A stretch of DNA of 63,958 nt, filler included, from Reticulomyxa filosa (taxonomy: Eukaryota > Protista > Foraminifera): the NCBI GenBank assembly GCA_000512085.1. It is 20 parts of 20 records of this genome, joined end to end, with 100 filler letters (N's around TTAATTAATTAA, not from the genome) between each part and the next. Parts side by side here need not be neighbours in the genome. Positions count along the whole stretch, not along the records: positions 24,945 to 38,066 come from ASPP01021363.1; 19 more parts are not named here. One strand, written 5' to 3'. Each line of letters opens with the position of its first letter. Position 1 is the first letter of the stretch. Below, piece by piece: positions 1-63,958 of this stretch. A model generated the notes under the pieces. The model had not been told where the DNA came from. It was given only the letters and a program-made list of their open reading frames with translations, and made no database searches. The position numbers and the translations under genes were made by a program.

Positions 1-27
1 AATTCCGGGTTTTTAAAAACCCGGAAT

Positions 28-2676
28 TCAAACCCTCTCGGTTCCAACGTTGGAACCGAGGATGTTGTAATGATAGTCAATAGTGAGTTCCTCATCGGCA
101 TCGATAAAGCGTTTGCTAAAAAAAGCAATGACGGGACCGCCTTGGGCAATGACGACTTCGATAGCATATAAATTGGGGTTGCAAGAGTGATTAATGAAGC
201 GACTAATATTTCCAAACATAGTCGCGTCAATGGTAGTAGGACGATAGAAGCCGGTATCCGCGTCCGTCTCCGAGCAGTGGTTTTGAGTCCACAAGTAGCT
301 GAGTCCCTTTTTGTCATATTCGACCCCCCGTTCAAAGGCAATTTGTTCGGAAATGATTTCGCCGACGTATTCACAAATCAAAGTACCAGGCATGATAGCC
401 TGGCGAGTTTTTACCCCCCACCCTTTCTTTGGAAATTTGCATACCAGCAAGTCTAAAAACTCTTGCTTCCTATGTGTTTGAACCACTCGATTGCAGCACA
501 TATTCGGGTTTTGGATGCAATCGCACCATTCATTGCACTCGATTATCTTTTGCGACTTGAACAAGTCCACTTCCCCTTGCGTTTCAAAAAGCCCACGATT
601 CATGTTCATGCGATTGCGCCATTTCCTAAATATATGTAATATCATCATTTATTATTATTATTATTATTTATTTTTTTTAATTTATAAATCATTCAATTTA
701 ATTCCATTACAAAAAAAAAAAACAAACAAACAAACAAGCAAAAATCAAATTGAACTAAACTTGTCATAAAAACAAGTTTGCAAGTTTTTTATGATCATAA
801 GTTAAACAATTGGGTGAGAAAGCTTGCTCGTGATCACAGCAAGTGTTTTGAAAGAGACGGCGTGGATCACACTTCCATGAGTTGGTCGCCCGCTTATTCC
901 TTTTTTTTGTTTCTTGAGCTTGGCCAAACTTGCCTCCTCTTGCACACTCTGCAAGCAGCCTTTGCAATGGGACGGTTTTCCATCACTTTGCGTCGCGGTA
1001 TTTTTTGTGCCATACATGCTCCCTTGATTATTTGTTAATTTGGTTTTTGCACATTTTTCCGAGGAAAAAATGGATACTGACACGGTGGCATTTTGTTTTT
1101 GTTTTGTTTTGTTTTGTTTTTGTTTTTTTTTGTTTTTTAACTCCCAACATATGTGTAATATACATATACGTATACATATATGTATATTGCAAAACTTAAC
1201 ACAATATAATTAAATTGAGGAAGCTCGTCACTTTCTGCAACCAAAAAGTCAATGTACAAAGACTTGTGCCTGTTTTGCGAAATGGCATCCATCGGTCTCA
1301 GTCGGACAATCTTCTCATTCGCACTGTCACTGAAGTATTCATAACGAGTTTGACTTGGATTAAATTTTAATGAGCTCTTTTTTTTTATTTTATTTTTTTT
1401 ATTCACTCTTTTTTTTTCTCTCTCTCTCTCTCTCTAAAAGAAACAAAAAAAACTTTAAAATGAAAGTCCGGAAGAGCCAAGCCGGAGGAAAAGGGCCATT
1501 GTTTCCAAGCTGGTGTTGCGTGGATGTCGTCTATTTTGGTTTTGTCGTTTGACGACACAGCGGCCACGGCTTTGTCAGCATTCCCATTTTTCCCACTTTT
1601 GTGTTGGTCTTCATCTTTGGCCGATAGCAGACTGATTTTTTTCAATATTTCTGGCACTTTTGTTTGTACATTTTTTTTTTTTTTTTTGTTGTTGGAAAAA
1701 AAAAAAAAAAAACTTGAGTGCAACCAATCAAAAAACTGGAACCAGAAAAAAAAAAAAAAATTTCTCAAAAAGTAACATACTAGTGTGTGCAATGTATTTT
1801 GCCATTGAAAGAACAAAACAACGCAACTATCAACGCGATCAAACGCAGTGGACTGGCTACCATTCGTTACAGTCGACATTGTGTCAACCGACGCTTTGTT
1901 GTCGATAATGTCTTGTCTATGGTCGCGGACAACAACCAATCAACAACTTAAAGGATTTTGTTTCTCTCATTCCCTTAAAAAAAAAAAAAAGGGAGTTGTC
2001 CCCTTTATAATGGATTGCTGTTACTCATTTGTTTGTTTTTTTTTGTGCACAAAACAAAGTTCAAACACCTGGGAGTAGCCATCGCTTCGACTGCAAGTGG
2101 CGGCTCGGATTTGATGCTGGTCTTATCACAAGACGACGGGGTGGTGGCGCCAAAGTCGGAGGTTTGGATGAACCAAGAGTTGGTGATCTTCCTTCGCTTT
2201 GTCCCAAACAACAAGATTGTTTCGTCGCAATTGTCGTGCAAATGAGACTCACGATCATCTCGGTCATGACCGTTTTGCACTTCGTCAGTCTTGTCGTCCT
2301 GACCCTGGCGGTTGTGTCGATGACTGTGACAATGCAAGTGTGGACGGTGAGAGTGACAGTGATTATGACAGTGGTGGTGGTGGTGGTGGTGACGACAATG
2401 AGGGTGGTGATGATGTGCATGTGAGTGCGAGTGCTGATGATAGGAAGAAGAAGAAGAAGAAGAGGAAAGAGGGACAATTTGCTCTTTTTTTATTCCATTT
2501 ATTGCTTGATGGGCTCCCGGAGATACGCTCTCTTCCGTTTTGCTTTCGCTTGACGAACGGATTTCGTCTGCTCTTCCTGGCATCGAAAGCACGCCAACGT
2601 TGTTGTGGCTACAACGGTGGGAGGAGGACGGTGGTGACAATGTCGGATGGGTCGTTGGAAGAAACGTTGAACTCAT
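28..2676 (-). CDS. SET-domain histone-lysine methyltransferase (SUV39/SETMAR-like), multi-exon; 3' end runs into the contig edge
   Basis: The last exon has a pre-SET tail (IIECNEWCDC...CCNRVVQ) and SET motifs KGWGV, EYVGEII, IDAT.FGNISRFINHSCNPN and EELTIDY. Upstream exons are Ser/His-rich and low complexity. The start codon and exon borders are approximate. Confidence 0.85.
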
Positions 2677-4107
2677 CAGGCTTGTCCAAATATTATTATT
2701 ACTCACAAATTAGTCCAATAGTAAAATGAGATGTTGCATTGAGTTATGCTACTTCTTGATTTCTTTTTTTTAAATTGTTTTGTACCCTTGGCTTCAAAAA
2801 CAGTTTTCTTCTGTCCCACTGGTATCCACACAACGACGTTTTCAAATCTCTTTTAAGTATCACACGGCCAGTTTACATTGAGTATACTGCCACATTTCAA
2901 ATCCATACAAGTGCATTGAACGGCGGTAGTAACAAAAGTGCTGGCACACGAAAATGCACCTCATGAAGAGTATCGATTTTCTATTTAAAAAACTTACATT
3001 TTTCAAATTGTTTAATAAAATTAAACGCATTTGTACTTTCTTCATTTTTAAAAATTATAAAGAACATTAAAATAATCGCAATTTACAAAAAATTGTAAAA
3101 AAATGAAATGCATTTGAAGGTGTAGGGCAAGGACATACTATTTAGTGTTAAGATTCAATTGAATCTTGAAATCACTTTTCTAAAAACTTTTTTTTTAACT
3201 TCTCACTTTGTCTTTGTTATCATTCCCATTTTTATTGACTTAAATTTACTCGTTTTAGAAAGTATATCATAGTGAAATTTTTGTATTAAACTTTGTGCTG
3301 TCAAGTGATAACAAGCACACACTCACAGATTTGTATATATTTTAAAAAATGTTTATTTTTCAAACAGAAAATGTATAACACTGTATTTCTTCATCACGAT
3401 GTGGCCAACTTTTTTCCCTTCATAAGAAATAAAATTTAATTACTATAAAAAAGGTTCAATTCTAAATTAACTACAATTTCATAAATAAACTTTGTTATTG
3501 CACAATTTTTTTGTCCAATGTATTTTTCAATTTATGCTTAATAATGAAATTCTTGGAAAAGTGCTTTGCTTTCCGCTTTTTTAAATTTGAAGTAATAAAC
3601 TTTCAGCTTTATCTGTAGTTAGATATTATCAATTGAAGTTAATTTTTTTCCAGTACTTTTGTCACTAACGTATTATTTATCTTAATTACGATATACATTA
3701 TCAGTATTATATTTTTGCAACCACAACGTGTGTAAAATTACACAGTATCCGTGTTTATATTTGCAATATTACGAGTTGAACATTTATTGAACAAGCAAAT
3801 AAAATCAAGAAATGCGATTTCTGCCACTTGTCAATAAGTTCTACAAATTGATCATGGTGTATGCTTTGACAGATAAAATCATTGATGTAATTTAATCTAT
3901 TACATTGTATTTTGCCAAAGTGCACATCGAACTAAATACAACTGTTGTTATCTGTTGATTGATGTGTGCCAATCAAATACTTGAAGACAATACTTTGTCT
4001 ACTGTAACAAACTCTAATGGTTAGGAATAAATTGACTTTATAAAAAAAGTGTTGTCGGGAAACAGGCAACGTGTTTTAGGCATTACAGTGAAAAAAATTG
4101 ACAACGT

Positions 4108-7100
4108 TTAATCTTTTCCTGATTGAGAATTGGCCCATTTGCTAATTACCCCAAGGGTTTGTTTTTTCCAGTTTGCATTCTTTCGAATTGTTTCCACACA
4201 TTGATCCATCGAGCGTTTACAAGCAGGATAATCCAACGTTTTATAAAATTTTTCAATTTCATCAGCTTTCTCGAAAGATACAAATGAGGAAGGTATTTTC
4301 ACTAAGTCTCGGCCCAAAAAGCCACCTTCAAACATAGAATACCACTGATCAAAGGTTTTTTGCAACATCTGCCACGCCATCTCTCGTCCGGCAATGCCCT
4401 GTGCGACAATGGAAAAAGGCAACACGCGGTCGTGATTTCGGATTTTATCTGAATCTTTGATCCACTCCAGGAGCTTTGGAATTATATCAGGATTTGTGGT
4501 TAATGCAAGAGCGCGTAACGCTCTTCCTTGCTCACTGGAGTCAGTCGTACTCAAATAATACTTTTGTAACGTATCAAATTCTTCCTTTCCGCCGTATTTA
4601 ATTGCAATGGAATACACAGCATTTCTCAAAGCAGGCGCAAGATAAGCCTTTTGCCCATCGGTCTTTTTCTCTTCGTCACTTTCAAAAGGAAAAAAAGATG
4701 GAAGAGACACCAAAAAAAAAAGGCAAACAAAAACTTAACATTAAAAGTGATACGTATCAAAAAAAAAACTAAAAACAAAAAAAAATTATCCAACTGTTTC
4801 TATATACACTACATATATACGTACTTTAAATTTATAAAAGCTTTAAAGCGTTTCAAAGCTTCATCGATGACAGGCTGATAGCCATATTTGCTCATCGCGC
4901 TCAAAATCAGGGGTCTCAACAATGCCTGTGTCTCTTCGTCTTCGTCTTTGTCTCCTTGCCAGTCAATTTTTTTAAACACTGGGAGTAACACCTTGCGCAT
5001 AAGGGCCTTAAATTGTTGGGCAAGAACATCGTCGTCATTAATGATATGGAAAACAGCTTGTGCAGCATCCAGGATGGTAAACCAAATGGAATAAGAGGTT
5101 TCATTTTCAAACGACGCAATCAAATTCAACAAGTTTTCGGTCGCTTGTGGATTGCCCGCTTGTGCAATTGCCAAAGTGTCTCGCACCAAACATATCTTAT
5201 CTGATATGTTCAAGTTTTTATCACCGCTTCGCAATGCGTGAGTCAAGCTCTCCATCAGTGTCTTGTCATACTGACACGCATAAAAGCCAATGCTGTCCGC
5301 ATTCAAATGCACCCATTTTGTGTTCTTTGGCAAATCCACAATTTGCTTCTTTTTTTCAAGCAACACTGTTATCGTTTCATTTCCGATCCGAAGTTTCATT
5401 GGAATATTCCAAACTATCCTTTCCTTTTTTTTTTCAAAAAAAAAAATGAAGTATAATTTATTTATTTGTACGTATACAACAATTCAAAAACAAAAAACAC
5501 CTGTTCTTTATTCAATGTTCCAGAGGACAAATGACGGACTTGCGTGAGGATAAGCTTGTCTTCACTTCGAACACCAGTGACTAGGGGGAAGCCTTGCTCC
5601 TTGGTCCAGTTGCGCATAATTGTGCCGACAGGAGCTTTCATTTCCTTTCCCAGAAAATCCCACAAGTCTATGGTTTTGGCATTGGAATAGCGAAAGTTGT
5701 TCAAGTACTTGGTCAAACCTTTTCGAAACACATCATCGCCCAAATAACCTTGCAACATTCGGATCACCGAGGCCCCTTTGGCATACGATATCGAATCAAA
5801 CACCTCGTCGGCCTGCTCTGCTGTTTGCACTTCAACCTCAATAGGATGGCTTGTCGTCATCCCATCCAATTCAAATGCCATTGCAAACGAATATACGACG
5901 AAGAGATCCCACATCTGTAACATTTCAACATTTTTATTTTTATTTTTTAAAGTATGTAATAAGTGTAAGAGCACAAGAAAAAAAAAAAAAAAAAAATTGA
6001 AAAAAGTAAAATTACCGGCCAATGAGGGAAAAAGGACGGAACAACTGAGATATCCATGAAGCGCGCAAATCCCTCGTTCAACCACAGCTCAGACCACCAA
6101 TCCATCGTGACCAAATTGCCGAACCATTGATGTGCCAACTCATGGCACACAATACGAGCTGCGCGCTGCAGTTGTGGCACAGGAGTTACTCCTTTGGTCA
6201 CCATTATTATGGATTCTTGATACGTCACCAAACCCCAGTTTTCCATCGCTCCTGATCCAAAGTCCGGAACTGCTACCATATCGCATTTTGGTAACGGATA
6301 TTCAATTTCAAAAAATCTTTTTTTTTTATGGCCACCACATTCCCCACACAAACCAATTTTTTTTTTTTTTTTGGAGACCGGGAGTATACGTATACTTTTT
6401 AAAATTTCCTTCTATTGTTCCTTTTCTATTAACATTTTTGAAAGTAACTCAACTTTTCATAAAAATCCAAACATCTACACACAGTTTCACATACAAAAAT
6501 GCCCATCTCTTTTTTGCCAACACTCGCCCATGTTCGCACTTTTATATCACGGCTTGTTTTTGCTTCCACATACTCAAACTCACCGATAAACCATGCAAGT
6601 AAATATGTCGACATCACCGGTGTCTTGTCAAATAACACTGTCTTAATTGCGTCCATCACTTTTACGTCCGTTTCTATACCAATTTTTTAAAGGATTTTGT
6701 TTGATTAAGTTCACGTTTTCTTGTGTTTAAAAAAAAATACGTACCTGGCATGTTGGACAAACAAACTAAGTCGTTAGGCACTGTCAACTCCAGAGTAAAC
6801 GTTGCCTTAACATTTGGCTCATCCCAACAAGGAAATGCTCTTCGGGCATCAGTCGCTTCGAATTGAGTAACACCTCAGTAAGCCCATCACCATCTATTTT
6901 ATAGAGTTTTTTAATGTTAATATCATTAGCGCTCCCCCTTTGCCGAACCTCTTTTGCAACAACAAGACGATATACAATTTGGAGCAAACTGAATAATAAA
7001 AAGTCCTAACTTCCGCGTTGGTACTTGGAACGATAAAATCCTTTCATGTTGTTGCCCACGATTCCCGTATAATCAACACACAGTTGCAGAGTTGTTTTTG

Positions 7101-7631
7101 GAGTCAATTTTTTTGGTAGTTGGATGCGTGCTTGTTGTTTCTTTTGTTAATTGTGCCAAAAACAAAAATATTATGTCTTCACCGTGTGTATGAAGGATAA
7201 TGGTGTTAATCCTTCCAATACGTTACAAACAAATAACTTTAGTGTTATATGTCACATCACTAGTCTTAATATCGACTGTGTCAGTCCCATTTTTTAATTG
7301 AACTTTGGAAAAAGACAAGCCTAAAGCGTTCAAAATTATAAAATTTGTTTCTTCTTTTACGATCAGATCAATTTCAACCCGACCTGCGAATTGAAAATTC
7401 TTAACCAAATCTGGTGTTATAGAAATAAAATAATGAGTTGGGGCAACGTGTTTCGGTAACACATCTCTTTCTTTCTAAGATTACACATAAAATCCAAATT
7501 CTTATTGAAATTTGGCCTCTTGCAGTTGTAAACGAACAGGAAAGACAGTTCATTACCTTCTCGTCGTCAACAGGCAATGATTCAACAAAATTTAACACGT
7601 TTTGTGTTGCTTCTGAAGCACTATGAGACAT
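4108..7631 (-). CDS. M1 family zinc aminopeptidase (puromycin-sensitive aminopeptidase-like), multi-exon
   Basis: GAMENWGL; [13 protein letters not shown]...LWLNEGFA (HEXXH-18-E); [18 protein letters not shown] (about 6815-6870); [16 protein letters not shown]; ERAP1_C-like helical C-terminus. Intron 5915-6015 splices in frame. Confidence 0.95.
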
Positions 7632-8611
7632 TTATTCAGTTTTGTTTTAATATTAATTGACAACAAAAATCCTATATTTTCGTCACTCCAGTTCTACGCT
7701 GCTAGCGGCTAAAAATTGGACATAACCACGACCAAAAATTGAAATTAATTTTTGTTTCAGAGTTTTATTTATTTTAAAAACTACTAGAACCAAACCAACT
7801 TATTTTAAATGAACCAGCAGAAAAATTTATCTTTTTTTCCTGTTTTCCAAAAATGGTTTTTGTGGTTTTTTCCTTCAAAAAAAACTTTACAATTTGTTTA
7901 TGACGAGAAAATGCCTCTACCACTTGTTACATCCAGGACTTTGCGTACTTGCGTGTGGAGTTTTGATTTTAGGTGAGAAAATTAGAGGTTTTACAAATAG
8001 AATTGAACTGGAAAACTCACAAAAAGTTATAATGTGTTCTCAATTATTTGCTTATTACAATTCACATTTTATATAAATCATTTTTAATGATATTCATCAA
8101 GCTATTCAACAGTATTTCCAAAAAGGGTCTGTGGAATTTTCTTTTTAACTCAGAATTTAACAAAACAAAAGAATAACGTGGAATAAATGAAATGAACTTG
8201 TCTTTTGTTCACTTACTTTGCATTAAACATTTTTTCCACATTATTTTCTTTTGGGTATCATATTATGAAAAAAATATTTCTTGTTTCGTCAAGAATTCAA
8301 TAACCCTTGTTTAATAGAAAAATGGCAGAAAATTCTGATATAAGGAACAAATAAAAAACTTAAGAAATAAATGTTTACCAAATTGGAAGCGGTATTTGCA
8401 CCAAATGTGCTTTTAAAAAGTTCTTTTAAGAAACTCTACCCTTTAAAAAGTGATTCTTTATACAAAACTTTTTAAAAACAGCATAAAAGGTGGTCAGTTC
8501 AAAAAAATGGTACTTCTAAAAAAGTGTCAAACAGTTAAGAAAAATTTTCCTTTAATTGCAAAAAACGATCACTTCACAAAGGAATATAGAAAGATAATAA
8601 AGAATAGTTTT

Positions 8612-8711
8612 NNNNNNNNNNNNNNNNNNNNNNNNNNNNNNNNNNNNNNNNNNNNTTAATTAATTAANNNNNNNNNNNNNNNNNNNNNNNNNNNNNNNNN
8701 NNNNNNNNNNN
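8612..8711. other. Artificial contig-joining spacer N44-TTAATTAATTAA-N44 (first of 19)
   Basis: Identical 100-nt blocks start at 8612, 11104, 20411, 23323, 24845, 38067, 40492, 42459, 44734, 45924, 47161, 48891, 50351, 52259, 55590, 56996, 59937, 61314 and 62859. The 12-mer puts stop codons in all six frames. Confidence 0.99.
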
Positions 8712-9060
8712 ACACACAAACACACACAAATTACGTTTAATTGATGTTTGTCTTTGAGATTAATAAAAAATAAAAAAATAGACTGCTATATATCGACTCA
8801 AATGGTTGGATCATCTACGTATCGCTGCAGCAAGGTACTCCACTGCTCTTTTCTCCCCCTTTTCAAATGTTCACTTATGTCCTCTTTTTTATCATTGTTC
8901 ACATTATAAAAATATTTTTTTATTTATTGTTCACTTGTGTCCATAGCAATACTGTCCAATCCGTTCCCTCATTAACTTAAATTACCACGTTCCAGCTCCA
9001 TCATAATTTTTTTTACAAATTATCAATGTCATCACCTGTTCCAGCTCAACTAAACCTACT

Positions 9061-9355
9061 AAACGCAATACAATCGAACACAACCCAAAACAGTACAATA
9101 CACCCTAATTCACTCCAACTACTCTTAACACAATTCAACTTAATCCAATGCATGACACCTCGATACAATTCAATCCAGCACAAACAAACTATGCTCAATA
9201 TACTCCAATGCAACACAACTAACTCCATATCAATCTAATCCAACCCAATTAAACCCAGCGCAGTCTAATCCATTACATTCCGACTCAACTTAACCCAAAG
9301 TGATCCAACGCAGTCCAACTAAATTTGATTCAATATAAGCCGATTTAATCCAACT
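9061..9355 (+). repeat. Degenerate pentanucleotide tandem array, consensus CAAYN, about 59 units
   Basis: Reads caata caatc gaaca caacc caaaa cagta caata ... caact in an unbroken 5-nt register. Confidence 0.9.
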
Positions 9356-9781
9356 CGCTTTACCAAATCCAATGCCCTCCACAAAGGTTCATCTTAGTAT
9401 TAGTTTCCAGCTAGTAGTGTTTGCAATATTCGTGTGGCTATGCTCCAAATGACTCCAATCTTTTGTACTTTGAATATTGCCAGCTGGAGATATTGTGGTG
9501 CTCCATTGTTGATTATATCATGTGGCTATTTCATCGAGTTGTCAATTTGCCTCAATCCAAAATATCTTTGTATGTCTATACAAACAATACAACAATTATG
9601 TTCATGTGTTGTCAAATAATTTTCTTTTATTATTATTACAGACAAAAAATATATATATAGATCACATTGCGTTTGTTGGAGCACCACCATTCGCGTATTT
9701 ATCTATGAATCAAAAATTTATTCACAATTTATTCATCTACCAGTCCAATCGCTCAATGTCCATTTGCAAATCGCAGCAATA

Positions 9782-11103
9782 TTACTCAACGCTATTCCAT
9801 CCAGCACCAAATTCATCTCGTAATAGCGTTGCGAGCATCTTGTCCGTCTTTCGTTTCATTCTTTTTTCTTCGCGCTGCATATCATCCATCGTCTCCGGAC
9901 CTAATTCAAAATCATTTTTTTTAATCTCCAGGTATTCATCATACGTCCTATATTATCATTTGTTTATTTAAACATACAATTGTTTATTTATCTTAAAGTG
10001 TGAATATACATGCTCAAATATGATATTGCATACCGGATAGTTTTCCCATCGAGTGCCGCTTTTGAGCACAGCCACTCAAACGATTGACGTCCATCCAATA
10101 TTGTTTGGACGTTTTCTGCTTCTGCCAACGTCGTCAGCAATACTGGCAGCAATTGCTTAAGCTAAGTATTCATTTTTTTTTAATTTGTTTGTTTGTAACA
10201 TCAAAATAAATAACATAAAAAGAAATATAAAGTATTTTTTTGTTTGAAATTGAACTTGTTGGTCATCAGCAGCTCCTTTGAATTTTCCAATCGGCACAGC
10301 ATTGTTGAACTGGCCTGCATACGAGCTCGGCATGTCATCGACTATAATGACCTTTTCCAATGGCTTGCCAAGTCGTCCCAGGTCCTAAACAATCAACATT
10401 TACACATTCACAAACATACAATACAATCAATTATTGAAATTATTCAAATATAAACATAATTGGATATAATATTGAATATAGGCAATCAACAAAACTTTAA
10501 TATATTTGCCGTCACCGAACTTGGTGAGGCTATCACCAAATAGTCGATGCGCAATGACGCAATCGACATCAATTTTATCCAACACGTAGTTGGCATACGG
10601 CGCCCCAGAGGCAGTAAATACGACGATATCGTATTTTTTACTGCACTCTGACAGGAAGCGGCGCAGGAATGGACGAACTTTTACTTTCGTCTTCACACGA
10701 CCTGACTTGCTCATCCCATCAATCACAAAGTCAGGATTTTTCATTTCCTATTTTGTTTATTGTGTATGTTTGTTTTGTTTCGATTGTTTTTCTTTTTGTG
10801 TTATCTATAAATACAAAACAAAACAAAACTTCAAATGTGCTGAAGACCATAGTCTCATCTAGGTCCATCACCAGCAACTTTCTTTTCGATTGAATTAATT
10901 CTTGGGGGAGCAAATATTGCATCACCCCTTGACCACGTTCATCGGCTGGCTTTGTCTCTTGTTGGTGCAGTTGCTGAGGTTGCTGTTGTTGGGATTGTTG
11001 TTGTTGGCGTTGCTGCAGCTGTGGTTGTTGTGATTGTGGCTGCTGTGATTGTTGTTGGGGTTGGTGCTGATGCAGCTGTTGTTGTTTCTGGGACTGATGT
11101 GGC
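9782..11103 (-). CDS. CTD small phosphatase-like / NIF (FCP1-type HAD) phosphatase, 5' truncated
   Basis: LLVMDLDETMV (DxDxT), VRPFLRRFL, VVFTAS..YANYVLDKID, VIIVDDMPSSY..QFNNAVPI. The last exon ends ...GWNSVE-TAA at 9782. The N-terminal part is Gln/Pro/Thr-rich. Confidence 0.92.
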
Positions 11104-12279
11104 NNNNNNNNNNNNNNNNNNNNNNNNNNNNNNNNNNNNNNNNNNNNTTAATTAATTAANNNNNNNNNNNNNNNNNNNNNNNNNNNNNNNNNNNNNNNNN
11201 NNNTTGTTCCCCTACTTTTGGCTTGAGTTCGCCAATGATGATAAGGGTATATATATATTTTTTTTTTTTTTTTTTTTAAAGTGTTGATGCATTTTTTCTT
11301 TGATCGTTTCTTCGATTGTTGCTTGTATCAGATCTTTCTCGGCCTGATGGGCCTTTTCTTTGGTTTCCAGGCCTTCATTGGTCTTGCATTCGGTTTCCGG
11401 CCTTCAAAAATTTTTTCTTTGGTTTTTTGGCCTTCAGTGACCTTTTCTTGCTGGCATGAGTGCTTTCTGCGCATCTTAATGAGATGCCGAATCGCGGTTA
11501 GATGTATTTTTGCATTCTTGCCACTCCTTTTGCTTGGTTATTACCTCTTGTTGCTTTTAGCTGACCAATGATGAAGTTAGATTATTTTTTTTCACACAGA
11601 TGCTGAACCAACGACACCCCGAAAACGAATTATAACAAAAAATGTTGACAAAAGCTTTAGTAAAAGGGACTCCACTCACAATGTTGCAAAATCTAACTAC
11701 TATAAAAAACTTTATATTATTATTAAAAAGAATTTTCAAATATTAAAAGTTTTTTTTTAGTCTTTCTTGATTTTCTTGACTTTTCTCGATCTCCAAAATC
11801 TTTAATCTATCGATTTCAAAATTTCTTTCAAAACCACATAGACTGCAAATATCTTGTAGCTTCAAACGTTTTCTCCTTCAAAATATAACTTTTTTGATAA
11901 TTAAAATGAATTTAATTTTTTCTAATGAAATCTGTTTGGAAAAACACTGATTGCGGTCCAACTTTGTCACAAAACGATATTTTTTTACTGGAATTTCACC
12001 AATCGATAGAAAGAAGTTTGTTCATTCTGAGTTGATTTGGACCAATAAAAAGAATTGTCTGTTTGATTTGATCCTTTTTGATAAATTAAATAGAACAATT
12101 TTCTTAACACATATATTTGATGCTATTCTCATTTGACATTCAATTTTTTACTGTTTCATCTAGGTTTGGTTTAGCCGGCACATTGACAAGCATTGCCTTC
12201 AAATAGCTCACTTGCAATAGAAATATTTACAAGAAAGCTATTTTGTTTTGATATAAAATTATTACTGTTGAATTTAGTT

Positions 12280-13255
12280 ATTTTCTCACATGACTTATTC
12301 CAAGTATGTCAACTATGTCTATGGCAAGGCAGCAAGGAAACTTGGTTATTTGACTTACTTATGTTCATACAAAGGAGTTAGACCCATGCAGCTGAAGCTG
12401 GAGTGCAGACAGTTAAACCTGATTCTCATGCAATTTCAAATACTCACCAATGCAAGTGCACTAATGCCACAGTCGAACAATTGCTATTTACAATATTCAA
12501 TGAACCTTCATCAAGTGAGATAATGTTATCATTGGATAATGATTACATTGTGATATTTTGTGATTGAAGCACATATTCAAACCCTGTATTTGATGCGCAG
12601 GACTGGTAATTCAAGATCCAAGTATGTCAAAATGGTTAGATTAGAATATCCAATCACCGGCATTACAACCAGCATTGGATCATAGATCGAAGCAATGAGA
12701 CTTACATTTGAATATTTAGGTAATCATTACATATTCTATCATTGAAGAGTGATTATCCTGACTGATTGCAAGTTCGTTATCAATGCGTTATTTAACAAAT
12801 GGGATCCAGACATCTATAAAGTACAAATTACATATTGTCAAAAGGTCGTTAATGTTTCAGAGATCTATTGGACTAAAGGTCATTCTGGAATTCCTGACAA
12901 TGATAAAGTAAATCTTATTGCAAATAACTCACGCAGAAAAGCGCTGTAATTGCAACTAGATTTGATCCAATAACACAGATCAGCTGTATTCCTGAACAAT
13001 CATAGATTGAACCACTACTTTACATATCAATGGAATAGACATTTGATATTTGAATGAGTGAATAATTTAATATATGTGATACCACGATATTTCCTATCCA
13101 GCCTGATGGAAGCTCATTTGAAAAGATTATATCGCATTCATTGTCATTTAGTGAACGCAAGATTATTTGTCAGTTGATTACTGGCAAAGTTGGATTGAAT
13201 GATTATTTGTATAACATCCAAAGATCATATTCTCCTGATTGTATTTGGTGTTAGT
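12280..13255 (+). mobile_element. Decayed non-LTR retrotransposon ORF2 fragment (post-RT region, RNase H, C-terminal Cys region)
   Basis: YVNYVYGKAARKLGYL (post-RT helix), VIFCD*S (RNase H first Asp), IILTDCKFVINAL, YWTKGHSGIPDNDKVNLIA (RNase H W.KGH.G..GN..AD motif) and QLITGKVGLNDYLYNIQRSYSPDCIWC. Contains stops, frameshifts and internal deletions. Confidence 0.8.
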
Positions 13256-13594
13256 AAGAAGATACTATCTTTATGTTTCTTTTTTGATTATTGTGTTCTA
13301 TTTCTTAGAACGAGATGCTCTTTTAACTAGAAAGACCTGAGTTTATGTCTGTGATTGAGTAAAGATTCGTTTGTGTTATGATCTTCATTTTCAAATAAAA
13401 ATCTGCACAAACAAGGCAACGCTATGCAAACATTGAACTGTAGACGTTTGCAAGTAAAAAGTCATTTGATTAAATTTGAAATGTACATAATCGAAAATAT
13501 TCGGAAATAAAAGTTGAAGGTATTAGAAAACATTTTATGTAGTATTTTCGAATTTCCATTGAAAAGGAGAAAAGCGTTTTACAATGTGTTTCAA

Positions 13595-16500
13595 TTAGGT
13601 TGTGTCGGGTATATTTTTATTTTCTGTTCCTCCATTATTTTGGCTGATTCCGTATTGATCTTGTGAATCCTCTTGTGACAATCGCTTTTGTTCGTGAGAA
13701 TCTTGGTTTGTATTGGTACGTTCACACAGAGCCTGAATCGTTTGTTGGTCAGTTTCGCTGAATTCGCGCATCTCCATTATACGTTGAATCATCAAGTACT
13801 TTTGAGCAAAGGGGGTGTCAGTCTCAGATTTTGATTCATTTGTTAGTAGTTTCATTTCTGCACAGTATACATTCCAATGACAAAAAGAATAGTGATTAAA
13901 TCTTTTATTGTAATTGATTTTTTTGTAGAAGACAAAGGAAGTAGGGGGAAAGATAGAGAAGGAAAAGATATCTACACTATTTCGACCTGTCAAAATTGGA
14001 TCATCACATTTGATTTCTGGCTCTGTCTTGTTGTCATTTTCAGTTGTTTGTGGTTTGTCAATTCCAACATTCTCGTCCTCTTCGTCAATATCTGCAAACT
14101 CAATCTGATATGATTGAACGTAGTCCAAGCAATTAAGTTTCACCTCGAAATTCGAAACAAATTCGATTGATTTCTTAGCGAATGCACTGTTTGAGACATC
14201 AATGGTTATTACCGTTGTCGTTGACGCTGATGAAGATAGTGAAGGTGGTGGTGGAGGCAGAAGTGGAGGTGGAGGCGGAGGTGGAAGTGATGGTGCATCA
14301 CTGGTTGATTCACGTTTAGGATTTCTGAAAAGTAGGCCAAATAAATTGGAATTGTTGCCAGCAGGTGGTGGCGGGGGAGGCTTTGACAAACTTGGAGGAT
14401 TATACTTATCTCCAGCGGATGCGAATCCAATCTCAATAATAAGTCCAGGCAATGTGCTCACATTTTTTACAAAAGTTTGCACTGTGCGCAGTTGCTGGGG
14501 GAATTGGCGCAGCACACCTTGTTGGAATACTTGCAAGCAATTGAGTAAAGGAGAGAGTGTCAACGTCGAACTTCCAAATACCCTTTTTTTTTTGGTAATA
14601 TTGTTTTACATAGACTTTAATTATGGCATCTTTTTTTAAAATAAAAATTTGTTTTTTAAAAAAAAACGTACCTTGAAATAAACAAACCTCGCAGGAATTG
14701 AATCAAATAATTTGCAGTAAATGTCTTTAAAAAAAAGATAAAGACCGCACCTGGCAGAAATTTCTTGCAGTTGCTCATCCACGTGTCGAGCCGACCATTT
14801 ATTTCCAAAGAACATTTTTGGTCATCCCAATCCGAATTGTCACGAAATTGTGTAGTTTTGTCAAACTTGGTCAAGATAGTCGCTTGCAAGACATGCAACA
14901 ATTGGTCTTCAATTGATAAGAAACGCAGCAACAGTGGTTTTACATTTATTTCATGTTTCAATTTTGTGTCCACTGCCTGACCATTTTATTATGTTGTCAA
15001 AAAATATATATGTACATATAAATATGTATAAACATATGTACGAAAGTCAAAACTTGTAGCGCTTGTTTTTGAATATGTTTAGCAAATTCTCTTGTTTTAC
15101 GACACGTGTTGAAGACAGCACACACATAAACAATGAAATTTTGGACATCAACCACTTTCCATTTAGAATCAAATAATGCAGCCTTTTTTTCGGTCGTCAT
15201 CGAAGTTCCGTTCAAAACGGACAAAAAAGTGGATGAGTGGGTTACCAAGGCCTGTCTTAATGCATCTCCACCGGCATCGTTGACCAGCTTTTCCAAAACG
15301 TTTCCGTACTCACTCAATATTCCAATCAATTTCTTTTCAAAAAAAAAAATTGTTGTAAAAGAGATCCGACGAAGCGGAAGGAGAAGGGAAGAAAAAAAGG
15401 AAGGGAAAAGGAACACACGTATACATTACTGTGACAAGCTCGACGATAGGTCGTCCTCGAGTAATTTCAATAGCTTGCTGCAACAACCGATCGATGGGTT
15501 CATGTATGCCCTCCACTGAATCCAACTGAATCGAAGAAACGTTGGGAGCATTTTGCATAAACTTTGCCAGCGCTTCCTCTTTCATCGCTGCAAATGTTTC
15601 GTTTTCCCACACTTTGGCCAAATTGGTTTGCACATCTTTCACTTCACTGGCCGCACGAGATTGTAAATGCGGTTCAAACACTTGTGTGAGAATGCCAGGA
15701 TCTACAAAGTGGTGAATCAAACATCATCAATAACACATGTATTGTGTGAACCACAAACTTTGTAAATCACCCCCCTTTTTTTCTTCCTCTTCCTTTTTGA
15801 CAAAACATACAAAAAGGAATGGGTATAGTCTCCATCTCTTTGGCTTCCAGTTGCGGTGGAGAGGACGACGGAAGAATGACTCTACGCACAACACAAGGCC
15901 CAGCATCACAAGGACTGGCCACACATGCAAAGAATGGGTCGGACTTGTTTGTTGGCGGTCTTCCAATGTAAATGAAGCACTCTTTGTCCTTTGGGATTTG
16001 GTCACTTGCAATTCCTAATTTCATAAGCGCGGCGATTGACGCTTTGTCGATTGTCCCGACTTTGTAATGTGCCGACATTACCAGCAACAAATCATCTTTT
16101 GTTGATTTCCTACAGTACAAATGTCACAAGTGAAGTGATGGAATATTTGAGACAAAAGGATACTTGGCCGTTTTCTCAACTTTAAAAATTGCAAAAATTG
16201 TTTGGTCGTGTCGACGTTGGTTTGTCGAAAGTAAAAATTTCTTTGCGAGAGAACCTGCTTGGTATGGATGTTAATGCAGACACAGCCAATCCCTTTTCCG
16301 GGTAATCGCTTGTTGTGATTGTCGATTTTGATCCATGAGCTTGGACATCCTTGGCCATCTTTCATCCAACTGCGAACACAAACCTCAAACTTTGAAAGGT
16401 ATTTTTTGCCGTCTTCGATTAGTTGTTCTTCTTCAAACATTTGTGTTTTTTCTTTTGCCGTCATTATCGCAACACTGTGTTCTGGATACTTTGTCAGCTG

Positions 16501-19500
16501 CTCGTCCAACTGTGACTTTGCTGCACATTCACACTTTCATTTTCATTTTCGTTTTTGTTTTGTTTTTGTTTTTGTCTTTGTTTTTGTTTTTGTGTTTGTT
16601 CTTCTTCTCCCTTCCTCTCTGTCTCTTGTAAATCAAATACATATATTCTGTTTAAAAAAAAGCCAAAAACTGATGGAACAAAAAAGTGAGGAAATTTGAA
16701 GAGGAAGCTCCCACCACAATGGAATGAATAATGAGTACTTTTGATCGTACGCTTTCATAATGTGTCGATATTCTGTAAACCTTTGCTATCGTTTATCGAC
16801 AGGACAAAATTGATTTGATAAAAAAAAAAAGAGAGAATCGTACCTCAATGTTGGAAAGCACAGCCTGTGCACTTCCGGCAATAAATACATTGCGAACCTT
16901 TTCTAAACTAAAAAAAAAAAAAAAATACCCATTGAATGTAACTATTTCACAAAAAATGCATATATGCATATATTGTACCAATTGGTCAGCAATATTTGTT
17001 GAAATTTGGGTGTAATGCGACAGTGCCAAACAAGCCCAATGCAATCGCAAAGCAATGTTTTCGGTGATATCTTTTGCGATATAATTCATAATGTCGTTGG
17101 TAATAATCGTCTCTGCTTCTTTGGTCAACAGGTGCTCTGACTCTTTTAATGCCAACACATTGGACGGGCCTATCGTATGTTTGCAAATCGTCTAGTCTTT
17201 CTCTCTTGTGTTAATTGCACAACGCAACAAACAACTTAACAAACAGACGCAGAAGACCATCTCGCAAACAAGGTTTGAATAATGGTGAAGAGGATGTCCA
17301 ATTCCTCATACCATTGAATGGCCTTGAAACTATGATCGAAAGATGACGTCGTTCGGATTTGACTGAAATGTCTTTTCAGCTTGTCCAGATTGCTTTGTAA
17401 CAAGGCACACACAAGATCGTCGTCGGTGTTGGCTTCATTGATTCTTTTTTCCTCCATCGCCGACAGTGACTTTGCGTTGGCAAGGGTACTTTGAGTCGAT
17501 GACGGCTGTCCTTTCAAAATCAACGCCTCGTCCACCAAGGGATTGGTGTTCTTCGGTTCCAACATCCTTGGCCATCTTTCATCCAACATCCTTTGGTCTT
17601 TTTATCCTCCCAGAATTTCAAAAACTTGTGCTTGTAAAGGAACGTGAACGACTCGCACGTCTCAGGCTTGGGATGTATTGTCTTGCATTTGACGCAGTTC
17701 TTCTTTTCGCATTTCGGACAAGTAAACTTTTTTTTTTTGGTACGTTTGACTTTGCCATCGCAATTGTCGTCGTAGTTGAAGCAATAATAAAAGGGGTTTT
17801 TTTCGGTATCGCTGTCGCTGTCACTATCACTATTACTATCACTATCACTATTGCTGTCGCTGTCACTATTACTATCACTGTTGCTATTGCTATTGCTATT
17901 GCTCGAGTCGCTCTTATCAGAATCGCTATCCGAGTTCTTGCCTTTCTTACCTTTTTTCTTCTTCTTCTTCTTCTTCTTCTTGTCCTTCTTTGACTTTTGC
18001 TTGTCACTGTCACTATCATTGGCAATGAGCAACCTGCCTTTGCTTTTGTCTTTGTCATTGGGATTCCACTCCAACAACTTCTTCATCTCGCCCACGACCT
18101 CGCTGTCATTTAGGAACAGCTCGACATCCTCCAGCAAGATGGGGGTCTGACAAGACGCACATGCCGGAATGCGCATGCGAACACTCAAAGAGTTTTTGTC
18201 ATTGTCATTGCCATTGTCTTTATCCTTATCTTTGTCTTTGTCGATATCCTTTCCTTTTTTTGATTTCAATCGACGATATTTGGGTTTGCGAGACTTGGAC
18301 TTCCTATTGGGATCGGAGGAGACAATGTCCTCCTTCATCGTGCGAATCCACTTCTTCACCTCCTTTTTGAAGCAGTCGAGACAATAAGCATGTTGACATT
18401 GTCTCAAGTGGTAAATGTTCCACGCGACAGTTTCAGTTTCCTCGCAGCAGATGCATACATTGGAAGTGGGATCTCCCAATGCAATAAGCAGCTTGTCTTT
18501 GTCTTTATCTCTGTCTTTATCCTTAAAATCCACCGCGTTGGCCATAAACTTGTGTACCATCTGATATCTCCTCTGCAATACTTTTTCTTCCTCGGTCATG
18601 TTCTGCTCCATCAGTTCGATCGTCTTTTGCGTCTCGACCTCGTCTTTTAGATCCACCAGCAGCTTCAGCGCTCTGCTGCGTGAGCGCTCACTCGACACGC
18701 CCAGCACTTCCATGTGCTCGATAAACTTGTCCAAGTCTTTCAACAAGTCCGGCACCGTGTACACGATATCGCGGATATACTCGCCAAACACAAAGTCGTT
18801 CACCTTTTCCCATTCGTCTGTCTGCGTATAGGTTTTGTCCATTTGCAATCCTGGCGTTTTCATTTCTTCTTCTTTTTCTTCTTTTTTTTCTTCTTCTTCT
18901 TCTTCTTCTTCTTTCTTTTCTTCCTCCTTTATTATTGGTTCTAATCTTTGCTCTTTTTTTGGCTCTTCTTTCTTTTCTTCATCTTCCTTTTTTTCTTCTT
19001 CTTCTTCTTCTTCCACCAATACGATATCTTTTGATTGACCTTGGACTTGACCTGGAGTTTGTTTTTGATTCTGACCCTGACCCTGACCCTGACCCTGACC
19101 CTGACCCTGGACTCGATTTCCTCCTTTCGTCTCTGACGACTTTTCTTCCATTGGAAATCGTACCCATTCGTTCTTTACCACCACGATGTTGTCGTCACTT
19201 GTCGACACAAAACAGGTCGCGTCATCATTCCCTACAAATATTCCTCGCAACCACATCTTCTTCGTCTCTTCAAAGTATTCCACTGGGTCGTTACTTGTAA
19301 ACTGCAGGTAGGACACCACCCCGCTTTCTGATATCCCTTGATTCTCCACTTCCTCGCTCACTCCTGCCGTCTGCGTCCCTTGTCTTACTTTCTCCTTCTG
19401 CTGCTTGCGGTCCGTTGAACACATACTGCAATGATTCAACGACAACCCATTGTCCCAGGCGCAAAAATGACACGACCACGTGCCTTCTACCGCATTCATC

Positions 19501-19508
19501 TGGGACAT
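13595..19508 (-). CDS. Large multi-exon protein: RanBP2-type ZnF, Agenet/Tudor-like, SAM-like, RING1-IBR, then a Vps53-like helical region with an ILEI/PANDER-like insertion
   Basis: WSCHFCAWDNGLSLNHCSMC; CICC...CQHAYCLDC...CASC; YCFNYDDNC...CPKC...CVKCKTIH...TC. Spliced downstream exons give LSNIEQRFTEYRHIMKAYDQKYSLFIPLWWELPLQISSLFCSIT and GILTQVFEPHL, resembling Vps53. Joining the two halves needs one extra A in the A5 run at 17599-17603. Confidence 0.7.
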
Positions 19509-20114
19509 TGTATTATGCCCTGGAGAAATTCAAACTTTTTTTTTTTGTTGACGCTTTCCTTTGTCCTTTTCGGTGTCAAAAGTAAGCAACTCATTTGTAA
19601 GAAAAAAGTAATGTGCAAGCTTCAATTATACATTTTCAATCATTTGTATCACATTTCCATTTTGTAAATTCTTTTTGACATACAATTTTTTTTCTCAACT
19701 AATTGAATATTACATTATACGATAATATGACACTTAATTTACAAATATAATATTAGTTTTATTATATAAAAACTATATGTATAATTTGTGATATATGTTT
19801 AAAAAAATTTATTTTTTTTTTGCATATATAATTTGTTGGCAATATTGTATTGTAATTAAGGTTAACTATCAAATAGCTTTTCTTTACAAAGAGTTTGTTA
19901 TTCATCGTGATTTGGCATAGTCGTATATTTACTCGCTTAGATTTAGTTTCAGCAAAGAGAACGACATAGTCCTTGCAATAAAGTAAGTAATATTATCGTT
20001 TTTTTACTAGTGCTATGACAAATGTGTGTAATGTTTTTTTGTTGAAAAAACGTAATGTAGCCCCCCCCCCAAAGAACTGTGGCTAGATAATCACTCCAAT
20101 TCGTCAAAAAAGAA

Positions 20115-20368
20115 ATGCTCGTTCAAAACAGCAGCAGTCATTCAAAAACACTAGATGGAACAGTATCAGGAAATACAGCTTTAATACAACAAAACGTGAT
20201 AGACGATTCTGAGAGGCACAGTGAGGAGGTAGCATTTTACCCAGACAAGATAGCAGAAGAAGTGGCCGAGGAGCTGTCAGATGAGACGAATGAGTTGTTG
20301 GAAGAGAAGAAAGTGGAGGAAGATAAGAAGAATGCAGCAGCATCGGTGGAAATGGGTACAAAAGTGAA

Positions 20369-20410
<42 letters not shown>
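20115..20410 (+). CDS. Hypothetical acidic protein fragment ending in (AAT)n, 3' truncated
   Basis: Open, purine-rich, Glu-rich frame running to the contig end. No recognisable motif. Confidence 0.4.
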
Positions 20411-20549
20411 NNNNNNNNNNNNNNNNNNNNNNNNNNNNNNNNNNNNNNNNNNNNTTAATTAATTAANNNNNNNNNNNNNNNNNNNNNNNNNNNNNNNNNN
20501 NNNNNNNNNNATATATATGGCAATATATAAACAAAAATATAATGCAAGT

Positions 20550-22444
20550 TTCAGCGCGTACTTGTCGTGACGAGTTAAATAAGCAAAGGCTACAAAAGCA
20601 ATAAGTGAAAGACCACTTATAACAAAAAAGCCAATTCCTAAAGCAAAATTGCGACACCCATGGAATTTGTTGTCGAGATCACAAGTGATTTGGTGCCATG
20701 AAATTTGGAGACATCAAAATAATTTCTGATCTGACCTTTTGTATTAAATAAAAAAATGACCAAATTGATGTGTCTTTCTTTGTGTTTCTATCCCTCATAA
20801 ACTCAGCAAAGAAGTAAAAAAAGTGGAGGGAGATGAAAAAGATAGAGGAAATGCAATTTGAACCATGAGTCGATCTCCTTTTTTGAATTTGAGACGATGG
20901 TTGATTCGATAGAGTTTGGTAAATGTCGAACTGGCAGCTGTTCGCATCCAAACAATTAAATCAGAGTCGCCGGTATTCGGTAAGGTGACATGTTGCCAGG
21001 TTTGCAACCGACCTCGGTTGGTGACTCCCTTGACCAAATGGGTAGGCCCAAAGCTATGTCTTTTGTCGGAAGGCCAAGCGATATGGTCATTGTCCCAAGT
21101 TTCTGAATGATACCAAGTTGCATCACTCCAATTGCTTTGCTGTTCATTGCCAATGCATGAGCTTTCAGTATATGGACACAATGATGTCAACGTACCACTT
21201 TTGCCATCAATGTGTGTAACATTGAATTTATCTGGTTTGTTTATGTAGATCATATATCATATATACATGTATGTGCAATTATACATACACGTGTTCATAT
21301 ATAATTATATCTTATGTATAATTTAATATCTTATATATTGTATATAATGTATATCCTCAAAAGATTTCAAATAACCAAAGAGAATATTTCGTCACCATTG
21401 AAAAATGAATATGCGATAAGTCCACACGGCACAAGCCTTGCGTCATTGTATTTTTCTAAGGTTTGACAGGTGCTCACTTGAAACGGATGCTTTCCGGTGA
21501 GTTGTGGATCTGATCGTGATTGCACATACCTTCGATGGTTCTATCATTTTTTTTTTTTGTATGTGTAATACGAAAGAGTTTTTGATTGGGTGACAAAAAA
21601 AAAAAAAACACCAATAATAACTTGATAAAGATTGGTCAATTTGTAATAAAAGTAAATCGGTGTAGCAAAATCAGAGTCGATGGTATAATTAACGGTACAA
21701 ACCTTTCCCCATGATGTGTTACTATTGAACCCTGTCAATTTGCATTCATTTAATTCACTGTACGGTGAAAATTCTTGCTGTGTCATCTTTTTTTTTTAAA
21801 AAAAGGGGGGGTAAAATAAAATTAATTACCCAAAGGGGAAAAAAAAAAAGGTCAAAACAGATTGCTCAAAATAAGTCGTCAATCCTCCGAGTAATACGCA
21901 AATCCAAAATAAATTTCCGAAAACGCACAGTATTTTTGCTCTTGAAAATTTCAATATTTTGGCTTTGCACCGTTGCTGTCTCCAATCGGAATCTAAAAAA
22001 CACGTGTTACAACAACAACAACAAAAAAAAACGTTGAATATTACTCGATTATATGTCCATTCTTGTTTTAATTTTTTATCTTTTATTTATTTATTTTTTT
22101 AAAGCAGTTCTTTTCAAACCTTTGATTTTTATATACTCAGGGCTAGCATCTTGGTGCTGTGCTGTATTAATGCACTTACTCACAGTGACACAAGTGTTGA
22201 TTTCATCTCTACTATTTGGTGACGAAGACATAAATTGTCCTTTTGCTGCAATTGTCCGCAACAGAGGCTCACGACTTACGGAATAGTTTATTGATTTTGT
22301 CAGCGGACTATCCTTTTCCAAGGTCTTGACAGGTTGTTTCTGTTCTTCTGTTTTCAAGTCGGACGACTCTGATTGGTGAAATATTCCTTGTGATTTAGTG
22401 CCCACAGGATCAGATTCTACGCCTAAATATTGATCTGAAGTCAT
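20550..22444 (-). CDS. CDC50: CDC50/LEM3 family P4-ATPase flippase beta subunit, multi-exon
   Basis: WRQQRCKA plus TM1; PIYFYYKLTNLYQ/NHRRYVQSRSDPQL; VPCGLIAYSFFN; IAWPSDK; DLIVWMRTAA..TFTKLY; KSLVISTTNSMG plus TM2, with one probable G-run frameshift near 20658. Confidence 0.93.
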
Positions 22445-22878
22445 GGAGTAAACATGATAAAAATATCTAAATCTTCTCAAAAAAAAAGGACATACTCCTA
22501 CCAGTTGTTTGAACTTCTTTTTCTTCAGGAGAAGCACTATTTTTGGTTATTTTCCCAAAATAATACTCTTTGTGTTTAAACCCGTGTTTTAAACTTTTTT
22601 CTTCCTCAGTTGACAACAGATAGTTTTTGAGTGTTTGAGAAACACGTCATACATACCATTAAAAATTAGAATTGTTGTTCAGCCAAAAAGAACAACTAAC
22701 GAGCTAAATAATTCAAAAGTGATTTTAATTGGTTGAGAACTAAATGATTTATGAACCAGAATTTCTATAAAACTGGTTTTTGCGCCAGTTTAGTTTTAAA
22801 AGGAAAACGCTGAAAAAAGGGGGGTCTTCTAAAAAAAAGTTTGTTTTTTCTTGTGTGAGATTTGACTCGATAATAAGG

Positions 22879-23280
22879 ATGTCTGCAGTGCTGAAATTAG
22901 TGAGACAGTATGCCAATAAAGTCTGTCCAAAGCGTAAGAAAGAAGAATTGGACAAAATGGACCAACAGCTGAGACAGCGTTTGCGAGGATTTGCATTTGG
23001 TTACGCAATCATTTGGGCAGTAGTTCAAGTAATTGGGTTTATTGTGTTGCTGTTTGTATTTGTATTTAGTAAAGATAACGAGTTTATGCAGACAAAAACC
23101 TGCTGTGAAGCCACAACCGTGATTTTTGACGCATATGGAAAGCCACAAGAAGACTGTTCTCAAGAAGCCTGTCGTTTGTATGATTTTACATTTTCAGGGA
23201 GTTATGATTTGATACAAAATCGTCCACGTTATCCATTGGATGGTGACACATCAAAGATATTTGAAATCAATGGCCAGCAG
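22879..23280 (+). CDS. Hypothetical membrane protein, 3' truncated
   Basis: ATG at 22879, hydrophobic segment FAFGYAIIWAVVQVIGFIVLLFVFVF, then a Cys-containing region. Divergent from CDC50. Confidence 0.55.
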
Positions 23281-23422
23281 GTGTTACAAAAGAGAAGGAG
23301 AGAGGGGGGGGGGGGGGGGGGGNNNNNNNNNNNNNNNNNNNNNNNNNNNNNNNNNNNNNNNNNNNNTTAATTAATTAANNNNNNNNNNNNNNNNNNNNNN
23401 NNNNNNNNNNNNNNNNNNNNNN

Positions 23423-24720
23423 ACACATGTAACCGACATTCTCTAATTTCACGAGCTCGCCTTCCGAAAATTGAATGCTCGTTCCAACAAATAACATGTC
23501 TGTTTCCTTCACATCCCAACCATCCCTTTTTGCTGCACTTTCACTTAGCGTTGTCAAAAAAAAACAATGTCATACAAATATAACACAGAATATAACCAAC
23601 CATTTTACTGTAGTGTTGACGAGAGAATTCACCACAGTTAAAAAAAAAGAAAACACGAGGGAGAGATATCCTTTGAAGGATGAAAGCGGTTTACAGAAAG
23701 TGCAAAAGTAAAAAAAAAAGGGGGTTCCCCCTGTCCACATATAATTTGCAAAGCCCAAACAGAGGTCACCCAGTTACACAAAGATTTTTAAAAAGTTTGG
23801 GACTAATCCAGTTGGGATTTAAAAAAAAGAAAGTGTTGAATAAATATGTTTGCGAAGAAAGCAAGAAAGTGGCGAAGTGATGCGAAGATTTGAACAGATC
23901 CATCAGTTTTCCAAAACAGCACAATCAATCAATATGCAACAAAAAATAGAATTTAAAAAAGAAAAATCTTTGTGTGTTGTCCTCTTCTTCCTTCAATGGT
24001 GTAAAGAAGGAACAAGACATAGGTATCACAATCATACAAAAAAAGCCCAAGAGCAGGGTCAATAAACAAAGAAAGAGACAGATGGATTGATAGACCGATG
24101 GACAGAGAGAGAGAGAGAGAGAAAAAAAAAAGAGAGAGCAACAGAAACGACAGCAACATACACAAATGGAAAAAGAAAGAAGAGCTCGTAGATGAGGATT
24201 CTCTCTCTCACTTTTTTTTGTTTCTCCTTTACATGTGGAACACATTATATTCTTATTTCTTTTTTTTACAATGGCAATGACATAATAAGAGGTAGTAAGA
24301 AATGAAATTAGTCAGGCGTGGCCATGACAATCTGTATATCCCATGTGCGACAGGTGCATTTAAGGGCTTTCTCTTTCCAAGCCAAGTCCTTGCGAAGAGT
24401 GAAGCCGGATATGGCTTTTTCTTTGGTTTCCAAGACGCCTTCCTCGTGGTCAAAGGTGCCATGCCAAACCCAGCCGACAGCGCCGGACACGCCTTGCGAG
24501 GACGGCTCCGCCATTTCGTCAAAGTTGTCTTGGTCATTTTCATTTGCGTGAGTCGAGGTCGACGTTTTGGCATTGGCGTGGTCTTGTTGTAATGACCCAC
24601 TTATCGAAGGCGTCGTGCGGTCCAAATGCAGTCGAAAGTCGCTGCGTGTCACTTCCACCGTCCGATCTTGCGTCTTCTCATCCGTGTCGTGATTCGAAGT
24701 TGAATTGGATGTGTTTAGAT
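23423..24720 (-). CDS. Internal fragment of an unidentified multi-exon gene
   Basis: GC-richer exon-like blocks (about 24330-24720 and 23423-23555) are separated by microsatellite-rich intron-like DNA. No family recognised. Confidence 0.3.
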
Positions 24721-24944
24721 TTGTTCTTTGAATAAATGACGCCTAAGTATTATTTTAATGACAATAATAATAATAATAATAACAATAATAAATATATATG
24801 TATATATATATTTATTATTGTTATTATTGTCGCAAATAAAAAAANNNNNNNNNNNNNNNNNNNNNNNNNNNNNNNNNNNNNNNNNNNNTTAATTAATTAA
24901 NNNNNNNNNNNNNNNNNNNNNNNNNNNNNNNNNNNNNNNNNNNN

Positions 24945-24978
<34 letters not shown>

Positions 24979-27086
24979 TAATGGCAAAAAGCAACTTTTG
25001 CCAAATGTTGACAACAAAGGCCCAATGGATCCTTCTTCGAACAAAGACAACAACTATTCGCGAAACCGGGCCAAAACGCATTTGAAGTCTTCCAACAATG
25101 ATAGTCGCGATGACAACGAATCAGCTCCTTCATCGACTGCCGCACACCCCAAAAAGGCTCGTCGACAGCAGATCCCGCCTCCTCCACCACCTCCTCCACC
25201 TCCGCCCGAGGAAGACGAGACGCCTCCTGCCCCGTCCAACAACGAGAGGGGTGCGCGGCGCGAAAAGAGGACGGCACGTCGACACGGTGTCGACGCGTCT
25301 GCGATGAGTGAGCAACACAAGCTACGTGGCGACGTACGGCCAGTATCTACGGCAGACACTGCCAAACCGTCGTCTTCACAAGCACAGCCAATGGCTTCCA
25401 AACATCAAGACGCCAAGTCTGAACGCACTCGTCGAGGACATACTGTCGCTGCCAGTGCTGGGCTAGATGTAGATCGACATGCACATCCACGCACCAGAAC
25501 GCCCACACAAATGGAAAACCTTGCCGAATTTGCGCCTCCTCCATCTTCTGCAGCAACAGCGACAATCACAACAACAACAACAACAGCAGCGACAAAAGTG
25601 TCAAAAGAGAAAGAGTCCGAGACCAGGAATTCGTCCTCGTTTGAACGACACAATCGATCGTACACGACCATTCAACCGGAAAACGCATCGACCTCCTTTT
25701 CTTCCAAATCGAAAACACGCAAAAAAGAAATCAAAAGCGCGTGGGAAAGCAGCATGAGCGAAAACGAAAACGAAAACAGTGAAGAAAAAGCCGAGTTTGA
25801 ACCTGTGACAAGCACGCCTGGGGAAAATGAGGAGGAGAATGGACACAATCGCAACCCAGATGAGGACGACCGGAATGGTAATGACACGCGTGCTTCCAAT
25901 GATTATCATGAGGAAAAAAATCAAAGACAGTCGAACACTGATGCTCAACAACATCACGTTAGGCCAAAAGAACGATCCAAATCACTTCACACTTTCGCTC
26001 GTCAAGATAGTCACGGTAAACGTAGCAGTAATAGTAATAGCAACAGCAACAACACAACTAAAAAAAAAAAGAGAAGCCTTTTCGGAAAATTGTTTGGGTC
26101 CAGCAAAGGTTTGTTTCTTTGTATATCTCTGTTTTTTTTCGTATTACAGTTAAGAAAAAAAAAAAAAAAGTGATTTTGTAAAAAAATTTGTATACGTATT
26201 ATGTTCAGAGAAACATCGAATCGGCCCTTTGACAGAATCAGCAGAAAACAGTGAAGATGAACAACACCACGAACGTGAGGATGAAGCGACTGCTCATTCG
26301 AAGACAGGACATTATAGCAATGGATCGAATGATACTGACAATCATAGTAACAGCAATGGCAATGACAATAATAGTAATAATAACAACAATAATTATGACA
26401 ATGAAGATGAAACAATCTCGGTGAAACAATTCGGTGTTCCAATAAAAATGCTTGCAAAAATTGACATTCCTTATTATGACTCGCCAATTCCATCCGTGCT
26501 GGTCACTTTAGGAACTTGCATTTTTGAGAATCAAGGATATTTAACAGATGGAATATTCCGCAAACAACCGAACCAAACTCAGTTCACTCGTATCAAAGGC
26601 CTCATCGACTCTGGAAAAATGGACAGCATCGAATTCCAGTCAGTTGACCCTCTGATTCCAGCTCAATTGATCAAACAATGGTTTCGAGAATTGCCAACGC
26701 CTTTGTTACACTCCATCACTATTCAAGCGATTGAACAAACTCAAAATGTTGAAAAGTTCGCCAAATTGTTTGAAAATATTCCTGAACCTAACAAATCCAT
26801 TTTCCTTTGGCTTTTGGATTTGTGTGCTGAAATTGCTGCTAACGAGTCGTCCAATCAAATGAATGCACAAGTTATTTCCTCCTTTTTGAAAAAAATTTAT
26901 ATATCTGACTATTTTTAATTAGCCGTATATACATATGTACAGAGTTTGGGGATAAATGTTGGCCCAAATTTATACGATATGCGCATAATTCAAAACCCAA
27001 TGAAAGCCATGACCTTTCAAAGCAAATTTAGTTCTTTCGTCAAAGCTGGTATTGAATGGAGAATGCGTTTGAGAAAAGAAAATTAA
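24945..27086 (+). CDS. RhoGAP-domain protein with a long disordered N-terminus, 5' truncated
   Basis: QFGVP, IPSVL, DGIFRK (arginine finger), LIKQWFRELPTPLL, N.MNAQ/SLGINVGPNL. Intron 26109-26208 splices in frame. TAA at 27084-27086. Confidence 0.95.
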
Positions 27087-28186
27087 AAACCTCAAAGAGC
27101 AATAATATTATATATTGTATATCATCGTGTTTTTTTATCGGCGGTTTTCTCCATTGACGCCATTCGCTTTTTTTTGTATAGTTGTTTTTTTTCTAAATAC
27201 AAAAATGTGTGACCAAAGGCAGGTGTGGTACTGGGTGTCTTTTCAAAGTTTTTCTGATTCTATTATCAAGCCATCACATTTCTCAAATGGTAGTAACAAA
27301 ATAGAAATTTTGTGCTTTAGTAACAATCGCAATAAGGATTAATCAATAAAAATTATCCAATAGTAAGTACTATTTAACGAGTGCATAATCTGAATGGCGA
27401 TAGCGTTCCTTACGCTAAAACTGTTGCTTGAAAAGAATTGAAGTATATACGTATATACATACTAATTATTTAGCTTATGTACGGTTTGTAATAAGCATTT
27501 GATTAGAACTGCTCTGAACGTAGCAAATACAATAAGTATTTCATACCACAAAAATCATTGATAATAGCTTTAATCAAAACAATTATATACAATAGAATGT
27601 ACAGTAATAAAACTGTTTGTATATAACGTACATAAGTCGTACATGACCTATTTGAAAATATTTATGCTATGAGTATTTACTGAACATTGTCAAGACGACA
27701 ATACAAGCATCTTTTTTTGTTCAAGCTCAATCGGAGGATTAAAACTAGAAGTTTCTATAATATTTTTTACAATGAACAGCTTTTTTGTGGATGACGTATA
27801 TTATTTTGTATTGTGTGCGTGTTAACGTATATAAAGAATAATCTAATGAAGGAAAATTATAAACTGGAATAAATAGTTATGTAATTACCATAATCAATAG
27901 TCAATATTTCAATTAGATAAATATCAAATGAAGAATAGTTGTAGGAAAGATCATGTTGCCAAACTGTACAAAATGAAACAAGCAAATTCCTAATTGATCA
28001 TTGCCAAGAAACAGCGAATAAGATAGAAAATCTTTATGCTGACATACAAAAACAAGGACATTAGAATTAAGCGTTAATATTACAATACGGTAACGTATAT
28101 ATTTTAATGAAGATTTCGATATTTTTCAAAAAAATTTAAAACTCCTAAATTACTTCACAAATACTCAAACAACAAATTTTACTTTT

Positions 28187-30085
28187 TTACGCAAACAATG
28201 GGTTAATGACGTAAAAATCGTCAAGTGGTGTATTTGTTGCATCATCAATAAACTGGATATGGACATGTGAGGCATTCAAGAAGGTATTGTACGTGAAACC
28301 CCAGTGAGTAGTATCTTGATGCAGCCAATAACTTTGGTCACTTCTGGACGAGTCCAGGTCGAACCCAGACATTCCAATGACCATTTGAACAGGTGCACTG
28401 TTCCCAGAGACGCACTTTTGAGAGTAAACAGGACACGTTCGTCCATAATTGTGAATATGTCCCCATAATGCCAAAGCAACCTTATTATCATACAAGACAT
28501 CTTCCAACTGCGACTGGAAATAATCTGCAAATTGGGCATCATTTTGATTGAGAGTAGTCCAGTACATGGGTCTGTGGCCGCCCAAGACCAGCCAAGGTTG
28601 CGTTTTACGATTTGCGGATTGCATTGCCGACACAATGAAATTGTACTGTTCACTTCCAATAGTCCAATTGTGTTCGGTCGACATCACCACCACACGTACC
28701 ATGCCATAGTCAAAATAGTACCAAGGTTTACGTTCGGACAAGTTGTTCGTCTGTCCAAAATTGTTCGAAGAAAACCGGTGATACATACTGTAAACCGTTG
28801 AGCATTCACCTGAAGCAAGAAAAAAGGGGGGGGGGAACAACAACAAAAAAAACCGCCAATAAACTTTTTTTTTAAAAAAAAAAAGGGTACATATAAAAAA
28901 TGAACCTCCAGAATCTTCAAGTCCATAAATATTTCCAGCAGGAGGAGGAGGTACCCACTCACCACTCCATCCATTTTCATGATTTCCAATGCCAGTCATG
29001 TAAGGGAGACGTGACGTAATAGGTTGGATTTGGTGCAAATAGCAATCCCAGTCGCTGAGATACCCTCTGGCATAGCTAATGTCGCCAACATGCAAGACAA
29101 AGTCTGTCTTGTCCAAGTACTCACTTGCGATGAGCACGGTGGTATTGATGGAATGCGTTTCCGTGTTGTGTTCGTCATCGCTGTAATCATTTTGCACGAG
29201 CCCTAAATCGCCATATGCGATCATGCGCACGGGTGTATTCGTGTCCCCACTGGCAGGACTACTTGTGAAATTAAACACTTCACTAAAGTCACCCCCTTCT
29301 TCCTCGTTATTATCGCCTGCATCTCCAACCCGATAAAAATAAACCGTGTTCGGTTTCAGCAATGTTAAATTGCCCGAGATACGGTAGCCCAACACAAAGT
29401 ACCCATCATTTGCTGCTGGTTCCGAATCCACGTCACAAAAGTCGGTCTTCGAGACAGACATCACGTTCAATCCTTGGCCTTGGATTACATTTGTCAGACT
29501 TGTTGGCGATAAGCCGTACTGGATTTGTGGCGATGATACTTGCTTCTGTGTCCATAATATCATTATCGTGTTTGCGTAATTTGCTGACGAGGCAAATAGT
29601 GTTGCTATGTGTACGTGCATGGGCGCGTTCTGATTTTCATACGTTACCACATTTGACACTGCCAAAATCAAACGGTATTTGTTGCCATCCATACCTCGCG
29701 CATACACAAAAACTAAGTTTACACGGTAATTCAATAACTGGAATTTAAATGTCCCTTGGCTGGAATTGCTTGTTATTTTCTTGAATTTTATTGGTGCCAT
29801 CTCTTGCAATGCCGTCATGTTGTTCGCATACGCCGCGTCAAATACACCCACCCAGTCCATTGATATGTTTGCATCTTCCACGTTTGTATAAGTCACTTGC
29901 ACATATGTCTTGTCGCTGCTCACCGTTGATGGACTCGCCGTCAGTACGGCGTCCCCGAAAATCATCTGCTTCGACCTGTCCACTTGTTGCGCACGCAAAT
30001 TGCGCTTCACATTGTGAACTTCATGACCAATGGTCAATGGTAACACGCAGACAGAGATTAATAAGACAAAAAATGTCTTTATCAT
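28187..30085 (-). CDS. Secreted purple acid phosphatase (plant PAP27/NPP-like architecture)
   Basis: Signal peptide; metal-ligand motifs GDLG, GDISY, GNHE, GHRPMY and GHIHNY. A 96-nt in-frame intron (28810-28905) is read through by the ORF track; removing it restores DSGGEC. Confidence 0.95.
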   Translation of the reverse strand: MIKTFFVLLISVCVLPLTIGHEVHNVKRNLRAQQVDRSKQMIFGDAVLTASPSTVSSDKTYVQVTYTNVEDANISMDWVGVFDAAYANNMTALQEMAPIKFKKITSNSSQGTFKFQLLNYRVNLVFVYARGMDGNKYRLILAVSNVVTYENQNAPMHVHIATLFASSANYANTIMILWTQKQVSSPQIQYGLSPTSLTNVIQGQGLNVMSVSKTDFCDVDSEPAANDGYFVLGYRISGNLTLLKPNTVYFYRVGDAGDNNEEEGGDFSEVFNFTSSPASGDTNTPVRMIAYGDLGLVQNDYSDDEHNTETHSINTTVLIASEYLDKTDFVLHVGDISYARGYLSDWDCYLHQIQPITSRLPYMTGIGNHENGWSGEWVPPPPAGNIYGLEDSGGSFFICTLFFFKKKVYWRFFLLLFPPPFFLASGECSTVYSMYHRFSSNNFGQTNNLSERKPWYYFDYGMVRVVVMSTEHNWTIGSEQYNFIVSAMQSANRKTQPWLVLGGHRPMYWTTLNQNDAQFADYFQSQLEDVLYDNKVALALWGHIHNYGRTCPVYSQKCVSGNSAPVQMVIGMSGFDLDSSRSDQSYWLHQDTTHWGFTYNTFLNASHVHIQFIDDATNTPLDDFYVINPLFA

Positions 30086-30569
30086 TTCTTCTTTTTTTTA
30101 CAATTATCTTTCGTGGGGATAAAAAATGCCATCCCCCTCGCCTTGGAGTTGCCTCCAACGTTCACGTAAAAAACATATCTTAAAAAAAGGACTAGTCTTA
30201 TTTACGCTTTGCCCTTCACATTTGCAAATTTTTCTTAACAAACAATGACAGTGATGTCAAATTAAAGTATAAGTTCAATTGAAAAATTAATTTTAAATGA
30301 AAATTTAAATTGTTGATTTTTTTATTTTTTAGAAAAAAACAACAACAATAAACAATTGGTGATGCAATTTGTTCAATTCTGAGCTCTTGCACAAAATCAA
30401 TACCACGTGAGCAAAATGGTGACACGACAAGAGCTTAAAGCTCAAAAGTATGTATTGTATGTTAATGAAGATTGGTTACTGACAAAATATAGAAAACGTT
30501 TTTATATTGTTTCAAAAATGGACTAAATATATCAGACAACAGTGGTTGACAAAACATCGAGTAAACAAA

Positions 30570-31511
30570 ATGATTGAAAATGAAAAAATAAAGCATCATT
30601 CATTTGAAAAGCAGCACCAAGAATATAACGATGCATCACTTTTCGATTCGCTAACTTCTTCAATAAGTGTTAAAATCGCTCAAAGCCTTGAACAAAAATT
30701 TCGAAGCAAAGCTAAAAATACTAACGATACAAGCGAGCAATTATGCGAAAAATTGCAAACTTTTGTTGAAAGTGAACTACATCAAAATTGTTGCATTTGT
30801 ATGGAATTAATGACACCTCCACAAAAAGAACCAGTATTATTAATCCCTTGTTCTCACACTTTTTGTAATCAGTGCATTTCAAAGATCGTTAATGAAAGTT
30901 TTGAAAATACAACCAAAATTTTCGTTATTTAAAAAATATAAAAAGCTCTTTAGTATTATTCCAATTCGATACGTTTGTGCGGGGGAACAAAACAAAAAGA
31001 CTCTACCGCCAAGAGAAAGTGCCCGCTGTGTCGACAATCCTTTAATCATTTCGTTGTTAACGTTCCCTTGAAGCAACTTATTGAAAAGTTGAAACAAAAA
31101 CAAGATGATTTGAAAAAAGGGACGCCTGTGGATTCAGTTTTTAATGAACTGGATCAACAAAATCAGCGTCAAAATGCAACAGAAGTAGACTTATTGACAA
31201 TCCGTGAGCAAGTTTTACGTCAAGAATTAACCCACGTGGTGCAAGAGGCCGACCATCACCAAAAAAACTTGGCACACTGTCATTTACTTGTGAACCAACT
31301 CAAACAAAAAGACGTGCAACTCCGTTCCGCATTATCCTCTTTAGAAAAAGAGCTTCAGGCAAATCAACACGCAATCCTTTGTGCCACTCAAAAATGTGAT
31401 GATATTTCTCATCTTTTCAAAAAAAATTCTGAAAAAAAGCATCTTATTCAAAATGTGCTCACAGATCTTCAACAAAAATTGGATAAACTTCGCGTTTTCC
31501 AAAATATATGA
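30570..31511 (+). CDS. RING-HC (C3HC4) finger plus coiled-coil protein
   Basis: CCICMELM...LIPCSHTFCNQC...KCPLC after removing intron 30888-30953; heptad-rich C-terminus. Confidence 0.88.
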
Positions 31512-31702
31512 ATTTTCACAATGAAAAGAATTAATTTATTCTATTTAATAACTCAAAGTATAAAAGAGTGTTGATAAAAGTAATATTTTTTATAAAATAT
31601 AATTTACCTTTACACTTAAATAAATATTTATTTTCAGTCAACAGTTTTGAAAACTGAAAGAACGGGGCAATCGTAGTATAGTCTAAAAAAGTTTGATCTC
31701 GA

Positions 31703-33325
31703 ATGTTTCCTTCATTAAATAAAAAAGTGCCTTTTTGGAAATTGCTTGAGCGTCGCATAGGCCGACGTTTGACGTTGCATAAAGGTCATATTATAACTGT
31801 CGGTATTATTTTCTTGGTAGTAGTATTCTTACTATGGAGACAACTGCCAAAAGCAAACAATGCAGATAAAGCATTGAATGCAAACGAAGACAAAAGAAGT
31901 GAAGCACTGGCAGAAAAGAAAGCAATACTACCAAACAAGGTGCAACAAGAGCAAGAGCAAAAATCAAAAAGCAATGAATTGAAACCAAGTAAAGAAACAA
32001 AGATAAGGGATCAAAAGCAAATATTGGAAAGTATGGGTCAAGTGCACATTTTTTACTACCCATGGTATGGAAACATTGAAACGGACAAAGAGTGGGTTCA
32101 TTGGAACCATGACATATTGCCTCATTGGAGTGAAATGGAAAATGCGAAATATGAGATTGGAAAAGAATTTGAGCCTTGCGAAGACATTGGAAGTGTGTTT
32201 TATCCATCACTGAAGTGCTACTCAAGCAGAGACGCACAAGTGATAACCACACACGCATTCGATCATTTGGCCAACAGAGCCAACGTCAATGTGTTGATTG
32301 TGTCTTGGCACAGTCCATTGGTGGACCAAAAAAATATGTATAAAAAGGATACCATTACAAGTGACAATCTAAAAAAATTATTTGAAGTTATTTCCGAAGC
32401 AAATGCAAATCTAATGAAAAGTAATCATACCAATACAGATGGGTTGGTGAAAATTGGTATTCATTTGGAGCCTTATGATCACAGGACTGCAGAATCAACA
32501 GTCAAAGACATCCAATATTTATTTGATCAGTTTGGAGGTGAGGCCTATGCAAATACCTTTGCCAATCTATTTTATGTGTATGACTCATACAAAATGGCGA
32601 ATGCGGAATGGAGACGTATGTTTGCCCAAATTCGCAACACCAAATATGATGGCATTTTCTTAGGATTATATCTGGATGACACGAGTGAAAAACATATCCT
32701 CGAAAGTGGATTTGATGGCTTTTATACGTATTTTGGGAGCCAGCTCTTTACCAAAGGATCCAATTTCCACAATTGGGATCAGCTCAATGCCTTTGCTTAT
32801 AAGCACAATTTGATCTTTGTTCCAAGTGTCAGTCCTGGATATGACGATACCAGAATTCGGCCTTGGAATGCTATGAATACACAGCCTCGGAAAAATGGAG
32901 CGTATTACAAAGACTATTGGAATGCCATTTTCAAAATCAATGCCCTCACGCCACATCAGCCTATTCGCTTTGTGTCCATCACTTCTTTCAATGAGTGGCA
33001 CGAAGGGACACAAATTGAACCTTCCATATCCTACACCAGTACAAAAACTAAGTTTACTTATCACGATTATCGCAACGAAGGTGGTGAATTTGCATATTTG
33101 CAAATTACCAAAGATTGTGTCGCTGAATTTTATAAAATCTTTGCAATCATGATATTTATTTTTTTTTGGACTCTGATTTTCTGGCAAGTTATATTGACCA
33201 CAGACAAAATAAAACTATATGTTTTACAACTTTTCTTGTTTATTATTGATGTAATATTGACACAACAGCTTTCAATTAAGCACATTTTTGATATAAGTTT
33301 ATTAAAAAAAGGTTGTTCAACTTAA
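31703..33325 (+). CDS. MANEA: GH99 glycoprotein endo-alpha-1,2-mannosidase-like, type II membrane protein
   Basis: N-terminal TM and stem; HIFYYPWYG, HWNH, FYPSL..YSS, HLEPY, FYVYDSY, GFDGFYTYF, PSVSPGYDDTRIRPWN, ITSFNEWHEGTQIEP (catalytic ExxE). The true 3' end after about 33140 is uncertain. Confidence 0.93.
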   Translation: MFPSLNKKVPFWKLLERRIGRRLTLHKGHIITVGIIFLVVVFLLWRQLPKANNADKALNANEDKRSEALAEKKAILPNKVQQEQEQKSKSNELKPSKETKIRDQKQILESMGQVHIFYYPWYGNIETDKEWVHWNHDILPHWSEMENAKYEIGKEFEPCEDIGSVFYPSLKCYSSRDAQVITTHAFDHLANRANVNVLIVSWHSPLVDQKNMYKKDTITSDNLKKLFEVISEANANLMKSNHTNTDGLVKIGIHLEPYDHRTAESTVKDIQYLFDQFGGEAYANTFANLFYVYDSYKMANAEWRRMFAQIRNTKYDGIFLGLYLDDTSEKHILESGFDGFYTYFGSQLFTKGSNFHNWDQLNAFAYKHNLIFVPSVSPGYDDTRIRPWNAMNTQPRKNGAYYKDYWNAIFKINALTPHQPIRFVSITSFNEWHEGTQIEPSISYTSTKTKFTYHDYRNEGGEFAYLQITKDCVAEFYKIFAIMIFIFFWTLIFWQVILTTDKIKLYVLQLFLFIIDVILTQQLSIKHIFDISLLKKGCST

Positions 33326-33386
33326 TCCAAATGAAATTGAAAAAAACTGTTGAAGCGTTTTTTTTTTCCTCTCACTTGAAGCTGCT

Positions 33387-34640
33387 CTAAGTCTCCCACA
33401 GCCGTACTGTGCGATCAAAAGAACACGACACAATACGGTTTCCTTCTGGTGAAAAATCGACTCCTTTTACAAAATAAGTGTGTCCTGTCAAAGTTTGCAT
33501 TTCTATTCCTGAGCTAACGTCCCATAATCGAATTGTTTTATCATTTGAACAAGACACAAGTGAATGACCATCAAATGAGTACTTTACATCGGTCACCACG
33601 TCGAAGTGTCCTTTGAGCACTTTCACTGGTATTCCTGATACCTTCCATATTCGAATAGTTTCATCTCGTGAGCCAGACGCAATGTAATGGCCACTTGGAG
33701 AAAAGTGTGCCACCATTACTTCACCTGAATGTCCCACCAACTCATGCAAAGCCTCTCCTGATTTCAAGTCAAATATTATAATTTTGCCATCTGCAAATGC
33801 AGACACAATTTTTTGGCCATCTGGTGAAAATTGTACATCATTGATTATCTTCGTATGTTTGTATAGTATTTTAATCATTCGTCCAGATGATACATCCCAT
33901 AATCTAATTGTTTTGTCCAGTGAACATGATGCAATGATATTTCCAGCAGGTGAAAATCGAGCACGTGTCACAGCAGATGAATGACCTTCCAAATGCCTTG
34001 TTGATCCTGAGTCCACTTTCAACAATCGAATGCTGTTATCATGTGAGCAGGTTACCACCAGCTTGCCATTGGATGAATATTGTGCATGATTGATACTACG
34101 CGAATGTCCTCTGAAATTACTTGTTTCTTTTCCTGATTCTACGTCCCATATTCGAGTGGTTAAGTCATAGGAACATGAAATAATCTTTCTACCATCGGGC
34201 GAAAAGTTTACGCTTACCACAAAATCTGAATGTCCATTAAATACTTTCACTAGTTTAAAATATTTGACCTAATTTGCGTTTTTTTAAAGCATTTCAATTG
34301 AACTTACAAGCACTAACACCAAACGTGTTGTGTCAATCAATGCAAAACAAATATACATAACATATCTCATAATAATTTTTTCAAATTCGTCGATCCATCC
34401 TCTTCGGATTGACGAAGACCGAACCCAGTACTGTAAAATCAAGGCTGTCTTTTCTTGGCTCTGTTTTGACAAAAAAGAGACATAATTTCAAGCATTTTTC
34501 ATTGTTCTTTGTTGGCAATCGTCTACTACAATAACAATGAATTCTTTCTTAACAGGTTCGCCTTGAGTCGAGGTAGACGCTGACGATTGCCCAACATTTT
34601 TATTACCTGCTGGTGAGATATTTTTTTTGAGTGTGGCCAT
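33387..34640 (-). CDS. WD40-repeat protein (7 blades) with N-terminal 'W.R...I..GWI..F.K' motif
   Basis: Seven GH...V..V.FSP.G..I.S.S.D.TIRLWD repeats; upstream exon LILQYWVRSSSIRRGWIDEFEKIIMRY; likely ATG at 34640. Confidence 0.93.
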
Positions 34641-35898
34641 TTCAACGTAAGCTGCACTATTTTATTATAATAATGATTCAGAAATAAACAATTCAAAATT
34701 TCTGCCTTTTCTAAGTCAAACTTTTTTTTTTGTGGTTTGCATACTTCACAATACCAATCGATATTTTAAAGAGCTTTATTTATCAAAAAAGTGCAATGAA
34801 TGGCCTATTCTGAGCCTAGGAAACAAAATAAAATTATAATTTTATTGTTGTCACAAAATTATAGAAATATTGTATGGTTAATTGTTTTTATTTGAAAACA
34901 AAACGATGTTGTAAATAAATTTTCCATGTTTATCTTATACAAGGAAATTAGAAACGCTTAAACTTATATTGATAGTTTGCCATAATTCTTTTGTAAATCA
35001 AAGTATTAGTTTTTAATGCAACGAAAAAACAATTGATATTTGTCATGGTTATGCCAAATAACCGCAAAGTCACACTCAGAACAAAATAATATAAATACAC
35101 ATACTTCAACAACACGTGTTCAATCGACTATCGCATTATACAAATATTCTAGAGCACTGTACAGACTATTTTTTCTTATGCTGATTTGGCGACAGTGAAA
35201 TCAATTCAAATAATGTTTGAAAATTGAGTCGGATATTCTTCCATACAAATAATATGTTGATGCTTTAGAAACAAGCACATACAAAACACATTTTCTACAA
35301 TTGTTATCGAATTAATTTTTACAGGTGAATTATCAATAGTAATTCAAGAAACTTTGATTAGAGTTTTTCACAAAAGGGAGTATCACTTTAAATAAAATCC
35401 AGAAAGCTAAAAGTGCCTTGAGGTTTTCTTGGTATTCCTTTTGGCCACAAGAGGCTATATTTCTCTCAATCATGATATCTAGCAGAAATGTTTGAAATGT
35501 TTTGTTATTATTTTTGTCATTGCTTTTATCCCACTGATTAAAGTGTTTGTGGAAGAAAGCTGTCCACAATACTTCGTATCCACATCGGACAGTTTTACCA
35601 TCAAGTGAACACAGACCAACTGTAAATTGCAATAGAGCATATGTGCATGTTTAATATAAAAGACGGCTTGGTCTTTCATTGCGGTTAGGAATTACATACG
35701 ATGCAAGACCATAAAAAAATCTAAGCCACAAGGAATATTTTTGTAGTGTGTGTTAATTTATCAGATAAAAATGATTTTAAAGTGCGATACACTCACCTTT
35801 TTTTGAAAAAAAACAAACGAAAAACGAGAGTGGAAAAGGGGTTTTAAAAACTGGAGTAGAGAAAAAGTTGTTTCCTATTAACTGACTAAGCTAGGCTA

Positions 35899-38066
35899 AT
35901 GTCTTTGAAAGCATTTATTTATCTTGAAAAAAAGATGCATGAAGTGACACTCACTTCTTTGGACCTAAGAGGCTTGAAAGAAAAAGTGGTGGAATTACTC
36001 AACAAAACCAAGAACAGTAATTCTTCAATTCATTTTAAAATTGCTGACAACAGTGGTCAAGAAATTAACAATGATCAACAATTACAAAATGCATTTCAAA
36101 CACAACCTGTTTTCTTTTTTGTCCATTTCAATCAAAGTTTTGTTCCATTTTTTTTTATTCATTTATTCTTTTTTAAAAAAATTATTAAATTAATAAAACA
36201 GATGATGAGAATAAATATAAAGAAGATGAAAAAAAAAGAAGAAGAAGAGAATGATGATGATTGTCATAAAATCGTAAATCCATTAGTATTATTAACAGGA
36301 GCTGCAAAATATGAAAATTTGGATTATTTGCCTGGAGTGAAAACAGATTTAATGATTCTTCGAAAATTATTTGAAGAAATATATGGATATAAAGTATATT
36401 GTACATATGATCCAAATAATCCAGAAACTGAATCATTAACATTTAAACAATTTAATATTTTTTTAAATGATCATTATTCTAGTTTAATTAAATCAAATGA
36501 CGATAATTATGATTCATTTATATTTGTATGGTGTGGTCATGGTAATACAAAATTAGAAGAAGGAGATACATTAATAACATCAGATGATGATAAATATAAA
36601 TCATTTAAAAAAATACAAGAAATATTTACACATGATACAGATGTGTTTTTAAATAAACCAAAAATATTTATTAAAAATGCATGTCGAGGAAATGAAGAAC
36701 CTCAAAAAAGGAAAAGAGGAACTAATCAACAACAACAATGGCATAATATTGAATCAGATACTTTGATTATATTTTCAACAACTCCTGGAAAATATATATT
36801 TGATTCATCTGATTCTAATAAAGGAAAAGGAAGTTATTTTACAGAATGTTTTTGTGATATAATGTCACAAAATATTAAATTATCAAAATCATTAGATGAT
36901 AATGTAAGATTAATTACTAAATTAGTTAAACAAAAAGCATTAGCAGGACAAATTATTCAAACAACTACAACTTGTGATCGACGTGTATTTCTTTATAATA
37001 ATTATTATTATTTATCAAATACAAGTATTGAAATGAATCAAAATCATCCATGGAATAAAGCAAATAAAAAAGCACATGAAATTGTGAATCAAATGATAAA
37101 TGAAAAACAACAAGGAATAATAGTTATTTCAACAAATATTGATCAATTTGCAAAATCAAATAATAAAAAATTTTGGCAAGAAGTTCCATTTTCAATGATG
37201 ATTAATTCAAAAGAATATTTAAAACAGAAAATAATAATTGGAAAATATTCAATTTGTTTGTTTTGTTCCAAAAAATAACATTTGATGATATCACAATTGA
37301 TGGATGTGTTTATGTTGTTGATTGTGTTATTCGTGGAATTGGAAATTGCTATATTACTCAACAGCTTATCCATACTAATAAATCTGTTATCCAATGTTCT
37401 TTTCATTCTCCTGTTTTTACTTGCTCTTGGCCAATTAATACAAAACAATTAATGTATTCAGGGAATAAATTATTACAAAATTCAAATTTGAACGAAGCAA
37501 TTCAATTTTTTCATTTTTTACTTTGTGTTAGATTGCAGACATTACATCATTCTCACATTGATGTTGCAAAGTCTTATTTTTACTTGGGTATTGCATATTA
37601 TAATAAAAGAGAATACGACAAAGCAGTTGAATATTATGAAAGATCGTTGAAACCATCAGATTGGTATAAATTTGGACATGATCACACTGATGTTGCTCAT
37701 TCATACAATAATTTGGGACGTGTTTATAAAAAGAAAGGAGAATACGATAAAGCAATTGAATATTATGAAAAATCATTGAAAATCAGATTGGATAAATTGG
37801 GACATGATCACATTCATGTTGCTTCTTTATACAATAATTTGGGAAATATTTATGAAAAGAAAGGAGAATACAATAAAGCAATTGAATATTATGAAAAATC
37901 GTTGAAAATCAGATTGGATAAATTGGGACATGATCACATTTATGTTGCTACTTCATACAACGACTTGGGAGATGCTTATAAGGAAAAAGGAGAATACGAC
38001 AAAGCAATTGAATATTATGAAAAATCATTGAAAATCAGATTGGATAAATTGGGACATGATCACATT
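35899..38066 (+). CDS. PB1/ubiquitin-like + caspase-fold (clan CD, C14-like) peptidase + TPR-repeat protein, 3' truncated
   Basis: FIFVWCGHG (catalytic His), NKPKIFIKNACRG (catalytic Cys), DTLIIFSTTPGK and GSYF; 42-aa TPRs. Probable intron near 36137-36201 and a probable A-run frameshift near 37270. Confidence 0.9.
37677..38066 (+). repeat. 126-bp coding tandem repeat (42-aa TPR): 3 near-identical units, 1 partial unit, and a diverged unit upstream
   Basis: Units start at 37677, 37803, 37929 and 38055, each with CATGATCACA. The contig breaks inside the array. Confidence 0.97.
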
Positions 38067-38199
38067 NNNNNNNNNNNNNNNNNNNNNNNNNNNNNNNNNN
38101 NNNNNNNNNNTTAATTAATTAANNNNNNNNNNNNNNNNNNNNNNNNNNNNNNNNNNNNNNNNNNNNAAAAAAAAAAAAAAAATAAAAAAAAAATAAAAG

Positions 38200-39063
38200 T
38201 GCAAATTTTTACAATGTCGCAAGAATTGTCTTTCTGACCGTCTTGTCGAAGGTAATAACAGTCCCCTCCTGTCGGGGTGCGTGACAGCTCGTCCATGTTG
38301 GACAACATCTTCAATGTCGACGGCCCAATCAACGTCACTTGGAACACTGCCTTGAACGAGGGCTCGTCCCAACATGGAAACGCTTGTCTTGCGTCCGTGC
38401 TTTCGAACTGGGTCACTGCTGTGTTCACCACGTATCCTGAAGGCTGATCCGTATTGATTTATGTTTACATTTTTTTTTCTCAAAAAAAAAAAAAAAAGGC
38501 TCAAAATAATTTTTTATACGTCTTCCTCCTGTCCGTTCCTTCCCCTTCTTCCTCTTGCTCTTTTTTTTCTCCCCCCCCCCCTCTTGGAATACAAACTTAA
38601 CTAATTTGTAGGCGGATAAATAATATCCACGCATATCTCTTCGCAAATCGCCATAGAAGTTGAGCGTCAACCAGGCCATCACGCTTTTCGTTTCGGTCGT
38701 GTTGATGTTGGTACCGTTCAACGAAAATTCCAGTGTGTACACTTCTGTGTCGTTGTTATAGAAAATGTTAATCGGTGTCACTTCTTTGTTCCCGGGTATA
38801 AAAGCCAAGGTTGTCGCATTTTCATGAACGAACAACTCCGGCCCTTTGTTCAATGAAATGTTAAAACGTTCTTTCTTCACAATCTCAGACAACGATATGT
38901 TTACGTTAATCTCCACTGTCCCAAAAAACGTCAAGTTTTGCTCAAAGTCGGTTGTTATACTCAAGTTGTACTGCTTCGGAACTACCGTTGTTGGCAGCCG
39001 AAATGGATTTGACGCTATGCTACTGCATAGACAACTCAAAATAAAGAATAGAGATATAAGCAT
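38200..39063 (-). CDS. Secreted or membrane M1 aminopeptidase N-like, 5' part only
   Basis: Hydrophobic N-terminus, [54 protein letters not shown]. Confidence 0.92.
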
Positions 39064-39726
39064 CTTTTTCGTTTTCTCCTATGTCAGTCACACTCCAAAA
39101 ACTTCCGCACAAAAAAAAAAATTGTTGCTTCTTTTAAACCTTTGGGAAAACAAAAAAAAGTATTTTTAAACGGCTCACTTCTATGGTGTGGTCGCAAGTG
39201 GCTTACTTTAAGCAACAAATATACAATTGTTGCTACATTTATAAGTCATCAAATCCAAAAATGTGATTATGCTGATAAGTTTGTGGGATTTTCTTAGTGG
39301 CATTGCTTTTAACAAGTTTATCGTGATGTATTTGAGTTTGTATGGCACAAACTTAAAGAGAAGTACACAAACTATTTATTTTGTACGGATCTGCTAACTA
39401 CAATAGAGTTAGCAGAGGCAATTTTGGAGCCAGAGAGAAAAAACAAAAGGAATATATTTTCCGAATGAGAAGGAACCAAAATTAAAATTGTCTCGCTGTC
39501 ACAAACCATTTTAAAGAAGTGTAAATTGCACAATCTCCAACTTCAATACGAGAAAGAAAACAAATTTAAAATATTTGGATACATATTCCGTCACTTTAAA
39601 GCTCCTAAAATGTATTGAGTTTGAGTCAAAGAAAATCCATGAACTTTTTACTTGATATCGAATAATAACTTATTTGTACATTCTACTGAAAAAAACGACG
39701 AGTCCTCCTTTAAAAAAAAAAAAAAG

Positions 39727-40491
39727 ATGTGGAACACTGGCGGCCCAATGAATAGCAGTGGTTTGGATAATGGAGCAAAGAAAAGACCGTATATTTCCAA
39801 AGAACCGGCCAGAAGGAAAGAGTTTCGGGATCGTCTACAAGCGTTGATAGAATATGTGGACAATTGGAAGCCAACTCCGTTAACGATGAAAGAAATTGAG
39901 GAATGGACAATAATGGAAGAGGACCAGAACGAAGCAAAAGTCGCCAACGCGATAAGTGCACAAACATATGTGGCAGCTGCGCCAAAGATTGACTGTGTGG
40001 AAGTGAATGCAAGCGCAATCATCGTACCGACTTTAGCGAATCACTTGCATCCGACCACACGTGTCCAAGTGCACGACGCTTCTGTCCCACACTCACAAAC
40101 ATCATCTTCATCGCCCTCCAATTCCCTCGAACATGACAGCGGGCCTGTCGAACAGCAATACAACGAACATGTTCTACTTCAAACACAAAACAAAGAAAGA
40201 AGGAGATGAGAAAAGGGGAGGGGGTACAGAATTTTTTTTTTTTTTTTTTTTTTTGGAAAAGTTTGTGATTTCTGTCCTCTTTGCACTTTTTGTATCGACA
40301 TTGTAAATTTTTTTTTTTAAAAAAAAAAAAAAGGAAGAATGGGAATTGAAAAGGAAGTTGCACCAATCCGATCGATTGATAACGCGTCAACAGCGTGCGG
40401 ATATAACGTTGACTGATGAACAGAAGGAGCTGCTCAATGCACGGCCAATGCTTCAAAAAAGACTCGAAGCTACCCAGCAAGAAAAAGTGAA
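39727..40491 (+). CDS. Hypothetical protein, 3' truncated
   Basis: ATG at 39727 opens a GC-richer frame of about 160 codons; a second exon-like block lies at about 40335-40491. No family recognised. Confidence 0.55.
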
Positions 40492-40609
40492 NNNNNNNNN
40501 NNNNNNNNNNNNNNNNNNNNNNNNNNNNNNNNNNNTTAATTAATTAANNNNNNNNNNNNNNNNNNNNNNNNNNNNNNNNNNNNNNNNNNNNGACGAGTTG
40601 CTCATTTTA

Positions 40610-40860
40610 ACTTGGATAAGATCTCATTCTTAAAAAAAATCCAAAACACTTCCTGAAATACGAACGTGGTCTGCTTTCATATTTATTGAACAGCTCGCAC
40701 TTCACCAATGCTCTTTTTACATCATCTGATGTTCCAAACAATACTTTCGCAATTGGAAGGCCTTTAAATCTTTCCACGATCTCTTCTTCGCTTTCACTTG
40801 GGGAGATATTCTTCAACAACACAAACAGATTCTTCTCAGGATCTTCATTTCGTCTTTTTC
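40610..40860 (-). mobile_element. Decayed LINE ORF1 (gag-like) fragment
   Basis: FVLLKNISPSESEEEI / ERFKGLPIAKVLF...VKRAL / VKCELF...RPR..FRKCFGF resembles the RRM-like region before the ORF1 zinc knuckles. Apparent internal deletions. Confidence 0.4.
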
Positions 40861-41711
40861 TTTATTTTCTTGTTGGTGCAACTCATTGAATGATGTTGCA
40901 ATTTTCTCCAATCCTTCTCCATTTATTTGTTTGCTATCAAAATGCACAAACAGTGTTCTCCAAGTTTGCTAGAACGTGTGCGCTTTGATCTTTGTTGCCA
41001 ATTATTTCACGTTTCCACCGCCAACCAATTTCAACATTGATGACGAAGATTTTAATAATCTTCCATCCATAAGTGTCGTAGATGTCCGACAGAAGTAATC
41101 TCGACGAACTTTAACATTTCTTTCCTTTCAAATATTGTCGTCGTTCAGTTTTTGTTTTTTTTTACTTTCTTCCTTGGATCAACACTTAGGACATGCTTCG
41201 TCCTCATCTTCTTGCTTGTTAATTGTATCGTTTCATCTCCATCTCTTGAAAGAGGTCTTTTCATTCCTCTCGGCCCAGAAGACAAATCTCATTATTTATT
41301 GTTGTGGTCATAACAACATCTTTATTATTCTTTATATTCGGACTTCCTGATAATGATATTGTCGTAGTTGGCGACGGCAAAATAGTTAATGACGATCCCT
41401 TGATGCTCTTTTTTGTCATTTCCTTGCTAAATATCGATAAGTTTGGTAACTTCGACATTTCCCAATGAATACCTACCAATAAAATGCAAAGTTTTTTGAA
41501 TCTTTCAAAAAAATTTACAAGAGACTGACGCTATTTCTGGAAAAACCAAAATTTTTTCCACTGTGATCACTTCCCCCAGCTTTCCTGGGCCTTTTAGGCT
41601 TTTGGTGATTTTCCAAAAAATTCCAATTCCAATCCATGTGTGATGATAACCCTCAAAAACAACTTTTTTTAGTTAAGTTGAAAATGATAATGAAGTTGAT
41701 ATATTTTTTTT

Positions 41712-42000
41712 CATTTGTGTTTGCTTGGGTCATTCTTTGGCGTTTCTTGATTTGCCAATCCGCAATACTTACATACTTTGCCCTTTTTTGGGCATTCACG
41801 AACAATCACCTTAACAATTTGCATCTTATGAAATCGTTTAACTTCTTGTGTTTGATACCCATAATCTTACAATGTCTCCTTGATTTTGTTGATATTCATC
41901 GAAGCAGGACATATCTATTTACTTCAGGATTAGTCACTACTTCTTCACGCTTTTTCTTTTGTTCAGCAGCGAATGTCTTTCGATAAATGTCACATCTTGG
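41712..42000 (-). mobile_element. Second decayed LINE ORF1 (gag-like) fragment
   Basis: PASMNINKIKETL*DYGYQTQEVKRFHKMQIVKVI then RECPKKGKVCKYCGLAN...KNDPSKHK (knuckle remnants); stops present. Confidence 0.45.
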
Positions 42001-42609
42001 CCTTACAATATGTTAACTATCTTGATTTTCTTTTTGTTCCATTTGTCCATCCTTCTCATCATCGAAGTTATGAGCTAGTTGAGTTAGTTGCTGCTCATTA
42101 ACATCAACTGCAAATTGAACAAATAATGTCCTGAAATTTTCATAAAATGTATGCTCTAATACTTTTCTGGTAATATATTCTTGTTTCTTAATCCAAGGAA
42201 CTTAATCACCGAAGTAGCTTATTTTAGTTCTCTTTATTTAATCGACACAAGAATTGTCGTCGAACTTGCATATTCTTTTTCCACACGTTCTCAAATGTAA
42301 TCTCATCAGCTGTCTTTTCGTCATTTGTTGTACATTTGAACTTGACACAACGACTTGCAAGTCTGTCCGAGAATACTTTGCCTTAATCAACCATCTAATG
42401 TTTTCCTTTGGGTATTTGCCTCGAGATTGCCAATTTCTCAAAGGCGTTGAACACTTTTNNNNNNNNNNNNNNNNNNNNNNNNNNNNNNNNNNNNNNNNNN
42501 NNTTAATTAATTAANNNNNNNNNNNNNNNNNNNNNNNNNNNNNNNNNNNNNNNNNNNNTGCATATTTTTTGTTTTGAATAAAAGTCAAAAATTTTGTTTG
42601 CAATGTAGA

Positions 42610-44380
42610 GGCAACATGTGATTGCAATGGAGGTCATTTCCATGACATGGATATGAAAGACAAAAAAAAAAATTGAGAGTGGAATGACTCCATTCCATTG
42701 TTGTAGTTCAGAAAGACATCCATGTTTGCATGAATGTCAACAAAATGGAAATTGCAAAGTCGAGTTTAAGCGTATGGTAAATAAAACAAAGATTCTTTGT
42801 CCAAAGACTGTTGGAGCCAAATCGTTTGAATATAGTTTGTACACTTCTGTGAATGGTAAGAAACATAATTGTAGTCAACTGTTGCCCAAATATAAAAAGA
42901 TGCACGATGGACGGCACAAATGCACGGAAAATGTGCATAGTTGTCAAATTACTTGTCGGGGTTTGTGGCTATTATTGTACCAAGCCATTTGGACACAATG
43001 GCAAACATCATACAATTCATGGAAATATGTTGCATTCCAAATTCGTAGTTGAAAACAATAATTCTATCGAATTCAAAGTGCAAACAAAGAAAACTGTCAA
43101 GGACTCCACCACATCAACTGAAAAAGAAGTAATCGAAGATACTGTTCGTGTGTATACCACTGATGACACTGCAGAGGCTGAAATATGTGACTTCTTTTGC
43201 GAGAAAATGGGAAGAGGCCATTTCCATCTGATCAAATGTAACCACCCTGATGAAAGCTGCGATATTGTACACACTACAAAAAACAATGAGCCTCTTTGTT
43301 TGCGAAGACATGCAAATCCAGAGGAATGTGGAGGAAGAAAGGATTTGGACAAAGTCACGCACGAGTATTATTGGGAAAACTGCTTGAAATTTGAAGATCC
43401 TTGTCAACCTTTATTGCAGAAACAATTTGAAAGATGCAATCATTATTGTCCTCATCCAGATCATGAAAAAAATAGAGATGAATATGGTGAGGTCAAGAGA
43501 TCTTATTGCGCAGAAAGATTATGGCATAAACCTGTAACAGAACAAAAGAGTGATTCCATCAACACTACTGTTATGGATGGTCATGTTTTTACATGCTCTC
43601 ATCGCTCTAGCGACTATCATGTGTTACGTAATTTTTTTGAGGGAAAGAGGTTAGCAAAAGAAAGAAGGTATGAATAAAAAGCAAATATTTTTTGTTTACA
43701 AATATCTATCAACAGGATTTTTGCCATCGATGTCAGCGGAAGTATGAGTGCTAATGACGTTAGACCCAAAAAAATAGAGACACAGGTTTACAAATCTACT
43801 CTTAATGAACGTGGTCTTAACAATAGATTAGGCGCAGCGTATGATGCCAGTTGAATATTTAAACAAAACAAAATAACTTTTGGTCTAGATTGTTTGTGAG
43901 AAAAAAATATGTAAATACATAATACTCAAAAATAGTTCACTCGTTTATTCAACAACGATGGGAAACAGGATGTAGAGACAACGGAACAATCATATTTTGT
44001 AGGAATAAAGCCAAAATCATTGAAGAAGATATAGCATTCAATCTAGATACAGTTCGTACTATTCTTTATCCTGCTCATGTGCCATAGGGAAGTGCATCGT
44101 TTGTTAATGCCATTCGTTGCGTCTACGATGTTGTGAAACGAAATGCATCAAAGCCTATTGTCCTTATTTTTTTGACTGATGGTGAATGTAGAGATAATGG
44201 AGCTTCTGAACTCTTGGCAGAAATCAAAGCATTTTGTTCCAATGGATTTCATTTTTTCCCCTTGTATTCTCAGTACAGAGAAGAGCTCTACTTTAGATAA
44301 GATGGCAAGAGCAGTTGGTGCAACAGTAAAAAGTAATTTGGATGCAAATGATTTGTAAACTCTTTGCAATTCCAACAGAA
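42610..44380 (+). pseudogene. Cys/His-rich repeats plus C-terminal von Willebrand A domain; disrupted and 5' truncated
   Basis: C..YCTKPFGH.G.H.T.HGNM, CDFFCEKMGRGHFHLIKC; VWA MIDAS FAIDVSGSM and LIFLTDGE. In-frame TAG at 44085-44087, frameshifts near 42958 and 44270, and a further TAA near 44356. Confidence 0.7.
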
Positions 44381-44833
44381 TGAAACTTACTAATATTTCA
44401 TTTACTCAAGATTAGGATTTATATTTGTGTCCAATGATTAACTTTCTTTATTGTCTTCATTGGACAAACTAGTTGTTTTTAAAACACTATTTCGGTCTTG
44501 AAATGAATCCTTTTGATGTTCAAATGAAAATTATTAATGTTTTTCTCTCACTACAGCGTTTTTTTAAAAAAGAAAAAGGATACTTTGGAATACGTTAAAA
44601 AAGTGATAATGAAAGTGATGATGTTGTTTTCTTTTTAAGGTGAAAAGAGTTTAATATTTTTATGAAGAAGCAAGAAAATATCATGACGAGAAAGTAACCA
44701 TCATCAGGTTTTTTAGAAGACGTTATATAAGATNNNNNNNNNNNNNNNNNNNNNNNNNNNNNNNNNNNNNNNNNNNNTTAATTAATTAANNNNNNNNNNN
44801 NNNNNNNNNNNNNNNNNNNNNNNNNNNNNNNNN

Positions 44834-45133
44834 CGCAATCCGACCAACGACCGCCGCGCGCTCTATGTCGCAAGCCACGCCTATGCGATCGACGGCATGG
44901 ACGACCGCGACGCGCGCCAGCTCCTGTCGCAGCTGCTCGATGAAGCGACGCGGCCGGAGTTCGTCTACAGCCACAAATGGCGCCAGGGCGACGCCGTCAT
45001 GTGGGACAATCGCGCCATGCTCCATCGCGGCCGCCCCTGGGACTATACGCGCGAGCGCTCGATGGTGCGCACGACGATCTCGGCCACCGATGCGGACGGC
45101 CTCGGCGAGGTGACACCGAAGGTGGTTCACTAG
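44834..45133 (+). CDS. Bacterial TauD/TfdA family 2-oxoglutarate/Fe(II) dioxygenase, C-terminal fragment
   Basis: RNPTNDRRALYVASHA...FVYSHKWRQGDAVMWDNRAMLHRG...RSMVRTTI; high GC3; no introns. Confidence 0.92.
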   Translation, partial: RNPTNDRRALYVASHAYAIDGMDDRDARQLLSQLLDEATRPEFVYSHKWRQGDAVMWDNRAMLHRGRPWDYTRERSMVRTTISATDADGLGEVTPKVVH

Positions 45134-45185
45134 TCCCTGGAACGTGCCGCTGCAGCCGGACGATGTGCCAGCATGACGAGAACCG

Positions 45186-45923
45186 CTAACGGGAAAACGG
45201 CAGCTGCCGCAGCAGGCCGATGGCGTACATCCTGATCTTCGCGGCGGTGTCGTTCTCGTACTTGCTGGTGCTGAGCAGCCACTTGTTGACCAGCAGGCGT
45301 CCAAAGCCAAGCAGCCGCGAGTGGGCGCGAACGGCCAGGTAGCGCAGTCGGCTTCCCTTGCTGTATTGCGGCATGAAGTGAAGTCGGCCCACCAGATTGT
45401 CGGCGTGGTGTTCCCCCGCGCGCGCTTCACCGTAAACTGCGTGTTCGGGATTTGGAAAGCCACCGTGCTCTCCGTAGTTCTTCATCGGGATGAAGGCGCC
45501 TGCCCCCTTGCCCATGGCAAACCACTGCAGATGCGCATCGAAGGTGAAATAGGTTTGAGTGCCGTAGCGGTCGATCTCGTCCCTGAAGAAGTCGCAAAGA
45601 ATGCGAGCAACGGTGGCATTGACGACGTAACCGACGAGCGGCGAGCTGTGCGCGCGCAGGTAACGCCTGGCACCCACCAAGGCCAGCAGTCGGGGACTGC
45701 CTGCATAGAGGTAGCCGAAGGCTAGCGGATCGGACAGTGGCCAAAAGCTCGGGAAAGCGCCCATACCGACACAGGGGACGAAATCCGATTCACAGATCAG
45801 CGTATAGCCATCCTCTTCCGCCGCCCGCTTCCAGGCGGTGTAATGGTTCAGGAACGTCCTGATCTGACGCGGCATCGTAAGCTCTTCTTCCGAATAGGAA
45901 GCGCGCTGGATCTCGGGGTTCAA
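45186..45923 (-). CDS. Bacterial glycosyltransferase (GT25/LPS-biosynthesis-like), 5' truncated
   Basis: FLNHYTAWK...TLICESDFVP (ExD), GYVV, YGEHGGFPNPEH. Convergent with the TauD-like gene across a 52-nt gap. Confidence 0.65.
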   Translation of the reverse strand: MNPEIQRASYSEEELTMPRQIRTFLNHYTAWKRAAEEDGYTLICESDFVPCVGMGAFPSFWPLSDPLAFGYLYAGSPRLLALVGARRYLRAHSSPLVGYVVNATVARILCDFFRDEIDRYGTQTYFTFDAHLQWFAMGKGAGAFIPMKNYGEHGGFPNPEHAVYGEARAGEHHADNLVGRLHFMPQYSKGSRLRYLAVRAHSRLLGFGRLLVNKWLLSTSKYENDTAAKIRMYAIGLLRQLPFSR

Positions 45924-46023
45924 NNNNNNNNNNNNNNNNNNNNNNNNNNNNNNNNNNNNNNNNNNNNTTAATTAATTAANNNNNNNNNNNNNNNNNNNNN
46001 NNNNNNNNNNNNNNNNNNNNNNN

Positions 46024-46358
46024 ATATTCGATCTGGTAAACAAATTCAAGTATTCAATGGACATTTAAATTATGTATATGCCGCTGAATATTCACCATTT
46101 GTATTAAAAAATAATATTAGTAATTCAAATGTGATATGCTCTGGATCATTTGATAATACAATTCGATTTTGGGATATTCGATCAAACAAGAATGAATTGT
46201 ATATGATTGAAGGAGACAAAAAAGATAATGGAATAATTAGTCTTAAATTTATTGGATTGAAAAAGAAAATAAATGATTATGAACAAAAATCAAATGGTGA
46301 TAGTAGAATTAAATTATGTTATGGCTCAAGAAATGGTTCAATTCGTATTTGGGGATGA
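46024..46358 (+). CDS. WD40-repeat protein, 3' end
   Basis: DIRSGKQIQVFNGH, ICSGSFDNTIRFWDIRS, LCYGSRNGSIRIWG-TGA. Confidence 0.88.
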
Positions 46359-47260
46359 ATGTGAACGATGTTTTTTTGAATTTAATGCTATTTTTGTGAA
46401 TTGCACAGATACTGATAAAAATTTGTTTTGGTTTTTTTTTTCAATTGAATTATGTTAAAATTTGGATAATATTACAATGTTTCAAATGATAGTATCTAAA
46501 GATATTGTTCAATGCCATGGAAATTGGCAGATAAAAATATACAATATTCAAACATTTCCTGTAACTCAATAATACTCTGAAGTTAGATGGAAGATGAAGT
46601 ATTTAATTATTTCCGTTAAAAAAGAATGGTTTTGCAAAGTTGCACAAATAGATTTAAAGTGCTGTCATATAGTATTTGGGACTGTTTGGAGCACGTCTTC
46701 TCAAAGGTACAATTTCCATTTCACAATAAAAAAAAAGATTGAGGATATTCTAAAAATGATGATATTAATAAGACAATATTTATTAAAGAACAGATTGCAG
46801 ACATTAGAGTTCATTAAATTTTTATTTTTAAAAATGTTTTGCACATAATATTTTGGAGTTATGTTAAATAATTATTAAACAGTCACAAGAAGAAAATATC
46901 TTACTTTTTTAAAAAGTGTATCTGTCAGCCATGTTCTTAAAAAAAAAATTCTACATGACTATTTTTGGTTGAAGTACATAATTCCGACAAAGAAAATAAG
47001 ACGAAAGAGTTTGATGTTTTTATTTTATATTTTATGTTGTTTATATTAGCACTTTGAATAATAGAAGAGGAGAAACTTTGTATTCTGTTATCTTTTTTTG
47101 TAGATAATGACAAGAGATTATACAGTATATTGCAAAAAAAACTGCCATACCTAAATGGCANNNNNNNNNNNNNNNNNNNNNNNNNNNNNNNNNNNNNNNN
47201 NNNNTTAATTAATTAANNNNNNNNNNNNNNNNNNNNNNNNNNNNNNNNNNNNNNNNNNNN

Positions 47261-47331
47261 TTCATGAAGAAAATCAATCATCTCTATAAGGTGCCATTTT
47301 AGGTGTCAACTTTACTTTGCATTCTACTGTA
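47261..47331 (+). mobile_element. Terminal inverted repeat copy of the MITE family at 53497-54022
   Basis: TTCATGAAGAAAATCAATCATC...TTTAGGTGTCAACTTTACTTTGCATTCTACTG|TA aligns by eye with 52449-52519 and 53959-54022. Confidence 0.75.
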
Positions 47332-47422
47332 TTAACTTCTTGCATGATAAATATATGGAAAACTCTATTTGAAAACTTGATACTTTTATTTTTTTTGTCC
47401 TCCTATTTATAATAAAAAGAGA

Positions 47423-48890
47423 ATGTATAAACAAAAATTTATAGTGCATGATTCTGGGGCTACTCTTTCTAACAGAGGTAGTCAAATATCTTTAATGAAA
47501 CCTATTCAAAGAGGTTTTAGTCAGATTGTTCGACCCAATCAAAAATCTTCGGCAGTGTTGGGTAGATTTTTTGACACAGCTTCGAGGAAAATAACTATAT
47601 CACAAGATACAAGTTATGTTTTGCCTGATGAACTCAAACCTAAAAACCAAGAAGAATATGAAGGAGAATATTTATATGACCAAGATGCGGATTTGTGGTA
47701 TTATTTTGATTATAAAACTGGTGAATTGTTTGAACATGGTAATGAAGATCCAGAAGAGGAAGAAGAGGAATTTTATGGTTTTAATGAAGAAAGTTTTTTT
47801 GAGGCAGAACCAGAAGAAAACCAACAAAAAAGTAATAGCAAAAGAAAGAAAAATGAAAACATCAAAACAAAACAAGGTATTCTTGCTTATGTCAGAGCAA
47901 AAAGAGAGCATGTTAAAAGACAAGCAGAAAAAATTAAAAGAGCAAAAGAAAAGAACCGTAATAAAAATAAAAAATCTGGAAATGAACTTGAAGATAAACC
48001 TGAAGAGAATAAAGGACTTGCAAGTGAATTAGAAAAAAAAATAGATTAGAAGAAGAAGAAGAAAAAAGCGGGTTGAGAACTCTTTTAACCGATCCAAAAG
48101 CAGCAGAGATTATAGCAGAACAACAAATCAATAACTTAGATGAAAGTAAAATTGCAAGAGAGATGAATGAAAATAGTGAAATCGCAAAAGCAATAACGCT
48201 GCAAATTATTGAAAGGGTTTTAGATGAAATTGATGAAAAGATAGAAGAAGATCCTGAAGAGAAAAAAGAAAATGAAGTTGTCAAACAGGTCGAAGAAGTT
48301 ATTAATGATAATCCTCCTCAAATTGCTACTGAAGAAAAAGAAGATGATGAAACAGAAGAAGAAGAATTTCCCCAAGAAGAAGAAGAAACAGATAAAGAAG
48401 AAGAAGAGAAAGAAAGGAAAAGACTTGCAAAAGAAGAGGAAAAATTAAGTTTCCTAAGGAAATTAGTATAAAAGGAATAGAAAAAGGTAAAGAATTATAA
48501 CGCATTATTGGAGGCTGAATACAAAGACAATGAAGCAATGAGTGGAGGATTTGGTACTGATTACAATTTTTCCTTGGAAGATCTTGATACAAAATATGCA
48601 CAGAGCAAATTCTTTGAAAACGCAAGAAAAAACATATCAAACCAATATCTCAGGTTTTTTGATGTGATACCTGTACCAAAAAGACCACAAGATCATGGAG
48701 ATCCACATCAATATCATCAAGATCTTCATGATATACGAAAGCTCTGGAAAACAAATTAAAGCAATGCACAGTAGAAGAAATTTAATTAAAAATACTGTGT
48801 ATGATATTGATAGTGGAGACAAACAAATGAAAGGATACGATATGAATTTTCTTTTACGATTACATAAATTTTATCATAGAAAAGAAGAGA
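47423..48890 (+). CDS. Glu/Lys-rich hypothetical protein with an OCRE/WW-like aromatic segment; frame breaks; 3' truncated
   Basis: Consecutive same-strand ORFs 47423-48049, 48073-48471 and 48508-48759 with uniform composition; segment YLYDQDADLWYYFDYKTGE. Confidence 0.5.
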
Positions 48891-49667
48891 NNNNNNNNNN
48901 NNNNNNNNNNNNNNNNNNNNNNNNNNNNNNNNNNTTAATTAATTAANNNNNNNNNNNNNNNNNNNNNNNNNNNNNNNNNNNNNNNNNNNNTCAACGACGC
49001 AAATGATATTGTATGTGTGACAATACTTACGTCACAATGGGGTCAGTATGACTCCAAATATTGCAACTTTCTTTTTAATTTAAATTCAAAAACTCATTTT
49101 CACTTTTCTTAAAACGTGCTTTCCCGTTCAATATTCCATAAACTTGTAAATTCCAAATGTAAACAATTTACATTTTGTAAATTCACGAAAATTGAAAATT
49201 GTTGTTAAAATATTTATTACGTATTTCGTTTGTTATGTATATATTTGATTTTTTGTTTGTGTGCAAAGCATCTGATGTGTACATGAAAGCGTATTTGCAT
49301 TTATCTTATCGTAACTAATGTATATTGAATAAATAGCATATCAATTTATGCATGACTACTTTATATTTACAAGATTTTATAAATTTGTTGAAATTTTGCA
49401 AAATGTCTTACATTCCAAGTGTAGCAAAAAATTTGAAAAAAAATGTTCCGGTATTGATTCTTATTCAATTCTAGTTTTTTGGTACCAATTGTCTTTTGTT
49501 GCACAAAAAAAGTAATTGATCATATTACAATTAAATTTATTAATAGTCACTAGAACAGCATAAGCCAGCAACAAGGCAATCTAATGCATAACTTGCCTTA
49601 TTCAGCAAGATGTCAACGTCTAAGGATAGATATTAAAAAAACTAAAAAAATTAAGTATATATATTAG

Positions 49668-50200
49668 TTAAAATCCACTTCTTAATATTTTTTTGGATTT
49701 TTTAATGGAAATAATTTCTTTTCGTTCCGCAACAATCAAAGTTTTTGCGATTTCTTCCTTATCATCCCAAAGTTCGGGTGACTTGTTTGCCCAATCACTA
49801 ACCTCAAATTGATCGTGTTCTCTCAAGTATGAAAGAAGGCTATTTAATATGTTGGGATTGATGCCATCTGCCGCCAAGCGATGGAACACTTCATTTTCGA
49901 TTTTTGCGTCATGGTGATATTCCAATGCTTTCATCGCATTTCCTCTTTCGTCTTCATTTTCAAAATATATTGGTTCATTCTTTAGTAACCAATCAAACAA
50001 AGAAAAGAAAAGCACGCTTATAAGCTTAGTGAGCATTGTACTTTAAAAAAAAGAAAATCACACCTTTTCAAGAATAGCCCACACATCAGGATAAGAGGTG
50101 AAACATGGCAATGGACCACCAATTTTTTTAATAGAAACAATTTCGTCCATTTCATAAACGCAGCAATAAGCAGCTCCTTTCTGCATTCGTCTGTGTCAGT
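49668..50200 (-). CDS. Hypothetical protein, 3' exons
   Basis: Exon-like VYEMDEIVSIKKIGGPLPCFTSYPDVWAILEK and ORF 49668-50036; no family recognised. Confidence 0.45.
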
Positions 50201-50234
50201 ATTGTATAAATTTGTAGTCGCAACAAAATTAATA

Positions 50235-50273
<39 letters not shown>

Positions 50274-51869
50274 AATGTTGCACAAGTTTCTTGGAATCTC
50301 TTTTTATTTTTATAGTTACTCGTTCAACTTTGTTACAAAGCAAAAAAAAANNNNNNNNNNNNNNNNNNNNNNNNNNNNNNNNNNNNNNNNNNNNTTAATT
50401 AATTAANNNNNNNNNNNNNNNNNNNNNNNNNNNNNNNNNNNNNNNNNNNNTGATAAAGTGGAGTGGGCAACTCCTTCAAAGTTTGAAAGTTAGTAATCTG
50501 TTGACTTCGTTCAGTTTCTCTTTCAGGAGAGTTTTGTGCTGTAATTTGCTTGGCCATGTTGTAAATGTTTAGGAAGTTTTTTAGTTTAATTTTTTTTAGA
50601 AAAAGGTGCTGTGATCTGACCCTTTTTGAGAAAACAAAAAATATTTTACATTGACATTTTCTATTTGGTGAAAAAGTAATACCATTTGTTAAACGTTATT
50701 GTCTATCAATCAAGACTGAAATTGTGACAGTCTTGAATAACGAAAATATCGCATGTTGTACTTTTCTTGAAATAATTTATACTTGTGTAGCTTTAAATTG
50801 TATTTAGTCTTTATCCTTGTGTTAAGACTTACAAACAAGTTCGTTTTTAGTGAAATTTAAAAAAAGAGAGTTTTATGGCATTTTATCCTTTCGTTTCTTT
50901 GCATTACAAAATGATTGGCGTTTTTAATGGTGTTCTCCACTAATATGTGACCCGTGCCTCCATTAATTGAAGAGACTCCAAAAAAAGATTGCTTGTGGTT
51001 TTTTTATGAATCAAATAAAATCAGATTAAATTTGTTTCTTTCAACAAAGTTCTACTGCATTCCAATACATTCAAAAAGCATTGCATATTCGCCATTCTGT
51101 GGAGGAATATACAAAGACAATTTAAAAACGTTTAGAATAGATTTTTTTTAATTTAAAAAATACTGCATTTGGGAAAATGTCAACGATTTGACATACCAAA
51201 ATTACTTGTGACGATAGATTCTTAAAAGGCAAAAATAAAACAAGGATTTTAAGTTATACAAATACATACATTTTAAAACTAATGTTACAACCAAAATCTT
51301 ATTTTGCATTTTTTTTTAAACAAAAAATAAAAGTTAAATTTAAAAGAAGTGAAACAAATTCATCCTCATTGTAATACATATATATTTGCATGTTATTTGA
51401 AACACATAGTAAAAAATAAAAATTACCTAAAGGTTGATGGGAAGAAACAAAAAAAGTTTGATTTTAACTCAAATTTAAACATTATAATTTGGTCAAATTA
51501 CCAATTTTGATATTGTCACTGTCAAATTGTCAAATTTTATTTGAAAAAAAGCATTGCTTCTCTTAAATAAGGTAAATTACACTCTAAGGATGTTTTTAAA
51601 AAGAAAACCAAGGTATTTCCTTTTTATTGTGCAATTTGGTAAAAGAAATATTTTTTTCAAAAACCACTTCACAAAAGCAAATATTTGTGCGTTCGCATAA
51701 CTTTGTTTTTTTAAAAGATTGATTGACAAGGAAAAGATACAATAACTACCGACTCATATGTTTATGTTTAGTTTCTTCAAGGAAACCAAACTGCAACAGA
51801 TAAAATGGCAAATGAGCACTATTGCTTTTTTAATGTTTTGTTTATGTAAATTGTGATTCAAACAGTATA

Positions 51870-52258
51870 AAGAAGAAAAGATTCAAGTAATTGTGCAGCA
51901 TTGGATTCGAATATTGCACGTCAAATTAGGATGGATTAATGAGTTTGACAAACTCATTATCAATTATGTTAGTTCATTTGTTCTTTTTTTAAATATCAAT
52001 CAAAATATTCAAATGTTTATTTAACATAGGTATCTTCTGTCTTCATGTTTGAAACATTTCGCTCATCATCCAAATTAATTAATATCACTGGACAAACTGG
52101 TTGTGTGCGAAGTATTGATTATTCAACATTTGATGATCGTCGATTCATTTGCTCTGGATCAGAGGATAAAACAGTTCGTGTATGGGATGTTGATAACAAC
52201 AAACACATTAAATCATTCAATGAACATTCATCACATGTTTATTGTGTGAAATTTTCAT
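51870..52258 (+). CDS. WD40-repeat protein, 5' part
   Basis: IQVIVQHWIRILHVKLGWINEFDKLIINY, intron, then MFETFRSSSKLINI...ICSGSEDKTVRVWD. Close paralogue of 57096-57780. Confidence 0.85.
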
Positions 52259-52384
52259 NNNNNNNNNNNNNNNNNNNNNNNNNNNNNNNNNNNNNNNNNN
52301 NNTTAATTAATTAANNNNNNNNNNNNNNNNNNNNNNNNNNNNNNNNNNNNNNNNNNNNAAAAAAGTTATTCAAAAATCAATATC

Positions 52385-52519
52385 ATATTTAAAAACTACA
52401 AGACTTGTAGATATTTAAAAAAAAAAAATTAGCTTTAAATGTTTGTTTTTCATTAAGAAAATCTATCATCTTCATAAGGTGGCATTTTAGGTGTTCAGTT
52501 TTTTTTGCAACCTACTGTA
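52385..52519 (+). mobile_element. Terminal inverted repeat copy of the MITE family
   Basis: TTCATTAAGAAAATCTATCATC...TTTTAGGTGTT...CTACTG|TA; the upstream TATTTAAAAACTACA also matches about 53905-53920. Confidence 0.72.
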
Positions 52520-53494
52520 TTTATTTCTTGTTTGAAAATAGCCTACTTCATTAGTAGAAACTAAAAGTGTATAGATAAAAAGTTGAATATATCAACGTAC
52601 GTATAAAACGCATGCAACTAACTTACAAAGAAAGCTCAAAAAAAAGGAATATAGCTTCGGAAAAACAGGTTTTAGACATATTAGTAATTCAGAATGAAAA
52701 GAAAACAAAATAACTGCACAATAACATTATAAAATACTAATACAATTATTAAAAGAGAACTGAATAAATAATGATCATTTTTTTTCATTTTGCATAACTT
52801 TCAAATGAAAGACAAACGTTATAGCGTCAATGAGCTGTAAACTAATCCGTAGTTGTGGTATTACTATAACAGAACACAACACAAATAAAGCATTGGACAG
52901 CTACTGTCAATTGTGCACGTACTGAATTGAATAAGCAATGCCACTGCACAGTAGAGTCTTAGTAAGGTGGAAAAACAAACGACAACTGTTCTAACAAAAC
53001 GGTAGCTTAAATATAAAGTGCGAACAAGTATAAATCTTAAATTATATTTAAAAATTTCCAGAAAAATTTTGTTTTCAATGAAGAAAATCGATATGGTTGG
53101 CATTTAGCCCACTGAGGGCTCCATAGTTTCTTGCAACTTATACAAATTGTGAATATCATTACTAAGAGACGCATGATTTGGTTATCTTTTGGACATTGCA
53201 AATTCTGAAATAATAGAAAACATTGATTTCCATAACATTTGAAATTGTGGAAAAAGTGAAAGCAATTTGAAAGACTTAAATATTTGTAGATCTTATGTTA
53301 AAAAGAATTTGGAAAGAGCTGGTTGTGTCATTTTAGGTGTTGGAATTGTTGCATTGAAAGAGAAGTCAATGTTTTGTCTTTGCATTTGTAACAATGACAC
53401 ATTTCTTCAGATTTTTACTAAGTTTCTTATTGGTCATGGCCACTGCCTCTGCTGCTGAAAAAAGGTATATTAAGTGAGTGTAAAGTTTTAAAAA

Positions 53495-54024
53495 TACAGT
53501 AGAATGCAAAAGAAAGTTGAATATAAATTTTCTCCATGAAGAAGCAAATTTAATCAAATTTTTTAAACATATCTACAGTCAAAACAAAAACTACTAAAAG
53601 AGTAACAAAAAAAAAAGATGATAAGGTAAGTTTTATGTCAAGGGCGTAGGATGACGGTTTTTCGAATTTGATTTTTTAATTTTTTTACTGTATTGATTGC
53701 TTGATTTGTAATTTTAAGATTACTTTTTTGTATATCTTTGTTCAAGTACTATTGGCGATAGCAAACGTAAGGCAATAGCTGAATTAAATTTTTTATTCTT
53801 CAAGGAGTTTTTTTTGAAAATTTGTGATTAATTTAACTATTCTATGAAAAAAAACTTTATCATAAAAAGAATCAAAATTTTTGAAACAGAACAAAAACCA
53901 AAACTATTTAAAAAACTACACTATTTGTAAATTTTTTAAATTTTGATTAAATTGTTTCTTCATTGAGAAAATTGATCATCTGTATAGCCGTTTAGGTATC
54001 AACTCTCTTTTGCATTCTACTGCA
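53495..54024. mobile_element. Putative MITE (about 526 bp) with imperfect TIRs of about 80-100 bp, Tc1/mariner-pogo-like ends
   Basis: Left end TA|CAGTAGAATGCAAAAGAAAGTTGA...TTCTCCATGAAGAAGCAAATTTAATCAAA; right end TTTGATTAAATTGTTTCTTCATTGAGAAA...TCAACTCTCTTTTGCATTCTACTG|CA. No internal ORF. Confidence 0.75.
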
Positions 54025-55014
54025 GTAGCAATGTTACAACGATTAATGATGTAAGAGTAACAAACGCACACTGATTATTATTTTATTTAGCAACTCGTGA
54101 AATTACAATACTTAATGAAAATCTCACACGTATTCTCAAAAAAATATTATCGATTTGATACTTATCAAAAGTTATATTTTGCTTTGTTTTTTCGGGCCAT
54201 CGTCATATTAGAGTGATTCGTTTTTCTTGTTCATCTCAAATGAAACTGTAAAATAAAAAAATGCTTATAAAATCAAAAATACAATAAATAAAACAATTTC
54301 TATGTTGACGTGTGATAAAAGGAAATGTCATAATGCTTTAAATTTTCAGAATTTTTCTATGCCGTATTGAATCTTTGTTCAGTAACTTCAACTAGTCGTG
54401 CAAATCGTCCGAACGTACAAATGGAAGAGGATTTAAACACATTTTCGAAATAAAAAACTGCCTACTATTAGTTTATGAAGCAATATTATTCATAAACTAA
54501 TCTCTGTATAAAGAATTTTTTGTAAGTTCTAATTGTGCTGAACTTGAAACTGCCTTTGCTCAAAAAAATAAAAAGCGTATAGTTTAGTCAACAAGGGCAA
54601 AAAGTAAATTTAAATAAAAATAAATTATACTTCATGTATTTGTTTTGAATAAAAAAAAAGGTGTTAGTTATTTCTGTTTCTGTTCCAGTTTGGTAATTGG
54701 TATTATTGAAAATCTTGTATCCCATTCCCGCTGCTGTTTTTTTGTTTGTTTATTTTATTTTTATTTATTTATTTTTAAATTTAAATTAATTGTATTTTTC
54801 TTTCTCTACCACAACATAAATAAATAATCAAATATCAATATCAATAATCAAATATCAAATGTTTTGAAATATCAAATGTCAAATGTTCAATATCAAATGT
54901 TTCAATTTCAATTTTGAATGTCAATTTTTTCCAAATTTTTTATTTTATTTTTTTAAGTTTATTTTCCACATGAATTTAAAAAAGAAAGAAAATTTTTTAA
55001 AAAAATAGTCTAAG

Positions 55015-55510
55015 CTATTTATCACAAGAATATTTGTTTTCTTCAAGTTTTTTTTTCTTTATAAATTTATCAAGGCACTCCAAAATATTATCTGGAATTT
55101 CAATTGCACATATATCATCATTAGGTTTATTACGTTCACTTTGACCAGTTTTAAAATTAATCCAATAATATTTTTCATTATCATCACAAAAACGATGAAA
55201 CAAACCTTGATCACTATCAAAAGGTGCAGTAATTCCATTTTCATACCAAGGATTCCATGACATATTGGATTTAGTTCTCCAATAAAATCTTTTATTAGTT
55301 TCACTGTATTTACGATACCACCAAGTTTTATTAATTCTAGCTCTTGCTGGCCATCTATTGCAATGAAGTTGCAAATAATTTAAAGTATCATCATTGAGAA
55401 TAGAATTAGCAGTTAAAGCAGGAGTTATAGATTCTCTGTCATTTGTATAAATGGAAGGAGAAGTTAAAGATTCAGTATGTGAATTAAGTCGTATTCGTTT
55501 TGGTGCAATT
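55015..55510 (-). CDS. Protein fragment with two WW-like domains (last exon)
   Basis: WWYRKYSETNKRFYWRTKSNMSWNP and LFHRFCDDNEKYYWINFKTGQSERNKP. Confidence 0.5.
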
Positions 55511-56071
55511 TCTTTTATAATGTGAATATATATATATATATACATATATATATTTATGATTTTTTTTTTTTAAAATAAAATATATACAANNNNNNNNNNN
55601 NNNNNNNNNNNNNNNNNNNNNNNNNNNNNNNNNTTAATTAATTAANNNNNNNNNNNNNNNNNNNNNNNNNNNNNNNNNNNNNNNNNNNNTAATTTCTTTT
55701 CTATCTCCACAGCTTTGCCATTTTATTTTTTTTGTTGTATTGTCTTTGCCAAGTGCATCAACGCCATGCAAAGAGCGCGTTTCAGTCACCAATAACTCAC
55801 TTCATATTTTCTCTTGATTTTTCATTGCCGTCCATCTGGATCATTCGTTTTTATATGTTTGTCGGTAGTGCCTCTTTTTTTAATTTTCCTCCAAAGTGGC
55901 CATGGGTCTGTCTGTATACGTAACTTGATGTGATTTGACACTCGAACTTTGAAATGAGAGTCATAAATGCCATGTGTGTTCAAATAACAATGATATTCAC
56001 TTATCCAATTAACAATGTATTTCTGTTCAATACCTGTTGCAATGGCGTCTGATGTTTGCGCAAGTTTTGCT

Positions 56072-56650
56072 TCACGTCGGCCAGTTTGATTGGTTTGAAC
56101 TTTTTCTCTTCGCTCGTGGAGCTGCTAATGTAACAATAAGAATTTTCTTACCCGTTTGCTGAACAATCCCTTCTTCGCCCGAATGTAACAAAACGTGATC
56201 TCCTTCTTGATGTTTTTTCACTTCCTCCTGCATCTCCTTCTTTGAACAATGACTCTGCGTCCGATTTGGATGACAGACTTGCAACACTGCGTCGTCGAGT
56301 GAACAACCCTTACCCATTTGGTTTGAAATAGTGTTTGTCCATGGAATGTTCCGTCGTTGACATTAGGGTACACGTGTCCAACCACTCCAATGAGGGTCTT
56401 ACCCGGCCATTGCCTGTCTCCGTGCCAAATATTTGGCAACGCCAGTGCTTCCTTCTGCCAATAAAATGCAATCTTCGACCTTCAAGTGGATATCGTGCTT
56501 GACACTATTGCCGCGGTACATATTGAATGGCTCGTTGATGATCAAACCTAAGTTTTCGATGGGATGCTTTGGCGGTGCGAAAAAGCCTCGATGCATCCTA
56601 AAGTAAGAAGTACCCTTGACTGTTTCGATCCATCGCCTGTATTTTCGTCT
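56072..56650 (-). pseudogene. Frameshifted CAP-Gly domain gene
   Basis: Three frames combine to give LKVEDCILLAEGSTGVAKY / KTLIGVV...PNVNDGTFHGQTLFQTK / MGKG, matching the CAP-Gly G..DG...G..F motif. A second unit starts at EGDHVLLHSGEEGIV. Confidence 0.6.
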
Positions 56651-57095
56651 CATTCGTTGAGTTCAATATCAATAAATTTTTCACATTTACCAAAATCAGG
56701 AAATTGCCAGAGTATCTGACAATCTAAAATCCAAAACAGTTTCAATCCGAAAAAGATCTCAACTCCTTCAAATCCATTCTTCAACGCAATAATACTGCTC
56801 ACAGCAACAACGCTTCTGTGAGTGCGCATTTTCACTATTGGCCTACACGTGCAAAATAACAGTGTCCCAGTTAGCATTCAAAGTATCTTTTTTTATTATT
56901 TAGTTATCAAATAAGATTTTCTTGTGAATACATCCTATACATCATATATATCCTATATTAACATTTCTTTTCTCTTCTTTTTAAAATAAAACAAANNNNN
57001 NNNNNNNNNNNNNNNNNNNNNNNNNNNNNNNNNNNNNNNTTAATTAATTAANNNNNNNNNNNNNNNNNNNNNNNNNNNNNNNNNNNNNNNNNNNN

Positions 57096-57780
57096 TTCAA
57101 TCCCACAAACACCACTAGGTGTCCATTGAATATTTGTAATTGCTTATTATGTTTGAAATCCCAAAAACGAATGGTATTGTCACGTGATGAAGAGCAAATG
57201 ACATTTTGACGATGATTATGATAATGATATGATGAAAATTTCACACAATACACATCATCTGAATGTTCATTGAATGATTGAATTTGTTTGTTGTTATCAA
57301 TATCCCATACACAAACTGTTTGATTATCTGACCCAGAACAAATGAATTGACAATCATCAAATGTTAAATAATCAATACTCCAAACCTTGTTTATATCTCC
57401 AGTGAATATATTGATTAATTTGGATGATGAACGAAATGTGTCAAACATAAAGAGGGTAGTTGCCTGTGTTAACAACGATAATAAAAAATAACAAATATAT
57501 TTGTTTATTTTTATTGTAATTAATGAAAGACAAAAACAAAAAAAACGTAACATAATTGACAACAAGTTTATCGAAATAATGTATCCATCCAAATTTAATT
57601 TGTAATATTCGAATCCAATGTTGAATAATGATTTGGATTTTGTTTTTCTCTGGCTAATTCGTCACAAGTCAACACAACAAACACAATAAAAACTTGAAGA
57701 CAATTAACTTTTTAGAAATTTGGAATAAAACTTACTACTAGTTGAGGTAAAGTTTGTTCATGATTGATAAGATCTGTCAT
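57096..57780 (-). CDS. WD40-repeat protein, 5' part
   Basis: ATG at 57780; IQIIIQHWIRILQIKFGWIHYFDKLVVNY; MFDTFRSSSKLINIFTG...ICSGSDNQTVCVWD...ICSSSRDNTIRFWD. Confidence 0.88.
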
Positions 57781-58199
57781 TTTGCAACTACTTTTGTTTG
57801 GATAGTCTTCAATGATGTAAAATGGAAAATTTCAACTTTTTTTTTCAAGTTCAATGAAGGGACTTCAAAAATAGAATTTTGAAATATCTGTGTTTTTTCT
57901 TAATGAAGAAAAATTATAACTTTTTATAACTATATTAAGGACAATAAATTATCTTTTTTTTACTTATTCAATATATATATCTAATAATATAATGCTTATG
58001 GTTAAAATGAAAATACAAATATTTTATTATTAAACTAAACAAAATTGAATTATATATGCAAACGGAAAAAAAATTTATCATGATCCAATGAACTAATTAC
58101 CTTCAACGAAACAAACAAATCAAAGCAAAGAAAAGCATAAAATGAAAACTAGAAAGAACAAAGATTTGTTGAAACTAAAGTGCATACAATTCATTCTTA

Positions 58200-58910
58200 T
58201 TTGATTAAATATCCCAAAAAAGAATTGTTTTGGTAATGATATTGCGAAAATTTCACACAATTCACATAACTTAAATATCCATTGAATGATTGAATTTGTT
58301 TGTTATCATCAACATCACATACACGAACTTTTCTATCATCTGGCCCAGAAAAATGAATTGACCATTATCAGATGCTGAATAGTAAATATTATTCACACAA
58401 TTAATATGTACAGTGAATGTATTGATTAATTTAGATGATGAACAAAACAGATTAAAATTGATAATTGATAATAAAATAGAAGGCTCATAAGATTATTTTT
58501 TCTTTTCTTTTTTTTTGTTTGTGTTAAAGATTTAATTTTTGGAGTAATTGTTGATAATCTTGAGTCAATTGGAATTCTTTTCTTTCAATGATTTAATTAT
58601 TGTTTTTCTTTATCATTAAAACTCTTTTTTATTATTTCAATATCTGCTTGGTGATTGTTCATTCAATTATCTTTCTTGTCTCATGGATTGTTACAAAATC
58701 AAAATGTAATTTCATTGTTGAAATGTGATGATCATTTAAATTTTGGTTGAAGCAGATATGACTGCAATCAATTAAATTCAAATCGCATTCATTGGTTAAA
58801 CAATTATTTAAATCTTTTAATTTTCCTTTACAATCACATTTAATGTTACGTGGTTGAATTGGACAAGATTTGTTATTGTTTTTAAGAAATAATTCTAGAC
58901 AATGTTCTTC
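58200..58910 (-). pseudogene. Decayed RING/TRAF-ZnF, coiled-coil, WD40 gene
   Basis: CLELFLKNNNKSCPIQP / CDCKGKLKDLNNCLTNEC / LNDHHISTMKLHFDFV pieces; 58200-58450 is a DNA-level relative of the WD40 exon at 57150-57440. Many stops and deletions. Confidence 0.65.
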
Positions 58911-60249
58911 AGTCTTTACTTCACCTTTTGTGCTTTTCTTCCTTTGCTTTCTTTGTTTTATTAATAATAGGCACTCGAAACTTCAAACAAAAATTTTTGG
59001 AGTTGAGTCTGTCAAAAAAAACTTTTTTTTTAGTTTTACAAAAATGGAGAGAGACAATCCTCTTTTATGAAGATTTTCTATTTAAAAACAATGCAAGTTC
59101 ACAAAAATCAATTAAAATTATTCCTTGTTCTTTTTCACCTGTTTGCATTTGCGGGGGAGTTGGAAAACATTTACACTGGATTCCTAAACATAAAATCCTC
59201 AAGCCCCTTTTTATCTTGGAGATTCAATTATCATCTATCCTGCTTGACGTACTTCTTTCTTCTAAGAATATTGAAATCAATAGTTAAAAAAGATATTAAA
59301 AAAGTCCTGCTACCGCCTGAGTTGTGCAATTCAATCGTTTATTCTTGTGTTTATTGAAAATTTCACAGCTGAATTATTCTGTTGACAATAATTGCTTATT
59401 CCTGCAATTTTGCTAAAAAGAAAAATTAAGTTATTTATTTAAATCTTCTCTTTGAAGCACATTTGAACCTTCAGATTCGAAAAAACAAACAAATGATCAC
59501 TTGAAAGAACAAGCAACAGAGTTGAACTAACTATTCAAATCTTCGCTTCAACAAATTAATCTATTTGTAAAATACCCTTTTAAGAAATGGAAATGACAAG
59601 GAATTCAAATAGACATTTACAAATTACACTTGTATTCGTTTTGTTATTTATGTTAAACAAATGTGATTTACAAACAAACATTTGATGTTTGTCTTTATTA
59701 TTATTCACAAGGTGTTTCCAAAAAAAAACGCAATGGGTTAAATTTTTGCTGTAGTTTTTATTTGCTTTCTTAGAAAATTAAAAATAAATAAAGATGTCCA
59801 ATAATGTTAACCACTTTATGAAAATAGAGTTTCGTGTTGTCCCTTTTTAAACAAAACTTTTTTTTTGGAGAAAAAAAACTCTTAATCATAATAAAGAAAT
59901 GTTATCCTTGAACATGGAAAGAGATGAAAAAAAAGTNNNNNNNNNNNNNNNNNNNNNNNNNNNNNNNNNNNNNNNNNNNNTTAATTAATTAANNNNNNNN
60001 NNNNNNNNNNNNNNNNNNNNNNNNNNNNNNNNNNNNGAAATTTGAAATAGATATATCATAATAGTAATAGTCATAGTAATAATAATAATAATGATAATTG
60101 TAATCGCAATAGCACAATAGGGATGATGAGCATTGGTCAAGATTTAAAGCAATGCGGATAAAAATGCATATGGATATAACATATACACATATACACACAT
60201 ATGTATATGAATGCATTTGAGTTTCGAATATACAAACAAACAGATGAAA

Positions 60250-61181
60250 AGATGAGCTGCATTTGAAATTACACAAACAAAAGACAGAGGCAAGTGGGAA
60301 AAAAGGGGCATACCAAAGTTTGTTCAGTGTCATCAGGGCCCAGTTGTTCGCAGATGGGTCCGAAATATTGTACGGTGACCTTTGGTGTTGTGTAATGTGA
60401 CCAAAGTGGATAGAAAGTCAATTGTGAACAGCAACAAAAAGAGAGTTCAAATTGTTGTTACTTATATGTTCGAATTTTCTTTATGTGTGTATGTATTTAT
60501 ATGTGTGTGTGTGTTTTCCCCTCTTCCTCTTCCTCCTCTTGAAATAGAGGAGGGGGGGGAAAAAAAAATCCTGCTTTGAAATAACTTTTCGAACACGAAA
60601 GGAATTGTCTTGACTTAAGGTATGCAAATCATTGGACAAACAATCTTTGCAAATCGAGCTTCCAACAATGGGTGCCAATTCTGCCAACAACTGGACACAA
60701 TAACAAATAATAAATAATAATGTATTATTTATTATTTATTATGAATGCATTAAAATGCAACTACAAAAAAAAAAACACACACACACAGAAATACCGGCAA
60801 AGCACAAATCTTTTGATCGTCGGTGTCGTCATGTGCCATATGTAATACAATTTTGAGGACATGTTCATTGACTTCTTCTTTGGTCAGCAGCTCGGCGACA
60901 ATGATGAGGGATGTGCTTGCAGGCTGTCGGACTTCCATGGCGTCACGCAGCATTTCTTTGAGCAGCGGCAACAAGTCACAGATTATCAAGTCATGCGCCT
61001 CTTTGCTATCATTCGTTTTTTCGATCAAATATTTGCAATAGAGGCCCAATTGTTCCGCACACGTTTGTCGAATCACCATCTCTTTGTCACCCGCCACATT
61101 TTTTATTTGATTTTTCAATGACAATGCCGCCTTTGCTCCAAACAACTCACATACCGATGCTAACCTTTTGACTGCTACCAA
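60250..61181 (-). CDS. HEAT-repeat phosphatase scaffold (PP4 regulatory subunit 1 / PP2A-A-like), internal fragment
   Basis: DKEMVIRQTCAEQL, LLPLLKEMLRD..EVRQ, VLKIVLHMAHDD, LSQDNSFRVRK, FGPICEQLG. Confidence 0.75.
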
Positions 61182-61494
61182 CTTTTTTATTTATTTTTTT
61201 TTTTTCAAATTGCAAAAAAAAAAAAAATGGGGTTTGTGTATACGTATGTTCAAAGATTCACAAAAAAAAAAAAAAAAAAAAAAAAAACCCGCGAAAATTT
61301 AGGTTTTTTTTTTNNNNNNNNNNNNNNNNNNNNNNNNNNNNNNNNNNNNNNNNNNNNTTAATTAATTAANNNNNNNNNNNNNNNNNNNNNNNNNNNNNNN
61401 NNNNNNNNNNNNNATAACGTATGTATACGTCATGTCCACATACTTGAAGCTGTTTGATTAATGAACACTTTTTTTTTTTTTTTTTTTTTTTTAT

Positions 61495-62298
61495 AACTTT
61501 TATAAATTTGAATAAACTCCACGTAGACTTTCCACTCTTTGATAATGGATGGGGTCGTGTCATCCTCCTCTTCATCTTCATTGTCATCATCATCATCATC
61601 ATCATTATCATTCGTCGCACTAACTGCTCTCGACATCATACTCGTTCGCTCCGTCAAGCACTGCAGCAAGTACTCGATGCATCGAGGCACGATTCCATTC
61701 AATTCTTTGTCAATTGTTCTTTCTTTGTCCGATGTTTCTGGTCCGAACATCTTTTTTTATACGTATGTATATGTCGAAACATTGTTATGGTGCATTGCTT
61801 GAAAATTACTATTTGTAGCTTATTGTCGAAACTGTAAATGATTTGCCCGCCCCACTTTGACCATAGCAAAAAATCGTTGCGTTGTACCCTTCCAAAGCTG
61901 CGTCCACCATCGGTCTACCAATTTGTATAAACGCTTCTGCTTGGGTCGACTCTGATGGGAATATTCGATCCAATGTACACTTGTATGGCTTCTGTGAGTT
62001 TTCATTGTCTCGTGCCAGTCTCACACTTTGCAAATCCAGATATACTGGGGGCATATCTATCAACCCCTATTTTTTTTTTTAAATACACTTTTTCTCATAT
62101 TCGTTGGGGGGTACATATTCAAATGTACGCACACTTTTTCCAACTTCATGTTACAAAATGTCTCGTTAACAAAAAAAAAAAAAAGAAAACTAAACAGTAA
62201 CAAGGACTGAAAAACCTTACCTCTTCTTCTGCATGACGTTTTTCAGAATTACTTATTGGGCGAAATCGCCCTAACACTCGAATTGATTCTTCACTCAT
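61495..62298 (-). CDS. Kinesin motor domain, 5' part (kinesin-1-like)
   Basis: SIRVLGRFRP, LDRIF...TQ, LEGYNATIFCYGQSGAGKSFT/MFG (P-loop), GIVPR, VEFIQIY; poly-Asp/Glu loop insertion. Confidence 0.95.
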
Positions 62299-62640
62299 CA
62301 ATCTAAACGTTTACCCCTGTTTTGGCAGCAAATAAGTGTGCACTCTTATACACTTCAGACAGCGTTTTCACGTGCAACTAGAAGTTCAGGTTTTTTGCAA
62401 CAGCTTGACACGCAAAAAAAGATTACAAAGAAGTAATGATATACTTTCAGTATGAAGGCTTCATTTTGAATTTTAGTATCATTTATGGCTACAGAAAAGA
62501 ACATGACGTACTGCAAAGCCGTCTAAGATATTTGTAAAAAAAAACTCAAGAAACTTAGGGGTTTTTCTAAAAAAAATCTTTACGATTTGTTTTGGGTCTC
62601 CCTTCTTTTCTAAGTTACATTCTCCAGTTTTAGCTAAATA

Positions 62641-62858
62641 ATGGCAGCTGATCCAAAACAAGGAAAGAAACATTTGGGAATTGTCATCGTCGGTAAGTGG
62701 TGTTTTTTTTTGCGATTTTTTTAAAACAAAAAGAAAATGAGTTGTAATTTTCTTTAAACAGGACACGTCGATGCAGGCAAATCCACGACTACTGGTCGTT
62801 TGTTATTCGAACTGGGAGGTATGAGTGACAGAGAATTGGAAAAATTGAAGAAAGAAGC
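62641..62858 (+). CDS. EFL: Elongation factor-like GTPase (EFL), 5' part
   Basis: Removing intron 62693-62761 gives [59 protein letters not shown]...RELEKLK is EFL-type; EF-1alpha has GHLIYKCGGIDKRTIEKFE. Missed by the ORF track. Confidence 0.9.
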
Positions 62859-62958
62859 NNNNNNNNNNNNNNNNNNNNNNNNNNNNNNNNNNNNNNNNNN
62901 NNTTAATTAATTAANNNNNNNNNNNNNNNNNNNNNNNNNNNNNNNNNNNNNNNNNNNN

Positions 62959-63870
62959 CAGCGCGCAGTTTTTAGTTCCTCGAGTCGAGCAATCGGTCCA
63001 AAAGATTAAACAACAACGCTCTTCCACGCAAACTACGAATAATGGAGAGGATAAAGGAGATGTCACTTTTTTGGATATGTTGGCACGTTTACATGTTGAC
63101 GGCATGTAGTATACGTATATACGTATACTATATACACACACATACACACATATAATATACGTATATACGTATACTATATACACACACACACATACACACA
63201 TATAATATACATAGGACACATATCAATGGAAGAGGCGTCCGAGCACTCATTAAATATTTTGCAAGCAGGTACGGATACTACGAGCAGCACAATGTGCTTT
63301 GCGATGTATTATTTGGCGAAATATCCCGACATTCAAGCGAAAGTGCGAGAGGAAATGCTAAGCACTTCTTCCGACGTCGCCTTGGCTGATTCGAATGAGC
63401 ACAACTTTTCCTATGGGCAATCCAGCGAAGTTCAATATACCACGGCGTTTCTGAAAGAGGTATTGCGATTGTATCCTGCCGCCCCTTTCTTTAGTCGCCG
63501 GGCTATCGAAGACGACTCATGGAATGGGTACCCCCTTCCCAAAGGGTCCATTGTTTGGATCAATCCGTACCAATTGGGTCGAAACAAAAAAGTTTGGGGT
63601 GACAATGTGTTGGAGTTCTCTCCGGAACGCTTCACTTCGAAAAGAAGAGGGAGTGAGAAACCATACGCATGGGTGCCCTTTGGCTCTGGGGCTCGACAAT
63701 GCATTGGGTTTCGTCTCAGCATGTTGGAAATGAAAATTGTGTTGTCACACTTGTTGAAACATTTTCAAATTACGTTTGAAAAAGAAAACCAAGTTCCCGA
63801 AATGAAAGAGGTTTTTGAATTTTTCCTGACCACCCAAGACCCTGTTGTGGTTAAATTCAAGAAACTTTGA
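62959..63870 (+). CDS. Cytochrome P450, C-terminal half
   Basis: AGTDTT (I-helix), KEVLRLYP (ExxR), FSPERF, PFGSGARQCIG (haem Cys). An upstream exon with FLDML precedes an intron ending at 63214. Confidence 0.97.
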
Positions 63871-63958
63871 TTGAGGATCGTGTGGTTAGAATGACAACAA
63901 CAATTAATAATAATAACAACAATAATGATAATGATATTTGGGCGATATAAAAAAAAAA

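What the first reader, a model, noticed from the sequence alone, without database searches (positions are those of the whole stretch)
37546..38066. TPR array homogenised at DNA level but hypervariable on one helix face, on a caspase-fold protease: candidate diversifying immune or allorecognition receptor
Seen: in the three full 126-bp units, codons 20-42 differ at only two codons (24: gat/aat/gac; 33: tca/tcg/tca). Codons 4-19 differ at ten codons, nine of them non-synonymous: 4 T/I/I, 5 D/H/Y, 8 H/S/T, 9 S/L/S, 12 N/N/D, 15 R/N/D, 16 V/I/A, 18 K/E/K, 19 K/K/E. The 5, 8/9, 12, 15/16, 19 spacing marks one face of TPR helix A. Known: helix A lines the TPR ligand groove, and fungal NLR sensor repeats show the same concerted evolution with variable binding positions. 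Inference: this is a sensor-protease fusion with no NTPase module, whose specificity is reshuffled by repeat exchange. The contig breaks inside the array, as expected for a longer or polymorphic array. The most variable codons keep an NNT form, which may only reflect AT bias.
Basis: partly seen in the sequence, partly recalled or inferred. Interest (0 to 1): 0.8.

Follow-up and report, generated by a model that had tools for sequence, protein, structure and literature searches.

The report
Caspase-like protein with fast-diversifying TPR sensor
A gene of the giant amoeba-like foraminiferan Reticulomyxa filosa joins a caspase-type protease to a run of near-identical TPR repeats. Only the residues lining the repeats' binding groove change fast, as in fungal and algal immune-type receptors, but no function has been tested.

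Summary
Three 126-bp (42-aa) units are 96-99% identical outside codons 4-19 and 73-81% identical inside them.

The organism is Reticulomyxa filosa. The gene encodes a PB1-like domain, a caspase-like domain that keeps its His/Cys dyad, a family-specific linker domain and a kinesin-light-chain-type TPR array. It has no NTPase. It belongs to a family of at least 30 R. filosa paralogs. About half of the paralogs aligned have lost the catalytic dyad.

Codons 4-19 are exactly helix A. The variable codons map to TPR positions 2, 3, 6, 9, 10, 12 and 13, mostly on the concave face.

My partitioned codon model gives omega of about 5 at these codons (p about 1e-5). It stays high in contig L001 (5.6) and in an unrelated array, L008 (2.4-4.5). 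Exposed helix-B residues give 0.2. Older paralog arrays give about 0.55, but they are saturated.

Two more contigs share 504 identical bases upstream yet carry different arrays.

Caveats: this copy has a 1-nt frame break (A6 against A7), the assembly is fragmentary, there is no RNA evidence, and the immune or allorecognition role is inference. The NNT pattern is real and exceeds AT bias.

The parts
35899..36141 (+). Exon 1: N-terminal PB1-like beta-grasp domain (aa 1-77)
   Evidence: AlphaFold model shows beta-beta-alpha-beta-alpha-beta with pLDDT 75-90. The Atlas structure search returns PB1-domain proteins in 8 of 10 rows by Pfam (a ninth by name; the first row is Bem1), TM 0.73-0.80 over all rows. 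A Bolivina argentea relative (P0251) has a Pfam PB1 hit plus C14. The window's own sequence gets no Pfam PB1 hit.
36142..36201 (+). Candidate 60-nt phase-0 intron (GT...AG, T-rich). It is in frame, so the ORF reads through it.
   Evidence: This stretch is an insertion relative to most paralogs in alignment A1. The model has pLDDT below 50 over aa 79-95 and 98-120, a wider stretch that contains the read-through residues 82-101. Inferred only; no RNA data.
36277..36939 (+). Caspase-like (Peptidase C14) domain. Catalytic His214 is at 36538-36540 (CGHG) and Cys262 at 36682-36684 (NACRG).
   Evidence: Pfam PF00656, E = 9.7e-24, aa 130-347. phmmer against the PDB finds caspase-3/-7 at E of about 1e-6, with the His and Cys motifs aligned to SHG and QACRG. 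Foldseek's best matches are caspase-6/-11/-9/-8/-7/-3 and CED-3, E of about 1e-10. Coordinates.
37051..37550 (+). Family-specific linker domain (helix, about eight short strands, two cap helices at about 37440-37541). It is read in two frames because of the break.
   Evidence: P0013 has this region intact; over the 504 nt it shares with the window (from 36952) it is identical, and from 37455 it differs at 4 bases (three residues). Its model has pLDDT 87 and pTM 0.81. There is no Pfam family and no fold match (TM at most 0.35). The word search found the domain only in R. filosa proteins.
37270..37278 (+). Frame break: an A6 run where two near-identical contigs have A7. A stop codon follows at 37276-37278, and the TPR frame continues from about 37281.
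   Evidence: Alignment of the window with L001 and L002; translations. This is either a homopolymer assembly error or a real frameshift; I cannot tell which.
37551..37676 (+). Degenerate first TPR unit. It has two insertions relative to L001/L002 (+2 at about 37653-37654 and +1 at about 37666), net in frame, which garble the last eight residues of the unit.
37677..37802 (+). TPR unit 1 (42 aa; helix A is codons 4-19, helix B is codons 23-41)
37803..37928 (+). TPR unit 2
37929..38054 (+). TPR unit 3
38055..38066 (+). First four codons of unit 4, cut by the contig end
   Evidence: Complete paralogs continue with more units and two conserved cap units.

Best explanation
The locus is one copy of a large, Reticulomyxa filosa-specific family with the architecture PB1-like domain, caspase-like protease, family-specific linker domain and kinesin-light-chain-type 42-residue TPR solenoid.

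Shown: the repeat backbone is kept nearly identical at the DNA level. The residues on helix A that line the concave peptide-binding groove turn over by non-synonymous point substitution much faster than synonymous sites. Near-identical gene copies carry different arrays behind an identical upstream region.

Inferred mechanism: the TPR groove is a ligand sensor whose specificity diversifies under selection. Ligand binding relieves autoinhibition. The PB1-like domain brings molecules together head to tail. Proximity activates the caspase-like protease (His214/Cys262 are intact in this copy), giving local proteolysis or cell death. That would make this an NTPase-free analogue of NLR-type immune or allorecognition receptors. 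The many dyad-less and caspase-less paralogs would then act as regulators, decoys or adaptors.

The window's own copy may be inactive, or simply mis-assembled, because of a 1-nt frame break.
For: Organism and family: all 19 word-search hits are R. filosa. The exhaustive search gives 50 clusters at E <= 1e-30, and all 13 long hits I looked up down to E of about 1e-23 are R. filosa; 12 of the 13 carry TPR_12 arrays.

Domains: C14, PB1-like, KLC-type TPR close to P. anserina 42PR. No NTPase. The dyad is kept here and lost in about half of the aligned paralogs.

Structure mapping: helix A is unit codons 4-19. Unit position p equals TPR position p-6, which places the variable codons mostly on the known concave hypervariable positions.

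It remains 5-7 when only codons 4-19 are analysed. Control sets (exposed helix B, and core) give 0.2-0.36.

NNT footprint: at codons 4, 5, 8, 12, 15 and 16 the third base is T in 119 of 144 degenerate-family codons, against 200 of 698 elsewhere. Leu is CTT in 10 of 12 cases there, against 3 of 177 elsewhere.

Copy variation: 0 differences in 504 nt upstream among three contigs, against pS 0.14-0.30 in the arrays.

Precedent: fungal NLR TPRs and Ectocarpus NB-ARC-TPR exons show the same regime (PMC4986451; PMC3341825).
Against: There is no expression, splicing or functional evidence, and no R. filosa sequencing runs were on hand. This copy has a frame break and two compensating indels.

The assembly is highly fragmented. 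L001 and L002 both start at the same window coordinate, so chimeric or redundant contigs cannot be excluded.

Recombination among units violates the single-tree assumption of my likelihood test and can inflate LRTs. Samples are small (3-8 units per test).

In older paralog arrays omega at these codons is 0.54-0.60, although the tree length of about 31 means saturation.

TPR concave positions are the most variable in all TPR proteins, so variability alone is not special.

No ligand, no allorecognition phenotype and no pathogen are linked to this family. Two residues that help form caspase-3's Asp pocket (my identification, from memory) are not conserved, so the substrate specificity is unknown.
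Confidence: 0.55

Rival explanations
1. Ordinary scaffold or cargo-adaptor TPR proteins. On this reading the array is a kinesin-light-chain-like adaptor module, expanded along with R. filosa's transport machinery. The concave positions differ simply because each repeat contacts a different part of a fixed partner, and the apparent omega above 1 is an artefact of gene conversion and small samples.
For: The best sequence and structure matches among natural proteins are KLC1/KLC2 TPR domains; engineered consensus TPRs score higher by sequence. Positions 2, 5, 9, 12 and 13 are hypervariable in TPRs in general. Older paralog arrays give omega of about 0.55. About half the paralogs lack the catalytic dyad and some lack the caspase domain altogether.
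Against: Omega is 5-7 even when only codons 4-19 supply the synonymous rate, so conversion tracts that spare helix A do not explain it. Exposed helix-B residues give omega 0.2. The signal repeats in L001 alone and in the unrelated L008 array. The NNT footprint shows that first and second positions turn over while the third is retained. Fusion to a PB1-like domain and a dyad-positive caspase domain is not a cargo-adaptor architecture.
Confidence: 0.2
2. The window's copy is a decaying pseudogene (or one of several dead copies). On this reading the pattern is a relic of its functional ancestors rather than a working receptor.
For: There is an A6-versus-A7 frame break with an immediate stop. Two further indels garble the end of unit 0. 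The family shows birth-and-death features: dyad loss, caspase deletion and many partial models.
Against: The 504 nt around the break are otherwise 100% identical to two contigs with an open frame. Homopolymer length errors are common in assemblies (own knowledge). The two indels restore the frame between them. The dyad and all TPR signature residues are intact. This rival concerns only this copy; it is compatible with the main explanation for the family.
Confidence: 0.3
3. Assembly artefact. Reads from many paralogous TPR units were collapsed or chimerically joined. The 'array' and the three 'alleles' would then not exist as continuous molecules.
For: L001 (1198 nt) and L002 (exactly 1000 nt) both begin at window position 36952 and duplicate 504 nt of the window contig. 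All three contigs end inside repeats. No reads were available to check.
Against: Chimeric joining would not put differences on one helix face while leaving interleaved codons and third positions untouched. The window and L002 keep the same unit order, with 89% and 85% identity at the variable codons of positional homologs against 56-78% between the other window and L002 units. Complete paralog arrays on longer contigs show the same unit anatomy.
Confidence: 0.07
4. Targeted hypermutation from a template, in the manner of a diversity-generating retroelement. AAT template codons would be rewritten to NNT at the binding positions.
For: The six most variable codons are almost always NNT (45/48, 36/42 and 134/168). 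Residues that NNT cannot encode (K, E, Q, M, W) are rare there: 19 of 264, against 36 of 88 at positions 18/19. Asn is the commonest residue at positions 11, 12, 15 and 19.
Against: The ORFs I scanned in the 13-kb piece have no reverse-transcriptase domain, and the neighbours of paralog loci have no Pfam family on record. Variable nucleotides are not enriched at consensus A (15 A, 9 T, 5 G, 4 C of 33, which is proportional to base composition). Ordinary C/T changes also occur at non-A sites. Retention of the ancestral third base at these codons is similar to that at conserved four-fold codons such as V6 and A7. Rapid first- and second-position turnover plus selection against K/E/Q is therefore enough to explain it. 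To my knowledge such elements have not been described in eukaryotes (own knowledge).
Confidence: 0.02

Closest known systems
Fungal NLRs with highly internally conserved TPR/ANK/WD repeats (HET-E/HET-D/NWD family; Dyrka et al. 2014, PMC4986451)
   Same: KLC-type 42-residue TPR units that are nearly identical at the DNA level. Positive selection is confined to concave-face helix positions. There is evidence of recombination between copies. An N-terminal effector sits with a C-terminal sensor array, in a lineage-expanded family of a syncytial organism.
   Different: There is no NACHT or NB-ARC NTPase here. The effector is a caspase-like protease preceded by a PB1-like domain. Amino-acid identity between the window's units is 79-83%, below the 85% criterion. 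Repeat-number polymorphism was not observable. The organism is a rhizarian, not a fungus.
Ectocarpus NB-ARC-TPR candidate receptors (Zambounis et al. 2012, PMC3341825)
   Same: 126-nt, 42-aa TPR units under diversifying selection (average omega about 3.5 at selected sites), in a family with high birth and death rates in the SAR supergroup.
   Different: In Ectocarpus each unit is a separate exon, and shuffling of exons is the proposed mechanism. Those proteins have an NB-ARC domain. Here the units are contiguous in one exon and no NTPase is present.
Bacterial caspase homologs (orthocaspases/metacaspases) fused to TPR, WD40 or Sel1 repeats, and CHAT-TPR proteins (Asplund-Samuelsson et al. 2012, PMC3501461)
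   Same: A caspase-fold protease fused directly to protein-binding repeats, sometimes without any NTPase. WD40 and TPR are the commonest partner domains.
   Different: The R. filosa domain resembles animal caspases most (QACRG-like NACRG motif; best PDB and Foldseek hits are all caspases; Klim et al. 2018). It carries a PB1-like prodomain. Hypervariable, DNA-homogenised repeats are not described for the bacterial proteins in the passages I read.
Animal initiator caspases (CARD or DED prodomain, induced-proximity activation)
   Same: An N-terminal homotypic-interaction domain followed by a caspase domain with a His/Cys dyad. Catalytically dead paralogs exist alongside active ones, as with cFLIP (own knowledge).
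   Different: The prodomain has a PB1-like beta-grasp fold, not a death fold. The sensor is built into the same polypeptide. By the caspase-3 alignment, the QACRG glutamine aligns to Asn and the Arg of the SWR motif aligns to Asp; from memory these are Asp-pocket residues Gln161 and Arg207.
Kinesin light chain TPR domain and Podospora anserina 42PR (PDB 7AI4, 5OJ8, 3ZFW, 4Y6W/4Y6C)
   Same: The same 42-residue helix A / long helix B repeat. TM normalised by target is 0.8-0.9. Cargo peptides bind in the groove lined by the A helices (own knowledge).
   Different: KLC units are not homogenised at the DNA level and evolve conservatively. KLC has a heptad-repeat N-terminus, not PB1 plus caspase.

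Membership tests
Peptidase C14 (caspase family) | Caspase/hemoglobinase fold (p20-p10 alpha/beta sandwich) | tested here: met
   Pfam PF00656, E = 9.7e-24, 84.8 bits against a cut-off of 21.4. Foldseek's top hits are all caspases, E of about 1e-10, TM by target 0.6-0.7.
Peptidase C14 (caspase family) | Catalytic His-Cys dyad | tested here: met
   His214 (CGHG) and Cys262 (NACRG) align with the SHG and QACRG motifs of caspase-3. The dyad is lost in about half of the aligned paralogs.
Peptidase C14 (caspase family) | Asp-specific S1 pocket (caspase-3 Arg64, Gln161, Arg207) | tested here: not met
   In the phmmer alignment Gln161 aligns with Asn and Arg207 (SWR) aligns with Asp (IFD). Arg64 is not covered. 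Identification of these as pocket residues is from my own knowledge. This affects specificity, not family membership.
Peptidase C14 (caspase family) | Proteolytic activity | not testable with these tools
   Needs recombinant enzyme.
TPR, 42-residue kinesin-light-chain type (Pfam TPR_10 / TPR_12) | Helix A - turn - helix B units with the W4-L7-G8-Y11...A20-F24-A27 signature | tested here: met
   TPR_12 E = 8.1e-43 and TPR_10 E = 5.6e-40. The alignment to consensus TPR gives Y10, L13, G14, Y17, A26, Y30 and S33 at the signature positions. The model has helix A at positions 4-19 and helix B at 23-41. Foldseek matches KLC1/2 and 42PR.
NLR / STAND receptors | Central NACHT or NB-ARC NTPase with a Walker A motif | tested here: not met
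   No Walker A pattern in either frame. No NTPase Pfam hit. Linker domain fold matches are at TM 0.35 or below. A metagenomic relative, P0205, does pair C14 with NACHT.
NLR / STAND receptors | N-terminal effector plus C-terminal superstructure-forming repeats | tested here: met
   PB1-like plus caspase at the N-terminus and a TPR array at the C-terminus.
Repeats with high internal conservation in the sense of Dyrka et al. 2014 | Over 85% identity between repeats across at least 100 residues | tested here: inconclusive
   Nucleotide identity is 87-91%. Amino-acid identity is only 79-83% (7-9 differences per 42) between the window's units. The L008 array reaches 97.6% nucleotide identity between two units.
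Repeats with high internal conservation in the sense of Dyrka et al. 2014 | Positive selection at concave-face positions | tested here: met
L001 alone gives 5.6 and 22. L008 gives 2.4 and 4.5. Controls give 0.2-0.36. These come from my own GY94-type partition model, not PAML or HyPhy.
Repeats with high internal conservation in the sense of Dyrka et al. 2014 | Repeat-number polymorphism between alleles or isolates | not testable with these tools
   All three near-identical contigs end inside the array, and no reads were available.
PB1 domain | Ubiquitin-like beta-grasp fold of PB1 type | tested here: met
   Eight of 10 structural neighbours of aa 1-78 carry a Pfam PB1 domain, a ninth is named a putative PB1 protein, and the first row is Bem1; TM 0.73-0.80 over all ten rows. 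The secondary structure is beta-beta-alpha-beta-alpha-beta.
PB1 domain | Significant match to the Pfam PB1 profile, or an OPCA / basic-cluster motif | tested here: not met
   No Pfam hit for window aa 1-81 at E <= 1. The foraminiferal relative P0251 does match PB1 at E = 8.5e-8. Motifs were not examined. I therefore call it PB1-like.
Diversity-generating retroelement target | Nearby reverse transcriptase and template repeat, with changes confined to template adenines | tested here: not met
   No RT in the ORFs scanned in the piece, and no Pfam family on record for the neighbours of paralog loci. Variable sites are not enriched at A.

The most novel reading that the evidence does not exclude
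R. filosa runs an NLR-like non-self recognition repertoire that needs no NTPase: dozens of PB1-polymerising caspase receptors. On this reading their TPR grooves are diversified within a single plasmodium, so that different nuclei of one clonal cell carry different arrays behind an identical upstream sequence. A codon-targeted process that rewrites the first two bases of NNT codons might help. That would amount to somatic or nuclear-lineage receptor diversification in a protist.
Probability: 0.06. Interest if true: 0.9.

Novelty: new variant of a known kind. Interest (0 to 1): 0.6.

Why it matters
Caspase homologs of R. filosa are already cited as the closest non-animal relatives of animal caspases (PMC5982838, PMC10959488). 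In the papers I could search, nothing is said about what they are attached to.

This analysis shows that they form a large family. A caspase-like domain is flanked by a polymerisation-type prodomain and a sensor array. That array evolves as the sensor arrays of fungal and brown-algal immune-type receptors do.

If the family is functional, it would extend the 'diversifying repeat sensor plus death effector' design to Rhizaria. It would also show that the design can work without a STAND NTPase. And it would give a concrete, testable candidate for self/non-self control or pathogen sensing in a giant multinucleate cell.

It also bears on the origin of induced-proximity caspase activation.

Tried and rejected
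2. The look-up of sequencing runs returned only two 'synthetic metagenome' runs holding 9% of the words and no R. filosa run. I therefore did not use read laying, and could not check expression, the A6/A7 run or array continuity.
3. The word search with the TPR part was swamped by TPR_12 proteins from all of life (1038 hits). It served only to pick further R. filosa arrays.
4. Pairwise Nei-Gojobori estimates that included the degenerate first units, or old paralogs, were saturated and uninformative. I replaced them with a partitioned likelihood model. The first version timed out.
5. I tested the idea that conversion tracts homogenise helix B while sparing an older helix A. The synonymous rate and tree length inside codons 4-19 equal those of the whole unit, so I rejected it.
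6. The 'odd one out' blocks among the three contigs cannot prove recombination with only three sequences. I rely instead on the contrast in synonymous sites.
7. A DGR-like mechanism was considered because of the NNT codons and rejected for lack of support.
8. The linker domain has no Pfam family and no fold neighbour. The AAA rows at TM of about 0.3 are noise.
9. The contig of the dyad-positive paralog P0007 ends before any TPR.
10. The R. filosa genome paper (Gloeckner et al. 2014, Curr Biol) is not held in the library. What I say of it is from memory.
11. Paper searches for R. filosa with TPR or caspase found no description of this architecture.
Full report
**Observation.** Tandem Repeats Finder reports a 126-bp period at 37605-38066 (3.6 copies, 89% matches, no indels).
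- Codons 20-42 vary only at codons 24 and 33.
- Codons 4-19 vary at ten codons, nine of them non-synonymously.
- Nucleotide identity is 73-81% inside codons 4-19 and 96-99% outside.
- The clustering is significant (10 of 16 against 2 of 26 codons, Fisher p = 2.5e-4).
- A degenerate unit precedes the array at 37551-37676.

**Organism and gene.** The upstream ORF (35899-37275) carries a Peptidase_C14 domain (E = 9.7e-24). The downstream frame carries TPR_12/TPR_10 (E = 8e-43 and 6e-40). All 19 word-search relatives are Reticulomyxa filosa proteins at 43-100% identity, so the piece is from that freshwater foraminiferan.

The two frames are separated by a single-base problem. At 37270-37275 the window has A6, where two near-identical contigs of the same assembly have A7 and read straight through (L001 is ASPP01048576; L002 is ASPP01048575). 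This is either a homopolymer assembly error or a real frameshift. Two more insertions (+2 and +1, net in frame) garble the end of the degenerate unit. A T-rich, in-frame 60-nt GT...AG stretch at 36142-36201 is probably an intron: it is an insertion relative to most paralogs and lies within a stretch of low model confidence.

**Domain anatomy.**
- *Residues 1-77* fold as a beta-grasp. Eight of 10 structural neighbours carry a Pfam PB1 domain, a ninth is named a putative PB1 protein, and the first row is Bem1 (TM 0.73-0.80 over all rows). The window's own sequence gets no Pfam PB1 hit. A Bolivina argentea relative does (PB1 plus C14).
- *The protease domain* matches animal caspases best, both by sequence (caspase-3/-7, E of about 1e-6) and by fold (caspase-6/-11/-9/-8/-7/-3 and CED-3, E of about 1e-10). 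This agrees with Klim et al. 2018. His214 and Cys262 align with the SHG and QACRG motifs. The QACRG glutamine aligns to Asn and the Arg of the SWR motif aligns to Asp; from memory these are the caspase-3 Asp-pocket residues Gln161 and Arg207.
- *A linker domain of about 170 residues* follows. I modelled P0013 as a proxy for it. Over the 504 nt that P0013's contig shares with the window (from 36952), the two are identical. From 37455 they differ at 4 bases, which change three residues of the first cap helix. The model (pLDDT 87, pTM 0.81) shows a helix, about eight short strands and two cap helices. The domain has no Pfam family and no fold neighbour (TM at most 0.35). The word search found it only in R. 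filosa.
- *No NTPase.* There is no Walker A motif or NTPase domain.
- *The TPR part* matches KLC1/KLC2 and the Podospora 42PR structures (TM by target 0.8-0.9).

**The family.** The exhaustive HMM search finds 271 relatives at E <= 1e-3 and 50 clusters at E <= 1e-30. All 13 long hits whose source I looked up, down to E of about 1e-23, are R. filosa proteins of 650-1336 aa; 12 of the 13 carry TPR_12 arrays.
- In the alignment of 15 members the dyad is intact in the window, P0002, P0007, P0009, P0010 and P0014.
- Both residues are lost in P0001, P0004, P0006, P0008 and P0011.
- The Cys is lost in P0003 and P0005.
- P0016 and P0018 keep the PB1-like domain, linker and TPR but lack the caspase domain. 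Their gene spans are too short to hide it in introns.
- P0009 and P0019 replace linker and TPR with a Cys/His-rich segment (weak zf-TRAF, E = 0.0012) and a coiled coil.
- Outside R. filosa, foraminiferal and metagenomic relatives pair the C14 domain with PB1, SAM, Kelch, RCC1 or NACHT modules.
- Complete paralog arrays are finite and end in two conserved cap units. The longest I extracted gave eight unit matches plus one rejected for an indel (L004). Pfam finds up to 11 TPR_12 stretches in larger paralogs. The window's array is therefore simply cut by the contig end.

**Where the variable residues lie.** The variable codons 8, 9, 12, 15, 16, 18 and 19 are therefore TPR positions 2, 3, 6, 9, 10, 12 and 13. 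Codons 4 and 5 sit in the first turn of helix A, within the 8-residue insertion of the 42-residue type.

Magliery and Regan found positions 2, 5, 9, 12, 13, 33 and 34 to be the most variable in TPRs generally, all on the concave face, and HOP contacts its ligands through 2, 5, 6, 9, 12 and 13. Positions 9 and 16 of the unit (TPR 3 and 10) vary only conservatively (S/L; V/A/I). So the face is the concave one. But variability there is a general property of TPRs and is not special in itself.

**Is it diversifying selection?** I extracted 54 units from 11 R. filosa loci and fitted a GY94-type codon model of my own. It shares branch lengths across the unit and allows a separate omega for a pre-defined set of codons.

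| Data set | Codon set | Omega | Test against omega = 1 |
|---|---|---|---|
| 8 young units | a-priori concave set (TPR 2, 5, 6, 9, 12, 13) | 7.2 | LRT 22.9 |
| Controls: exposed helix-B polar set, and core set | control sets | 0.20-0.36 | significantly below 1 |

L002 is partly non-independent of the window, because its units are positional homologs. Restricting the data to codons 4-19 gives the same tree length as the whole unit, which argues against conversion tracts that spare an older helix A.

The main caveats are small samples, my own implementation, and recombination among units, which is known to inflate such tests.

**The NNT pattern.** At codons 4, 5, 8, 12, 15 and 16 the third base is T in 45 of 48 codons (young arrays), 36 of 42 (L008) and 134 of 168 (older arrays). 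Amino-acid-matched expectations are 32, 22 and 91.
- Within degenerate codon families, T-ending codons are 119 of 144 there against 200 of 698 at other unit positions.
- Leu is CTT in 10 of 12 cases there against 3 of 177 elsewhere.
- K, E, Q, M and W, which NNT cannot encode, are rare (19 of 264).

So this is not AT bias. The simplest reading is that the ancestral third base is retained about as well as at conserved four-fold codons (V6 GTT, A7 GCT), while the first two bases turn over repeatedly. That is an independent footprint of non-synonymous change outrunning synonymous change.

A DGR-like template mechanism would give the same codon form, but it has no support. I found no reverse transcriptase, the variable sites are not enriched at A, and ordinary changes occur at non-A sites.

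**Copy variation and exchange.**
- The window, L001 and L002 show 0 differences over 504 nt upstream (about 96 synonymous sites).
- The window differs from L001 and L002 (which are identical there) by four non-synonymous and no synonymous changes in the first cap helix.
- Downstream, L001 differs from the others at pS 0.14-0.30. L001's array therefore has a different history from its upstream region. The cause is gene conversion, recombination or a chimeric assembly.
- On non-variable codons, all window and L002 middle units are 95-99% identical irrespective of position. The variable codons are most alike between positional homologs (89% and 85%, against 56-78% between the other window and L002 units).

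The backbone is thus homogenised (or very recently amplified), and divergence since then is by point substitution. I saw no swapped unit and could not measure unit number. Both small contigs start at the same window coordinate, which may be an assembly artefact. From memory, the genome paper describes thousands of haploid nuclei and extensive repeat homogenisation, which fits, but that paper was not available here.

**Explanation and standing.**
- *Shown:* the architecture, the intact dyad, the concave location of the variable residues, the elevated non-synonymous rate in young arrays, the family expansion with dyad loss, and copy-to-copy array differences.
- *Inferred:* the TPR groove senses a variable ligand, the PB1-like domain drives induced-proximity activation of the protease, and the outcome is defence or allorecognition.

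The regime matches fungal NLR TPR arrays and Ectocarpus NB-ARC-TPR exons. Direct caspase-homolog-plus-repeat fusions are common in bacteria. The new elements are the combination (PB1-like prodomain, animal-type caspase domain, no NTPase) and the lineage (Rhizaria). I found no description of it in the papers searched. I rate it a new variant of a known kind, of moderate to high interest, resting entirely on computation from a fragmentary assembly.

Noticed in passing
window 33390-34250 (-): The C-terminal part of a gene encodes seven very regular 42-residue WD40 blades (Pfam WD40 E = 4e-76). DNA identity at lag 126 is only 41%, so unlike the TPR array it is not homogenised. The N-terminal part of this gene was not identified.
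   Followed up: partly
window 24998-26915 (+): A low-complexity ORF (poly-Pro, Ser/Thr/Asn-rich, GC 0.50 in a 0.24-0.38 GC context) lies just upstream of a RhoGAP domain (26229-26915, E = 4e-21). It is probably one gene. An (ATA)n microsatellite sits at 24945-24982.
   Followed up: partly
window 28190-30085 (-) and 31703-33322 (+): Ordinary neighbours: a purple acid phosphatase (Metallophos, Pur_ac_phosph_N, fn3_PAP) and a glycosyl hydrolase family 99 protein (E = 3e-90). There are no further caspase or TPR genes in the 13-kb piece.
   Followed up: yes
L005 (ASPP01024414) 69-2103 and L006 (ASPP01027477) 3094-4830: Paralogs P0018 and P0016 keep the PB1-like domain, the linker and the TPR array but lack the whole caspase domain. 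The gene spans leave no room for it in introns. They may be natural adaptor or decoy forms.
   Followed up: partly
P0009 (RFI_05622), P0019 (RFI_20797), P0017: These are dyad-positive caspase paralogs. In P0009 and P0019 the region after the protease is not linker plus TPR but a Cys/His-rich segment (weak zf-TRAF hit in P0009, E = 0.0012, below cut-off), followed in P0009 by a coiled coil. P0017 also diverges after the protease, into a different Cys-containing segment that I did not scan.
   Followed up: partly
L008 (ASPP01047064) 999-1880: A different R. filosa TPR protein (P0030) has seven units of an 'EDHIDVA' type, up to 97.6% identical at the DNA level. Omega at the concave codons is 2.4-4.5. 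The regime is therefore not confined to the caspase family.
   Followed up: partly
P0251, P0213 (Bolivina argentea), P0268 (Nonionella stella), P0205, P0235, P0244 (metagenomes): More distant relatives of the caspase-like domain pair it with PB1, Kelch, RCC1 plus SAM, SAM, or NACHT modules. This suggests a modular foraminiferal caspase toolkit.
   Followed up: partly
L003 (ASPP01011069) about 2673-2925: The deposited gene model of P0001 (RFI_15146) appears to splice out part of two adjacent TPR units as an intron. It joins the helix B of one unit to that of the next, and looks like an annotation error caused by the repeats.
   Followed up: no
window 37455-37476: The only differences between the window and L001/L002 before the array are four nucleotide changes. 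All are non-synonymous (Y to R, N to K, Q to K) and all fall in the first cap helix that packs onto the TPR solenoid.
   Followed up: partly
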